A stretch of DNA of 64,000 bases from Naegleria gruberi. Its lineage: Eukaryota. This document shows, piece after piece, positions 1 to 64,000 of this stretch; within the stretch, counting starts at the first letter, position 1, and every line of letters starts with the position of its first letter. Both the position numbers and the translations under genes were made by a program. The notes below the pieces were generated by a model, which was not told the DNA's origin, searched no databases, and was given only the letters and a program-made list of their open reading frames with translations. Location: NCBI GenBank assembly GCA_000004985.1, contig GG738882.1; one strand, 5' to 3'.

Positions 1-759
1 TATTTAGTTTGGAAAGCTGTGAAAATATTGAGGGATAAATATCGAATTTTAACAATTCCTTTTGGATCACTGCCCAATTATATTCAACAAAATGTATATA
101 GCTCTTTACCTTGTTTGATAACACCTGAATCTGTTAGTTTGGGAGTGGAGAAGGGATTTATTCGAGTTTATGAGGATTTAAATAGATCTAATGTGACAAG
201 TTTGGATGAAATATTACTCAACAAACACAGTAGCAAGACACCAACTCAATTACCTTCAAATGTTCCAGCAGGTCATAATGCTGGTCTTTCCCAGAATATT
301 TATTTATTTACAATGTCCTACAATCAGTCAACTGAGAAATACTCACAAGAACCTAAAGATATTACTCATTTGTGGAAGCATCCTTATACTCCTTCTGAAA
401 AAAATAAGTATGAAGTATTTAAGGATTTACATTCGAATTGTGGATTCTTCCTTACGAGTGGTGATAAATTTGGATGTGATTTCTTGGCCTATAAGGGAGA
501 TCCAGTTCTCCACCATGCAGAATTTCTGGTCTATGTTCAGGAGTATGATAAACCGATTGAATCATTCCAAATGATTAGTATTGGAAGATTGGCCAACAAT
601 GTTCACAAAACTGTACTCTTTGCATCGTGGAATCCTCAATCCAATCAAGTGGAATATTTAAATATGAATTGGTTCAATCCTCAGCCCATCAAAACTTGGA
701 AAATCAAAGAATTATGTAACAAGTACAAACAAGAACTTAACAACCAAACCTCTCATTAA
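1..759 (+). CDS. tRNA-splicing endonuclease catalytic subunit (Sen2/Sen34-like), 5'-truncated at the window edge
   Basis: The reading frame is open from nt 1, so the ORF tool's 'M' at 19 is a GTG and not a real start. The C-terminal motif GDKFGCDFLAYKGDPVLHHAEFLV matches the tRNA-intron endonuclease catalytic domain (G-KFG-DFLvY-GDP...H). Stop at 757-759. Confidence 0.55.
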   Translation, partial: YLVWKAVKILRDKYRILTIPFGSLPNYIQQNVYSSLPCLITPESVSLGVEKGFIRVYEDLNRSNVTSLDEILLNKHSSKTPTQLPSNVPAGHNAGLSQNIYLFTMSYNQSTEKYSQEPKDITHLWKHPYTPSEKNKYEVFKDLHSNCGFFLTSGDKFGCDFLAYKGDPVLHHAEFLVYVQEYDKPIESFQMISIGRLANNVHKTVLFASWNPQSNQVEYLNMNWFNPQPIKTWKIKELCNKYKQELNNQTSH

Positions 760-855
760 ATATTTAATCCTCTCGAATCATTTTCATATCACGAACCAAA
801 AATTAAGAATTCTTACAATGGACAGAAACTGGAGGATAAATTAACTTTAAAAAAA

Positions 856-2938
856 ATGCAAAACAACAACGTGATTACTCTTTCGGATGGTGAAGATGAA
901 GACGATGAAGTTGTGTCAATCTCCAATCCGAATACCAGTCCCAACAATATTGGTAATGCACCATTGATGAGAATGAACAATGGAGGAGCATTAATTCAGA
1001 ATAATAATAATAATATTAATCGGAATGTTTTCATACCTCCTCCATCGTTGGTTCCTTCCTCTTCTGTAATGGTTGGATCCTCTTCATCGAGTGTACTGCC
1101 TGCGAATGAAAATATTGGTGGTGGTGATGAAGGTGGTGATGAGAATGACGATGATGTATTGATTGATGAACCTGAAGATGATGAGGATAAAGATAATATT
1201 TGTCTAATTTGTCAAGATGAATGGAAAACAGAATCAAATCATCCTCACAAAGTCGTGGCTCTTAATTGTGGTCACATATTTGGACATTCTTGCATTTCTC
1301 AATGGTTACAAACCAAAAGAATTTGTCCTGTCTGTAAGAGACCTGCCGAAGAATCTGATTTGAGACCTATTTTCATTCAATCATCAGCTAATAGATTTGC
1401 CATAGAAAAGATTCAGAAAATTAGTGACAGAGAAAAACAACATTTGAGGAGGAAATTAAGACAAGAAAGAAAAAAGAGAAGAATGTTTGAATCGAGAATG
1501 TTAAAATTAAGGGAAAAAATTAAGAGATACATTTCAAGCTCCTCCAATCCTAAAACTAATGTAAATACTGATGTACAGATATCTCAAAATCCAAAACAAT
1601 TTCTAAAAGAAATATATACCGAAATTGATTCATGTCCTTTTGAACTCAAACTAATAGATACAGAAAATATGGAATTTCAACCAGAAGACCCTGATGTTGT
1701 GATTCAATCATCAAATCAGAACTCGTGCTTTGGACAGTACAAAGTCATGAGAAATGATTATTCACACAGGTTATTTAAATTTTTGGATGATCCTGGTCAA
1801 ATAGCATTTGACACTCCAAGAAATGCTCTGAGTATTTACTCATCTATAGCGAACTTGTATATCGATATTCCACTTTTTGGGAGAAGCTCTAGTGCATCTC
1901 CTTCCTCACCAATAGATGTAATTGACCTCAATTACTCGTCGAAAACTAACTTAATTTATGCATCTCTTGAAAATAATGATATTAAGATTGTAGATGGTAG
2001 GACTAGAAATAGTGTAGTATTCGATATGAGACTATCTAGTAGAGCAAATTGTATCTGCATTAATGAAAAATATGAAAATTACTTCATATGTGGTACAGAG
2101 ACTGGAAATATTACAGTTTTAGACATTAGACTGCCTAGATGTATTGCCTTTGATTACCAAGTACCTCACAGTGGCATAACAACACATGCAAACTCTGTGG
2201 TTTCTATTGATTGCATACCATCCAGTGACACTATTCTTTATTCTACCCTATCAGGAAATTATCAAGCCAAGCTGAACTTTGAATCGAATGATGTTATTGC
2301 AGACATTGGAGATACAAGCACCATTCAACCTGACTCTGTGCAAGATATTTCTTTTCCATTCATTCCAAAATCCCTCAAACCATTCAATATGAAATATGAC
2401 AGCTACTCAAAACGTACTTTATTTTCTTACTCTACTTTTGGAAATCCTCAAAGAACTATTGATCACTTAATTTTGAAAGAAACTAATAATGCTTTCCCAG
2501 TTACTGATGATATGATAAAAATAGAAGAAAAAGATGACCTTTCTTCACCACTCCAGTTTACTTCATTTGAAAGATGTATGTATTTTAATGATTTATCAAT
2601 TTGATTTTCTAATATTTACAGTTGAACATCATCCTACACCTATCCGAAAGTTCAAAGCACCAACTTGTTTATTCAATTTAACAACTACTGGACTGATTGA
2701 TTTGGATTCTAGTACTAATACTCAATCATACTCATATCTTAATGGTACATCACTTATGGCATATACAGGAAATAGAAAATTGACATTTGTTAATACTTTA
2801 ACAGGAAATAATTTCCAAACCATAAAGACAGACAATCTGCTGCCAGCATCCTGTCTTGACAGTTTGAACTGCCCTATGGGAACTTATATTGGCCAACTAT
2901 CTCCTGAATCACTTTCAATATATGTCTATAAAGGATAA
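856..2938 (+). CDS. RFWD3: RING-finger + WD40 E3 ubiquitin ligase, RFWD3-like; exons 856..2575 and 2622..2938, intron 2576..2621 (46 nt, GTATGT...TAATATTTACAG)
   Basis: C3HC4 RING (CLICQDEW...NCGHIFGHSCISQWL...CPVCKR), followed by a coiled-coil and WD-like repeats. ORF 856..2604 runs into a GTATGT at 2576, and the phase-1 splice rejoins the frame of ORF 2534..2938 (...SFER|F|EHHPTPIRKF...). A-rich context before the ATG. Confidence 0.65.
2576..2621 (+). other. Spliceosomal intron (46 nt) GTATGT...TTTCTAATATTTACAG
   Basis: The intron is required to join ORFs 856..2604 and 2534..2938 in frame. A branch-like CTAAT lies 9 nt before the AG. Confidence 0.6.
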
Positions 2939-3652
2939 TTATACGAATTTTGACCACTTTGAATTAGATGATTTGTTAATGGTTGGATTATTTGCAAATG
3001 TTGGTTTAGTCTTCTTTTTTGGTTGTTCATCCTCTTCCTCAAAAAAGAAGTGGTCATTATCTTCACTTGTTTGAGGAATTGTTTCATCATTGTAAGAATC
3101 CCAATCACTATTATTTTTCTTATTACTTGTGGACTTGGTATTTCTGCTATTACCTGAATTGTAGCTGTCATATTCATCATATTCAGCATATTCTCCTTCA
3201 TCTCCATCATCCTCAGCTTTTTTCCTCTTTTTACTTTGCGATTTAGTTGCAGGCTTTCTTGATTTCTTCTCCTTTTCCAAACTTGTCACAACATCAAATC
3301 CCTCGTCCTCATCCTCATCATCATCATGAACATATCTTTTCTTTTCCTCCTTGAATTGACTCCATTTACTAGCCGATGCCTGTTTGTAAATTGGTTTTTT
3401 CTCCACAATTTGTTCTTCATTTTCCTCCTCCAATTGTCTAGCCTCCAAAACTTCCTGTTCAATTTCACCTCTCTTCATATTTAATTCTTGAACAATTGGT
3501 CGAAGATCCTTCGGTTGATTAGAGTTGGCAAATACTTTTCTGATCGATTGTTGAGAGCCACATAATTTACATTTCCACTTCCGATTCTTTGTCACCTGAT
3601 TAATACTAAAGGCTGTGCAATTAAAACATTGGAAGATGGCGTGTTCTGGCAT
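2939..3652 (-). CDS. MRNIP: MRN-complex-interacting protein (MRNIP/C5orf45)-like
   Basis: The N-terminus MPEHAIFQCFNCTAFSINQVTKNRKWKCKLCGSQQSI has the same architecture as the MRNIP N-terminal zinc-ribbon-like motif (FHVLRCFSC..FQVQQVKKS.KWTCKACGEKQS). The tail is acidic and K-rich. The start context is aaaaaaaaATG. Confidence 0.6.
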   Translation of the reverse strand: MPEHAIFQCFNCTAFSINQVTKNRKWKCKLCGSQQSIRKVFANSNQPKDLRPIVQELNMKRGEIEQEVLEARQLEEENEEQIVEKKPIYKQASASKWSQFKEEKKRYVHDDDEDEDEGFDVVTSLEKEKKSRKPATKSQSKKRKKAEDDGDEGEYAEYDEYDSYNSGNSRNTKSTSNKKNNSDWDSYNDETIPQTSEDNDHFFFEEEDEQPKKKTKPTFANNPTINKSSNSKWSKFV

Positions 3653-4059
3653 TTTTTTTTATTTTGAAAAATTAAAAAAATTATTCCAGACAGAAGTGGA
3701 AGATTTTGTTGTGGAAAAAACAATTATTACTTAGTGGTATTTGCTTGATTACCAACATTAATTTACAAAAATTGGTTTTTCTCTCTTGTCATTGTTTCGA
3801 TTCGGCCTATTTTGAGTTTCCTGTTTCTACTGATATCAAAAGATTGAGACAAAATCAACATATTTCGAATCCTTAATAAGTGAAAAATCAAAATTAGATA
3901 CTCTTTAATTAGAAGATGATTATCTGGAACATTAATAATTATATATAAATAGTATAATTTTGGAAATTGTATTTTCATAGTCATTCCAATTCGTTTATTT
4001 AAAAAGTAAATTATACTAATCAAACTCTTTGCTTCCAATTCACACACAACAAAAAAAAC

Positions 4060-4900
4060 ATGAGCACTACAAATCGTCTAATAATATTTAGAGGAATTTC
4101 TGGTTCAGGTATTTATATTAGAAATTAATAAATTCACATGGTTAATATTTACAGGAAAAACTCATATTTGTGATCAGTTAATGATGAGATTTTTAGATAA
4201 TAAGGTCGATTCTCCTTCCATCAGAAATGTAATGAAACTTTCAAGAGATGATTTAAGGGCCAACCTCTTTCCAGACTTTGTCACACCGACCTTCAGCCAA
4301 GAGGAAGAAATGATGATTGATGAGTGGATCAAGAGGACAGTGAGGTATTTCTTTCATCACCACAATAATTCGAAAAACAAGGATGATGTACTCTATGTTT
4401 TTGTTGATGGCATGTGTTTAAACAGTAATGAATCTGTTAAATCTTTTGAAACACTCTGTAAAGGTATTGGAGTTGATGAAAAAGGGGAGGACGAAACTGT
4501 TAAAGAAATTGTTCAACTCACAACAACGATGGATTTACCTGGCATTCAATCATCCAACAATACGGGAGCTCAAGTACCAGATGATCATGTATCATGTGAA
4601 AAATTGACTAGAGTAATCAATGAACAACTAATCAATGTTGAGTCAAAGATCAAAAAATTGGCTTCTTTTTATTGTGTTGAAGTAGAAAGAGATGAATCAG
4701 ATTGTAAGGAAGCAATCGAGGAGATGAAAGATAGTCATCCAGCAAAACAGAGCAGAAATTATGATAAAACAAAACAAGAATTTACCAGATTGGATGAGAA
4801 ATACACCAAGACCATCAATTACAAATTTGTTTACAATAGAGAGGACAAACTTGAAGAAATTGTTAATGATTTGACAGAATGGATTAGACAAAATGATTAG
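4060..4900 (+). CDS. P-loop NTPase/kinase (AAA_33-like); exons 4060..4108 and 4155..4900, intron 4109..4154 (46 nt)
   Basis: Exon 1 MSTTNRLIIFRGISGSG splices in phase 1 to KTHICDQL..., which completes a Walker A GISGSGKT. The intron GTATTT...TTAATATTTACAG shares its last 12 nt with the RFWD3-like intron. Confidence 0.55.
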
Positions 4901-5237
4901 AAATAAACTGAAATTGACTTGATTGTCACCAACAAAAAAGACAACTGGAATGGTGACCCTTTCACAGCAATCAAGCACACCAAACCATTGTTATCTCTCC
5001 GCCCAATGAATTATTTGCAGTATGATTGCTGACTTTATTAAAATAACTCAAACAATGCAACGGGCAGGAAATACTCAAGAAATGAATGTTGTGGTTTTAC
5101 GAAAAAGATTATTTTATTCAAGAAAGCATACAATTTCCGTAAGTTTGAACCAACTATTTCTCCCGCCATTGTATTTTCATTAATGTACAACAAAAACAAC
5201 AGACAAATAAAATACCTCAACAACAAGGAACTATACA

Positions 5238-5583
5238 ATGGTACGTGTCGTTTGATACAAACGGGTTTTTTAATGATGATGAAAAATAGAGCGAAATCGA
5301 TGAAACATTGAAGAGAATTAAGTCTCATAAGGGAGTGGAAGGAATTGTTATTGTAAATAGTGAAGGAATACCTATTAGATCGGATTTTATGAATGATGAT
5401 GTAAAAGTAAAATATGCTGCCAATATAACACAATTAGTTGCCAAAGCTAGATCGGTCGTCAGAGATCTCAATCCTCAAAACGATTTAACCTTCTTGAGAG
5501 TAAGAACAAAACTCCATGAAATTTTAATTGCCCCAGATAAGGAATATATTTTAATAGTTGTACAGAATACCAACTTTGAATAA
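5238..5583 (+). CDS. DYNLRB: Dynein light chain roadblock-type (LC7); exon 1 is the ATG only (5238..5240), intron 5241..5289 (49 nt, GTACGT...AAAATAG), exon 2 5290..5583
   Basis: The spliced product M|[31 protein letters not shown]...[41 protein letters not shown] aligns end to end with animal DYNLRB1 ([32 protein letters not shown]...). It is about 98 aa. Confidence 0.75.
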
Positions 5584-5729
5584 ATTATTAGTTATTTAAT
5601 AAAGCCAATTATTTCATGAAGAATCAATTATTTTCTAAATCTTTGCTGTTATGACTATAATTTAAAAAGGCGGGAAGAACAAGAGTTTATTGCAAATGGC
5701 GCCAAATTCTACACTTTTCATCTTAAAAA

Positions 5730-6830
5730 ATGTCTCAAGACTCAAGTATTAATGATTCTTCTCTAATGTTGGACGATTCTATATCTTTCTCAAACCGTTT
5801 TGATTTTGAGGAAACTATAAGGCAAATCCAAGAACAAAGCAAGAAAGTCAGCAACCACTTGAATCAATATTCTAAATATCTTGCTCCGAGCCCTAAAGTT
5901 GAAAAAGAACAACAAAGTATCAAACCCACTACAACAACATCAAATAAGCAAAGCTCTCCTACAGCTAATTACTATACCTCAGTCCCAACAACCACAACAA
6001 CAAGGCCTCCATCGGTAAATTCAGTCTCTATGGAAGCAAAACAAAGTATAACATCAGGATCGGGGAGCAATTCTCTCCACAACCCTACTAAGAGTGTCCA
6101 ATCTGTGGCCACGCCTCTAACCTCTAAATATTCTCCGTCTGACCCCATTGAGGCTTTGATGAGGGATTTTCGAAATGAAGTTAAGGACATTGATAACTGT
6201 ATTCATCACTCAAATGATACTCCAGAGAGTTACAAATACGACTCTCTTTATAAAGACGAAGAGACAGATGGATATGAAGAGGAACCTGAATACTCTCTGT
6301 ACAATACCTCCACTCCTATCAATGAATCAGTTAAAAAATCTAACAGATTAGTTACTGAATCAATGTCAAAATTTAAAAGAATGAACGAACATGATTCTCA
6401 ACCAATTTTACCTAACAAGCCACCTACATCATCACATCGTTTGGGAGCTCACAATGATAGTGTTTTTTCTCCAATTTTGAATAGCTCTTCCAAGACTTCA
6501 CATACCTCTTCGCCAATGATTACCTTCTCCACGGCAGAGAAGAGTAGAGTTACTGATCCAGATATCATGTTTACTCCTCAACATTTAGGAGGAAGTGGAT
6601 TATTTTCAAGTAGCAATATCACTAATCAAGAAAAACAAAAACAAATTGTACCACAACAATCAAACCAAGCATCATCAAACACTGAAATGTTGCTTAGAAT
6701 TGAGAATATTCAGCTTAAAGATGAAATATCCAAATTGAACTCTACTGTGGTATCTCTACAAAGTAGAATGGAAGGAATGGAAAAGAGTATGAAACAATTA
6801 TTCGATTTGTTAACTCATCAAAATAAATAA
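5730..6830 (+). CDS. Hypothetical Ser/Thr-rich protein with C-terminal coiled-coil
   Basis: Uninterrupted 366-aa ORF with an A-rich start context. Low-complexity S/T/N tracts. The C-terminus LRIENIQLKDEISKLNSTVVSLQSRMEGMEKSMKQL is a heptad-like coiled-coil. Confidence 0.45.
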   Translation: MSQDSSINDSSLMLDDSISFSNRFDFEETIRQIQEQSKKVSNHLNQYSKYLAPSPKVEKEQQSIKPTTTTSNKQSSPTANYYTSVPTTTTTRPPSVNSVSMEAKQSITSGSGSNSLHNPTKSVQSVATPLTSKYSPSDPIEALMRDFRNEVKDIDNCIHHSNDTPESYKYDSLYKDEETDGYEEEPEYSLYNTSTPINESVKKSNRLVTESMSKFKRMNEHDSQPILPNKPPTSSHRLGAHNDSVFSPILNSSSKTSHTSSPMITFSTAEKSRVTDPDIMFTPQHLGGSGLFSSSNITNQEKQKQIVPQQSNQASSNTEMLLRIENIQLKDEISKLNSTVVSLQSRMEGMEKSMKQLFDLLTHQNK

Positions 6831-6992
6831 TAGGTCAATGAAATCTAGATTGACTAAACATTTCAAGATCCTATCTTTATATGTTTAACAATATTTTATT
6901 ATTTAAATTATAATATTTTTTGGTCCCTTATTGATGACCCTTAAATTAAGTTAATTGTACAAAATTCGTTTTGATTCCTGCTCTAAAGTGAA

Positions 6993-9029
6993 TTAATAGA
7001 CACGCTTGAATGGTGGAATATATCCCCACTCCTTTTCATCGAGAGTATAACTGTGGACTGGTCTATATTCAATATTGACCTTACCAGTATCAACATCCAT
7101 TGTGGTAAGAGTGTGCTTCATCCATGTAGCATCATCTCTGTCTGGGAAGTCGTCACGAGCGTGAGCACCTCTGGATTCCTTTCTGTTTTCAGCTGAAAGC
7201 ATAGTTTGTACAGCATTGATCAAAAGGTTTTGTAATTCGAGAATTTCATAAAGGTTAACATTGTAAATTGGTGACTTATCGCCCAACTTAAGGTATGGGA
7301 GCTTATCATAAGCTTCCTTAATGAGTTTACAACCAGTTTCCAAAGTTTCTTGCTTACGATAGACAGCAGCATAGTTTTGCATGACACTTTGCATTTCCTT
7401 TCTCAATTCGTGACATTTGATAGTTCCCTTATCACTATTGAAAAGCTTATCCAAACGAACAATTGATTGCATACCAGCATCAGATGGAAGAGGCTTATGC
7501 TTAGTATCCTTTGGCAAATTTTCCATGACGTACAAAGCACAAGCACGACCAAAGACGACAAGATCCAAAAGTGAGTTAGCACCCAAACGATTAGCACCGT
7601 GAACAGAAGCACAAGCAACTTCACCAGCAGCCAACAAACCCTTAACTGGATAATCTGGTTGATCTTCAGACTTCTTATAGACAACTTGACCAGTGTAAAG
7701 AGTTGGAACACCACCCATATTGTAGTGAACAGTTGGAACGACTGGAATTGGTTCCTTAGTCAAATCGACACCAGCGAAAATCTTGGCAGTTTCAGTAATA
7801 CCTGGTAATCTTTCGTGAAGTAAATCAGTTGGCAAGTGATCCAAGTGCAAGTGAATGTGATCCTTCTTTGGACCGCATCCTCTACCTTCCAAAATTTCCA
7901 TAGTCATAGCTCTACTGACAACGTCTCTTGAAGCCAAATCCTTGACACTAGGAGCATACTTTTCCATAAAACGTTCACCTTCACTATTTCTCAAGAAACC
8001 ACCTTCACCACGAGCGCCTTCTGTAATTAAACAACCAGCACCATAGATACCAGTAGGGTGGAATTGAACAAATTCCAAATCTTGATTTGGTAAACCAGCT
8101 CTAGAAACCATGGCAGTACCGTCACCAGTACAAGTGTGAGCAGAAGTACATGAACCATAAGCTCTACCATAACCTCCTGTAGCCAAAATAGTGTAGTGAG
8201 AACGGAAACGATGCATACTACTATCTTCAAGACAATAAGTCATAACACCTCTACATTCATCTCCTTCCATCAACAAGTCCAAAGCGAAATATTCAATAAA
8301 GAATTGGACGTCATATTTCAAAGCCATACCATAGTTTGTGTGGAGAAGAGCGTGACCTGTTCTATCAGCAGCAGCACAACATCTTCTAGCTTGACCACCT
8401 TTACCAAACTTGATACTTTGACCACCGAAAGCTCTTTGATAAATTTTACCTTCAGGAGTACGAGAGAAAGGAAGACCCATATGTTCCATTTCAATAACGG
8501 CTTGTGGAGCTTCTTTACACATGTAGTGAATAGCATCTTGATCACCCAACCAATCGCTACCCTTGACTGTATCATAGGCGTGATAAGTCCAGTGATCTTC
8601 TGTCATATTTCCAAGAGCAGCGTTAATACCACCTTGAGCAGCAACAGTGTGTGATCTTGTTGGGAACAACTTGGAAATACAGGCAACCTTGTATCCAGCT
8701 TTGGCCAAGTTGGCAGCACAAACGAGACCAGCACCACCAGCACCTACAACAACAGCATCATAAGTATGGTCAATTACTGGATAAACTTGTGAGAGTTGTG
8801 GTCCCTTATCGGTCATTGTTCCTTGTCTAACAGCACTATTTCCTAGCACAACCAAATTTTTGGTATTAGATGAAAAACATCTTTTAGTATTGGATGTTGT
8901 TGTGGATGTTTTAGTAGTAGAATTAATTAATGATGATGAAGATGAAAAAACAGAGTTGTTTTTTAATTGTTGTTGGATTGAAGACTTCAAAGCAGAGACT
9001 CCCTTCAACTTTCTGCAAGACTTGAGCAT
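6993..9029 (-). CDS. SDHA: Succinate dehydrogenase flavoprotein subunit, mitochondrial (with presequence)
   Basis: FAD-binding [13 protein letters not shown], covalent-FAD region [14 protein letters not shown], catalytic [21 protein letters not shown], and C-terminal ...[11 protein letters not shown]. The N-terminal region is S/T/K-rich and presequence-like. I chose the start at the ATG at 9029-9027 because of its aaaaaATG context. The ORF track extends to 9125 through a non-ATG start. Confidence 0.9.
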
Positions 9030-9875
9030 TTTTTGAGTCTGAATATTTTTTATCAAAATATTTTTAAAATTATTTTCTTGCCTGCTGCAGCCAAAAATCA
9101 TCCGAAGCCTAAAACTCCCCAGCAAAAGACAGATGTTCTGTATGAAATGGATTAGAGAAGGGACAATAACAATGATATTCAGCTTGAGTGTTTGACCGAC
9201 AACTCTAAGTTGTGTTGTCCCTTGCTAGCGATATGCTTTGTTGCGATTCTCTCTTTTGATGACTAATTCAAGCAGCTGGGCTTGAATTTACAATAACTCA
9301 AATTGAACATTAAAAAATACATCAATTCAGAGATGAATTGCATCAAGGAATGAATGTTAAGGAAATTAGAGTTGTTTGAATTAGCTTATTTTACACATTT
9401 TAAATCAATGTCCAAAATGGAAGAATAAGGCAATCAATTACGATGATTATCATAATTGGTTAAGGATAAGATCATCATTAGTATAAATATTGTCTATCAA
9501 TTCAATTCATGAAATTCAATTTCATAGCAGGCAACATGCTTTTGATTAAGGACCCACTTGCCGAACCGTTTGAATCAATCAATATTTCATTTTACCAGTT
9601 CATGAAAAGCAACTTTCTGCTCTCCGAATAGACTATGATATCAATCGACATTGGATGAATTGATGAACGTTTTGGTTTCGTAAAGACATCTTGGGTGATC
9701 ACTTTTGGAACCTTGTTACCATTCCAAATATGATGTCAAACAAAAGTTCTGTATTGTTATCTGCCACCATTGTATCTATCTTTCCAATCATGCCAGTTGA
9801 TACTTCTTTAAATACCACTGGTGATACAAGTCCAATGCATCCAACAATCAAAAAAAACAAAACACTGTGTTAACA

Positions 9876-10904
9876 ATGAAACTCTTTATGGCTCTCATCT
9901 TTTTATTCCTTGCATTGTTGGCTAACAATGGCAGATGTGCAACAGTAAATCCAATTGCATCTGTTCAGTTTAATCAAGTGATTGATGCAGCCATGACCAA
10001 TATTTTGCACAAGTCAGAAATAACAAGTGCTATCAATGATTGTAAGTAGTTGTATACTAAGTTTTATATGGAAAATATATTCGAAATTAGTTTTTACGTT
10101 TCCTGCTCCTACTTGTTATGCTTCAATTTCCTTCCCTGCCATCAATCCAATTCCTGCATCAGTTTCTCAAATTCGATTCTGCAATCTCAACTATGGCCTT
10201 TACAAAACTTTAGTAAGTAATTACAGCTCTTAAGTTTCTTATTAACCAAATTATTTGCTATATTCAATTAGGGAAATGCAATTGTTAGTGCAATCAACTC
10301 CCAATACAAACTTTCCCTCACAGCAAATTATGACGCAGTGGTCAATGTTTCAGTTTCTTATTTCAATTCATTGAAAACTGCAGTCGATTCCTCAGTGTGT
10401 GATGTTGTCATTGCAGAGACAGTATATACTGCAGAAAGAGCAAAGCTTGTAAAATATACTACTTGTGGTTATGGAAGCACCTCATATGGTTTTTTAAGAG
10501 GAGCATTGGATAATTCAACCATTAGTATTTCAAATGTAAATGATTTGAATAATCCAGCAGTCAAAATTTCAGTTGTTAAGGGATCAATTTTTGACACCTA
10601 TGTGAATCAATCATTACCATTAGCTCAAAAGGTGTATGCTTCCTATGGAGCTCAAATGCAATTGGTTGCTGATGGGGTTGTCCATGCAGTTGTGGATGAT
10701 GCAGTTGGACTTAATCAATTTCGATTGAACAATATGAAAGATTGCACTTCATGTTTTGTGAAACTATTTGGAGATGTTAGCACCTTCTCAGCTTTTACAG
10801 AACTAACAACCAAATCGAATGGAGCATTTTCAATTTTTAACACCTTTACTCTGTTAATGATGTGTACAGCAAGTCTGTTTATTAGTTTTCTTGTAATTTT
10901 ATAA
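9876..10904 (+). CDS. Secreted/surface protein with a bacterial-type solute-binding (SBP_bac_3-like) domain; exons 9876..10041, 10091..10212, 10272..10904
   Basis: Signal peptide MKLFMALIFLFLALLANNGRC. Introns 10042..10090 (GTAAGT...AATTAG) and 10213..10271 (GTAAGT...AATTAG) join three ORFs in frame. The exon-3 sequence DVVIAETVYTAERAKLVKYTTCGYGSTSYGFL...VKGSIFDTYV...LVADGVVHAVVDDAVGL resembles family-3 periplasmic binding protein motifs. The C-terminal hydrophobic tail FTLLMMCTASLFISFLVIL is GPI-signal-like. Confidence 0.5.
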
Positions 10905-10934
10905 ACATGTATTAAATGATAATTATGATCTCAA

Positions 10935-12662
10935 TTAAATATTGATTTCAACAGTTCCATTTTCCAAGTCTGCCAATAAATTCTTCATTTGACTGTCAAT
11001 GGTTGAGAGAGCAAATTGGACATGTTCGAGATTTGTGAAGGAACCACAAATTGCCAATCTCAAACAATACTTTCCACCCAAAACAGTATGACTCATGTAC
11101 ATCATACCATTTACATTAATTCTTTCAATAAGAATCTCGTTGAAACGATTTTCCTTTTGGAGAGACCATTCTGAATTGTGATATCTGAAACAGATAAGAC
11201 TGGTAACTCTTGGAGCTAGGAATTCAATGCATGATTGCTTTCTCAATTCAGTTTCGGCATATTTTGTAAGATTAATGTGATGTCTGAGATACTTTTGAAG
11301 TCCACTAATACCATAAACTCTCATAACAAGCCACAATTTCAAAGATCTGAAACGTCTACCAAGAGGCAACTGCCAATCTCTGTAATCAGTAACAAGTCCA
11401 CTACTGGATGCCTTATTTTTCAAATATTCAGGATCTAAAGACAGAGCATTCTTCAAATGTTTTCTCTCCTTGACCCAAAATGCACAACAATCAAAGTTTG
11501 TCAACATCCACTTGTGAGGATTGAATGTGAAAGAATCAGCAAATTCCAAATATTCACAATTATCACCACCAACAAAAGCTTGTCTACATTCAGGTAGCAT
11601 GAGTGATGATCCAACGAATGCAGCATCAACATGAAGGAATAATGAAAACTTTTGACAAATTGCTCCAATCTTGGATAAATCATCAATGGCAGTGCTACTT
11701 GTTGTTCCAATGGTTCCACAAACAAAGAATGGAATTAAACCATTTTCCAAATCCTGTTGAATAGTTTTTTCCAATTCATTTTCATTCATATTATAAGTGT
11801 CTGGATAGGCAGATATTTTCCTCAAATGAATAATACCAGTGACCATGCATGCCTTCTCAATAGAGCTGTGAGTTTGACTTGAAACGTAGGCCACTAACTT
11901 TCCTTGAAAATCAGCTTGATTGAATGAATCACCCATTTCATTCTTCATTTGGACACGTTTCTTTTCTTTAGCTGCTAACATTGCAACTACACCAGCTGAT
12001 GAAGCTGTATCTTGAATGGATCCTCCCTTTTCAGAAAGTGGTTGTTGAGATTTCAAATTTTGTAAAATAACTTACACCTGTTGTTTCACTTAAAAAGTGT
12101 TTTGGTAAATGGAGAGCTTTGGCCAACCAGTCCATAACAATAGTTTCCAATTCTGTGCATGCAGGTGAAGTAATCCAACTAAAACCAATGACATTGAACA
12201 TTCCTGACAAGATGTCACCAATGAGAGCAGGATATGAAAAATTGGCAGAAAAGAACTATCATTTTCAATTATTCTAATACATGTATTCCAAAAACCTACA
12301 GAATAGAAATTAGGATGTTGCCAATGAGTTACTCCCATAGTAATCTTCTCAGAAACATCTTTCAAAATATCATCAAATGATTCTCCATTAAGAGGTGCTT
12401 CATTTGGTAATAATTTTTGCAAATAACCTGGTTGTACTTGAGAACAGACTGGGTGATGAATTTTGTTTTCTTCTAAAGTATTGTTTGGATTAATTAATTG
12501 ATCATGATAATTAACAATATAATCACCAACTGTATTTAGGTGATTTTTGAAATCGGAGGCAGACCATGGATGTTGAAAATTGAGTTCTTCAAGTGTAAAT
12601 TCCGATGATGAATTGTTATTCTCTTGTGATGGGAGTGGCTGTTGATTGTTTGATGGAAGCAT
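10935..12662 (-). CDS. DDC: Aromatic-L-amino-acid (DOPA/Tyr/His-type, group II PLP) decarboxylase; exons 12662..12300, 12255..12076, 12026..10935
   Basis: Motifs HWQHPNF, SPACTELE...MDWLAKALHLP, LVAYVSSQTHSSIEKA and FNPHKWMLTNFDCCAFWVK. ORF 12090..12662 leaves the homology at a GTAGGT at 12299-12294. Introns 12256..12299 (44 nt) and 12027..12075 (49 nt, GTAAGT...GAAAAG) restore the conserved order. About 544 aa. Confidence 0.8.
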
Positions 12663-12758
12663 TTTTTTTATGTGAATTTACTAGTTGACCAATTCTTCCT
12701 TTCATAGATGTCTTCTTATTACAATAATACAATCAATTTATATACAAAATTTGTACAA

Positions 12759-15700
12759 TTATTTCTTAGTATCACCAGAATAGAGGGAGATGATAGAATC
12801 GGTTGATCCAGCTGCTAAACACATTCTGAAAGGATGGAATGCAAGACATGAAATTGGACCAATTCTTTGACCTAAAAATCCGTCATGATAATAAATCATG
12901 CTTAATGTTTCACCTGATGTGTTGAAAACTTTGATGAATTGGTTATTGCTACCACAAGCCAATACAGGAGCATAATTATGGATGGCTAATGCTGTCATCG
13001 ATCCCTTATGAGCGTTGAATTGTCTTGTGCATTTGTTAGTAACTCTAGTATCCCAGAACATGATATCACCACTAGAATAACCAGTGATAACTTGATTGCT
13101 ATTGACATTTTGAATCTTGGCACTTACTACCCAATTCTTACTGACTTCTTCATAATTTGAAATAAGTTGGTGAGTAAGTACTGGTCCACTATTTGGTGAT
13201 TCTCTCTTGTCGAATAAGAGAACTTTACCATCACTACAACCAGCAGCAAAGAGATATCCATTATTTGGATCAGCCGCAATACTCGTAACTGGAACATCCA
13301 GAGGAATATTTTGAACACAATATTCCTTATCGACATCCCAAATCTTGACTTTTTCAATATCACCAGTGACATAAAGTGTACCATTGTGTTGTTGCCATTC
13401 TGTTAAAATTCCCAGACCTGAATCACTGCTGAGGGCTTCATGAGCAGCTCGGAAAGAAGATACTGGCTCTTCTTTCTTTTCATAATTCTTATAGATTGCA
13501 ACATTACCAGCTGCTGATGCAACCAACAACATGGATTGCTCTGCCTCTTCGTTAATGATATGGAAATCTGTAATTCTACTCTTGAGAATGTCACCACATC
13601 TAAATTGATTCACAATAGCACCTCTAACCCAATTCCAAACACTTAAACCATCATTCTCATCAGAAACTACTAAATATGGTTCAAATCCATGGAATTTCAT
13701 TTGAGAACAAATTTCACTTTCATTTCCAAAGAAACCAATTTGTTCTTCCAACTTCTTTTTACCAGCAACCTTGAGCATTGTATTGGCTTCCTTAACCAAA
13801 TGCTCGTTTCTCTTTCTTCTCTTAAGAACTTGTTGGGATACAAAGCTGTCATCCTTTGGTGAATTCTCGGTAAGAATTGGATTTGAAAAATATTCACAAC
13901 TTCTTTCATAAAAGTTTGATTTCATGAATATCATATTACTGTTAGAAGAAGAGGTGACATCCAAGCTGTCAGAGTCAGTATCTTCATCAGAATAATTGCT
14001 TTGTTGATTAACAAATCCGGCTTTCAAAAAGTCAGAATCACTAGCGCTTCTTCTCATTGATAATTTGTCAATCAATCTCTTTTGCATTGGCTTGGCTGGA
14101 CTCTTTGGAGTATTTTGAGTATTATTGAATGCCTTTTCTTTGATGAGGAAGAGTTCTCTTTCGAAATCTTCATCGTTCAATTTTGAGTAAGTATACCTCA
14201 TAAAGCTCAGAATCTTGTGGGCTTCTTCGGCAACTTCGCGAACAGGATCAAAACACAACATAATAGCCACTCTACAAACGTCAAGAGCAAAATATGAAAG
14301 TTGACCAAGCTCTCTATCCTTCATATCTTTGAGAACTCGGGCATCCTTTGGAGTGGAAGGTTGAGTGGTAACTTCATCAACAGGTTTTCTTTCCTTCTTT
14401 TTCTTCTTCTTTTGTTGGAATATTAAAGTATTAGGTGATGATGAGTTTGAACCAGAAACCAAAATTGGTGTTGGGGCATTGTTGAGGTAGTGAGTTTCTT
14501 CCTTAATTATGGATTTCAAAAGTTCTGGTGCAATAAATTCGCCATATTGTTGAATAAATGTACCAAGAGCATAAACTAGCTCCTTTCTAACCATTGGAGA
14601 ACCATCCAAAATTGTTTGATAAAGAGCAGTGCAAATCTTGATTTCTCCTTGTACTCTTTCTTCGGATTTTTCTGGCTTATTTCCAACAAACTTTTGAAGA
14701 GTGAAAATACTTGCTGCTCTAACTTCTGGTACATCATCATTTAAAAGTCTTAAAACTTTTTCATGAGTAGTAGATTTGATAGCCAATTCTTGACCTTCAT
14801 CAAAATCTTCAACGAGCTTTGCAATCAAGAGACATGCCCACTTTCTAAGAATTGGATCTTGTTCAGTCAATTGAGAGGAGCAAAGATCAAACAAGTTCTT
14901 ATATTTGAGACATGCTTGTTGGCCAGGATTAAATCTATCTGCAATAACTGATAAAACAAAGCAAGACATTGCTCTCAATTCAGTATCATTATTTCTTTCA
15001 ACTAGTACATTGATGAAATAGCTATGACCATGATCCTTTACAAGATCAATTTGGCATGGTTTGTCGAGTGCCAAAATTTTAGTCCAAATAAATACTAAAA
15101 TTCTTCGAAGTTCTACAGAGTTACTTTGGAGAAGTTTGAGAACGTATGGGAAAATACCAACAGAGAGAGCCAAGTTTACAGCCCAGCTTCCCATATCCAA
15201 AAATCTTCCCAATAATGTGAGAGCTCTCAAACGATGGCTTTGACTGAGTAAAACTTGAAGTAAGATTGGGAGTTGTGTTGGTGGTTTTTGAATTCTATGA
15301 CCAAATTCCAACCAAACTTGGAAATCTGTAAGTTGTGCAGAGAAGAATGGGTTATATTGATATTCAGCACTTGGATTGTTAAATAAGTTAGGAAGTTGTG
15401 ATACACATTGGTCAAGAGCCAAATCCCATGCATCCCACATTGGATGGTTGTGTGTTTCAGGTAATTTAGGATAGCTTACTGGTGTACAATTAGCTGATCT
15501 CATAATTCTATCAGCCAACAAGAAATTTCTAAACAAACTAGCAACAAGAAGATCTTGTCTGAAAAGTTTGTGGAATAAATCTCTTGGTAAAACATTCCAA
15601 GCAATAGTATCAGTAACTGCAGTAAAGATCCAATTCAATTCACCAAGAGGTGTTCTTCTGTCATTGATTCTACCTGGAATATTTTCTATCAAGTCATCAG

Positions 15701-16838
15701 TAACTCCAGAAACGAGCTTATTACGTTGTCTAAACCATCTCAATGCAATTTTGATAGGTGTAGTAAGACATGATGTGAATAAATCAGCTGGGTATTCAGG
15801 ATTCATTGGTAAATTTTCTTTAACTCCACAAGCTGCTAAAATAATATTTTCCTTCTTCATGACACTTCCTCTTGGAGGAGCATCTTTTTGTTCAATAATT
15901 TGAATAAAACTATTCAAAATTATTCCGGCATTAGAGCAATCAAAAACATAAATTGAAGGAGAATCCATCCAACAATACAGATCATAAAGTGACAATGGAA
16001 TATACTGAGTAAAGGTCTTATTGAAAACCCAAATTTCACCATTTGTTGTTGGTTTTGGAACACCGTGACCATTGTAATGGAACAGTATTCTCTCCTTTTT
16101 AGCACTTTTTCTTAACTGTACACAAGTTTTTTTAACATCTTCAACAGTAGGATCAAGACATTGCTTATATCTTGCTCTTGGTTGCCAACGTTCATATTGT
16201 AATTTCAAATTACTACCAATAGCTTCCAAAGCCTTTTGTGGATGAGTTTGAGGATCAACCCAACACTCCAACTTTGCACAAGGTTGAACCTTGACAACAT
16301 CTGGAGGATCAACTCCAATATTCAAACAAACAACAAGTGCAACGTGAACAGTTTTTAACTAAATTCAAAATTATTAAATATGAAATTGGTATATATTTCT
16401 ACTACTTACTCTTTGTTTCATTCTCCAATCTATAACTTCTCTAGGTACTGGAGTAAAAACTTGATGTCTATCACTTGTGAAAAAGAGAGGCTTGTTTGGA
16501 AGGTTAGTAGATTTTCTTCTTCTAGATTTTGTCAATCTAAACGAAGCTAAACCATCAGAACTTTGACCAAATGGTGGAGAAATAGATGTGTTTGATGAAG
16601 GAGAAACATTGTTCATACTCGGAGTTGAAAGACCTTGATTATTTTGAGAGTAACCATCATCATAATAATCCCCTCCTAGAGTTGATCTTCCTGATTGAGC
16701 ATATTTTGGCTCATTTTCAAAGTTTTCTTCATCATCATTTTGTTGTTGATTGTTTGGTTCATCATTATCGATATCATCATTATCGTCATCTTGATTTGTT
16801 CTCCTTCTGGAGTTTTCTTCATAATCGTTTGGAATCAT
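12759..16838 (-). CDS. RPTOR: Regulatory-associated protein of TOR (Raptor); exon 1 16838..16410, intron 16359..16409 (51 nt), exon 2 16358..12759
   Basis: Exon 2 begins LKTVHVALVVCLNIGVDPPDVVKVQPCAKLECWVDP..., which is the Raptor RNC/caspase-like domain. It continues with HEAT repeats and C-terminal WD40 repeats. The ORF 16374..16838 ends in ...NKPLFFTSDRH...IDWRMKQR|GTAAGT, which matches the Raptor N-terminus (LPLAFMKKRH...[28 protein letters not shown]). About 1342 aa. Confidence 0.85.
16359..16409 (-). other. Spliceosomal intron (51 nt) in Raptor, GTAAGT...TTTAATAATTTTGAATTTAG
   Basis: The intron joins ...WRMKQR to LKTVHVALVVCLNIGVDPPDV, reproducing the conserved Raptor N-terminus. Confidence 0.8.
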
Positions 16839-17401
16839 TGTTTAGATGATGATTTTTGTTATTTAAATTCTACTACTATATTCGTATTTGTGGAAAGTAA
16901 ATATGTGTGTGGTGTTCTGAGTAATGTCCTATTATTATTTCTTGTCAAAATAATTCATTTCAATGTAAATACGCTTCACGACCACACAACGTATTTTTTT
17001 AATTTGATTAAAAAAAAATATTAATATTTTAAATACCAAGAAGAATTGCACGCGACAGCTTGTGATATTTTCGGCTAAGAGAGAAGATGATTGCCAACCC
17101 AATTAGTTTCAATTACTAAAGATTAATTTTTCGGATTTTATTTACGAACAATTGCCTTTTGCTTTTGGTATTATTGAAAGTTAAATTTAGCAATTTTTGA
17201 TAATATCATAGATCTTTTGCAGAGATGGAATTGATACCAACCACAGAAACTTTCTCAAAGAAGCTTACTTTCATATTTCAATCCAACCCAATGTTTACAA
17301 CCAAGTAATGGACGTTATTACTTCGTTGTCCATAAAAAAATTAAGGTCATTCCAATAAAAAAACAAAAATACTGCCTTATATGTGAACCTATAGGTTTAG
17401 T

Positions 17402-18664
17402 TTATTTGAAGAATAAAATTCCATAATCTAGGATCTGCATTTTGTACAAGTCTTTGTAGCTTTGTTGATGTGGAGCTAAAGAAGGATTATAGCCTGTTTG
17501 TCTGTTACTAGCTTTCAGGTTTTGAAGATGACAATATTTAACACCCTCCTTTCCATCAGGATGTTCACCTCCAAACAGTAATCTGTAATGTACATTTTGA
17601 GACCAGGTAGCAAACTTTAACTCGTCACGGTAAAGTTGAACTAGTTCAGTGGCCAGTCTATCATCGTTGAAATTTCTATTGGCACCTTGGTAAAATGTGG
17701 TATTTCTCTTTTGGTGGTATTTTTGTCTGGATGTCTTACTGAAAATATCATAAACACAGGCAAGAGTTAGCACTTGCTTACTGTTTGTGAGCTTGATTAA
17801 TAATTCTACAGAACGTTCCCAATTTTTTCTGTCATATGCATTGTGAGGCTTGTAGTACTGAGATAGACTGTTAACTACTATACACTTGTATGAATTCAAT
17901 TGTTCCAAGTTTTGAAAATTATCCTTTAGGGATTCTCTTTCAGCTGATAAATCTTCATTTTCCATTAATTGCTTTTCTCTCATCATGTTACTCTCGTTGT
18001 GTCTCCTGTGTAGTGCTTCAAAGGCAAGGGCAAGTTGAAAGGAATTGTCAACTCTAAAAATATGAATTCTGCTCAATACTTCCAACACAAATGAATTATA
18101 ACTAATTTCTGATGCATCAAAGATTTCTTCCACAATCATTTCCTCTGATATCGAACTAAAATCAATCATCTCTCCAGATTTTCGTTTCATATCATAGAAG
18201 GCCTTATAAATATTCATTTCTACAATTTCTATAAATCTTGGTTTTTCAAATTTATCATCCAAATCAAAATACAGAACTTGACATCCTTCTCTTGGTTTAG
18301 TCTTTTCATCCCCAGAGAATTGTAGAGTTTTAAAATGTGAAGGCATAGCAATATGACACATGGCAGTATAACAAGTTTGTGTAATACCCTGCCCTTCATT
18401 TCCATACAATTCAACAATAGTTCCTCCCAATTTCATCTCTCCGATCACTTGATCAAACGGTTCAACACCTGTCTGCAGTGCATCAGTTCTTTTTCTCTTG
18501 AAAAAACTTAAAGCATTCTCCGAATAAACCTTATTATCAAGAAATAGAGAATTTGTTTCCTTTGATGTACTCGTTCCGACAATACTATTAATTTGTGAGT
18601 CACATTCCATCTCCGATGAGGAGAAGCCAAACAAGAGACTTTGAAACTCTGGTGCTAGCTGCAT
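17402..18664 (-). CDS. RecA/Rad51-fold paralog-like protein (XRCC2/Rad51-paralog-like) with degenerate Walker A
   Basis: GGTIVELYGNEGQGITQTCYTAMC parallels the Rad51-paralog Walker A region ([22 protein letters not shown]), but the GKT is replaced by GIT. The rest is a hydrophobic core consistent with a RecA fold. Start context aaaaaaATG. Confidence 0.4.
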   Translation of the reverse strand: MQLAPEFQSLLFGFSSSEMECDSQINSIVGTSTSKETNSLFLDNKVYSENALSFFKRKRTDALQTGVEPFDQVIGEMKLGGTIVELYGNEGQGITQTCYTAMCHIAMPSHFKTLQFSGDEKTKPREGCQVLYFDLDDKFEKPRFIEIVEMNIYKAFYDMKRKSGEMIDFSSISEEMIVEEIFDASEISYNSFVLEVLSRIHIFRVDNSFQLALAFEALHRRHNESNMMREKQLMENEDLSAERESLKDNFQNLEQLNSYKCIVVNSLSQYYKPHNAYDRKNWERSVELLIKLTNSKQVLTLACVYDIFSKTSRQKYHQKRNTTFYQGANRNFNDDRLATELVQLYRDELKFATWSQNVHYRLLFGGEHPDGKEGVKYCHLQNLKASNRQTGYNPSLAPHQQSYKDLYKMQILDYGILFFK

Positions 18665-18914
18665 TTTTTTATTTTATTTTTTAATTAAATGTCTATTTTT
18701 AAGTGGAAGAATTTTTCCAGATTATTTTGGAAGCAATCATTTCAAATGAAAATAATTTGACAGTTTTGAATTAGAATTGGAAAACATGAATAACTTTTAC
18801 AATAATCTCTAAACTTTTAAATATGAGATATTTTATAAACGTCTTTTAAGAGATGAATAATAAACTATTTAAACTTGTAGATTGTAATAAGTTTCCAACA
18901 AGCTATTAGAAAAA

Positions 18915-19154
18915 ATGTTAGAAAGTGAAAACAAAGAATGCAAAGCGACAAAGCTTCTCAAGTCTTTGGGTTATTCCTCCCCAAAGAAATTAACTGATAG
19001 AGGCGAAAGAAACACCATAAAAATAACTCTCTTTGAGGCTGAAATTCTTAAAGACCTCAATTCCAAAGAGAAAGTTGTAATTCGAATGGTTGAAAATCTC
19101 GATCCAGAAGTACTAGTAGAGTTCGAAAAGGAATATGAAGCTGCTAAAATATAA
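18915..19154 (+). CDS. Possible 5' exon or remnant: degenerate protein-kinase N-lobe-like 79-aa ORF upstream of the TPR gene
   Basis: Start context gaaaaaATG. LLKSLGYSSPKKL resembles a glycine-loop. IKITLFEAEILKDLN..VVIRMVEN...LVEFEKEYEA is ordered like subdomains II-V (VAIK, alphaC, hinge). It ends in a TAA, and I could not define any splice to the downstream exons. Confidence 0.3.
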   Translation: MLESENKECKATKLLKSLGYSSPKKLTDRGERNTIKITLFEAEILKDLNSKEKVVIRMVENLDPEVLVEFEKEYEAAKI

Positions 19155-19329
19155 ATATAAAGATCAGATCCGTTGGAAGACATGTCTCTTCACTGGATGT
19201 CTCATTTTGCAAGACTAGTTGTTCTAAATCACTGAAATATTTTGGCATTTCAAAAATCAAGTATTTTTCATAAGGTATTACCTTGTTGATTTTTACAATA
19301 TTTGGATGATTAATATCTTTTAATTCAAG

Positions 19330-20819
19330 TTACTTCTCCTCCTGAATTATATAGTGAAACATATGATGTTTGGGAGTTGGGAGCTATTATTTATCAAATG
19401 ATAACTGGTGATTTAACAACCACGTTTCGTCTATTGCAACCTCACCAATTAAGAATGCATTTATATGGAACTGATGAAGAGAATCAAGTTGTAACAGATG
19501 GTTTGTATCAGAAAAGATTGAGGAATAGCTATATGGTCCCATACTTGTGGTCCTGTTTTCAGAATCATGCAAAGAGGATTCCTTCTGTTGCAATTATGGA
19601 GGAAATACTTGCTCAATTTTACTTTTATGTTTCGAATACAAAGAAGATTTTGACAAAGGAAAGAAAGGAAAAACCAAAGGAATTTTTCGTGTTGAACTTT
19701 TTCCAACACTTAGCAACAAACGAGGACAAGTTTGAAGAAATTCTCAAAATGGAATCTAAAGACATGAATAATACAGAGCTATACATTAAGAATGTGTTCA
19801 ACACCATGTTTGGTAATAAGGGAGTTTTCAATGTAAAAGAAGGAGAATCCAGTAATGAGTTGAAGAAATATTCTGTGTACTTTAACAAATTTCAAGGGTT
19901 TTATATGTTATTCAATGAGAAGTTTGACACGGCAAAGACTATCTTCCAAAACGTGTTGAATATTCATGCACATGATTTCACAGCATTTAATAATAAGGCC
20001 TTGGTTGATATGGCTTTTTCCAAGTTGGATGCAAACGGGGAATCAAAGAAATATTTGTCAGATGCCAAATCAGGTTTGATGCAAGCTATCAACAACGATC
20101 CTTTTTATGTTAGTGCACTAGTCAATCTTGCCAATATTTATGAATTCGAAGGAGAAACTCATAAAGCGACAGAAAATTACGACAAGGCTTGTAAATATTC
20201 CAGAATAGATCGTCAGAAATTCAATTCCCATCTTAACAGGGCTATTTTCAAAGCGCAGCAATGTTCATTTGATGAAGCACATAGTGATATCAATGAACTA
20301 TTGGCCATATTTACTCAATCTCCAATCATTCATGCCACCAAACAATTAATTAAGTGGATGCAATTGAGAAGTATTCCAACTTCCGCATCTGATTTTGTCA
20401 AGTTGGAAAATGAAATTTTGGAAGAATTTATGCATTTAGAGAAAGTTAAATACCTTCAAAATAATATTCCTTTCCAATTATATAAGGTGCTTTTCTATTT
20501 CCACAAACAGATACTCAAGAAGGATTCTCTCAAGCTATTGAAAGATATATTCCCTAATAAGGTTGAACCAAAAGTTCTATTCTGTTCCACCATTGTAAAT
20601 AGATTCTCTCTGCAATACTTTGAAAATGGAGAAATTCAAACCATTCCTCTTTTCAGAAATGAAATTTTGGATCTACTCAATGAATTGGAATTGTGTCCTC
20701 TTGAAAAAAGACCTGAATTTTCAGTTAATGATTTAGTTCAACTTTCGAGAGGTGATTATCCTTCCCTCACTCTCAAAATCAAAAATCTTACTAATCTTCT
20801 GTTAGGTATCAATTATTGA
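19330..20819 (+). CDS. TPR-repeat protein whose 5' part encodes protein-kinase C-lobe remnants (APE, subdomain IX); the upstream exon structure is unresolved
   Basis: Just upstream of the ORF at 19377, the in-frame translation reads TSPPELYSETYDVWELGAIIYQMITG (APE motif and subdomain IX). Further upstream, in another frame, 19169..19260 encodes HVSSLDVSFCKTSCSKSLKYFGISKIK (HRD-like and DFG-like). The rest, from 19400 to 20819, is TPR-like (...ALVNLANIYEFEGETHKATENYDKA...). Confidence 0.5.
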
Positions 20820-21078
20820 TTGAAGTTTCAAATTAACTATTCTCAACTAATCAAAAAGACTTTCCATTAAGACACATGTTTTCACAATCGATCATTCCCA
20901 GTATGCAACAAAAACCTTCTCAAAAACAAATTAAAAACAAGAATATTTTAAACCTTTGGATTTCGCTCTTCGAATGTAGCACCTCCTCATAGCCCGACGT
21001 TGTCAGAAACTCACATCCGATTCCTTGCATTTTCACATCATAAGCAGCAACAATTCAACATTATTTAGTATTAAAAAA

Positions 21079-22398
21079 ATGTCTGTTGTTATCACTGGTG
21101 GATGTGGTTGTATTGCTCAACATTTGGTGAGGGAATTAATCATCAATAATGAGAAAATGGCACTTGGTGTCGAGAATATAATTTTGTTGGATGTGAGACC
21201 GAATTGGAGACCTTTCTGGCATGATTATAAAGAACTGGAGGGATCACAAGGGGATCATGATCGGTTGAGACCCTATCCAACACTAGAACAGGAAAAGATT
21301 GTGAAATTTTACTCTGTTGATTTGAGTAATAAGGAAAAATTGGAAGAACTTTTTGAGAATGAATTGATTCCTAATTTCCCAAATTTGAGTACTATATTCC
21401 ATGTCTTGTCAACAACAGTGTTGTGGTCTCCAACCTTTGATATTTATGATAAGATTAATGTGAAATTGACAGAAACCTTGTTGGATATTAGTTACAAGTA
21501 TGATTCGATTAAGAATTTTATTTATACTAGTTCTGGATCGATATTTTGGAGAGAATTCAATGAAAAGAACAAACGATTGGAGCTCAGAGAGGAAGAATAC
21601 CAAACTGTTGAAAGAGATGAGAAGGGTTATGTGAAAAATGTTAAACTTCACTTTTCAACTCCACCATCAAGTATGGATTACAGCTATGTTCGTAGTAAAC
21701 AATTGGCGAATGAGATGGTTGTTGAGAGAACATTCAGAGACAAGTCCAAGCATCTGAATACTGTTTCTCTGGCCTTGTGTATGTCAATTTATGGTGAATC
21801 TGAAATTCAAATCTCTAATAGTGTGACACAACCTTACATTTTGAACAAATCAGGAGGAAAGGGACATAATTTATATTCTGGAAATGCAGCCTATGCTCAC
21901 GTAATGGTATTCAAGGCAATGCAAGATCAGGAAAAGGCAAATAGAATGAGAGGATTGACCTACATGATTTATGACAACAACGTTGGTCAATTACACAATG
22001 AAGCAGTTAGAGGAATAATGAAATGCGTAACTGGAGATGCAGAAACCTATAGCGAGGATAGATCTGAAGCAGTTTCTTTAAAAATTCTCTATGCTATCTG
22101 GTACTATTTCTGTGTAGTCAATTTCTTCGTCTATTTATTAACCTTACTCGTTCCACAAGCCAAAAAGTGGTACTTTATGCCATTCATTACTGCATTTATC
22201 ATTGATATTACTTATTTGGATAGATATATGGTGTGTAAGACATTGAATGCAAAGAATGATTTTGGATATGAAGAAAAATACACCACCCAAGACAATTACT
22301 CTCAAATAGCTCTACACTTTAAAATATTGGAAAAACAAGGTAAAATGAAACTCCACAGATTGCCACCAGTTAACAAATCTGATAAGAAATCATTATAA
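21079..22398 (+). CDS. NSDHL: 3-beta-hydroxysteroid dehydrogenase / sterol-4-alpha-carboxylate 3-dehydrogenase family (NSDHL/ERG26-like) with C-terminal membrane segments
   Basis: Rossmann N-terminus MSVVITGGCGCIAQHLV. Catalytic YxxxK in DYSYVRSKQLANEMV. C-terminal hydrophobic helices ILYAIWYYFCVVNFFVYLLTLLV. I take the first in-frame ATG at 21079; the ORF track starts at 21025 on a non-ATG codon. Confidence 0.7.
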   Translation: MSVVITGGCGCIAQHLVRELIINNEKMALGVENIILLDVRPNWRPFWHDYKELEGSQGDHDRLRPYPTLEQEKIVKFYSVDLSNKEKLEELFENELIPNFPNLSTIFHVLSTTVLWSPTFDIYDKINVKLTETLLDISYKYDSIKNFIYTSSGSIFWREFNEKNKRLELREEEYQTVERDEKGYVKNVKLHFSTPPSSMDYSYVRSKQLANEMVVERTFRDKSKHLNTVSLALCMSIYGESEIQISNSVTQPYILNKSGGKGHNLYSGNAAYAHVMVFKAMQDQEKANRMRGLTYMIYDNNVGQLHNEAVRGIMKCVTGDAETYSEDRSEAVSLKILYAIWYYFCVVNFFVYLLTLLVPQAKKWYFMPFITAFIIDITYLDRYMVCKTLNAKNDFGYEEKYTTQDNYSQIALHFKILEKQGKMKLHRLPPVNKSDKKSL

Positions 22399-22595
22399 AT
22401 TATATTCGAATGTTATGTGCTTTTCGACAACATATTTTAACAAGATTCTTATTGTTTGCAAATCTCAATCTAATTGCCATGTAAACACACTCCCAATTTC
22501 TAATGTTAAATTTCATTCACTGCTCGTTTAAATCATAATTTGAAACAAAAATTAGAAAATAAATTTAAAAATAAAAAATTCTCATTAAAAAAAAA

Positions 22596-23750
22596 ATGTC
22601 CACGCCAGCAGATTCTGTTACTCCCACCGATCATACAACTACAACAACATCAATGGAGGATGATCCACAAAATACAGTAGTAACATCAAATTCTCGTGAA
22701 CAGGAGGATAAAGCGATGGCTGCTTTGGATTTATTCGGAGATCATGATGGTGGTGTAACAAAAATAACAACAACAACAAGTGGTGATAATAATAATATGG
22801 CTGATGAAGATGATGACGATGATGATGATTTATCTGATGATGATGACGATGGAGTTACTTTTGTGACTAGTACAGAAACTGCAGCACAAGCAGCTACAAC
22901 AAAACCAACAGAAGTTACACAAATTGCTATCGGTGATTCTAAAAACAATGTTAAAAGTCAAGCTAACAAATCTGTGGATTCACAATCAATTAATGGAGAT
23001 CAATTTAAAGGAAGTGGTTATGTAGAACTTTTTCCACTCAAGATGAATGAAAATGTCTTCTTCAATGATTTACAAAATTATGAAGATAAACCTTGGAGAA
23101 AACCTGGAGCAGATATTACAGATTATTTTAATTATGGTTTTAATGAGGAAACATGGGAATTGTACATTCAAAAACAAAGAGAATTGAGAGGAGTTTATTC
23201 ATCAAATTCCGAAAGAAGTAAATATGAGTCGAGGGATCAAAGAGGTTCTTCTAGGGATCCTCGTTCATCAGGAAAGGACGATAGATCTGGAAGACCACCT
23301 GCCTCTCCTGTCAGTACAACTAGTAGCAATAGTGATGATAGACGATATGATAGAAGAGACGATGATAGATATGGAAGAAGATATGATAGAAGAGATGACA
23401 GAAGAGACGATAGAAGAGACGACAGGCCAAGAGACGATAAGAGAGACATTAAGAAAGATAATACCCCAACTAGAGATTCAGATTACAATGATAAGAAGAG
23501 ACCTATTTCATCTTTGGAAAGTCCAAAATCTTCTTCATCAAACAGAGATAGTAGGGATAGTAGGGACAGTAGAGATAGTAGAGACGGAAGAGACTCAAAG
23601 CCTTATGGAGGAAAAGATAGCTACTATGGTGGCGATAGAGGAAGAGGTGGATCAAGCAGTGGTGGACGAGGAGGAAGCTCTTATGGAGGTAGCTCAAGTA
23701 GTAGCAGTGGTGGCAATAGAGGAGGAGATCCTAAGAAACAAAAACGTTAA
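22596..23750 (+). CDS. FIP1: Pre-mRNA 3'-end processing factor Fip1
   Basis: [34 protein letters not shown] is almost identical to the conserved Fip1 motif ([33 protein letters not shown]). It has an acidic N-terminus and an RD/RS/RG-rich tail like FIP1L1. Confidence 0.9.
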
Positions 23751-23818
23751 ATTATTCTCAATAATTATTTTTCTAAGCTTTTGTAAAATTTAAAAAATTT
23801 AAAATTTCTTTTTATAAT

Positions 23819-25786
23819 TTATTTCTTTTTCTGCACAGATCCGAGTTTGGCCTTCAAACCTTCTACTGAACGTTTTGGAGTAGCACTTGGAGTAGCAGCC
23901 TTCTTTGGAGTTTGGGATTTCTTTGGAGTTTCTTGGGCAACTGGTTCAGCAACTTTTTCAACAACAGCTTCAGTCTTCTTTGGGGTTGATTCTACCTTCT
24001 TTGGTGTTTTCTTTGGGGTGACAGGTTGAGCTTCTTGCTTTTCTTCAACCTTCTTTGGAGTTTGTTGCTTCTTAGCTGACTTGGATTCTTCCTTAGTTTC
24101 AGTCTTCTTTGGTGTAGTTGGTTGTTCAACAACTTCCTTAACTTCAGCCTTCTTTGGAGTTGGAGCTGATTTCTTTGGAGTTGCTTCAGCCTTCTTTGGA
24201 GTTGATTCGGCCTTCTTTGGAGTAGCAGCTTCAGTTGACTTGGTACCCTTCTTTGGTGTTGATGGGACTTCCTTAACTGGTTCAACAGGAGCATCCTTAT
24301 TCTTCCATCTCTTTTCAGCTTTGAAAACTTTAGCCTTTTCCATATCAATATCAACATTTTCGTAAATCTTTACATAAATTGAACGGTTAGTGTGCAACAT
24401 GACCATTCTGATATCAGTTTGACACAATTGAGAGAATGCTTCCTTAGTTTCAGCATTATTTGACTTATTTTCCAAAAAGTGTGAAATATTTGCAAAAATA
24501 TCCTTTTCTTCCCATTCAGTACGAGCAATTCTGATTGTGAAATGTGAGTTACCTTGAGTGATGAATGCCTTTGAGTGAGTCAAGTCATTCTTAACCCAAT
24601 CAAGAACATTTTCAGATGTGACTGGACGGAAACCTTGCTTTCTCTTCTTGTATGAGTTGAACAATGCAGAAACTTTCTTGGAAAGGGTAGTATCACAAAA
24701 CAGTAAATCATATTGATTCAAAAAGTGCTTCTTTTCGTTGAATCTGTTGTATCTAGTATTTTCAAATGTGTTTCCGTTAAGATAAGTAGTACCAATATCA
24801 AGCATGACTTCAGAGAGTTTCATAACTTTGAGTTTTCCAATATATTCGGATTCTTTCAAGATATTTGTATATTGTTCATATTGGTCGTCTTGTACAATCA
24901 ACAACATTTGAAGAGATGAGAATGGAAGTTGTTCCTTAGAGAAGTTCAAAATTGGTTTCAAGAGAGGAACGTCAACTGGTGAGGAAATATTATGCAAGTA
25001 TGGATTCTTAAGATAAACTGAAATGAAGAATGTAAGACTAGGATCTTGGTCAGCAAACAAAAGTCCTTCTCCTGGTTCGGTAATAGATCTATCATATGAC
25101 TTGAGTTGTTTGATGGTTTCTATCACTTCACTCTTTTCCAATTGTATATGTTTAATAGATGATTGTCTACTTGCTTCAGCTTTTAAATTGTTAAATATTC
25201 CATAAAATTATAAATACTCACCAATAGCAACCTTGTAATATCCTGTTGTAATAAATTTGAATTGTTTACCAAATAATTTATCATCCATTCCAGTAAATGC
25301 TTTAATTGCTTGTGGTCTAGACAATGGTTTAGCAGAGTAAATTTCATCCTCGATTGGTTCTTGGTCATATTCATAATCAGGATCTTCCTCAATTTCATCA
25401 TTTCCAGTAGCAGCTCGTTTAAAATCAGGATCAGCATCATCTAAAAAGAATGTTGCGGTATTATTTTCATCATCAAAAGTTAATTCACTATCAATATAAT
25501 CTTTCATTGCTTGGTCAAAGCCAATTTCTTCATCTTCAAGTTTTTCCAAATCTTCCTTCTTCGGAATAAGTGGAACATTTAATTTTTGGTTGAATGGTTT
25601 CTTACTAGGCTTGATTTTATTCAAAATTCTGTGATAGTTTTCAATGTGATTCTTCTTTTTTTGAAATAAATCTTGCTTTTGTTCATCATTGGCTCCTTTC
25701 AAAGCCTCTTTAATTTGTTCCTTGTGGAGTTGATTAGTGGAGAGTGGTTTGGCGAGTGGAACTTTTGTTGGACGAGCTGAAGACAT
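23819..25786 (-). CDS. RSL1D1: Ribosomal L1 domain-containing protein (RSL1D1/Cic1-like) with lysine-rich TPKK-repeat tail; exons 25786..25222 and 25179..23819, intron 25180..25221 (42 nt, GTGAGT...TTAAAAG)
   Basis: The L1-like core (YDLLFCDTTLSKKV...FTIRIARTEWEEKDIFANISHFLE) parallels RSL1D1 (FDFFLTDARIRRLL...SAIRIGHVGMQIEHIIENI). ORF 25208..25786 ends at ...YYKVAIG|GTGAGT and joins, in phase 1, the frame of ORF 23819..25141. The tail carries about 15 repeats of (S/A/T)TPKK(A/T)E. Confidence 0.65.
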
Positions 25787-26051
25787 TTTTTTTTAAACGA
25801 ACCAAGAAATTTTTGTTCAAATTTTTTGCTGATTATTGAATGACACTCAAAATATTCATCATCAAGAAGAAGAATATTATCTTCATCAAATAATCTATCA
25901 CTCTCGGCACCAAATTCATACTGCTTGCAATAAAGTACTGTACAGTTTAATTGTTTCTTTGGGGATCACAGAATAGTCATTGATGCTGTGAATAGAATTT
26001 CAAGTCGATAAAGAGGGGGAATGAATTGATAGAATTCAAAAGGAAGAAAAA

Positions 26052-28433
26052 ATGCTAGATAGAGAACAACTTGTTTTCAATGTTGATGTTGCTTTTATTG
26101 TGCAGAGTTTTCTGAATGATTCGGATCGAAGAAATTGTGAACAGGTTTCTATTAATTTTCATCGTGCTTGTAATACTTTGGAGAGATTGGAGTTTAGGGA
26201 CCGATTGCAAAATGTTGAACTGAATTTGATCAGAGAGAAATTTGATAAATCATCAATTGCCTCGTCTCCAAAAAGAGTTTTTTCATCAGCAGAAGAAGTT
26301 TTCAATGAAGATATTGAAATGGAAATTGAAGCTTTTGAGAGAAAGCATATCAAGATTCCATTTCATTTGAAAGAGTATTTGAGAATGTCAGTTCATTTAG
26401 ATCCCTATTTAATTTTGGACATTCTGAAGGAATATGTATTTATGCATCCATTGACAGTTTTGTGTCCTTTGAGCGATTGGATTGTCATTAGGGAAGGGGA
26501 AGAATATTTGATTGGGGAGTTTTCTAATTCAAGTGGAAGAGAAAGTTTCATATTTACTTTGAATCAAAAGCAAAATGGAAAATGCTCAATATTCATGACC
26601 ATTACAAAAAATAACAATTTTGGATATGATCAGATTATTTCTTACACCACCAAAAAACGAGTTGAGATTGGTACATTGAAGAGATGGTTCAATAATTATG
26701 GATTTGGATGGTTTGTGAATAGGAACATCTTTCACTACTCTTTCCATAACTCCTTACAAAGAAATCATTTGGATTTGTTCCAAATTTCCAGGAATACCAC
26801 ATCAAGTTTCAACTCTCAACACATCTACAACTTGATCAAAAATTACAAATTTGTCTTTCCAGGTGCGCTTATGGAGAAATATAGCATCGACTTGTTGAGA
26901 GAAGGTCTAATAACTTTGAAACAACTAAAGGAAAATCTTAGAAAAGATCCAAGAATAATCGATATGGCAGTGAGATGCAACGGATTGAATTTGGAGTTTG
27001 TTGGAAAGGAATACCACAGAAATGAGGAAATGGTTCGAAAGGCTATCTCACAAAATGGATTGGCCTTAAAGTTTGCATCCAAGTCTGTACGAATGAATAA
27101 GGATATTGTGGAGATGGCATATAGACAAAACAAATATGCACTTAAATATTCATTGCTATCACCTAAGGAGGATTCAAAAACAATTTCAGATAGATTCCTG
27201 AAATACTTTTCCTTCAATCAAGATCCTAACTGTGAAATAGAAACTTTATTCCCCAACAATGACTATCTTTTGAGATGTATCTATGGATTTGGATTGGAAT
27301 ATTTTTCTCAATATCAAGTTGATATGATCAAAAGATGTCAGAGAGAGGACAACACTGCTCAAAATATTCTATTCCAAGCACCTTCTGTCGGTAAAACATT
27401 GGCTTCATTAATTGTAGCTTTGGAACGTATACAAAAGTTTAAATCTATATTGGGAAGTGGAATTCACTGCTTGATTCTATGCCCTAATAGAGAACTTGTT
27501 ATCAAAGTTGCCAGATTATTTAGCAGCTTATTAATGTGGAATGATATTAATATCATAACGGCCCATGGAGGTCACATTGAAAAGTTATATTTTTATAATT
27601 ATGAAACGTACATGCCATGTACTCCAATGGAAGTTGATTTCAGTAGAAAAACTGAGACATCCCCCAACCCTAGTATTCTTATTGGAACACCAGGTAGATT
27701 AGCACTTGATGATTTAAGAAGTGGAATGTTTGAACTAAACAAAGTCCATACAATAATATATGAGGAAGCTGATACCTTACTGAGCGGAGAATACGATTCA
27801 CTTACACATATTATGAGAGAAATTGAAGAGTACAATCCAAATTGTAAACTAATGAATATCGTATTGTGTCAAACTCTCACAGAAAGAATGTACTTTAAGA
27901 TGAACACTACATTCAATCAAAATCTGGAATATTTCTATAAGGAGGAAAAGTTTGCATTTTTGAAACCACTATCACTATTGAGGGGTTTTATAGACCATGA
28001 AATTGTTTCAGTAGAAGACTTGAGTGATACTGAGGTCCACAATCTCAAGTTAGATCTCTTAAAAAAGAATGGGGATGAGATTCCATTACTTGTTGCGTTT
28101 GGAAATAGAAGATCCATTGAAAGGTATATTGATGGAAATCAATCCATATTAATTTCAATACTACACTCTGACATGGAGCAACGGGATAGAGAGCTAGTAT
28201 GGAAGGAAGCTAACGAATTGACGTGTCAAGTGTTGTCCACAACAGATATCAACAGTAACGCCATGTTGCTTACAAGAGAAATCCATACAGTGTTTCAATT
28301 TGATTTTCCATCCTCAGAAGAAATATTCATCAAAAGAATTAGATATGCCCTTTTTAGAGAAAACAAGATGAAAGTAATAACATTTGTAAACTCTAAAAAA
28401 CAAGAGAGGAGAATCCTCAAGTGGCTTCGATAA
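26052..28433 (+). CDS. DUF4116-repeat protein fused to a degenerate DEAD-box-like helicase core
   Basis: Residues about 300-380 contain tandem 'NGLNLEFVGKEYHRNEEMVRKAISQNGLALKFASKSVRMNKDIVEMAYRQNKYALKY' repeats, which are DUF4116-like. The C-terminal half has APSVGKTLA (motif I-like), PNRELV (PTRELA-like), TPGRL, and EEAD in place of DEAD. The N-terminus is F-box-like. Confidence 0.5.
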   Translation: MLDREQLVFNVDVAFIVQSFLNDSDRRNCEQVSINFHRACNTLERLEFRDRLQNVELNLIREKFDKSSIASSPKRVFSSAEEVFNEDIEMEIEAFERKHIKIPFHLKEYLRMSVHLDPYLILDILKEYVFMHPLTVLCPLSDWIVIREGEEYLIGEFSNSSGRESFIFTLNQKQNGKCSIFMTITKNNNFGYDQIISYTTKKRVEIGTLKRWFNNYGFGWFVNRNIFHYSFHNSLQRNHLDLFQISRNTTSSFNSQHIYNLIKNYKFVFPGALMEKYSIDLLREGLITLKQLKENLRKDPRIIDMAVRCNGLNLEFVGKEYHRNEEMVRKAISQNGLALKFASKSVRMNKDIVEMAYRQNKYALKYSLLSPKEDSKTISDRFLKYFSFNQDPNCEIETLFPNNDYLLRCIYGFGLEYFSQYQVDMIKRCQREDNTAQNILFQAPSVGKTLASLIVALERIQKFKSILGSGIHCLILCPNRELVIKVARLFSSLLMWNDINIITAHGGHIEKLYFYNYETYMPCTPMEVDFSRKTETSPNPSILIGTPGRLALDDLRSGMFELNKVHTIIYEEADTLLSGEYDSLTHIMREIEEYNPNCKLMNIVLCQTLTERMYFKMNTTFNQNLEYFYKEEKFAFLKPLSLLRGFIDHEIVSVEDLSDTEVHNLKLDLLKKNGDEIPLLVAFGNRRSIERYIDGNQSILISILHSDMEQRDRELVWKEANELTCQVLSTTDINSNAMLLTREIHTVFQFDFPSSEEIFIKRIRYALFRENKMKVITFVNSKKQERRILKWLR

Positions 28434-28658
28434 ATGAATAGTATTTCACCAATATATCACAAGATATTCTCAATAACACCAGACCAATATGGTCACACCA
28501 AAATAGAGTCATTCACAGCATAATGTTGTAAACAATGTCTTCAATAATTAATACTACATTAATACAACTGTGTATTATCTTCTCTCTCTCAATAGAGTTT
28601 CAAAAAAATAACCTCACATATTTGCTTGTGTAAGCGCAAACCCCAAATTTACCTTAAT

Positions 28659-29358
28659 ATGCCCCCAAAGAAAGATAAAGCACCTGAATTGCCTATTGTT
28701 GTGATGGGTTCGGGTGCAGTTGGAAAAAGCTGTTTGGTATGTATTCAAGAGTGTATGCATAAATTATTTAACATTGAGTGATGGTTGCTGTTACATTGTT
28801 ATGAATGAAAATAGGCTGTACAATATCAACATTCGATATTTGAGGAACATGACTATGATCCAACAATAGAAGATAATCATCGTAAGGAAGAAGAATTAGC
28901 TGACGGAAGAACATACTGTTTAAATATAAGAGACACAGCAGGAGAGCCTGAATTTATTGGATGTAGGTTTTATTTGTGTGCTTTGAGGAATTAACAATTA
29001 TTTCAAAGTGTTGGAGAATGCAATCGAGGAAGGAGAGGGTTTTATGATTGTATATAGTATTATTGATAAACGTTCCTTTGAGGAAGTTGTTGGATTTATG
29101 GAATTGATCCAGAAAAAGAAAGGTGGAGAGGAAGTGCCAATTATGTTAGTCGGAAATAAGTGTGATTGTGAATCAGAGAGAGTAACAACTACAGAACAAG
29201 GACAATCTCTGGCTAAACATTATGGAATTACCTTCTTTGAAACCAGTGCAAAGACTGGAGAACAAGTTAAGGCTTGTTTCATTTCTATTGCTGAAAGAGT
29301 CAAGGAAAGTATGCTTAAGAGTGGAAAAATCAAGGATAAGAATTGTACTCTAATGTAA
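28659..29358 (+). CDS. Ras/Rap-family small GTPase with C-terminal CAAX box (CTLM); exons 28659..28736, 28815..28962, 29009..29358
   Basis: G1 GSGAVGKS, effector YDPTIEDNHRK, G3 DTAGEPE, and NKCDC / ETSAK motifs. Introns 28737..28814 (78 nt, GTATGT...AAAATAG) and 28963..29008 (46 nt, GTAGGT...TTCAAAG). About 191 aa. Confidence 0.75.
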
Positions 29359-30063
29359 TTAAAATAACCATAATAACAAACTCTAGTTTTTACTGTCTCT
29401 GAATGTTTCTTTCCGTTTAAACTGAAAGGATCATTATTGCAAAAACTGAAAGATTGTTTCATTCCTTGCCATCAACACGTTCCATTTGTTCATCTCAATC
29501 TATTTCAAATCTTTAGTTTGTGTCAAAGCATATTTAATTTATTCGAAATGATACACCATAAGATTGAATCCAACCATAAGGTTGCTTCCTTCAACGAAGA
29601 TTGAAACTGTTTGTAGTATTTCAACAACGAATACTTATTCTCTATAGTCTCCTCTTGTAGTAAAAAACTGAAACAAACTATTGAACTTCTGTACAACCTT
29701 AATATGAGTTGACCTTTTGTTGAAATGATCTATGATCTTTGCAATCCATTTGTGTTAATATTTTCCAAGAGCGCAAACCATGTGTGATTGTTGATTTCAT
29801 CTGCAAAAATTTTACAGCAACAACAACCACGACAATTGTTGTATCAAAATTGATTGGTCTTCCATTGGCACTCACTTTGGAAGTGTTTTGTATGGTTTTG
29901 CATTGATTATTAAACAATACACATCAACAATAATCATTGTTTTGGAATTTTATACATTGAATATATTGTATTGCATTATTGACAAAAACTATAATAACGG
30001 AACAAAATTCAACTTCATCTATTAACGTAATTCGAGAGAATATATTAAAACATTTTCATCATT

Positions 30064-32805
30064 ATGAATACAGCTGCAGGAAGTGTCGTATTGGATAATA
30101 ATTCCATCACAGGAGGAATACCTGCAGGAAGTAATTATGAAAATGCTTCATCTCATCATGGAGGAGCATTAACAACAACAACAGATGAACCAGTACTAAA
30201 TGAAACTCATCATCACACCAATAACAATCATCGGAAGAGTCAGAGTTTTGGAGGAACACCAATTACAATAGTGCCACCAACCATTCTGACTAAACCTAGC
30301 AATAAGAGGGATATTACAACAACTCCTGTTGATGGTCAGGAATTAGACGAATTAGACGATGATAATACTGTTTCAGGTGTTGCACCTGGTGCAGACACTA
30401 GCAAACATGCCTATTGTACTCCTAGAAGAGCTATTGTGAATTGTCAAAACTTGGAAGTAATTTCAGAAAAACTAAAGAATCGTAAATTGAGAATTTGTGT
30501 ATATATTAAGGAAAGAGTTTATAAGAGAAGAAAGACATTGAAATCCTCAATTATAGATGTACCAACTTTGAAGAATCAGGCAAATATAGCTGCCGATCAA
30601 TCACTACAAGTGCCACTGAATAACATTTCCTTCAAACTGAAATATTCACATCACTTTAAAAAGAAGATTGACATTTTGAGAATTTCTCTACAATCAGCCA
30701 AGAAAAAGGGTGATTCTTTTAAAACTATTTCAATAGTTTCTATTAATTTATTACACGTTTTGCAGAGACCTTTTGATGAAACTGTTTCCTTCCTCATCAA
30801 AAAGAAAAAGAAGAAGCAAGGAAAAGAGGAAGGAGGTGAAAACAGTCCCAATCAAAATAATTTAAACAATACCCCAAATCATACACTCTTCAATACTAAT
30901 AGTGCCATTTTACATTACTTGTCAAGTGACGATGAAGATGAAGAAAAAGAAAGATATCACAACCACCAAACACATCAAACTTCTCAAAATCTAGATCCTG
31001 TTGCTAATCTAAAGGTTTCTATTCAAACTTTGCCAATATCATTGACAGAGGAAAGAAAAAAGAAAAAGAAATTCCCATTCTTGGGAAAGAAGGAAAGCAC
31101 AAATCCAAATGGTATTGTGCCAGTTATGGAATCGTATGAATATGATTTTACAGATGATGATGATGAAACAGATGATGATAGTGATATTGAGTATGAGTAT
31201 GCAACTGGTTTACAACCAGGCACTGATATTCCAGCATCACCAATTAATAATCCAATTTCTTCTCCAATGGCCGATAAATCAAGTATACTGAAAGAGGATA
31301 AAACTCTAAAAGCAGTGATTGGAATCAAAGACAATATTATGAAAAAGTGGAAATCATTCAAAAAGAAAGGACATCATAATGACTCTGATCATGAACCAAC
31401 ATCACCCAGAGGTGCAGCTGCAAGCTCTGAAAACCCAACACAAATTACCATCAAAATTGATAGAATTCCAATACAAGAACAACTCAAGGAGCTTTTATCC
31501 AACAAGACAATTGTAAAGAAAATTATATTAATTAATGGCAGTTTTAGAAGAGGACAAAGGATTTGGAGCTTTTTGAAACGAACTGGTGGATTATATTCAA
31601 AAGATATTTTATGTACATATTCATGTGAAGATGTAGCTTTGGCTATTAACAAGATATTTGAAAGCAATGCAGAGAGAAGGTATGTCAGTGACCAAGAAAA
31701 TAATGAAACAAAAATTGTTATTCTTGGTAACGATGCCTATGTAAATGATGTTTTAAGAGCATGTCTTACATTGACAACAGATGAAAAGGTTTGGAATCAA
31801 ATTCTCTTCTACCTGGTTCCAATACCTTCTAAGAAAGGAGAGGAGGTTCTCCACCGATCAAGGAATGAAGTTTCTAATTACCTGTATGCTAAATGCACCA
31901 AATATGCCCAACTTTTCTCAACAGATGACTGGAGAAGAGCTCTCTGCTATTCAGTTGATGTAGAGGATTATGTAGAACATGTTTTATTTGAGTATTTGGA
32001 GAATGCTAGTCGTTTTGTTACGATAGAAATTTCACAAGTAATTTTAATGAGCGATTTGTCGACCCCAAACGCCTATCTTTATCCTCACACCAGTCGAGTA
32101 ATTGATTCAGAGACAGCACCATCTTCTCCATCTGAATTGATTCTCAACCAACAGTGTATTGTACCATTACTAAATAATATTCACATCATGAATGAACACC
32201 ATGAACAAAAAAAGAAGAATATTCTCCTAAAACTAGTTCAAAATCTCAATAAGGAAGATGAAAAGGATCCAAAAGAAAAATCCCACAAGAAGGAGATTAT
32301 TGATAAGTCCAACAATCCACCTTCAGCTGCTCAAGTTTTATCTACAAGTCCCCAAATTTCTAATTTACAAAAGAGATTGAGTGTGGAAAATGATGAAGAT
32401 TCATCAGATGAAGGAGAGGATGGTAAACTTGAAAAAGTTCCATCTCTGGAAGTTAAAATTGACTATTGGGATGCTAGTCTCGAAGATAAAAGCAAATGCA
32501 CAACCAAACATTCCTTCTCTCACGTCGAAATATTCAAGTTGCCATCCACAGACCTTCCTGATGAATTCCAACCAAAACCAGAAACCTTTACTCTTTCCAC
32601 CAGCAAACCTAAAAAGAAAAAGAAACAACCAAACGAGGAAATTGAAAGAAAATGCAATCTTACCAAAGTAATTTGTAAAGTAGAAAAAAAGAAGCAAACA
32701 GCAAGAGCAGTCATTGATGGTGTAGAATGGTCGAATGTTAAGGTTATTTCAGTAACTCCCAAATGGGTTAACAATTTGAGTTTCAAAGTAGCATCCTTCA
32801 AATAA
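30064..32805 (+). CDS. PACS: Phosphofurin acidic cluster sorting protein (PACS)-like
   Basis: Conserved C-terminal blocks: ILINGSFRRGQRIWSFLK (PACS ILVNTSDWQGQFLSDVLQ), KIVILGNDAYVNDVLRACLTLTTDEKVWNQILFYLVPIPS ([42 protein letters not shown]), and AVIDGVEWSNVKV (VLIDGVECSDVKF). Acidic cluster DDDDETDDDSDIEYEY. 913 aa, uninterrupted. Confidence 0.65.
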   Translation: MNTAAGSVVLDNNSITGGIPAGSNYENASSHHGGALTTTTDEPVLNETHHHTNNNHRKSQSFGGTPITIVPPTILTKPSNKRDITTTPVDGQELDELDDDNTVSGVAPGADTSKHAYCTPRRAIVNCQNLEVISEKLKNRKLRICVYIKERVYKRRKTLKSSIIDVPTLKNQANIAADQSLQVPLNNISFKLKYSHHFKKKIDILRISLQSAKKKGDSFKTISIVSINLLHVLQRPFDETVSFLIKKKKKKQGKEEGGENSPNQNNLNNTPNHTLFNTNSAILHYLSSDDEDEEKERYHNHQTHQTSQNLDPVANLKVSIQTLPISLTEERKKKKKFPFLGKKESTNPNGIVPVMESYEYDFTDDDDETDDDSDIEYEYATGLQPGTDIPASPINNPISSPMADKSSILKEDKTLKAVIGIKDNIMKKWKSFKKKGHHNDSDHEPTSPRGAAASSENPTQITIKIDRIPIQEQLKELLSNKTIVKKIILINGSFRRGQRIWSFLKRTGGLYSKDILCTYSCEDVALAINKIFESNAERRYVSDQENNETKIVILGNDAYVNDVLRACLTLTTDEKVWNQILFYLVPIPSKKGEEVLHRSRNEVSNYLYAKCTKYAQLFSTDDWRRALCYSVDVEDYVEHVLFEYLENASRFVTIEISQVILMSDLSTPNAYLYPHTSRVIDSETAPSSPSELILNQQCIVPLLNNIHIMNEHHEQKKKNILLKLVQNLNKEDEKDPKEKSHKKEIIDKSNNPPSAAQVLSTSPQISNLQKRLSVENDEDSSDEGEDGKLEKVPSLEVKIDYWDASLEDKSKCTTKHSFSHVEIFKLPSTDLPDEFQPKPETFTLSTSKPKKKKKQPNEEIERKCNLTKVICKVEKKKQTARAVIDGVEWSNVKVISVTPKWVNNLSFKVASFK

Positions 32806-32966
32806 ACCATATGAACCAACAACTCTCATATTACAAAGCAATCACATGTAGCCACTGTATCTGCATTGTATTATAGCTCCTTAGATTTTTTGTAAATGAA
32901 ATCTATTTTGAAACGTTATTCATCTCTCCCTCCATTTTCAATCTTTTAAGAATACAAAGGAAAAAA

Positions 32967-34428
32967 ATGCAAAACAACTCAACAATGGTAGATAAACGAT
33001 TATCGTTTTCATCATCACCATCATTGAATTCAATAATACCAATAGGTAACGCCAATAATCACCACCATCATCGAAATAATCACTACTTTTTTGGGAGTAA
33101 TTTACAAGGACAATTGGGATCATGTGCCAATCATCGATTATCAAATAATAATGGATCGAATTATTCGAGTTTACTTGTTGATGATTTGATTAAAACATTA
33201 CCAATTACACAAATTGCTTGCGGATCACACCATACAGTAATATTGACAGAGAGGAATGATTTGTATGTAAGCGGAAGAAATGTCAATCATCAATTGGGAA
33301 TACCAAATGATATTGATGAGTCGATTGAAGTTGTTTCACCAAATTCTGGACAATCCATAGTTTCAAATTCATATATTCGAGATTTTAAAAGAGTATCCTT
33401 CGGAAAGAAGATTAAAAAGATTGCTTGTTCGAGTGATCAGACATTTCTAGTCACAAGGGATGATGAAATTTATTATTGTGGAGGAAGTCAACCTGTAAGG
33501 GATCCGTTTGCTGTAAATACTTGTCAAGAAATTTCAATGATTAATCCTTTGAAATCTTGGAATGATCTTAATCAGAAAGTTGACATTTTTGTAACGAGTT
33601 GCTTTACTAGCTGTTTTGTACTTGTATCGAGAGAAGGTAATATTTATGTGAGTGGATCACAGAATGCATTCAATTCTGGAATGTTGGGTGTTGGAAATGT
33701 TGATTATACAAGAGGTAAATTCCATCGTGTGACACTTCCTAACACTCAATCAAAACCAAAAATTGTTGCCCTTGGATCCCAACATTCAATTATTGTAACT
33801 GAGAAAAATGAGTTTTATTGGTATGTGTATTGGAATATATTGAATATGTATTTAATCATCTCATTATAGTTCTGGATCTAATATGAATTATCAATTGGGT
33901 TTTCAGACATCATGTGGAAAACAAATCCATTTTGTAAAGCCAAAGAATATTCCTTTCAATGGAAAGAGAATTGAACAAGTGGCTTGTGGAGCTGATTTTA
34001 CATTTGTATTAACGGAGGGAAATCTTTTGTTTGGATGTGGAAATGGTGTGAGTGGATCGCTTGGAATTGGATCTAGTGAGAGAATTAACTTTTTCACCAG
34101 AATTTCCATTCCATTCAAAATCAAACACTTATCATGTGGTGAGGATTTTACAATTATCATGGCTACCAATGGTATGTGTTTCAGGAGTGGAAATAACAAA
34201 CTTGGCCAAATTGGATTGAAAAACACACCAACCCATCCTGTGGAAAAGGTTTGCAAATTTGAACCACTCTATGTGGACGATGGAATTGAGGACATAGTAT
34301 GCGGTGTAGCCCATACTTTCCTCTACAAGTCATCAGAATCTTGCTTTAATAGATATCTCCCTTACTATTCAGATATTAATCCACTCAATTGCCAACAAGC
34401 CCCATTTTGGGATGTAATTTTATGCTAA
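32967..34428 (+). CDS. RCC1-repeat protein; exons 32967..33820 and 33870..34428, intron 33821..33869 (49 nt, GTATGT...ATTATAG)
   Basis: Repeated motifs GSNLQGQLG / ACGSHHTVIL / SGRNVNHQLG / ACGADFTFVLTEGNLLFGCGNGVSGSLG. The phase-2 splice joins the two ORFs (...EFYC|SGSNMNYQLGF...). Confidence 0.65.
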
Positions 34429-34584
34429 CTTTGTAAATATTGAACTAACTTGTAAAATAATACTATTAAATAATCATGTATGATATTATATTTGATAATA
34501 CTTTAAATAAGCTTAAAATGAATAATACTAATCAAATAATTTGAATAAATAATTTTTTGAAATTTTAATAAATGGAAAAAAAAT

Positions 34585-36273
34585 TTAAGGAGTAACTCTG
34601 TTTGGATCTCTTGGGAACATTGATGTCTTTCTAACGTTACCCAAACCAAGATACAACATGACAATTCTTTCCAAACCAATACCGCAACCAGCGTGTGGCC
34701 AAGCTCCGTATTTGAAAGCATCAACATAAGGTTGAATTGGAGTCAAATCGACACCCTTTTCATTAGCAACCTTTTGCAAAAGTTCTGGATCGTGGATACG
34801 TTGAGCACCTGATGAGATTTCTTCACCACGCAAATAAATATCGTAAGAGTTGGACAAAGTTGGGTCTTCTGGACATGGCATTGTGTAGAATGGACGCAAT
34901 TTCATTGGGAATTTATCAACCATGAAGAAGTCAGTGTTATACTTTTCCTTGATAATTTCACCCAACATTCTTTCTTGGGATGAGTTAATATCTTCATCGC
35001 TAGCAAGTCCTAAATTGTGCTTTTCGTTAAGCAAAGCAATAGCTTCGGAATATGGCATTCTGAGGTTAGTTTTTTGGTTATAAGTGATAGATTCGAATGG
35101 ATATTGAGCTCTGATAATTTCCAATTCCTTAGCAAATTCAGTTTCAAGACGATTGAAAATGTAAATGAACATCTTGTCAATAACTTCCAAAGCTTCAGTG
35201 TAGTGAGACTTGATAGCCATTTCAAGATCCAAACCAACGAATTCAGTCAAGTGACGATGGGTGAAACTCTTTTCAGCTCTGAAAACTGGACCAATTTCGA
35301 AAACTCTTTCCAAATCACCAATGATAGCCATTTGCTTGTACAATTGTGGTGATTGAGCCAAATAAGCAGCTCCGTTGAAGTATCCGACCTTGAAAACGTC
35401 AGCACCACCTTCGGAGGCAGTAGCGATCAACTTTGGAGTGTGAATTTCAGTAAAGTCCAAAGTGTAGAGGAATTCTCTAAAGTATCTACCCATAGCAGAT
35501 TGAATCTTGAAAATAGCCAATTGTGCAGGAGCTCTCATATCAATAACACGGTTATCCAAACGATGCTTTTGACCAACAGCCTTTGGTGCATTTTCATCAC
35601 CTTCCTTTTCTTCTTCCAATTCAGCCATGTTAGCCTTCATTTGTTCTTCCTTGGTTTCAACTCTCATACAGTCTTCAATTTGAATTGGCAAACCAGCAGC
35701 CGATGAAATACAATAGATCTTTTTAATCTTGATTTCAACATCTTGTTGAGTAGCCTTTTCAACCTTTTGTTCAACTTTAACAATAGTACCGACGAGTTGA
35801 ATAACAGATTCCTTGCTGAGTTTTTGAGCATATTTAGCCATAGCAGCTTCCTCTTCGTTTTCGGCAAAGAGAGTAGCTTGAACAGAGAAACATCCTTCTC
35901 TCAAAGTGATGAAGCAAGCTTTACCCTTACCGGTAACGTTGTGAATTCTAGATCTAACGGTAACGACACTTCCTTCCTTTGAAGCATCCAAATCTCTAAT
36001 TCTATCAAAAGTAATTTCAGTCTTGAAAGTAGATCTAATAATTGGAACGTGACCAAAGTTTTTAGATTGTTGCAAAAATTCTTCTTCGGTAAGTTCGACA
36101 ACTTGAGCCTTGAGAGCAGCCTTTTGTTGTTCTTCTCTCTTCAATTGTCTTTGTCTCTTCTTTTCATCTTGTTCCCTCTTGGCTTGTTCCTTGAGAGCCT
36201 TCTTTTCCTCAGGTGTAAGCTTTTTAGTTTCTTCGGTAGAGGCAGCGACTGGTGTTTCAGTTGGTTCAGACAT
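34585..36273 (-). CDS. DARS: Aspartyl-tRNA synthetase, cytoplasmic (class IIb)
   Basis: Anticodon-binding OB fold. Class II motifs FRAEKSFTHRHLTEFVGLDLEMA, ...GGADVFKV, and the C-terminus GAWPHAGCGIGLERIVMLYLGLGNVRKTSMFPRDPNRVTP. K/E-rich eukaryotic N-terminal extension. Confidence 0.9.
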   Translation of the reverse strand: MSEPTETPVAASTEETKKLTPEEKKALKEQAKREQDEKKRQRQLKREEQQKAALKAQVVELTEEEFLQQSKNFGHVPIIRSTFKTEITFDRIRDLDASKEGSVVTVRSRIHNVTGKGKACFITLREGCFSVQATLFAENEEEAAMAKYAQKLSKESVIQLVGTIVKVEQKVEKATQQDVEIKIKKIYCISSAAGLPIQIEDCMRVETKEEQMKANMAELEEEKEGDENAPKAVGQKHRLDNRVIDMRAPAQLAIFKIQSAMGRYFREFLYTLDFTEIHTPKLIATASEGGADVFKVGYFNGAAYLAQSPQLYKQMAIIGDLERVFEIGPVFRAEKSFTHRHLTEFVGLDLEMAIKSHYTEALEVIDKMFIYIFNRLETEFAKELEIIRAQYPFESITYNQKTNLRMPYSEAIALLNEKHNLGLASDEDINSSQERMLGEIIKEKYNTDFFMVDKFPMKLRPFYTMPCPEDPTLSNSYDIYLRGEEISSGAQRIHDPELLQKVANEKGVDLTPIQPYVDAFKYGAWPHAGCGIGLERIVMLYLGLGNVRKTSMFPRDPNRVTP

Positions 36274-36635
36274 TTTTTTTTCGAATTTCTCTAAATATTT
36301 TTTTTAATGTTTTATTTTATTTTGGTTCATAGCACAGGCCTTTTATTGTAGATTTATTGAGAATGAGTACAGTAAGCAAAAAGGTTCTCCACAAGAGTGT
36401 TGTGAGATTCTTCGATCGGGTTTTCTAACATGCATTGGGTGGATGATATGAAGGAAACACAATCAAAATTCTTGGAAAATCTATTTTTGAATGTGCTTTT
36501 TCGATATTGTAAAGATGGTTAGTTTTTGGAAAATGAATGAATTTTGATTGATTCAATTTGATTGTGCTGTTACATTTTCTGTATTCATCTGTAAGGTGAC
36601 GATTCTTTCAATTATTAGTATTATGTTTCCATTCG

Positions 36636-38744
36636 TTAATCCTTTTGTTGTAATAGCATATGAGTCAACTTTGATAAATGGTGAGAATCAAGATTCAAGA
36701 AAACGTTTCCTTCTGATGCTCTTTTATGCTCATTGTATCCTTTTGGAAAGAAAAAGTCTTCTGCTGTTGGAGGAACATCTAACAGGACTGAATGCAATTT
36801 TTGATTTCTGACTCCTTCCAAGTGACACGTTCCTAATGGCTTAATAGTACACACTTCTTCCAAGATGGTGGCTGTATTACCATCACAAACAATGGACCCT
36901 TTCAAATGGTCATTGGCATAGTTACAGAATGAAATGGAACGCTTTATCAACTCTCCAAATAGTCCATATTCTCTTCGAAAGTCAGATCCAACACTTCCTC
37001 TAAAACTGTATCCAGTTGCATATCCAATTCCTGTAAATTGTAATTGTTCTCTTTCCACAATTTCTCTCATACATTGAATCACTAGCGATGGATTTTCCTC
37101 AGCAATATGTCTCTCGAAGGTATACACAAACATGACACAATCCTTCTCGTAGAACAAGTCATGGAACGTGGCATTATATTGCTCTATAATTTCTTGTACT
37201 GAGGTTACAATCTTATTCTTAACGGTTAAATCATGTTCTGGAATGCTCGACCCAAATAGAGATGCCTTAATTGAATGTGTACACACCACCAATTCCACAA
37301 CTGAATTCATTGACTCGATTGTTTTAGTTTCAATTCCATAAAGTAAATTCTTATTCAAAAAGAGAAGAATTGCCTGTGAGAAGGAACAATGAAATGTTAT
37401 CGAAGCAAGTGGATGATGATCAATATCTTTAGTAACGTGAGTTACTAAAAAGAGATTCCCTGGTTCCTCACTCGCCACTAAGGATTGTTTACACTTGTTA
37501 TAGGCATCCTTGGTAATGAAGACTAATCCTTCCTTACAATCCTTCAGACGTTTCCTTGTTTGATAAACAACTTGGCCTCCAAACATTCTCATCCAATGAT
37601 TTCCAAAACCACCCAAATGATACGATAAGGAATCTCCAACACCTATCAAACATTTAATTTCCAAAGGTGCACTTTCACTAATACACTTGTAGGTCTTTAA
37701 ATTGGCCAATGATTGAATCCTGAATGCACATTGAATGGCAGAAAGAATTGAATCAGTGAATGAGCGATCCACTCTAGGTGAAAAGAATTGACACACCAAA
37801 AGATCAGCCTCAAATTTCTCAATATCACCCCCCATGTCATGAATGATCGCAATTAACGTAGTGTACATGTAATAAATATATCTGGAAATTTCCGCAACAT
37901 CACAATTTGTTGAACAATCATAGAAAGAGTCCACAACTTTTGAAAATCCCTTCATTTCAATCACCAGGATGCAAGTCTCATTCCCAAATTCACTCAATGG
38001 AAGTACTTGCTTGATCCTATCCTCTTCCTGTTGTGCTGCAGAGACTACTGGTTTTGCAGCTTTTGTCTTATTATTCCTATTACCACCTGAACGGTTGGTT
38101 CTCATCGTGTTGGTTGTTGATGTGGAGAGTCTTCTCTTGAAGATTGAAGCTATTTTCCCATTATTATGTGCATGGGAATCTTGATAGTGAGAAGAGTAGT
38201 CGGTATTTACAGAGACAAAGGCAGACCACTTGCTTTCATTATCTACAAGACAACTTCCATCGTTGTGTGAAAAACTTTGTGGAAGAGGAGTGGCTAGCTT
38301 TTTCTTATATTGCTTCCCCTCACCTCCATAATAAATATATCTCAAACAGAAGAGCAAATGTTGTGGGAGGTAAGAACAACACAATTCCAAATTCACTTCC
38401 TCTTGAGATTTTCCTTGTGGAGTTTGGGGAAAACCAATCCAGCTCACACGAAGGCCAGGAATTCTAAATGATGATACCTTCTTTGCCCTCAGATCCAAAG
38501 TTTCAATTTCAGATGACACAGAATTCTCTCGTGATTGCTTCTTTCCGAATTGAAACCTGGCAGAATTTGCAAGAGAATTATCATTCTGATGATATACATT
38601 TTCCACACCTCCCCTTTGAGAACCGACCATGCCATTACCATTGGTGTTTAAAGTTGTGCTGGTGGTATTGCTCTGATGACGACGATAAGAGCTTGGCTCA
38701 CTGTGTAGTAGTACCTCAAAGTGAGAACTACATCCAGCTCCCAT
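36636..38744 (-). CDS. Soluble-type tandem class III adenylyl/guanylyl-cyclase-homology-domain protein with N-terminal myristoylation/palmitoylation motif (MGAGCSS)
   Basis: Domain 1: CILVIEMKGFSKVV...GGDIEKFEADLLVCQF...IKCLIGVGDSLSYHLGG. Domain 2: ASITFHCSFSQ...YEKDCVMFVY...GIGYATGYSFRGSVGS...GSIVCDG. The order matches the paired CHD arrangement of sAC-like enzymes. An N-terminal Gly2/Cys5 context precedes a long Ser/Asn-rich linker. Confidence 0.5.
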   Translation of the reverse strand: MGAGCSSHFEVLLHSEPSSYRRHQSNTTSTTLNTNGNGMVGSQRGGVENVYHQNDNSLANSARFQFGKKQSRENSVSSEIETLDLRAKKVSSFRIPGLRVSWIGFPQTPQGKSQEEVNLELCCSYLPQHLLFCLRYIYYGGEGKQYKKKLATPLPQSFSHNDGSCLVDNESKWSAFVSVNTDYSSHYQDSHAHNNGKIASIFKRRLSTSTTNTMRTNRSGGNRNNKTKAAKPVVSAAQQEEDRIKQVLPLSEFGNETCILVIEMKGFSKVVDSFYDCSTNCDVAEISRYIYYMYTTLIAIIHDMGGDIEKFEADLLVCQFFSPRVDRSFTDSILSAIQCAFRIQSLANLKTYKCISESAPLEIKCLIGVGDSLSYHLGGFGNHWMRMFGGQVVYQTRKRLKDCKEGLVFITKDAYNKCKQSLVASEEPGNLFLVTHVTKDIDHHPLASITFHCSFSQAILLFLNKNLLYGIETKTIESMNSVVELVVCTHSIKASLFGSSIPEHDLTVKNKIVTSVQEIIEQYNATFHDLFYEKDCVMFVYTFERHIAEENPSLVIQCMREIVEREQLQFTGIGYATGYSFRGSVGSDFRREYGLFGELIKRSISFCNYANDHLKGSIVCDGNTATILEEVCTIKPLGTCHLEGVRNQKLHSVLLDVPPTAEDFFFPKGYNEHKRASEGNVFLNLDSHHLSKLTHMLLQQKD

Positions 38745-39427
38745 TTTAATTTAATGTGTTCACTCACACCACTCAAAGAAATCAAATTTTGGGGAGAGCC
38801 TCTTAATCTAACGCGTGCTGCTTGGGTGTATTAAGGAAGAGGAGATGGGGTGTGAAAACAACTATCATTCTTGGAAAAATTGTTTTCAGCTGTGATAAAA
38901 GAGGAAATTTGAATGTCTTTCGAGGGAGTTAGGTCCAAAGTTCGTGCGTTAATGGTCCCTTGTTTGGAAGTCTGATACTAATTGTTTGTTGAGGCACCAT
39001 CATTTGGATAACTTTGCCTTAATTCATGTAGATATCTCTCAGTCCTTAATTTTAACAAATAAACGCTTCAAATAAAAGTGGAAAATTCAGCAACATTCCT
39101 TTTATCGTATGTTGATGGATTTGTGATGGTCAATCTGGAAAATAGTTCAATGATTTAAGATGAAAAAGATGAAAGTGATTTTATACAATGAGAATATTAA
39201 GGTGTGCACTTTAAGAATCCAAGCATATGGAAATCAATTTGCCTCAAAAGAGTCAGAAATTTCAGCTTCATATTAAGAATCTTTGAGAATGATATCTTGT
39301 AATTAACATTTTTAGAGCGGCACTGTTTTTGGAGTATCTGTTGCCAATTTAATTCAAGGGTCACCCCCTTTGGATCTTTTTAGCACAATTCTAATATTGT
39401 ATGCTTTGCATTCCATTATAATTCCTT

Positions 39428-40618
39428 TCACTCGAATGAAAATGATGGTGGTAGTGCTTCTCGAATTGAAATATGTCCATTCTCACTCAAATCCAAAAAC
39501 ACAATGTTTCTAAGGCAATTGCTTTTTGCCAACATGTTAGCACCTTCGTCGTTGATGTAATTCTGTGAAAGGAACAGCAATTTCAAATTGGAAAGGTTTT
39601 GACTATGTGCCAAGTGCTTTACACCCTCATTTCCAATCTTGTTATAATCTAACAAGAGTGTATGAAGAGATTTGAGTTGATTGCAATTGGATAAATGCCT
39701 AACACCTTCATTTCCAATCAGATTCCGCGCTAAGTTGAGTTCAGTAAGATTTGAGAGAGGATTTGAACAGAGAGATTGAATACAATCCGAGTTGAGATGA
39801 AGATTTTCTAAATCCAAGTGAGTGAGATGTGAAGATTTCATTCCATTGAAATAGAAATGATCTGTACTGCTATTCGAAATGGCACGATTGAATCCAATTT
39901 TTAGAGTTGATAAATTCAAATTCTTGCTCATAGATATCATTGATAGTCCTTCATTCGACATTCCATTACCAGAGACATCTAAATAGACAAGTTTGTAATC
40001 CAATCTCATCTCTGAAAAGTTTTTTCTTATCGAATCTAAACTCAACTTGTTTTGTCCCAAATACAGACTTGTTAGATTTGGAAACTTGGACAAGTCAATA
40101 TTGGTAATGGAATTTCCTCTCAATTTCAATGTTTTCAATGAGAGTGCCAACTTGGATTGTTGCATCTTTTCAATGCATTCATCATCAATTCCACAATCAC
40201 AAGCAGTCAACTCGGCTAACTTTCTCAAATGATCAGAACAAGAAATTATTTGGAGAATCAATTCTTTAAATTCTCCAATTACTAGTTCAATTTTTTCCAA
40301 ATAGCAAATTTTCGAATGATGAGAAAATAAACCTTTCAAATCATCAATTCTATTCAAATAATTCTCAGGTTGCACATTGATTGAATTAATACGAAAGGGA
40401 ATTAATCTAAATAATTTGCATTTTGTTTTTGATTGAATCGAATAGTGAATGGGAATAATTTGACATGTTTCTCTCCACTGTCTACATACAGTAGAACATT
40501 GTACAATCCTCTCCTGCTCATCCACAAATTGCAATATTTGATAAATCATATCGGGATACAATAATTGACTCGTGGACATTTTTTTTAATATAATTAAATT
40601 TAGCTTATTTAATCCCAA
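39428..40618 (-). CDS. F-box / RNI-like leucine-rich-repeat protein
   Basis: F-box-like N-terminus (LLYPDMIYQILQFVDEQERIVQCSTVCRQWRE) and then about 10 LRR_6-type repeats (LxxLxLxxNxIGNEGVKHLAHSQ...). Confidence 0.6.
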   Translation of the reverse strand: MGLNKLNLIILKKMSTSQLLYPDMIYQILQFVDEQERIVQCSTVCRQWRETCQIIPIHYSIQSKTKCKLFRLIPFRINSINVQPENYLNRIDDLKGLFSHHSKICYLEKIELVIGEFKELILQIISCSDHLRKLAELTACDCGIDDECIEKMQQSKLALSLKTLKLRGNSITNIDLSKFPNLTSLYLGQNKLSLDSIRKNFSEMRLDYKLVYLDVSGNGMSNEGLSMISMSKNLNLSTLKIGFNRAISNSSTDHFYFNGMKSSHLTHLDLENLHLNSDCIQSLCSNPLSNLTELNLARNLIGNEGVRHLSNCNQLKSLHTLLLDYNKIGNEGVKHLAHSQNLSNLKLLFLSQNYINDEGANMLAKSNCLRNIVFLDLSENGHISIREALPPSFSFE

Positions 40619-40767
40619 TCAACTCACCATTAAGAAACCTCACTATAATATTAAATACATCATACCATGAAATAAAACTACTTCTTAATCTTCTTGCAAC
40701 ATTTTTTAAAATTTCCAATTTGCCTCCAACAATCAAATTCACTAAAAAAGAACTCTATTAGAAAAAA

Positions 40768-41940
40768 ATGAGTACACCAACAGATCGTCAAACTGCAGTC
40801 ACAACCCCACCTAATCAAGCACCAAAGAAGAGACAAACACAACTCTCTGCTGGTAGTAGTGGCAGTGCTGATCATGCTAATATTGATCAACTCTTGACAA
40901 AGGGAAGTATTGGAGAGGATTTGACAAATATTTGGTCCGAAAGAGATTTACACGGACATTCTGTTCTTCACGTGGCTAGTTTTGTAGGAGTGAATAATGA
41001 ATTGTTTGATAGAATTTTACAATCGGTAAAGGATCAATCAACATTGAAGGAAATTTGTAATTTGAAAAGTAGTGATGAGAAGACTGCCTTGTCTATTGCC
41101 TGTGAAAGAGGCCATTTGGAAATTGTAAAAAAGTTGTACGACTTGACAGACTCATCAAATGATTTATATTCACCAATTCATATTGCTGCTATGAATGGTC
41201 ATACTAATGTTGTAGAATATCTTGTTCGTGAAAAGAATGTTGATGTAAATAGCTTAATGAACATCTATGGATTTACTCCATTGCACCTTGCAGCACAATA
41301 TGGAAGAGTGGAAATGGTTTATTATTTGATCGATGAACTCGGAGCAAAGAAGGATATTGCCTGTACCACTGAAGGAATGCTTCCTATTCACACTGCTATT
41401 TTGAATAATAATGTGGAAGTTTTGAAGGCATTAGTTCATATTCACTCAAAGGAACACGAAGTTTCCACTGTTAAATATTATGAAAGATTATCCAACGATC
41501 ACATACATATTAATCCACTTCTTTTGGCTATTGCCAACTCACATTCAGAAGAGGAAGGTGTCACACCAGAGACCTTGAAGGCATCTGCTGAAATGGTTAA
41601 ATTTTTAGTTAATGAATTGGATGCTGACTATTCACTTTCTGGAAATAATGGAATTTCTGCTCTCCATATGGCCTCAGAAGTTGGTAATTGTGATCTCATT
41701 AACTTCTTTGTAACTGAAAAGAAGGAAAAAGTTGATCAAGTTTGTGACATTACTGAAGATACACCACTCTATCTTGCTGTTATTAATTGTCACCTTGATG
41801 CTGTCAAATTACTCGTCTCGCTTGGTGCTGATATTAATGCAAAGAATAGAAGAGGTAACTCACCACTCTCCATTGCTCAAGAATTATCATCCAAACATGA
41901 GAAATTCCAAAACATTAACCAATTTCTTTCTTCTCAATAA
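40768..41940 (+). CDS. Ankyrin-repeat protein
   Basis: About 8 ANK repeats (GHSVLHVASFVGVNNELFDRIL..., SPIHIAAMNGHTNVVEYLV, TPLHLAAQYGRVEMVYYLI, LPIHTAILNNNVEVLKALV, TPLYLAVINCHLDAVKLLVSLGADINAKN). Confidence 0.75.
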   Translation: MSTPTDRQTAVTTPPNQAPKKRQTQLSAGSSGSADHANIDQLLTKGSIGEDLTNIWSERDLHGHSVLHVASFVGVNNELFDRILQSVKDQSTLKEICNLKSSDEKTALSIACERGHLEIVKKLYDLTDSSNDLYSPIHIAAMNGHTNVVEYLVREKNVDVNSLMNIYGFTPLHLAAQYGRVEMVYYLIDELGAKKDIACTTEGMLPIHTAILNNNVEVLKALVHIHSKEHEVSTVKYYERLSNDHIHINPLLLAIANSHSEEEGVTPETLKASAEMVKFLVNELDADYSLSGNNGISALHMASEVGNCDLINFFVTEKKEKVDQVCDITEDTPLYLAVINCHLDAVKLLVSLGADINAKNRRGNSPLSIAQELSSKHEKFQNINQFLSSQ

Positions 41941-42067
41941 TAAATTTCCAACTCTAAAATCTTCTTCAGAGAATCTAGTGATTTTATTATTGGTGTCTTT
42001 TTTGAATTAAATAATAATTAAAAACTATTCCATTCATTTTAAATTCCTAAAAATAAATATCAAAAAA

Positions 42068-44428
42068 ATGAAGCTTTATGCTCTTGGTGAAGGATGTCAC
42101 ATACTCACCTTTAAAAATACAACTGTGATGCTTGATTGTGCATTGGATTGGGGTAATCAGACTAGCAGTTGGGATTTTGTAAAGCGGAATGTTATTCAAA
42201 ATGATCCATCATCAGGAACAAAATCAATGCTAAATTTATTGAATAGAACAAACCGATTGAATGTAAACTCTCTTTCATCATCATCAACTAAAATTACACA
42301 ACAAGATTTACAACCTCCATCAATAGTTTTTAAAGCTCCGAATTTTCATAAAATTGATGCCTCACAAATAGATTTAATCCTCATCACAAATCCACATAAT
42401 TTATTAGCTCTACCATTCTTATATCAGCATTTAAAGGAAATTGCTAAGGATCAAAATTCAGACAAGGTCAAAATGCCTACTATTTATGCCACCGAACCAA
42501 CAGTACAACTCGGAAAGAAAATGATGCAAGAATTAATTGCCTATGTGAAACAAAGTGAACATTTGGAATTATCTAGAGCAAGTCAAATATTCAAACCGGA
42601 GGAAAATATTTTCATGAACAAATTATCACCACTCTTATCCGAAAAGTTTATTTATTCTAATGATGATGTATTAAGAGTTGTAGAGTCAATGAAGAGTGTC
42701 AGTTATCAGGAAAGAGTTGCAGTATTTGGTGGAGTATTCGAAATATCTGCACTCAGTAGTGGTTACAGTCTAGGATATTGTAATTGGTTAATTAGAACAG
42801 AATATGAGAAAATATTTTATGTTAGTCATAGTAGTAGATCTGGAGTTCAAGTACGTCATCCTGCAGAAATGGATCTCTCAACTGTGACATCTATCGTGCA
42901 GGCCCCTGGATCATCATCTGGAACTGTAGCAACAATTCAATCAGGAGTCAGTGGATCTATGGTAAATACTGTCATGATTGTATCAAATATTTGTCCAAAG
43001 AGTGACAGAAACTTACAATATTTTGAGCAAGTATATCAACAACTTGCCTCAACACTAGGACCAATATCTAAGAGTCAATTATATGCTATCGATACTGAAA
43101 ATATCAAAATTGTAAAACCATTATGTCATTACTATCCAGAAGCAACTTTAAATGATATTTGTAGAATAATAGGAAAAACTATTGAATCAGGAGGAGATGT
43201 TCTCATTCCTTGCCATACTACTGGGCTTATTTATGATTTGATTGACTTTTTATCTACATTCTTCAACTCTGTACATTTGGGTAATACTCTCATTTATTTA
43301 GTATCACCAGTGGCAGATCATGCTATTCAATATGCTAACATCAGCGCTGAATGGTTGTGTGACTCAAAAATGGATAAAACTCTGACAGCAGAAAGTCCAT
43401 TTGCCCACGTCAATTTGCTTCAAAACAAATCCTTAGTAGTTTTTGATAGTGTAAACTCTAAATTTATGAGTTATTATCAGAGTCACAGAGTTTCCAATCC
43501 GTGTGTTATTTTTGCTGGTCATCCTTCTTTGAGAATGGGAGATATTCTCCAACTCATTCCAATCTTCCAAAGAAATAGCAACAATGCCATGATAATGATT
43601 GAACCAGAATATTCCTTCCTCGATACAATTGAACCATTTTTACCTCCACCTGGACAGCAATCAATGAAGTTTATTCATTGCCCTATTGATCTTCGTTTGA
43701 AAAATTCAGATGTTGTACACATGGTAAAACAAGTAGCTCCTCAACATTTGATTTTGACCAATGTTGCTGTAGACATTCCACCTTATAACCTGAAGAATTG
43801 TTCACCAAGTACAGAATTACAAATTGCTTTGAATAGCTACTCTGCTTCAACTGCCAGTACCCTCTTGAACAGTTTGGATATGCGAACAATTTCTAAGTTT
43901 GTTTCAGAAAAGATTCATACAATTTCCACTCCTGGCTCAAGTATAAGATATGGCATTGATGGTGATGATATTCTCTCAATCAAGAGACATCACATGAAGA
44001 GGAAATACGAAATGGCAACTCTCTCACACAACCTTGCTCAAACCATTTATCCAAAGGTAGTTAAGGGTGTTTACGTCTCACGTGTCTCTGCTGAATTAAC
44101 ATCTAAGGATGGAAAACATATATTGGATGTGACATCAGAAGATGATTCACAATCTGAAGAATCATCCTCCAAGAAGAGAAAACACGATAAGGATCTAATG
44201 GTATTTGGTGACATTAGTGTGGAGAAAATTGTTAAACATTTACAAGTTGAAGGATTTGATAATATCACAGTACTGACATCTCCAACAGATTATGGTACCT
44301 ACACAATCGTCATTCCACAACTTGGTAAAATTATCTTTAACGCAGAAGACACCACCATTGAGACACAGGACGAGACCTCACGTCAGTACCTCAAAGAGGT
44401 CCTCATGCAAAATTTGTACATGTTGTAA
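42068..44428 (+). CDS. INTS9: Integrator complex subunit 9 (beta-CASP / metallo-beta-lactamase fold, catalytically degenerate)
   Basis: MKLYALGEGCHILTFKNTTVMLDCALD (INTS9 [31 protein letters not shown]). IDLILITNPHNLLALPFLYQ...IYATEPTVQLGKKMMQEL ([20 protein letters not shown]...VYATEPTVQIGRLLMEEL). VAVFGGVFEISALSSGYSLGYCNWLIRTEYEKIFYVSHSS ([39 protein letters not shown]). The HxHxDH motif is degenerate, as in INTS9. Confidence 0.85.
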   Translation: MKLYALGEGCHILTFKNTTVMLDCALDWGNQTSSWDFVKRNVIQNDPSSGTKSMLNLLNRTNRLNVNSLSSSSTKITQQDLQPPSIVFKAPNFHKIDASQIDLILITNPHNLLALPFLYQHLKEIAKDQNSDKVKMPTIYATEPTVQLGKKMMQELIAYVKQSEHLELSRASQIFKPEENIFMNKLSPLLSEKFIYSNDDVLRVVESMKSVSYQERVAVFGGVFEISALSSGYSLGYCNWLIRTEYEKIFYVSHSSRSGVQVRHPAEMDLSTVTSIVQAPGSSSGTVATIQSGVSGSMVNTVMIVSNICPKSDRNLQYFEQVYQQLASTLGPISKSQLYAIDTENIKIVKPLCHYYPEATLNDICRIIGKTIESGGDVLIPCHTTGLIYDLIDFLSTFFNSVHLGNTLIYLVSPVADHAIQYANISAEWLCDSKMDKTLTAESPFAHVNLLQNKSLVVFDSVNSKFMSYYQSHRVSNPCVIFAGHPSLRMGDILQLIPIFQRNSNNAMIMIEPEYSFLDTIEPFLPPPGQQSMKFIHCPIDLRLKNSDVVHMVKQVAPQHLILTNVAVDIPPYNLKNCSPSTELQIALNSYSASTASTLLNSLDMRTISKFVSEKIHTISTPGSSIRYGIDGDDILSIKRHHMKRKYEMATLSHNLAQTIYPKVVKGVYVSRVSAELTSKDGKHILDVTSEDDSQSEESSSKKRKHDKDLMVFGDISVEKIVKHLQVEGFDNITVLTSPTDYGTYTIVIPQLGKIIFNAEDTTIETQDETSRQYLKEVLMQNLYML

Positions 44429-44611
44429 ATACTATCAAGTATAATAATAATATTTTATACAATCATCATTAAACATTACCTTCTTTCAAATTCTTAATAT
44501 CTTTTCACATGTTACAGTTGACACGTTCTCTCCTTCCAAATAATTCGAGTCCCAATTAAATATCTGAGCAGATTTTTACAATGAATTTTCATTTGCAACG
44601 AATTTAAAAAA

Positions 44612-46801
44612 ATGTCCTTCACCGCTTACTTTAGCTATCAGGCAAATTTACGGCCAGCCTGGAAGACCTACTACATTTCATACCCAGAACTTAAGAATGC
44701 ACTCCATCACATTAGAGAGGAACTCACACAAATGAAACAAGAACAAAAGGAGCATCGGAAACGAAGATTGCAACAACAACAAGAAGAGGAGAGGAAAACC
44801 TCAGAAAATTCTGCCCTATTGTCCTATCAGCAACAGGCTGTAACAAGTGGAGATAGTAATAATAATAATAATACAACAATAGTATCATCGTCATCATCAT
44901 CACTGTTGCCTGCTAATAGCAGTGGTGCATTGAATCCAATTGAAAACTTTGGATTATCACTGCGGAGAGTCTATTCAGAACAAGATTCATCAATTCAGGA
45001 GAATGATGGAGAGAAAATAGGAGGAACCATTGTTGATGATTACTTTTTCAGATTGGAAATTGGAGAAAGTTTGAATATGCATATTGAAAATTTCAAAAAC
45101 ATGTTTAAAAAGGACGTAGAGACTGTTTTTAAAAAGTACAATTTTGAATTGAAGAAAGTCAATGAAATAACATTGAGAACACAAAAGGAATTGTCAGAAG
45201 CAAGAATGAAACCATTTTTCAATAGTGAAACTGGTCCAGTACTGAAAGAGAAATTTGTTGAAATTTACAGAGAGTTGGAATTTCTCTACAGCTTTTTGCA
45301 TGCCAACAGAATTGCTAGTAATAATTTATTGACTAAATTTGAATTTTGTGGTGAACATTCAAGAGATTTAAAACATTGGTATGAAGATTTACCAAATGCT
45401 GACTTTAGCACCAATCAATTGAAACAAAGTATGGAAAATGTCGAACAGATATTTGCCAAATATTTCACATCCTCAGATCAGAGTAGAGCCTTGTCATTCC
45501 TTCGTGAACCTTCCACTCACCACACCCACGGTGACACTTTCAAATTGGCTCTGGCTATTGGTTCCATTGTGCCATTGTTTGTCCTTCTGGTTGCTGTGTG
45601 GTTCTTTAAGGAGCCATCAATTAATGATATTCCAGGTTTCTTTGATGTACTTCCAATTTTCCGTTCTATCATGTTATACATTCTCTATGGTTGGCTCTAT
45701 GGATTGAATTTGTTTGTTTGGGAAAGATACAAGGTCAACTTTGCCTATCTTTTTGAATTTGATCCAGTGAATCACTTGAAAGCTATCAAAATTTGGAAGA
45801 CAACTAGTGTTTTGACAGTTTTTTGGTTCTTTTTCTTTTTCCTTTACATGATAACAGTGAAAGGTTATTTAACAATATTAGATGCTTCATGGTATCCATT
45901 AATTATGAGCTTGATGATGGTCTTTATTGCCATTTTACCAATGCACTTTGTTCACTTGAGTGCAAGATATACTCTCCTTAAGGTCTTGGGTAAATTGTTG
46001 ATCACACCATTTGGTCACATTAGATTCAGAGAATTCTTTGTTGCTGATGTTTTAACAAGTATGGTTATTCCAATAACTGATACAGCTTACATGTTGTGCT
46101 TTTATTTCTCTTGGAGTAGTGGTGAAAATCAATGTCATGAATTTAACAAATTCTTGGGTCCTTGCCTTACTTTCCTTCCTTTCTTGTGGAGAATGTTACA
46201 GTGTTGCAGAAGATTTTACGATGACAGATCACAAAAGAGTCAGCTTCTCAATGCTCTCAAATACGTTGCTGCTCTCTCTGTGATTTTATTCAACACCTTG
46301 CACGTCAATTTGGAAGATAACGATGCTTGGGGACCTTTCAGATATATTTGGATTATTCTGACACCAGTCAGTACTGCCTATGCTTTCACTTGGGATATTC
46401 TGATGGATTGGGGCTTATTCAAATTCAAACAAGTTAAGGAAGAGGAAAGAGCCAAGACGAAATTGGAAGCAATTAAGAAATTTTTCACCTCACAAACAAT
46501 TATGGGCTACAAATTTGTAATGCGTAGCAGAAGAATTTATGGTAGAAGAAAACTTGTCTATCGTTTGGCAATTGCTTTCAATTTGATTGCTAGATTTGCA
46601 TGGGCTGGTACCATCTCAACTTACTTTAAGCAAAATAAGGAATTTTTAGCCATTCTCTTTGGTAGTGTCGAGTTGATGAGAAGATGTAGTTGGAGTGTCT
46701 TTAGATTGGAATGGGCAGCAATCTCTAATGATGAGGGCTGGCGTAAACATGGAATTGGAGACTTGGCATCTATCTATCTTGGTATTAACACTTCAAAATA
46801 A
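44612..46801 (+). CDS. XPR1: SPX-EXS domain phosphate exporter (XPR1/PHO1/SYG1 family)
   Basis: N-terminal SPX (MSFTAYFSYQANLRPAWKTYYISYPELKNALHHI...), about 8 TM helices, and a C-terminal EXS domain (WDILMDWGL..., RFAWAGTIS..., FRLEWAAISND). Confidence 0.8.
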   Translation: MSFTAYFSYQANLRPAWKTYYISYPELKNALHHIREELTQMKQEQKEHRKRRLQQQQEEERKTSENSALLSYQQQAVTSGDSNNNNNTTIVSSSSSSLLPANSSGALNPIENFGLSLRRVYSEQDSSIQENDGEKIGGTIVDDYFFRLEIGESLNMHIENFKNMFKKDVETVFKKYNFELKKVNEITLRTQKELSEARMKPFFNSETGPVLKEKFVEIYRELEFLYSFLHANRIASNNLLTKFEFCGEHSRDLKHWYEDLPNADFSTNQLKQSMENVEQIFAKYFTSSDQSRALSFLREPSTHHTHGDTFKLALAIGSIVPLFVLLVAVWFFKEPSINDIPGFFDVLPIFRSIMLYILYGWLYGLNLFVWERYKVNFAYLFEFDPVNHLKAIKIWKTTSVLTVFWFFFFFLYMITVKGYLTILDASWYPLIMSLMMVFIAILPMHFVHLSARYTLLKVLGKLLITPFGHIRFREFFVADVLTSMVIPITDTAYMLCFYFSWSSGENQCHEFNKFLGPCLTFLPFLWRMLQCCRRFYDDRSQKSQLLNALKYVAALSVILFNTLHVNLEDNDAWGPFRYIWIILTPVSTAYAFTWDILMDWGLFKFKQVKEEERAKTKLEAIKKFFTSQTIMGYKFVMRSRRIYGRRKLVYRLAIAFNLIARFAWAGTISTYFKQNKEFLAILFGSVELMRRCSWSVFRLEWAAISNDEGWRKHGIGDLASIYLGINTSK

Positions 46802-46840
46802 TAAAAATTAATTCAATTATTAAGTTAAATACAGGTAGAT

Positions 46841-49465
46841 TTATAACAAATGTTTAATACGATCTAAAAAGCTCTCTGCAACAGAATCACTTGTCTTTTT
46901 TTCAGTCAGGTACTCTTCCAATACCTGAACTGCTTGTGGGTATTGAGAGGCAAAGAATAGCTCACAAGCTTGATGATACTTTAACCAACGATTTTTCTTT
47001 TCTTTGGCTTCCAATTCATACATCCATTCTATTATTTGATTAAAGATTATATTATTACTAATACTAAAAAATTATTACTTACCATCTGCTGTAACATCAT
47101 TACTTTCTCCCAATTCGTATATTTTTCTTGCGTGATAGGCAACTTGCTGTGTTGAGGCCAAAAGAGGTGATGAATAATAGTCATCCTCAATCATATCCTT
47201 AGTGTCGACATATCTTGCTTGGAATTGATTGTTATTCTTTTCGAATAATTCTTCTGAAATGACAATATCCAAATCGAAACGGTTGGCGATCTCAATCATC
47301 ACTTCAGTATTGTACTGATGACTTCCCAGAACAGAAAAGTTCATCACTTGCTTGGATCCAACATTTCCACACAAATTACTCTGACAATGTGCAACTATTC
47401 TAAACTTGAAATCATTCAATAGAGCTTGATGTGATTTCAAAATTGAATTTTTCGACAACTTTCCTTCCTTAATAGAATTTAACTTGGCAAGAACAATTGA
47501 GCTCATTTGAACACCTTTCAACTGGTGATTTGATTGATCATTAGTTGCATTAAAATGAATGCTAAGTGTTTCATTTTCGAATTTACCAATTTGCCCATTA
47601 TTTGCTCTTGCTATCTGGCCAACACTTTCGAAAATATCACTCAAAATATTAACACATTCATTGGGATTGATGCTGAGCAACCATTGATTCAACCCTTGCA
47701 TGTAAGTATTCACAAAAGTAACTTTCCTTTTCTCCAAATAGAGAGAAAACATATTCCCTGTTGGCTGTTTTCCAAACTTTCCAGATTGACGAAGATCGCT
47801 GTGAGAGCGACTAGATTTACTGTACATGGATTCTTCACGCTTGGAGTTGGACACAGCTGTGGAACTTTCATGATTTTCATTATTCGATTCTTGAGTACTT
47901 TCTTTTTGAGAATTTCCATCCAATTGCATTAACAAGTGAGGTGGAATGAATCTTCTGTAGAGCTTAATTCTTCCAATCATACTCTTAAAGTGAGTTTGAA
48001 GGGATTTAACCTCAGAGAATCGAGTCTTGTAAAGGTGTAGATTTTCAAGTTCCATATTCGAAACCATCTCAAATGCTTGTATGAGGTTATTGAATGGCCT
48101 AACAATTTTGAGAGAGAACAAGATAGCCATACTTATACTAGCCCCAACAATTATAATTGCTCCCAATAGAGCACAAATTATAGCAATAACCATAGAGCCC
48201 ATATAATTCCATTGTGGAACTTTAAACACCAGAATCCTAAAAGTTACAAATCAATATAAATTCTGAAATTCTGTATTGAAAACTTACCAATCAATACCTT
48301 CATTTGTACACAATCTTTGAATGGATATGAAATCAATGAGTGTAGTTAAATCCTGCTTGGTATTACATGCAATTTCATTAAACGTTTTAAATCTATTGTA
48401 AATAATGTTACCCGTCACTGAAATGTCACCACCAAAATCTAGAGCTGTCTTTCGATGAATTACTCCCTGATTATCCCAGGTGGCCACAACAGCATCTGGA
48501 TCATCACTTGCAATAATGAAATCTGTCTTTTTTTCAATTACAAAAGCAGTAGATCCTCTCACTGATTTTGTAATCTCAATCAAAAAATTCGAAACTGTTG
48601 CAACACTCATATCAAAAGCAAAATGGAATGAGAAATTATCTCCTGGTTTGATTGTTCCAACATTTGTAAAACTCGAAACTGTAGTCAAAAAGACGAATTG
48701 TGGCATTGTTGGATCGGCATATGACAGTGTGACAACTGGATTGCCAGGATTAGTCGAAGCAAACTGAGCTACATAGTTTGAGGTGAATGGTGGAATCACA
48801 ACATTCGGCTCAACAGTTCTATTGCAATACTCATTTGAAGCAATATCTCTACATTCCCAAAAATATTGATCCAAACCAAGTGTAGTATTAAAGTATTGAG
48901 CTGAATCACCCAAATTGACCATTCCATAATTAGAACCATCTGGATAACCAATATATACAGCTAGAACCACTTGCCTGAGATAGTTCTTTACAACCTTGAA
49001 CGTTTTATAGGTGTGTCTCTCTAGAGAAATGGGATCCAGATAATTAAAGTCATTGTAAAGTTGAGCTTTGACAGATTCCACAACAAGTAACACATCCTGA
49101 AGTGTTCTCTCAATGAACGAAACAATTTTTGAGAAATCTTCCTCCCTCACTTTTGTACTTTGCTCTGCAATTGAAGAACTAAATGTACTTATCCAAATAA
49201 CTGACAAGACAATAACAGAAATCAACACCAATAAGGAAATCATGAGCATCAAAAGAAATTTGATTGAGGAAAAGAAGGAAGGTTTGGATTCGTCCTTTTC
49301 AAAACTTGATTGACTAGTACTTTCCAATAATTGATTTTGCTCTTCAATGGGATAGGATTTTTCAGGAGAGGAGGTGGGTTTAACTCGTGTCATTGTTTTT
49401 TTTTGTTTCGAATAATAGTAATGTAAGAGAGATTGATATTGTTTGAAATGAATTACAAAATCCAT
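46841..49465 (-). CDS. Receptor-type (extracellular domain + TM + class III cyclase-homology domain + TPR-like tail) nucleotidyl-cyclase-like protein, probably catalytically inactive; exons 49465..48288, 48236..47083, 47028..46841
   Basis: The N-terminal TM and large ectodomain are joined by the phase-2 intron 48237..48287 (GTAAGT...TTTTAG) to a second TM (MGSMVIAIICALLGAIIIVGASISMAILF). After that comes a CHD (VTFVNTYMQGL..., IGKFENETLSIHF, FRIVAHCQSNLCGNVGSKQVMNFSVLGSHQYNTEVMIEIANRF). The phase-1 intron 47029..47082 (GTAAGT...AATAG) joins the tail ...EWMYELEAKEKKNRWLKYHQ. About 839 aa. Confidence 0.55.
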
Positions 49466-49846
49466 GTTTCGGCACTACATGCCAAATATTCCAAATAAGA
49501 TGTGAATCTTAACAAATTTGGAGTAATTCAACCATGCATTAGTATTCAGGTAACGTGATGGGATTGTAAACCAAAAAGCTTACATTAGAGAGATTGAGAG
49601 TGTATCAAAACGTGGTATTAATTTGATAAGATTATCTTTAGTCTATCAATTAAAATCAGATATGTTGCCCAAATTAGAGAGTTTTTTGTAGTGGAATTTA
49701 GATGGGTAGAAAATCATGATTTACAAATTCAAATTGTTTCATTCAAAATGAAATAAACTTTATTGAAAACTAAGCAATTTTGCAATTTGCTTCAACCAAT
49801 TTCACAAAGTAAGAGAATGTTCTTACACATCTCTTATCATAGATAT

Positions 49847-50425
49847 TTAACGAAGGTACAAAGTTGAAGGAGAAAGTGGGTTGAGAGAACCTGTTGAAGC
49901 AGATGCATTTCTCAGTTTGTTCTTTTGTGGAGTTTGCAATGAAGAGCTTGTCAACTTCTTAATTCTTGAAGGTTGTGTCGAGGTTTGACCCAGCACAGAT
50001 AATGTAATATCTTTGAGTGGATCTCTAATATTGTTGTTAGGTGTTGTTGTACAGTTAGACTTTGAGTTAGAATTATTATTGAAGAGATTTGATGAGGAGG
50101 ACATTGGATAGACCCTACCAGTTAATGGGTCAATGTTTTCCTTGTTAATACCACATGTTAGCAGATGAGGATTTACATTCAGGTCAACATATCCCATTGC
50201 TGCTTTTGTATTTTGTTTGGTAGATGATATTATCTTTCCATTGTTAATATTATTATTATATTGTTGGTTGTAGTTATTGTTATTAGTCACTGCTAGCATC
50301 ATCATGGATTTATTCGAGGACATCCTTGATGACAACATGGGTGTAGACTTTGAACAAGATGTACGGCTCAGAGTTTGTACCTCATCAACGGAGCATACAT
50401 CTTCATAGACAGTGTAGGATGGCAT
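49847..50425 (-). CDS. Small Asn/Ser-rich protein with KEN box and RxxL D-box (candidate APC/C substrate, securin-like)
   Basis: 192-aa ORF with start context aaaaacaATG. It has a KEN box (GINKENIDPLT) and a D-box-like RDPLKDITL. The rest is low-complexity N/S/T-rich. Confidence 0.35.
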   Translation of the reverse strand: MPSYTVYEDVCSVDEVQTLSRTSCSKSTPMLSSRMSSNKSMMMLAVTNNNNYNQQYNNNINNGKIISSTKQNTKAAMGYVDLNVNPHLLTCGINKENIDPLTGRVYPMSSSSNLFNNNSNSKSNCTTTPNNNIRDPLKDITLSVLGQTSTQPSRIKKLTSSSLQTPQKNKLRNASASTGSLNPLSPSTLYLR

Positions 50426-50870
50426 TGTTTTTGCTTTTTTTTATGAATGATTTTTCAAATCTTTTCCCGCTTTTATTCACCGTTACACTTTTCTCTCTTT
50501 CAAAACCTTTCAATTTATTGATGGTAAATACAATCGGCAAGAATGTAGAGAATTAAATGCATGTAAAGATACTGACATCTCTTCTAGAATTATCAAAATA
50601 GTGCCTTTGAGATTGAGAGTAAGAGATGGAAACTCTTCGCAAATTTAAAGAATTCCATCTGTAAAGGGTGTGAAAGAGATGAATGTCTGTCAATCAACTT
50701 TTTTGGAAGTATTGATGGTCAACCGTGCTGTTGAATAAAATTTACAGTGATTGCGATAGAAAGTATTAGAGTTGATGAATTGAAAAATAGAAACACTCAT
50801 CTACAAATTAAGAGAACGTCCCTGCCTCTTTTGAAGTATTGAATCTTGTGAAAAGATATTATTTTGCATC

Positions 50871-52409
50871 TTAAATGTCCTTATCATTTTGAACTAGTGT
50901 TCTGAGAGCCATGTCAATAGCACGTTGCTTGTCCTCTTGTGGAAGGAGAGCTACAAAATAGATGAGCTCTCTTAAACCATTAGAGAAATCCTCAAGGGTA
51001 GATACTGGTTGAGTAGATTGAGGTACTGGAACTTGAATGGCTGTATTGGATCCATGAATTTCCTGTAGCCTAGCCCTCTTTTCATCAATTAATCTCTGAA
51101 TCTTTTTCCTCTTTTTGCTTTCGGCTGTTCTTTGTGGCTTCTTCCTTCTAGCAGAGGTAAGAAAAGGAGCTCCCTGTACAATGCAAAATGGTAAATCATC
51201 TTCATAATAATCCTCAGGGAAGTAGTATCTTATTTGAATGGTAAATGCTCGATTTTTGTAGTGAGCCGACACTACATCAATGTTAAATTTTGTTCTATTT
51301 TCCATAATTGAGTTGGGATCTTCTCTCTGTGAGAGTGGCTTCATCAATTCCAATCCTCTAATATCACCGGCAATAACATCCTTAGTGACTCCTCCTTGTT
51401 TTTCTGGAATTAAATTTGCAGGAACTGGTATTTGATTCATTTCTACAACCTGAACTATTTTTTGAACTTCCTCTCCAGTATCACGGAATGCCAATTTAAT
51501 ATCAGCAATAATCTTTTCGTAATTTCTCCTAATTTTCTCATGGAATAGTACTGTTTGATGAAATTGGTAAACAAGAGATGTGTACAAATTTTCTGGAATG
51601 TAAGGAGTTGGATCATCACTTCTAGTTTGCAAGACATATGAATAATCAATTATTGGAGATTCTGATCCAATTAACTCGATGAGTTTTTGATTTTTGGCCA
51701 TGAGTGAAAATATTGTCTCATTGATAAATGAATTCTCTTCGTGTGAAATTTCAATTGGTGCAGAGCTGGATCCAAAATTATTCGAAGAAGTATAGAGAGT
51801 AGATGTATTTGTTGGATAACAAATCTGCCATTCTCTCAAATCCACATTTTCCTCATCCTCCTCATCTTCCATCTCCTCATCATCCTCTGTAGTGTCACTT
51901 TCGTCCATTTCCGATGAAGAATCTTCATCCGAAGACGAAATCACACCTTCGGAACGATTTGCCATCATTGATCCATTATAACTAGCACTATCATTAATCA
52001 TACTACTGCTACCCATACGACTATGCATTGCTGATGATCCTACCCCCAGCCTATTTTCCAAATTCTCTTCATCAAGCCTAAAATAAATATTATTAAAATT
52101 TGGCTGACGACGATGTTGATGATGATTTTTCTGAATACTCGCATAACTACTACTCTGTGATTCGTCATCATCCTCCATACTAATCATTCTATTATCGATA
52201 GGATTGATAAATGGATAACCCGAACCATAAGAAGAAGAATTAATTCTTGTTGTATTAGCACTCATTGATGATGAAGTGTTGGTTCGTTCCAAAATATTAA
52301 TTCCATCACGAATCATACCACTGATCATTTTAGCTTCATCTTCCGAAGATTCCGATGTCTCATCTAAAAGTGCAGCGTCATATTCATCGTCAGACGATGA
52401 CGAACTCAT
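50871..52409 (-). CDS. Hypothetical protein with an acidic/Ser-rich N-terminal half and a structured C-terminal domain
   Basis: 512-aa uninterrupted ORF with start context aaaaaaATG. Acidic tracts (DEEMEDEEDEEN). The C-terminal 250 aa are complex and non-repetitive (…FHQTVLFHEKIRRNYEKIIADIKLAFRDTGEEVQKIVQ…YFPEDYYEDDLPFCIVQG…) and then basic KKRKK. Confidence 0.5.
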   Translation of the reverse strand: MSSSSSDDEYDAALLDETSESSEDEAKMISGMIRDGINILERTNTSSSMSANTTRINSSSYGSGYPFINPIDNRMISMEDDDESQSSSYASIQKNHHQHRRQPNFNNIYFRLDEENLENRLGVGSSAMHSRMGSSSMINDSASYNGSMMANRSEGVISSSDEDSSSEMDESDTTEDDEEMEDEEDEENVDLREWQICYPTNTSTLYTSSNNFGSSSAPIEISHEENSFINETIFSLMAKNQKLIELIGSESPIIDYSYVLQTRSDDPTPYIPENLYTSLVYQFHQTVLFHEKIRRNYEKIIADIKLAFRDTGEEVQKIVQVVEMNQIPVPANLIPEKQGGVTKDVIAGDIRGLELMKPLSQREDPNSIMENRTKFNIDVVSAHYKNRAFTIQIRYYFPEDYYEDDLPFCIVQGAPFLTSARRKKPQRTAESKKRKKIQRLIDEKRARLQEIHGSNTAIQVPVPQSTQPVSTLEDFSNGLRELIYFVALLPQEDKQRAIDMALRTLVQNDKDI

Positions 52410-52798
52410 TTTTTTTGAATGTTGTTTTTAACATTCTTTAAGAATATTTTGTAAACAATAAAATTACAATATTTTGTAAAGTATTTGGGCAATGGAAAGG
52501 AAGATTTATAAAGCAACTCCTGAAACATTCAATTACTTACCAATCTCCTCCTAATGGTTCACAAACAATAATGTGCAAAGTGCTTGCTACGGAGATTTGT
52601 CAAAAAGCTCTCGGACTTTTAAAAAAAATGAAAAATCTGCAACTCTGAATTTTGGTCAAATTTCATCAGCGTTAAGATTTTCATCACACCATCATATCAG
52701 TTAATATAGAAAATTAATAATAATAATTTAAATAGAACAAATATAACAAGAAAATTATATATTGTACATAAAGAGCGGAAAAGTGGATTTTTTGAAAT

Positions 52799-55598
52799 AT
52801 GGGAAATAATATTAAATCAGCCAGTAATGATCGGGAGGCCCCTACTAGGAGTTTATATGAAGAAGAGGTATCCCCATCAGCTTCATCATCAACAAATTAT
52901 CAAGACGATTTGCAGAGTTACAAGTCATATATTACACAACATCAAATTATTGATCAAATACAATTTCGATCACTTCCCGATAAGTTTTGTAGTGTGAGAA
53001 TTTTGATAATGCAAAGTGGAATGAATGGCAATACACTCATGTACGATACTCATCATGATAATAACTTTAAACAATTTAAAGCCAAATTAAATCAAAATAC
53101 AAAGGAGGTTAATGAAAGATTTAGAAAAATGCAAATGTTGAAGAGTACAAGAGCTGTCAACAAGATTAAGACCAGCTCACCATCTTTGAAACCACTATTG
53201 GGAGGTTTATCTCAAAATAATTTGAATCAATCCTTCCAATCACAAACAAATAATACTTCGAGTAATAATAATATTAATAACAAACAATCAGTGGGAATGA
53301 ACGATACTAGTATTCTAGGTGAAATATTATTTGGATCTATTCCAATACAGATACTTGGACAAAATACTAAAATTCACACTCTTTCACAGCACAAACAAAC
53401 CTGTCTCAGTAAGGTGTTCAGAGTTGGTTTGCCAGTCAGTACAATAATTAAGACAGACGTACAGAGTGATCATGGAGATGACTCTAGCTCAACATCAAAG
53501 GATATTCCACCAAATACAGAACCAAATCCAAACCCCGTTAGCACATCACCAACACCATCACCAACTGTGAGAAATAGAGCTGTCAGTATAATTCAACAAC
53601 CAAATGCAAACCAAGTATCAGCAACTGCTTATAGTCCAAACACCTTGGGTACTCGTAATAGAAGCTATTCCACATCTGTTACAGATGCCATTAGAGATAA
53701 TTTCACTGAAAAAGCAGCTGCTGCCTCTACTACCACTGAAGATACAAAGCAAGCTCACAAGAAGAAAGACAGAAAAAAGAAGCTACACAAAGATCAGGAT
53801 ATTTCATTCATGTGCAAATCTTCATTTGGAATAGCTGTCTTATTGGTTTTCCATGACTGTGGAGAAGATAAGGATGAGCTTCAAAATCCAAGTCAGTTGC
53901 AAAGACTCATATTCTCTCACTTCCCAATATTTGAACACAAACTGAGAAAATTGCTCAACTCTTGTAAAAACTCAATTCAAAACTACCTGAAGAAGAAAGT
54001 TGATGAAGCTCGAGAATCAGACAAGCTAGACGAAATTTTCAGTGGTTTTACTTTCAATATCAAATCATTCCATGGATGTCTTCAAGATTCTGAAGAAATT
54101 TCTAATGCATCCATAGATTTCAACAAGTTTATTATCTCTTTCCTACATGCGCCTCGTTTCAATGTAAGTGTCTGATATGTATTTATTTTCTCACTTATCT
54201 TTTTAGGAACCAATTTGGCAATCACAATCACTTTTGCCTCTTGAAAAATCTAACAATTTCTCTACCTTTTTAACTGATCTTGCCTTGCTAACGAGGAAAG
54301 ACGAACAACATCTTTCATTCTTTTCTCTAGTGTTGACTACCATTTTATCAAACCACCTTTCATGGGTTTCACAATTCATACAATCTGAAAGGAGTGACTG
54401 TGATGATAATCCTTCACTACTCATTCAGAAATATCTAAAATCTCTGTATGGAAGTGGCTACCTTCCAACATTGACATCTGGTGAACAAGACAAGAAAGGT
54501 CTGAAAAAGTTTTGTAAAATAATTGTTGTTGGAAGTAATAACAAAGATATTAGATATTGTATATCCATGATTACGTTCCTCCTTCAATCAACTCTACTTT
54601 TAGAAAAAGAATTTTCCATTGACAAGCCTCAACAATCCTCCAATCTCGATTCTAAATTCCTTCCAGAAACTCTTTTAACCCTAACTCCAATGCAATTTGT
54701 TGAAATGAAACCTCCACTTAAAACTAAGCCACGACAAAAACACTCCCACGACACAACGAATCCAAATATAGCTATTCATACAATAGAGAGTGATTCAGAT
54801 GAAGATTCTGAATATCATATCAAACCTGTAGTTTTAGTTCCAAAACCTAATTTCACACTTGCAGCTTATGACAATAACGTTGAGGAAATGAATTTGAAAA
54901 TGAAATTCAACAAGTTTGGAAATTCACTTTTTGCTGACGTTTGTACGTGGTATTGTGGTGGATTCGTAATATCTGGCTTGCCTAGGTATGTCAATTTCCA
55001 AAAGGAGCTCATAGAAGACTTGGAATTCATTCAAACAGAAAGCATTGATGGAGATCCAAGATTACCAGATGTAGCCAGTTGCATTATAATTGATATTGAA
55101 GGAAGGTCTTGCAATGTTGTAACGAGTAAGCACAAGACAGCTAAATTCGAAGAAGGTCATAACTCTAGCATAATCTCCAAGTTATTGCACGAACTTTTAT
55201 TCCTTAGATCAGTAGATCAGACATCAGAAGGTGAAAAAGCATGTGAGCAGATATTTAAAGATACACTTTATGGACTAGTTCTAAAGACCAAGCTTATGTT
55301 TTCAATTGTGGACTCGATAGATTCGGAAACGAATAGAATTATACCAACAAACGCCGTTCATTGGCGCTCTGATTCCAAACAAACACCAACAAAGAGTTTA
55401 TCAGAACAACTCAAAAAGATACTTGTATCCAAACCTAAGAAGAATGGATCTGAGAGAATCACCTACGAGCAATTGTCTCATCTATTACATGTTAATATTT
55501 CAGACATACCCTTACTCATGTCCATTGCCAGTGCTTTCCGTAGTGATATTTCAAAGAAGGTCATTCCACATAAAGTGTCAAAAAAGAAAAAACGATAA
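52799..55598 (+). CDS. FNIP: Folliculin-interacting protein (FNIP/Lst4-like); exons 52799..54163 and 54207..55598, intron 54164..54206 (43 nt, GTAAGT...TTTTTAG)
   Basis: VRILIMQSGMNG and DTSILGEILFGSIPIQILGQNTKIHTLSQHKQTCLSKVF match the FNIP N-terminal block ([22 protein letters not shown]...SKVF). The phase-0 splice APRFN|EPIWQSQ joins the two ORFs. About 919 aa. Confidence 0.6.
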
Positions 55599-55710
55599 AA
55601 ACATAATGTGTTAGTTGCCATACCATTTAGAAGTTTATTGGAACGTCCAAACACAAATCAAACACTTCAAATTCCATCGCAATTTTAAATGGTGAAAAAG
55701 AATAGAAAAA

Positions 55711-56510
55711 ATGTCACAACAACCTTCAAAGGGACAAATAGTGAGTGGAATCTTTGCAAGTATTCTTGTGTTATTGTGCATTATAATAGTGTTGGTTACT
55801 CTGGGGACTTGCTATCAAACCACAGGAACAGAAGAACCTGTTTCAGCATGTGGAAGAAATAATTCACCCAATAGAGCTCTATTCATTGCATGTTTTGCTG
55901 TCGGAACCTGTTTGGTTCTTCTTTTCTGTCCGAGCAGATTGATATCACTTCATTATTCAACCTATGGCACGATAAAGCCACAATTCAAGAGTATTTACTT
56001 TTGGTTTTTAGTGTTGCATTTCATTCCGATGGTGTTGAGTATGCCCTTACTATTGGTAATGGCTATAATTCCAGATACATCTGATTTGGGAATGCTTCAT
56101 TTGGGAGTTGCTATTGCTGGGATGGGATTGTTGCTTGTTTATGGATTCCTTAATTGTGTTTTGAATGGTATTAGAATTGTTAGATTATTCTTTGGAAGAT
56201 TTTGGATTGTAAGATTTTGTACCTGGAGTAGGAGTTTACCAAACTGGATCTTGTGTATCTTGTTTACATTGTCAATACTCTGTAACGTTGGATTGGTTAT
56301 TGGTGCCATCATTGAATGGTTCAGTGGAAGAGTGGAAATCTTGCTGGAGAATGGGCTGCTGTTTTCTTAATTGTCAGTCAATTGATACCAATCTTTATTG
56401 AAAGCTTAATGTTAATTTTCTTGAATGAGGAAAAGAAAGAGCAAATTATCGAAGAGGAAAAGCAATCAATCATAGTGAAGAATCAAGTTGAAACTTTAAA
56501 TAAATATTGA
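55711..56510 (+). CDS. Multi-pass membrane protein (5-6 TM); the 3' end may need a noncanonical intron 56319..56377 or may be frameshifted
   Basis: Hydrophobic helices IFASILVLLCIIIVLVTL, ALFIACFAVGTCLVLLF, IYFWFLVLHFIPMVLSMPLLLVMAII, VAIAGMGLLLVYGFL and WILCILFTLSILCNVGLVIGAII. A further TM-like stretch (AAVFLIVSQLIPIFIESLMLIFL) lies in the overlapping +2 frame ORF 56316..56510. Confidence 0.4.
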
Positions 56511-56545
56511 AACTGATTTAGTGAAATAAATAATTTGTGAATTTA

Positions 56546-57928
56546 CTATTCCCATTGGAATGAATTACAAAGTTGAACTGTTGGTGCCTGTGTTAACACA
56601 AACTTTTTAAAATCATTCAACCATGACTTTACACGTTTTTCATTGGTATCTTTGAGATCAAACTTTGATCTAGAATAAATTACAATTGAAAACTTTGGTT
56701 TTCTAACTTCTTCGGTGGATTGAGTATCGTCATAAAGATTATTAGAAGTATCGGACAGTAAATCTCTAATATCAAAATCTGTCGTTCTTCTAATACTAAA
56801 TCTTTTCAAAATATCACCAACATTGCTCTCAAAATTTGGTGGTGACATATTTGATAAGGTATCATCTAGCTCTTCGTTTTTGTTGGGTGAGGTAACTTCT
56901 GCTGTTGTTTCAGTATTAGTTTCAGGTGATTTTGGTGGAATTTCCTGAACAAATTGCACAGTTATAAAGTCATTAATAAATGATGCTTTCTGCATATAGG
57001 TATACAAGCAAATATCATGATTCGAATCGACCAATTCTACCTTCTCCAGTTTTGAAATAAACTTTTCCCATAAATTAATCAGAGTTTCAATACTAATGTT
57101 TTGGAAAATGGGTGAAATATACTCTGCTCTCCTATCGAATGAAGTACTGAACTTTTCAAAACCTAATGGTGCCGAAAAGAACCAATTATTTCTGGAATTT
57201 GGTTTGTGAATCATCCAATCAATATTCTTATTGGGATGTTTCGAAGGATTTGATTCTGATAAAACTAGTGGTGGTTTAGCTGAAAAGAAGTGCGTAACTA
57301 GCTTTTGCAACTCTGAATTATCCTCCTTCAATATAATATCAACCATCTTTTTGAAATACTCGTTAAATTGTTCAACTCTCTTTTCAATATTTTCCTTTTT
57401 TAAATTTCCAATAATTAGCTTTTTCGGAAAGAGTGATTTCATATCCTTACTGTTCTGTAGGGAGGTAGTAGTAGTAGTAGTAATTTCAATGAAACGTTGA
57501 TGATAATCATACAATTCACTATATCTTTTAGTAACTGTCCAATCGGAGTGATTCATAAATCCACAAGTCTCTCGAGGTGATTCATGATGATGTTGATTAT
57601 TGTGATTGTGATGGTGGTGATGATGATGATGTTGATTAGGAGAGGCTCCTCCTCCACCACCATTAGAAGTAGTCTCTGAATGTGATGACGTAGAAATCCC
57701 ATCATCATCAAACTCCTCCACATATGAATACTTGTACTCTCTATCAAAAGGTGATGAATAATTGAGTGGCACAACATCACCACTCAACTCTGCATTCTCC
57801 AAGTGTGATGACGAGACTCCAAGTTGCTTCCTTTTTCTCCTATTTTCAATTTGTATCGTGTATAATACAAATGGTTTGGAATCATCTGTTTGATGATGAA
57901 GTTCGTATCGTATTACCTTGATATTCAT
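56546..57928 (-). CDS. PX-domain protein (sorting-nexin-like) with His/Gly-rich insert
   Basis: FVLYTIQIENRRKRKQL ... WTVTKRYSELYDYHQRFIE is the RR(Y/F)SDF..L signature of PX domains. It has a poly-His/Gly tract. I take the first ATG at about 57928; the ORF track starts at 57952 on TTG. Confidence 0.55.
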   Translation of the reverse strand: MNIKVIRYELHHQTDDSKPFVLYTIQIENRRKRKQLGVSSSHLENAELSGDVVPLNYSSPFDREYKYSYVEEFDDDGISTSSHSETTSNGGGGGASPNQHHHHHHHHNHNNQHHHESPRETCGFMNHSDWTVTKRYSELYDYHQRFIEITTTTTTSLQNSKDMKSLFPKKLIIGNLKKENIEKRVEQFNEYFKKMVDIILKEDNSELQKLVTHFFSAKPPLVLSESNPSKHPNKNIDWMIHKPNSRNNWFFSAPLGFEKFSTSFDRRAEYISPIFQNISIETLINLWEKFISKLEKVELVDSNHDICLYTYMQKASFINDFITVQFVQEIPPKSPETNTETTAEVTSPNKNEELDDTLSNMSPPNFESNVGDILKRFSIRRTTDFDIRDLLSDTSNNLYDDTQSTEEVRKPKFSIVIYSRSKFDLKDTNEKRVKSWLNDFKKFVLTQAPTVQLCNSFQWE

Positions 57929-58291
57929 CAACAACAATTTTTCCTTTTCCAATGGTATGATGATATATTGATAATATTTACACTCTATAATAATACAGTA
58001 TAATACAGTATCCTCTCACTCACTCAATATATTACACGCACACACTATTAATTTCACTGCACAAACAGAAAGTAGCAACAGGATGGACCACTCAAGAGGT
58101 TACTTTTTTTTATTGTAAAAGTTTGTCTTGTCGGTTGGCCAATAATAAGAATGAAATGTGTGTGATTACTTCTTCTGATTGGTCCGCTGATATGATAATG
58201 GTAATTATATTTTGGTATTTGTTGTAATACTTTGATTTACAGGATAACATGAATATAATAGGTGTGAAACAGATCAGATAATGTTAAAAAA

Positions 58292-59494
58292 TTATCGGAG
58301 TGATCTTGTGGATTGTTCAATAAGATCTAATTTGGGTTGAATATCTTGGTTGAAAGATTGAGTGATGGTTTTGAGTGTGGAGCCATCTTGAATGATCTTT
58401 TGATAGGAATCTTTGATTTGATTTACGTTTTTGACAAACTATTAGAGTTTTTAGTGAAAGATCGATATAAAAAGAATAACTTACTGTCTCTAAAGTAGTC
58501 AAAACTTCTGGAATGGAGACTGATAATTCTTCGAGTTGGGATTTCTCTTCTACAGGTTTTGGATTGATCCATTGTGTAAATTCCTCATGATAGACGTGCA
58601 TAAATTGGTCAACTAAGGTGCTGAATCGACCGATGGCTTCACCCAATAGTTGTATCTTTTCATTGTGTTCCACTGAGAGATTGGACATGATATAATAATT
58701 TCCTCCCGTATGTAAGGTCTGTTCATTCAAAACAACTGATTGTCCTCTATGTTGCTCATCAATATTTGTCTGTAATTCCTCAATAATATCCTGATATCTT
58801 TGAATGTGAAGATTTGCCTTTTCCACATCTGTTTTGAATGAGGCAGCATCTGGAAGTTTCTTCCTCTTGAATTTAGAACTCATTTCATTTGAGAAGAGTT
58901 TCATATCATTGGCCAAAACTGAATCCTTATTGTGACATATGTGATTGATAAAATTGTGATCCTTTGTAAATTGTTGTTTCAATTCCTCTGTATTATTGAA
59001 TCTGTTCAATTTGGAATAGAGATTTAGTAATTATTTCTTTTAGAATATTGTCACATAAAGAAACCTACCCTTTCACTGAATAGATCAAATCCAAAATATC
59101 CATTATGAATTTAATATTTCTCTCCAATGTACATTCTCCTCTTACAATTTCCATATCACAAAATTCAATAATTCCCAACCAAGAGAAAGCTCGGAGAATG
59201 GCTAGTTAAATTAAATAATACTAGTATTGGATGAATAACACTTACATTGTTCTTTGTGATCATTACTGTCCAAAGGCAATCGGAGAGCATTGTTTACTTC
59301 ATCAGGAAAATAACTAGGAACAAAGTATTTGTTCAACATGTACATTAAAATGTCATAGCGAATGTATCCTGCATTTAATAGATAATCTTCCTCTATGGAT
59401 TGTCTGTAGAGCGTGATGGCTTGTGGATGTGAATCCCAAGATAAAACTGTTTTGATTTTTTCAATGAGTTTTGAAACGGTTGGAAGTTTATGCA
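58292..59494 (-). CDS. Four-exon coiled-coil protein (about 348 aa), hypothetical; exons 59494..59246, 59201..59069, 59001..58485, 58438..58292
   Basis: Intron 1 59202..59245 (GTAAGT...AACTAG) joins in phase 1. Intron 2 59002..59068 (GTAGGT...TTGAACAG) joins in phase 2 and gives ...IYSVKG|G|FNNTEELKQQF..., which explains why ORF 58317..59009 has no ATG for 35 codons. Intron 3 58439..58484 (46 nt, GTAAGT...TAATAG) joins in phase 0. Exon 1 coordinates are approximate to ±1 nt. Confidence 0.45.
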
Positions 59495-59601
59495 TTTTTT
59501 TGGCGCGTGAATTTAACAGAAACAAGGTGGGAAATGAATTCAAAAGGAAAGAACAAAGATGATGTAAATGTTTGATTTAATGTTAAAAAAAGATAAAAAG
59601 T

Positions 59602-62133
59602 TTATTGTTGATGACCATAAGGATGGTGCTGTAAAGAAGAATTGTGTTGTGGAGGCATGTTCATGAAAGGTTGTTGAATGTCTTGCATTGAATTATGTCG
59701 AAGAGACATATTGTTGATTGGAGGTAAATGTTGTGGTGGCTGTTGTTGTTGTTGGTCAAAAGCAGGATAAGAATCACCAAATCCTCCCTCTTCCAGAACT
59801 ATTTCTGTAGTATCATTTTTCTTTGGCTCAGGAACGAAATGAGAAGATGTCATAGGACCATCCATTGGAGGTAATCTGGCCAATCTTTCCTGGAATCCTT
59901 GATAAGGGGTTGGAGTTAGTATCTCTGTGGACGTCAGATTGATATCATTTACAATGTGATGCGTCGAGTCCAATGAAATGGTGTGACTATTAGTAACATG
60001 TGATGTACCTTGATTTACAAGAGTTCTCATTATGATACCATCCCTGGAATCAGTTTCTGGTTGGGATCTGTATGATTGTTGAGGAATGTTAGTTGGAGCT
60101 ACCATTGATCGAGAATACTTATGTTCCTCTGGAATATTGGAATGCATAGTTGGAGGAGATTGGTGTTGAGGATAAGCATAGTGTGAACTAGATGATTGTT
60201 GTTGAACTGGTGGAAGATACAGGTCATTAGGAGTTTGGGAGGAAGGTGCATTAGATGCTGATGTTTGATAGGATTGAATTAGATCTTGGAGGGAAGGAAT
60301 GTATTGGTTGCAACTGACAGAAGCCAAAACATCAATACTGCTTGGTGATTGAGCTCCTTTCTTTGCTTTTTTGTTTTTACGTAATTGGGAATTGTTACTG
60401 ACTTGAAGTGAGGTAGAAAGTGATCGTTGAGGTCTATTTTCTATTGAACTTGTTGGAGATTCATCGAGTGGTGAACCCTTATCTTGAACTTCTCCAGCCA
60501 ACACTGATAGAGTGAACAAATCAGGGGTGGCAACCTCTGGATTAGATTCAACATATGGAATAGGGCTCTTCTTTTTCTTTCTACGTTTTGTTGGTAAAGT
60601 AAGGCCCAATTTGATCTTGTAATTCAAAAAGAGATTTCTAATTTGAGTTTCAGTTTTGGTTGGAATGAGTTCAGCAATAGTTTTCCAGTCACGTCCATAC
60701 TCTCTGAAATATTCAAGGAATGCATCTCTTTCGCTGACAGTCCAAATAGAAACAATTTTGAGAATCTTTTTAGTCTTGTTTGGTTTGGTGATTCCTGCAG
60801 GAGGTGTAGATGGAGGCAATACTGGAGTAACTTCCTTCTTCTCTGGAACTTCCTTTGTTATCTTTTTAGTTGCTGGAGAAGTGGTACTAGGTGGTGGAAT
60901 AGCAGTCGATGAAGATGAGATAACAGCAGGTGTAGTATTAGTTGTACTAGCAACAGTGGAAGCTGCTTGTGTCTTCTTCTTCTTGTTGGCATCTTTAGTA
61001 TTGGTATTTGCAGCTACAAGTTTAAGTTTGACCTTATTGTCCTCGAAAAATTGTTTACATTGAGCTTCATCTCTAGTTTTAAGTTTTTGAGCAATCTTGG
61101 AGAAATCTGCACCAAATTTGGTGAAATGATTTTTAAATTTGGTAATTTCAGCTTGAGACCATTCTGCTAATAATTCTTCTTCCTCCTTCTTCTTATTTCT
61201 AGCTGCCACATTAGCTCTATTTTCAGCAGCTGCAACTTTAGCATCCTTTGTAAAGATTGGCTCAAGGGGAGTCATAGGAGATTCTGGTTCATTATAATCC
61301 TTTCGTTTACCTTCATCTACAAACCTTTTCCTATATTTTTGGCTTAGTTTTAACTCGTTTTTCATCTTTTTAAAATCCTCAGTCAATTTGTAATTATAAT
61401 AGAAAGTAACAACATCACCAGTTGTCTTATTTGGCAAGTATGATGCAATTACTCTCATATCCTTAGGTGTTTTTGTAAACTTATCAACAAATGTTTTCTT
61501 TTCTTCCTCTGTCCAAATCTCTTCGAGAATTCTAGTTTCTTGATACTGTTGAAGAACTTTTTCGCTTGCAGTCAAGTGGTTAGTACTAATAAAGCAGTTT
61601 CTCTTCTCCTCATCGTTGAGCATTGGTGGCACAACAGCAAGTTGATCCTTGAATCTGGTATTCTCGTTTCTAACGTCATCAATGGTAATCCTGTTTTTAG
61701 CCCACCATTCATATCTTAGCTTCTTGAAAAGATTGCCATTCTCGATATTTTTCTTTTCAAGCTTTTCTAGTCTGCCCTTGACGATCTTTGTAAGATCGGG
61801 AAGAATTTCCTGGAAAATCTCTTCATTCTTCTCACAAAAATCATAATCTTGTGGTTTTCTGAGAGTCTTTTCCATCTTTTCGTCATCCTTGTAGAGCAAG
61901 GAATCAAACTTTCTGTCGGCATATAGACTGTTTTTCATGTTTTGGTAGTACACAGCTTGGATTCTATTCTTTGGAACAAAAGGTTCGGTTTTAGTGCTCT
62001 GCTCTGTGCTCGGAAGTGTCCTATTGTTGACTGCCTCAAGTTGTTCTTCGTAGGTTTTAACTAGACTCTCCATCTTTTGAATTTCCTTCATAATTTCCTC
62101 CTGTGTTGGTTGCGAAGAGCTGAACAGGCTCAT
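59602..62133 (-). CDS. NCOR: NCoR/SMRT-like nuclear corepressor with two SANT domains
   Basis: SANT1: EIWTEEEKKTFVDKFTKTPKDMRVIASYLPNKTTGDVVTFYYNYK (NCoR WTDHEKEIFKDKFIQHPKNFGLIASYLERKTVAECVLYYYLTKK). SANT2: WSQAEITKFKNHFTKFGADFSKIAQKL. A third Myb-like motif: WTVSERDAFLEYFREYGRDWKTIAELIPTKTETQIRNLFLNYK. Q/P/S-rich tail. Confidence 0.7.
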   Translation of the reverse strand: MSLFSSSQPTQEEIMKEIQKMESLVKTYEEQLEAVNNRTLPSTEQSTKTEPFVPKNRIQAVYYQNMKNSLYADRKFDSLLYKDDEKMEKTLRKPQDYDFCEKNEEIFQEILPDLTKIVKGRLEKLEKKNIENGNLFKKLRYEWWAKNRITIDDVRNENTRFKDQLAVVPPMLNDEEKRNCFISTNHLTASEKVLQQYQETRILEEIWTEEEKKTFVDKFTKTPKDMRVIASYLPNKTTGDVVTFYYNYKLTEDFKKMKNELKLSQKYRKRFVDEGKRKDYNEPESPMTPLEPIFTKDAKVAAAENRANVAARNKKKEEEELLAEWSQAEITKFKNHFTKFGADFSKIAQKLKTRDEAQCKQFFEDNKVKLKLVAANTNTKDANKKKKTQAASTVASTTNTTPAVISSSSTAIPPPSTTSPATKKITKEVPEKKEVTPVLPPSTPPAGITKPNKTKKILKIVSIWTVSERDAFLEYFREYGRDWKTIAELIPTKTETQIRNLFLNYKIKLGLTLPTKRRKKKKSPIPYVESNPEVATPDLFTLSVLAGEVQDKGSPLDESPTSSIENRPQRSLSTSLQVSNNSQLRKNKKAKKGAQSPSSIDVLASVSCNQYIPSLQDLIQSYQTSASNAPSSQTPNDLYLPPVQQQSSSSHYAYPQHQSPPTMHSNIPEEHKYSRSMVAPTNIPQQSYRSQPETDSRDGIIMRTLVNQGTSHVTNSHTISLDSTHHIVNDINLTSTEILTPTPYQGFQERLARLPPMDGPMTSSHFVPEPKKNDTTEIVLEEGGFGDSYPAFDQQQQQPPQHLPPINNMSLRHNSMQDIQQPFMNMPPQHNSSLQHHPYGHQQ

Positions 62134-62961
62134 AATATCTGTCGACTCGTCTTGTTTGACATTTTGCTTTTGCTTCTTTTTGTTGTTTTGTCCCGAATTT
62201 CCCTTGGAAGTTGATGATGTAGTATTCTCTGTGTTTCTAAATTATTGTTGATAATAAAATAGATCAAAACAATCCAACATTAATTTGTAATAAACGTGAT
62301 GATGTAAAATAATATAATAACAAAATAATAGTAAATATCATCCAAACACAAGACATCATCATTGATAAATAATATTAAAAAAAGGTATTTGATTAATATT
62401 ATATTGTCATCAGTAGCCACTTACCGTTTTCTCTTGGTGGAATTATTATTTAGCATGGTGATTATATTAATACAGAATGATGAATTTAAATTATAGCAAA
62501 ACAGATTATGAGCGGACCCCCATGTAGAGAGAATTATTACGTTATTGATAACCCTCTCCTTGAATAAAACTTATTGATAGATGGTGGAAGGTACTTTTGA
62601 TTTGTTGTATCAATCCCGGATAGTGATTTCTTATTTTTTTAATCTTTAAATTTTTTAAGATTTAAAAAAAGTTGCAACATGAAGACTTGAGAATATTTCG
62701 GTTGGCGATCACATCCATCAAGTTGATAAAAACAAGGCGCGGAAATTCTTTCTCACTTCAATACACTTGGAGAGATGAACATTTAGTCTCTTGAACGTGA
62801 AATACACTCATTGAATTATTATTATCAAATAAAAATTGAAATTCTCTTCATCTTCCATGTTTCCTCAATTCTTTCAAATTGGAACATTTCGCTCTGGTCA
62901 AAGAACAGCATCTAATTGCCGTTGAAAGATGAACATGTTCTGAAAGGAATACACTAAAAAA

Positions 62962-64000
62962 ATGTCATCATCCATAATCACACACCATTCAACATCGATA
63001 GTGGATACAACACATGTCCATACGGAGGAGTCGGACGAAGTTCAACTATTGAAAAAGCACAACAATACAAATATTAGTACATCAAAGAGATCGGATCTTT
63101 CAAACCAAGAAGGACGATATTCATGTTGTTTAATGAGGGATATTGCTATTGGATTGTATTCGCTTGTATTTTCATTGAGTATAATTTTCATTGCCGTTGT
63201 GGCTATTATTTGGAAGGCTTCATCATCAGATTGGGCTCAAGCCATGTTGGATACACCAATTCCTAGTTATGTAACCAGTGTAAATTCTATTCCATCTAGT
63301 ATTCCATATTCTGTTTCAAACTCAACACAAGCTGTGACTGTACAGGATGCAGATTATGGAATTAAATTGTATGGAAATGTATCATTATGTGCTGAGTGTT
63401 ATTATAGACCATTTGCAACATTGGATATGTTGAGTCAATACTCAATTTCTCCTCCATGTGTCAGTGAACAGAATTGCTCTTTCTATGGAGTTAGAAGTCA
63501 GGAAATCCAAAACAGGATTTCTACACTAGGTGAAAATTGGTATCAAAATTGGGAGCCTGCAAAGAAGGTATTTGTGATTGCATTCCATCACGGTGAACGT
63601 CTCTATGCACCAAGACAAAAAATTGATCAAGTTGTTTTTGAACTTATTGGACCAACAAATACTAATTTCAGTCTTGTAATTTCTACAAATTATCCATATC
63701 AAGAACAACAGAAATTTTTCATTAGAGTTCATCCACGTGTTAAGGTGAGGAATATTCTCATTCATGGAGCTTCTAAATTCCCAGTTCCTTACAAACTTGT
63801 TGCTAAGGAATTCAGTGACAGAAATTATATCAAGACTATCAATGTTACTTCTTTGAGTAATGTTACAGATAGTGCCTACTATAGTCCAGAGTCATTTGTT
63901 TCAGCTCTTAAATACAAATACCCTGATATTGAAAGCTACACTCACTACATGATGTGTGTCACCTCACATATGTTTGAAATTAGACAAGGTGGCAAATGCT
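62962..64000 (+). CDS. 3'-truncated gene missing from the ORF track: type-II-like membrane protein with Cys-containing ectodomain
   Basis: ATG at 62962 with start context ctaaaaaaATG. The frame is open to the window end at 64000. The cytoplasmic N-terminus is followed by TM IAIGLYSLVFSLSIIFIAVVAIIW and then about 270 aa of complex, non-repetitive sequence. The opposite-strand ORF 63526..63765 is embedded in it and is probably spurious. Confidence 0.5.
   Translation, partial: MSSSIITHHSTSIVDTTHVHTEESDEVQLLKKHNNTNISTSKRSDLSNQEGRYSCCLMRDIAIGLYSLVFSLSIIFIAVVAIIWKASSSDWAQAMLDTPIPSYVTSVNSIPSSIPYSVSNSTQAVTVQDADYGIKLYGNVSLCAECYYRPFATLDMLSQYSISPPCVSEQNCSFYGVRSQEIQNRISTLGENWYQNWEPAKKVFVIAFHHGERLYAPRQKIDQVVFELIGPTNTNFSLVISTNYPYQEQQKFFIRVHPRVKVRNILIHGASKFPVPYKLVAKEFSDRNYIKTINVTSLSNVTDSAYYSPESFVSALKYKYPDIESYTHYMMCVTSHMFEIRQGGKC

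What the first reader, a model, noticed from the sequence alone, without database searches (positions are those of the whole stretch)
46841..49465. Three-exon receptor-type cyclase in which both metal-binding Asp are replaced (pseudo-cyclase); convergent on XPR1 with a 39-nt gap
The ectodomain and two TMs precede a CHD reading VTFVNTYM (D to N) and IGKFENETL (GD to FE). The catalytic metal ligands are therefore lost while the fold motifs remain (FRIVAHCQSNLCGNVG...YNTEVMIEIANRF). Together with the sAC-like gene 8 kb away, this suggests a regulatory pseudo-cyclase, possibly a heterodimer partner or sensor. Its stop lies 39 nt from the XPR1 stop on the other strand.
Basis: partly seen in the sequence, partly recalled or inferred. 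Interest (0 to 1): 0.55.

Follow-up and report, generated by a model that had tools for sequence, protein, structure and literature searches.

The report
Naegleria Cache–HAMP receptor with dead cyclase domain
This is a real three-exon Naegleria gruberi gene for a membrane receptor built like a bacterial sensor adenylate cyclase, but its cyclase domain lacks the residues needed to make cAMP, and the same loss runs through a large family of related protist genes.

Summary
Window 46841–49393 (minus strand) encodes an 815-aa protein in three exons with 51- and 54-nt GT–AG introns. It is N. gruberi NAEGRDRAFT_50751, annotated only as "predicted protein".

Architecture: TM1, a dCache-like ectodomain, TM2, HAMP, a short 'FIPxHLL' motif that I read from memory as a cyclase-transducer element, a Ser/Asn-rich linker, a class III cyclase-homology domain (CHD), then a TPR-like tail with a DEWMYEL motif.

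The CHD call is solid: family profile against CyaB gives E=4e-17, and all top 50 Foldseek hits are class III cyclases.

On an alignment checked against four canonical CHDs:
- Asp2 is Glu591, so GD→NE, not FE
- the transition-state Asn and Arg positions are Tyr677 and Val681

Among 95 relatives from Naegleria, Percolomonas, a diplonemid and metagenomes, none has acidic residues at both metal positions. HAMP and the GNxG(T/S) arm stay nearly invariant.

Best reading: a conserved receptor pseudo-cyclase that signals without making cAMP. The XPR1 neighbour, the 39-nt gap and the sAC-like gene 8 kb away are all real. Nothing links the sAC-like gene functionally. The Cache–HAMP–cyclase architecture in Discoba is already published; the family-wide catalytic loss appears undescribed.

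The parts
46841..49393 (-). Whole coding region (815 aa; 3 exons) of N. gruberi NAEGRDRAFT_50751. An in-frame upstream ATG at 49465 would add 24 aa.
   Evidence: Identical to XP_002674792.1 (P0166) apart from the intron-1 acceptor.
48288..49393 (-). Exon 1: N-terminal cytosolic stub, TM1, ectodomain
48237..48287 (-). Intron 1, 51 nt, GTAAGT...TTTTAG, phase 2 (splits the Trp369 codon)
   Evidence: Paralogues read EGIDWI..VPQWNY across the junction. The GenBank model instead uses a downstream AG and deletes 46 aa, including TM2.
47083..48236 (-). Exon 2: TM2, HAMP, FIPxHLL (CTE-like) motif, linker, cyclase-homology domain
47029..47082 (-). Intron 2, 54 nt, GTAAGT...AATAG, phase 1
   Evidence: The DEWMYEL motif spanning the junction is conserved in the family.
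46841..47028 (-). Exon 3: (D)EWMYEL motif and TPR-like helical tail; stop codon 46841-46843
49190..49258 (-). TM1 (aa 46-68)
   Evidence: Kyte-Doolittle scan
48288..49189 (-). Ectodomain (aa 69-369), dCache-like. It has four Cys, three of them invariant in the five-sequence alignment, and an invariant N-x-T sequon (N169/T171).
   Evidence: hhalign against a Pfam-verified dCache_1-HAMP protein: prob 99%, E=5e-18. Foldseek top hits are dCache chemoreceptor domains, though the model is poor at pLDDT 51. Weak profile hits to 7k5n and 6mni. No Pfam hit.
48110..48199 (-). TM2 (aa 382-411)
47963..48115 (-). HAMP domain (aa 410-460). Pro416 and Glu444 are invariant in 26 relatives.
   Evidence: The hhalign alignment covers the Pfam HAMP of P0174, residues 364-414. 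Invariant columns. Weak NarQ hit.
47918..47971 (-). 'LYRxFIPxHLL' helix (aa 458-475), which resembles the cyclase-transducer element. Pro467 and His469 are invariant.
   Evidence: The resemblance to the CTE rests on my own knowledge and was not tested.
47753..47917 (-). Ser/Thr/Asn/Gln-rich low-complexity linker (aa 476-530; 49% S+T+N+Q) inserted between the FIPxHLL motif and CHD strand beta1
   Evidence: A linker of this kind is visible in the aligned and listed relatives.
47102..47752 (-). Degenerate class III cyclase-homology domain (aa 531-747)
   Evidence: Profile vs PDB: CyaB 3.7e-17, Cya2 2.9e-15, CyaC 2e-10. AF2 pLDDT 74, and all top 50 Foldseek hits are class III cyclases. A canonical-CHD HMM hits this ORF at E=5.6e-8.
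47702..47704 (-). Tyr547 codon at the position of metal-binding Asp1
47570..47572 (-). Glu591 codon at the position of metal-binding Asp2, preceded by Asn590 in place of Gly
47297..47314 (-). Helix alpha4 segment Y677-N678-T-E-V681-M682. The canonical Asn and Arg fall on Tyr677 and Val681 (ungapped alignment), or on Asn678 and Met682 (one-residue gap). No Arg in either register.
46802..46840 (.). 39-nt spacer between the two convergent stop codons
44612..46801 (+). Convergent neighbour: single-exon SPX-EXS (XPR1-like) gene
   Evidence: Pfam EXS 6e-82, SPX 5e-8

Best explanation
The gene encodes a two-pass membrane receptor of bacterial type. It has an extracellular double-Cache ligand-binding domain, a cytoplasmic HAMP domain and a short 'FIPxHLL' helix, then a class III (IIIb-like) cyclase-homology domain and a TPR-like tail.

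The cyclase-homology domain has lost the two-metal catalytic machinery. Asp1 is Tyr. The transition-state Asn and Arg positions are Tyr and Val. Only a Glu remains at Asp2.

The protein therefore most likely does not make cAMP or cGMP. It most likely acts as a ligand-gated signalling or scaffolding pseudo-enzyme. In this picture, ligand binding at the Cache pocket is relayed through TM2 and HAMP to a CHD-like dimer, and the conformation of that dimer is read by other proteins. The readout could involve the strongly conserved DEWMYEL/TPR-like tail and the Ser-rich linker. It may also involve non-productive pairing with active cyclase paralogues.

What is shown: the gene model, the topology, the identity of the domains, the loss of catalytic residues, and family-wide conservation of that loss. 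What is inferred: lack of enzymatic activity, dimerisation, the direction of signalling, and the nature of the output.
For: 1. Gene model and topology. Three in-frame exons with canonical splice sites, supported by paralogues. Exactly two TM segments. The ectodomain carries conserved Cys and an invariant N-x-T sequon.

2. dCache and HAMP. hhalign of the 26-sequence family profile against a cyanobacterial protein whose dCache_1 and HAMP pass Pfam thresholds gives prob 99%, E=5e-18 over 366 columns. The ectodomain model's top Foldseek hits are almost all dCache chemoreceptor sensor domains.

3. CHD. Profile vs PDB gives CyaB 3.7e-17, Cya2 2.9e-15, CyaC 2e-10 and OaPAC 2e-9. The AF2 model (pLDDT 74, pTM 0.72) has only class III cyclases among its top 50 Foldseek hits, E~1e-10.

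4. Catalytic residues. Independent alignments to CyaB, Cya2 and CyaC and to four canonical CHDs used as positive controls agree. Asp1 maps to Tyr547, Asp2 to Glu591, Asn to Tyr677 (Asn678 at +1) and Arg to Val681 (Met682 at +1).

5. The loss is a family trait. In 95 aligned relatives the Asp1 column holds D once and E three times, otherwise K/Y/R/H/L and others. None has acidic residues at both metal positions. The Arg column never holds Arg in one register and holds it in 9 of 95 in the other.

6. Other positions are under strong constraint: GNxG(T/S) ~97%, N598 and H606 88%, and HAMP Pro/Glu and 'IPxH' invariant in 26 sequences. Reading frames are intact in at least six N. gruberi paralogues and in N. 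fowleri, N. lovaniensis, Percolomonas and a diplonemid. The representative search gave 131 clusters at E<=1e-30.

7. The tail is collinear with the TPR-like tail of a canonical bacterial CHD protein.
Against: - No biochemical data exist. Loss of activity is inferred from residue identity alone.
- An acidic residue (Glu591) sits exactly at Asp2, and a second Glu (E589) lies two residues before it.
- The purine-side Lys587, Ser670 (at the Thr/Asp position), the beta4 Arg and the GNxG loop are retained in this protein. Nucleotide binding, or an unconventional low-level activity, is therefore not excluded.
- The strongly conserved HAMP and FIPxHLL module is what one expects upstream of a regulated enzyme.
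- The ectodomain structural model is poor (pLDDT 51).
- No output partner is known. No expression data were available.
- The family census covers only the best 150 of 4093 hits, so catalytically intact relatives with the same tail may exist further down the list.
Confidence: 0.6

Rival explanations
1. It is still an enzyme, but an unconventional nucleotide cyclase or other nucleotidyl transferase. The two Glu of the beta2-beta3 hairpin (E589-N-E591) would replace the canonical Asp pair, and other residues would stabilise the transition state.
For: - Glu591 lies exactly at Asp2, and E589 is E or D in 54 of 95 relatives.
- Lys587, Ser670, the beta4 Arg and GNxG are retained.
- Asn678 is conserved in the Naegleria clade, one residue from the canonical Asn.
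- The regulatory HAMP module is intact.
Against: - The Asp1 position is Tyr here, and is never paired with an acidic Asp2 position in 95 relatives.
- The Asp2 column itself is variable (D 36, E 10, N 10, S 10, G 8 and others), as are the Asn and Arg columns. No alternative catalytic constellation is conserved across the family.
- From my own knowledge of Rv1625c and mammalian AC mutagenesis, single substitutions of Asp1 or the Arg essentially abolish activity.
Confidence: 0.2
2. It is the non-catalytic half of a heterodimeric cyclase, as with mammalian C1/C2 or sGC alpha/beta. It would pair with a catalytically complementary CHD, possibly the sAC-like protein encoded 8 kb away, to build one active site.
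For: - The dimer-arm motif GNxG(T/S)..K.F(S/T)..G is nearly invariant.
- Naegleria species carry many cyclase genes; a pangenome study reports at least 81 (PMC9928731).
- A tandem-CHD sAC-like gene lies at 36636-38744.
- From my own knowledge, Rv1625c point mutants can complement each other in heterodimers.
Against: - The domain lacks both the 'C1-type' residues (Asp1) and the 'C2-type' residues (Asn, Arg). It cannot contribute a complete half-site of either kind. Pairing with an active CHD would more likely be inhibitory.
- The sAC-like neighbour is itself non-canonical: C1 has Asp1→Glu, and in C2 the Asn and Arg positions are Lys and Ser. It already contains its own two CHDs.
- Four unrelated genes separate the two loci.
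Confidence: 0.12
3. It is a decaying pseudogene, or an artefact of gene modelling, and the missing Asp residues reflect degeneration or a wrong exon structure.
For: - Pfam's Guanylate_cyc model does not hit the protein.
- The deposited GenBank model differs from mine at intron 1.
Against: - The 2448-nt CDS is uninterrupted with canonical splice sites.
- Every segment is collinear with paralogues and orthologues in three Naegleria species and beyond.
- The non-canonical residues are shared by the family.
- The fragment of a near-identical sequence held in ENA differs by 2 aa in 393.
Confidence: 0.03

Closest known systems
Bacterial class IIIb adenylate/guanylate cyclase catalytic domains (P. 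aeruginosa CyaB 3R5G, Synechocystis Cya2 2W01, Spirulina CyaC 1WC0, OaPAC/bPAC)
   Same: - Same fold and collinear sequence (E=3.7e-17 to 2e-9; Foldseek TM up to 0.75 on the target).
- Shared GN(I/F)G(S/A) arm.
- Ser/Thr at the purine-specifying position, and Lys four residues before the hairpin acid.
- A TPR-like C-terminal tail, as in a cyanobacterial CHD protein.
   Different: - Asp1 is Tyr.
- The hairpin is NE, not GD.
- The canonical Asn and Arg of helix alpha4 are absent.
- A ~55-aa low-complexity linker is inserted before beta1.
- It falls below Pfam PF00211 detection.
Cache-HAMP receptor-type class III cyclases: bacterial examples such as M. tuberculosis Rv2435c (PMC4822843), and the 'pan-eukaryotic' TM+HAMP+cache1 NCIII subfamily described for Euglena and N. 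gruberi (PMC6366073)
   Same: Same overall architecture: TM, dCache, TM, HAMP, single CHD. Homology to a bacterial dCache_1-HAMP module is demonstrated.
   Different: - The published descriptions that I read treat these proteins as cyclases and do not comment on catalytic residues.
- This branch uniformly lacks those residues.
- Its ectodomain escapes the Pfam dCache models. One paper counted only a single Cache protein in Naegleria (PMC4822843).
Degenerate halves of pseudo-heterodimeric cyclases (mammalian tmAC C1/C2, sGC alpha/beta, soluble AC C1/C2)
   Same: A CHD fold is kept while part of the catalytic set is lost. Function would depend on dimerisation.
   Different: Those halves each keep one complementary subset of residues and together form one active site. 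This domain lacks members of both subsets and is a single-CHD protein, which would be expected to homodimerise.
Trypanosomatid receptor adenylate cyclases (ESAG4/GRESAG4) and Dictyostelium ACG
   Same: Protist membrane receptors with an extracellular sensor and one intracellular class III CHD.
   Different: From my own knowledge, those have canonical catalytic residues and measured activity, and different ectodomains (periplasmic-binding-protein-like, CHASE). Here the ectodomain is dCache and the catalytic residues are missing.

Membership tests
Class III nucleotidyl cyclase homology domain (CHD superfamily) | CHD fold and significant sequence-profile similarity to solved class III cyclases | tested here: met
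   Family profile vs PDB: CyaB 3.7e-17, Cya2 2.9e-15. The top 50 Foldseek hits are all class III cyclases.
Class III nucleotidyl cyclase homology domain (CHD superfamily) | Passes the Pfam PF00211 (Guanylate_cyc) gathering score | tested here: not met
   No hit at E<=1 for the window protein. Only sub-threshold hits (15-17 bits against a cut-off of 21.9) for N. fowleri and N. lovaniensis relatives.
Catalytically competent class III cyclase | Two metal-binding Asp (end of beta1; beta2-beta3 'GD' hairpin) | tested here: not met
   Tyr547 and Asn590-Glu591 occupy those positions. None of 95 relatives is acidic at both.
Catalytically competent class III cyclase | Transition-state Asn and Arg in helix alpha4 (N-x-x-x-R) | tested here: not met
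   Tyr677 and Val681 in the ungapped alignment. Asn678 and Met682 with a one-residue gap. No Arg in either register.
Catalytically competent class III cyclase | Substrate-specifying pair (Lys plus Asp/Thr for ATP; Glu plus Cys for GTP) | tested here: inconclusive
   Lys587 and Ser670 are present in this protein. The Lys column is not conserved in the family (S 26, N 14, K 8 of 95).
Catalytically competent class III cyclase | Measured cAMP or cGMP synthesis | not testable with these tools
   Needs an enzyme assay.
dCache_1 extracellular sensor domain | Homology to a verified dCache_1 domain, or a double PAS-like fold with a long N-terminal helix | tested here: met
   hhalign prob 99%, E=5e-18 against a protein whose dCache_1 passes the Pfam cut-off. 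The Foldseek top hits are TlpA, Tlp3, TlpC, PctD and similar (low-confidence model). Secondary-structure order is consistent.
dCache_1 extracellular sensor domain | Pfam PF02743 hit | tested here: not met
   No Cache-family hit at E<=1 for the window protein, nor at E<=10 for five relatives.
HAMP domain | ~50-aa two-helix unit directly after TM2, with a conserved Pro in AS1 and Glu at the start of AS2 | tested here: met
   The hhalign alignment covers the Pfam HAMP of P0174, residues 364-414. Pro416 and Glu444 are invariant in 26 sequences. There is no direct Pfam hit.
Pseudo-enzyme (pseudo-cyclase) | Enzyme fold retained, catalytic residues lost, and the loss conserved under selection across orthologues and paralogues | tested here: met
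   fold; residues; a family of intact genes sharing the loss, with other motifs ~90-100% conserved.
Pseudo-enzyme (pseudo-cyclase) | Demonstrated absence of catalytic activity | not testable with these tools
   Needs biochemistry.
Heterodimer partner of the neighbouring sAC-like protein | Complementary half-site residues and physical interaction | tested here: not met
   The complementarity half was tested. The protein lacks both C1-type and C2-type residues, and the sAC-like ORF already has tandem CHDs. Physical interaction is not testable here.
Trypanosome-type or ACG-type receptor cyclases | PBP-like or CHASE ectodomain with a canonical CHD | tested here: not met
   The ectodomain matches dCache, not PBP or CHASE. 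The CHD is non-canonical.

The most novel reading that the evidence does not exclude
In a Discoba-wide family (Heterolobosea and Euglenozoa, plus unassigned metagenomic sequences) of dCache-HAMP receptors, a bacterial-type cyclase domain has been converted into a non-catalytic output module. It could be a nucleotide-sensing or protein-recruiting switch read through the invariant DEWMYEL/TPR tail. That would make it a eukaryotic chemoreceptor class whose downstream pathway is unknown. A more radical variant is that the E-x-E hairpin supports a GGDEF-like or otherwise new nucleotidyl-transfer chemistry.
Probability: 0.2. Interest if true: 0.7.

Novelty: new variant of a known kind. Interest (0 to 1): 0.45.

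Why it matters
Naegleria species carry many 'adenylate/guanylate cyclases' (at least 81 in a pangenome study, PMC9928731). These counts are used to argue for an unusually rich cAMP-based sensory system. If a sizeable, conserved branch of Cache–HAMP receptors cannot make cyclic nucleotides, the counts overstate cAMP signalling capacity.

It would also mean a separate receptor class with an unknown output exists in Naegleria (including the pathogen N. fowleri), Percolomonas, diplonemids and uncultured protists.

The family would be a natural system for asking what a cyclase-homology dimer can do besides catalysis. It also extends the Cache repertoire in eukaryotes beyond what Pfam models detect.

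For annotation, the deposited model of this gene appears to delete the second transmembrane helix.

Tried and rejected
- Pfam on the full protein gave no informative hit, so domain identities had to come from profile and fold methods.
- Single-sequence phmmer vs PDB was only marginal (E=0.02).
- The ectodomain profile of five sequences found nothing in PDB.
- The word-indexed homologue search badly under-reported the family, giving 4, 2 and 9 hits. The exhaustive representative search found 4093.
- Exact-sequence look-ups of the window's XPR1 and exon-1 ORFs found nothing. The organism and locus tag came from cluster membership instead.
- The ectodomain AF2 model is poor (pLDDT 51). I used its Foldseek hits only as corroboration.
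- My first translation of the sAC-like ORF was out of frame and was redone.
- I looked for paralogues of this family elsewhere in the window and found none. A canonical-CHD HMM finds only this gene and the sAC-like ORF.
- I considered that the conserved Asn678 is the catalytic Asn displaced by a one-residue insertion. The better-supported ungapped alignments put it at +1. I report both registers.
- The literature search for 'pseudocyclase' or 'pseudo-cyclase' returned nothing relevant.
- I rejected the trypanosome/ACG-type receptor, the pseudogene reading and the C2-like heterodimer half, for the reasons given under rival explanations.
Full report
**Where the window comes from**

The window is AT-rich (GC ~34%) with short GT–AG introns. 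The gene in question is, residue for residue, N. gruberi NAEGRDRAFT_50751 (XP_002674792.1, 'predicted protein', 769 aa). The only difference concerns one splice acceptor, discussed below. The window therefore appears to be Naegleria gruberi NEG-M nuclear DNA.

**Checking the observation**

On the minus strand, three ORFs (49465..48284, 48229..47075, 47023..46841) join in frame. The joins use two introns with GTAAGT donors and AG acceptors, 51 nt (48287..48237) and 54 nt (47082..47029).

Paralogues read continuously across both junctions: '...EGIDWI(I/L)..VPQWNY...' and '...DEWMYEL...'. The model is therefore supported independently of splice-site consensus.

Paralogues begin MTRITP, MAQVTP and MTKVQP, and the GenBank model begins MTRVKP. 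The likely start is therefore the second Met at 49393, giving 815 aa.

The GenBank model uses an AG 138 nt further downstream for intron 1. This removes 46 aa, including the second hydrophobic segment. Four of the five aligned relatives keep that segment; the fifth, P0002, is a truncated model. Without the segment the HAMP and cyclase-like domains would be extracellular. I consider the short intron correct.

The convergent neighbour at 44612..46801 is an SPX–EXS (XPR1-type) protein (Pfam EXS 6e-82, SPX 5e-8). The two stop codons are separated by exactly 39 nt, 46802–46840.

The 'sAC-like gene 8 kb away' is the 702-aa ORF at 36636..38744 (−). Pfam finds nothing in it. phmmer matches human soluble adenylyl cyclase ADCY10 in two stretches, C1 and C2, at E=7e-7.

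**What the protein is**

A hydropathy scan finds exactly two transmembrane segments, aa 46–68 and 382–411.

*Ectodomain.* The ~300-aa segment between the two TMs has four Cys, three of them invariant in the five-sequence alignment. It also has an N-x-T sequon that is invariant there. Both fit an extracellular location.

Pfam does not recognise this segment, and a five-sequence profile finds nothing in PDB. Three other lines agree on a double-Cache domain:
- The AF2 model is poor (pLDDT 51), but it has the dCache order of secondary structure.
- Its best Foldseek hits are almost exclusively dCache chemoreceptor sensor domains: TlpA, Tlp3, TlpC, PctD, TlpQ and Htc10.
- A 26-sequence family profile gives weak hits to two Cache structures (7k5n at 0.004, 6mni at 0.011).

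The decisive result is hhalign of that profile against a cyanobacterial sensor protein. Over 366 columns it gives 99% probability and E=5e-18. The alignment runs from the start of the periplasmic domain through TM2 to the end of HAMP. In that protein, Pfam places dCache_1 and HAMP at exactly those positions, above its thresholds.

*HAMP and the motif after it.* The HAMP Pro416 and Glu444, and Pro467 and His469 of the following 'LYRxFIPxHLL' helix, are invariant in the 26-sequence alignment. From memory, that helix resembles the cyclase-transducer element of class IIIa/b cyclases. I did not test this.

*Linker.* A 55-aa stretch follows with 49% Ser/Thr/Asn/Gln. It is visible in the relatives I aligned and listed. 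To my knowledge it is unusual, because in canonical cyclases that helix leads almost directly into strand β1.

*Cyclase-homology domain.* Single-sequence evidence was marginal (E=0.02), but profiles are unambiguous:
- The five-sequence profile gives 1e-6.
- The 26-sequence profile gives CyaB 3.7e-17, Cya2 2.9e-15, CyaC 2e-10, OaPAC 2e-9, and mammalian AC5/AC9 ~3e-5.
- An AF2 model of aa 527–815 (pLDDT 74, pTM 0.72) returns only class III cyclases among its top 50 Foldseek hits, at E~1e-10.
- An HMM built from four canonical bacterial CHDs finds this exon at 5.6e-8.

*C-terminal tail.* The last 65 residues form three confident helices. They align collinearly with the TPR-like tail that follows the CHD of the cyanobacterial protein (hhalign E=2.6e-5, prob 75%).

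The whole protein is thus a bacterial-type Cache–HAMP receptor cyclase homologue. This architecture has already been noted for Euglena and N. gruberi (PMC6366073) and for bacteria (PMC4822843).

**The catalytic residues**

Alignments to CyaB, Cya2 and CyaC, and a control in which four Pfam-positive CHDs were aligned to the family HMM, give one consistent mapping:

| Canonical residue | Canonical context | Residue in this protein |
|---|---|---|
| Metal Asp1 | (F/L)(S/A)D(I/V)xGF | Tyr547 (VNT-Y-MQGL) |
| Metal Asp2 | hairpin 'GD' | Asn590-Glu591 |
| Purine-side Lys | four residues before the hairpin acid | Lys587 (retained) |
| Thr/Asp position | purine-specifying | Ser670 |
| Transition-state Asn | helix α4 | Tyr677 ungapped; Asn678 with a one-residue gap |
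| Transition-state Arg | helix α4 | Val681 ungapped; Met682 with a one-residue gap |

The second replacement is the conservative D→E. Two further catalytic residues are also missing.

**A family trait, not an accident**

The exhaustive representative search found 4093 proteins at E≤1e-3 and 131 at E≤1e-30. The word-indexed searches had returned only a handful.

Named members include at least six N. gruberi paralogues and several from N. fowleri and N. lovaniensis. There is a Percolomonas transcript and a diplonemid (Namystynia) transcript. Many metagenomic sequences also belong, some carrying N-terminal ankyrin repeats.

I aligned 95 members whose match spans nearly the whole domain model:
- The Asp1 column holds Asp once and Glu three times. 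Otherwise it holds K, Y, R, H, L and others.
- The Asp2 column is variable (D 36, E 10, N 10, S 10, G 8 and others).
- No member is acidic at both metal positions.
- The Arg position is never Arg in one register and is Arg in 9 of 95 in the other.

In contrast, other motifs are strongly conserved:
- GNxG(T/S) is ~97% conserved.
- The FN(A/T/S) Asn and the following His are 88% conserved.
- Lys/Arg before the F(S/T)xxG arm is 96% conserved.
- The HAMP motifs are invariant in the 26-sequence alignment.
- Trp755 of the DEWMYEL motif is nearly invariant.

This pattern of fold and interface motifs kept, with catalytic positions free to vary, is what defines a pseudo-enzyme family. It also argues against a decaying gene.

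**How it most likely works**

*Shown:* topology, domain identities, loss of the catalytic set, and conservation of the loss.

*Inferred:* a small ligand binds the membrane-distal Cache pocket. The R-x-W-Y amino-acid-sensor motif that I recall from bacterial dCache domains is not evident here, so the ligand is unknown. The signal passes through TM2 and HAMP. The CHD-like domain dimerises through the conserved arm but cannot carry out two-metal catalysis. The output is then a conformational or protein-interaction event. It probably involves the invariant DEWMYEL/TPR-like tail, and perhaps phosphorylation of the Ser-rich linker.

I put about 0.6 on 'non-catalytic receptor'. I put about 0.2 on residual or unconventional catalysis; Glu589, Glu591, Lys587, Ser670 and the β4 Arg leave nucleotide binding plausible. 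I put about 0.12 on an obligatory heterodimer role.

- This domain lacks both the C1-type and the C2-type residues.
- The sAC-like ORF already carries two CHDs of its own, themselves non-canonical. Its C1 has Asp1→Glu, and in its C2 the Asn and Arg positions are Lys and Ser.
- Four unrelated genes lie between the two loci.

**Comparison with what is known, and novelty**

The gene is already deposited as a hypothetical protein. Some orthologues carry UniRef's automatic label 'Guanylate cyclase domain-containing protein'. The Cache–HAMP–cyclase architecture in Discoba is published (PMC6366073).

I could not find a description of two things. One is that this large branch uniformly lacks the catalytic residues. 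The other is that it carries the linker and DEWMYEL tail as hallmarks. A search for 'pseudocyclase' returned nothing relevant. My literature coverage is limited.

I therefore rate it a new variant of a known kind, of moderate interest (0.45). It matters for how cyclase counts in Naegleria are interpreted (PMC9928731). It also points to a eukaryotic chemoreceptor family with an unknown output. Everything about function remains inference until an enzyme assay is done.

The 39-nt convergent gap is real but unremarkable in this compact genome. Other gaps between long ORFs in the 30–64 kb part of the window that I listed are mostly ~110–360 nt. It implies overlapping or very short 3' UTRs.

Noticed in passing
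window 36636-38744 (-): A 702-aa single-exon ORF with tandem cyclase-homology domains resembling mammalian soluble adenylyl cyclase (ADCY10; E=7e-7, two stretches). Pfam does not detect it. It is itself non-canonical: C1 has Glu for metal Asp1 (Asp2 is kept, as 'AD'), and in C2 the Asn and Arg positions are Lys and Ser. It may be a second, unrelated pseudo-cyclase or atypical cyclase in the same 64 kb.
   Followed up: partly
window 48098-48287 (-); GenBank XP_002674792.1 (P0166): The deposited N. gruberi gene model uses an AG inside the Arg415 codon as the intron-1 acceptor. This deletes 46 aa (ILVFKVPQWNY...SLKIVR), including TM2. Paralogues keep this segment, so the deposited model is probably wrong.
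   Followed up: yes
P0002 (N. gruberi NAEGRDRAFT_73198, 567 aa): This paralogue's deposited model jumps from TM2 straight into the middle of the CHD and ends at 'DEWM'. It lacks HAMP, the linker, the first third of the CHD and the tail. This is probably another mis-modelled gene.
   Followed up: no
P0059, P0065, P0068, P0073, P0081, P0084 and others (metagenomic, ~1150-1300 aa): A distant branch of the same family carries ~390-530 aa of N-terminal cytosolic ankyrin repeats ahead of TM1. JGI labels some 'ankyrin repeat protein/class 3 adenylate cyclase'. In this branch the Asp1 position is often Lys, Arg or Glu, and a conserved acidic residue sits three positions later ('F-P-D-F').
   Followed up: partly
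window 48288-49189 (-) and family ectodomains: The dCache-like ectodomain of this multi-paralogue family is invisible to Pfam dCache models. The published statement that Naegleria has Cache in a single protein (PMC4822843) is therefore likely an undercount.
   Followed up: partly
window 46802-46840: Only 39 nt separate the convergent stop codons of XPR1 and this gene, so the 3' UTRs must overlap or be extremely short. Other convergent ORF pairs listed in the 30-64 kb part of the window are ~160-180 nt apart.
   Followed up: no
window 30064-62133: Gene context is ordinary eukaryotic housekeeping and signalling: a PACS-1-like protein, a class II aminoacyl-tRNA synthetase (D/K/N type), an F-box/LRR protein, an ankyrin-repeat protein, a beta-CASP metallo-beta-lactamase, an FNIP-like protein and a Myb protein. 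A 512-aa acidic ORF at 50871-52409 has no Pfam hit.
   Followed up: no
P0019 (ENA, 393 aa): A prokaryote-style ORF call equal to exon 1 of this gene exists in an ENA assembly, with 2 aa differences. This suggests a second, near-identical N. gruberi strain or contaminant reads in a public dataset.
   Followed up: no
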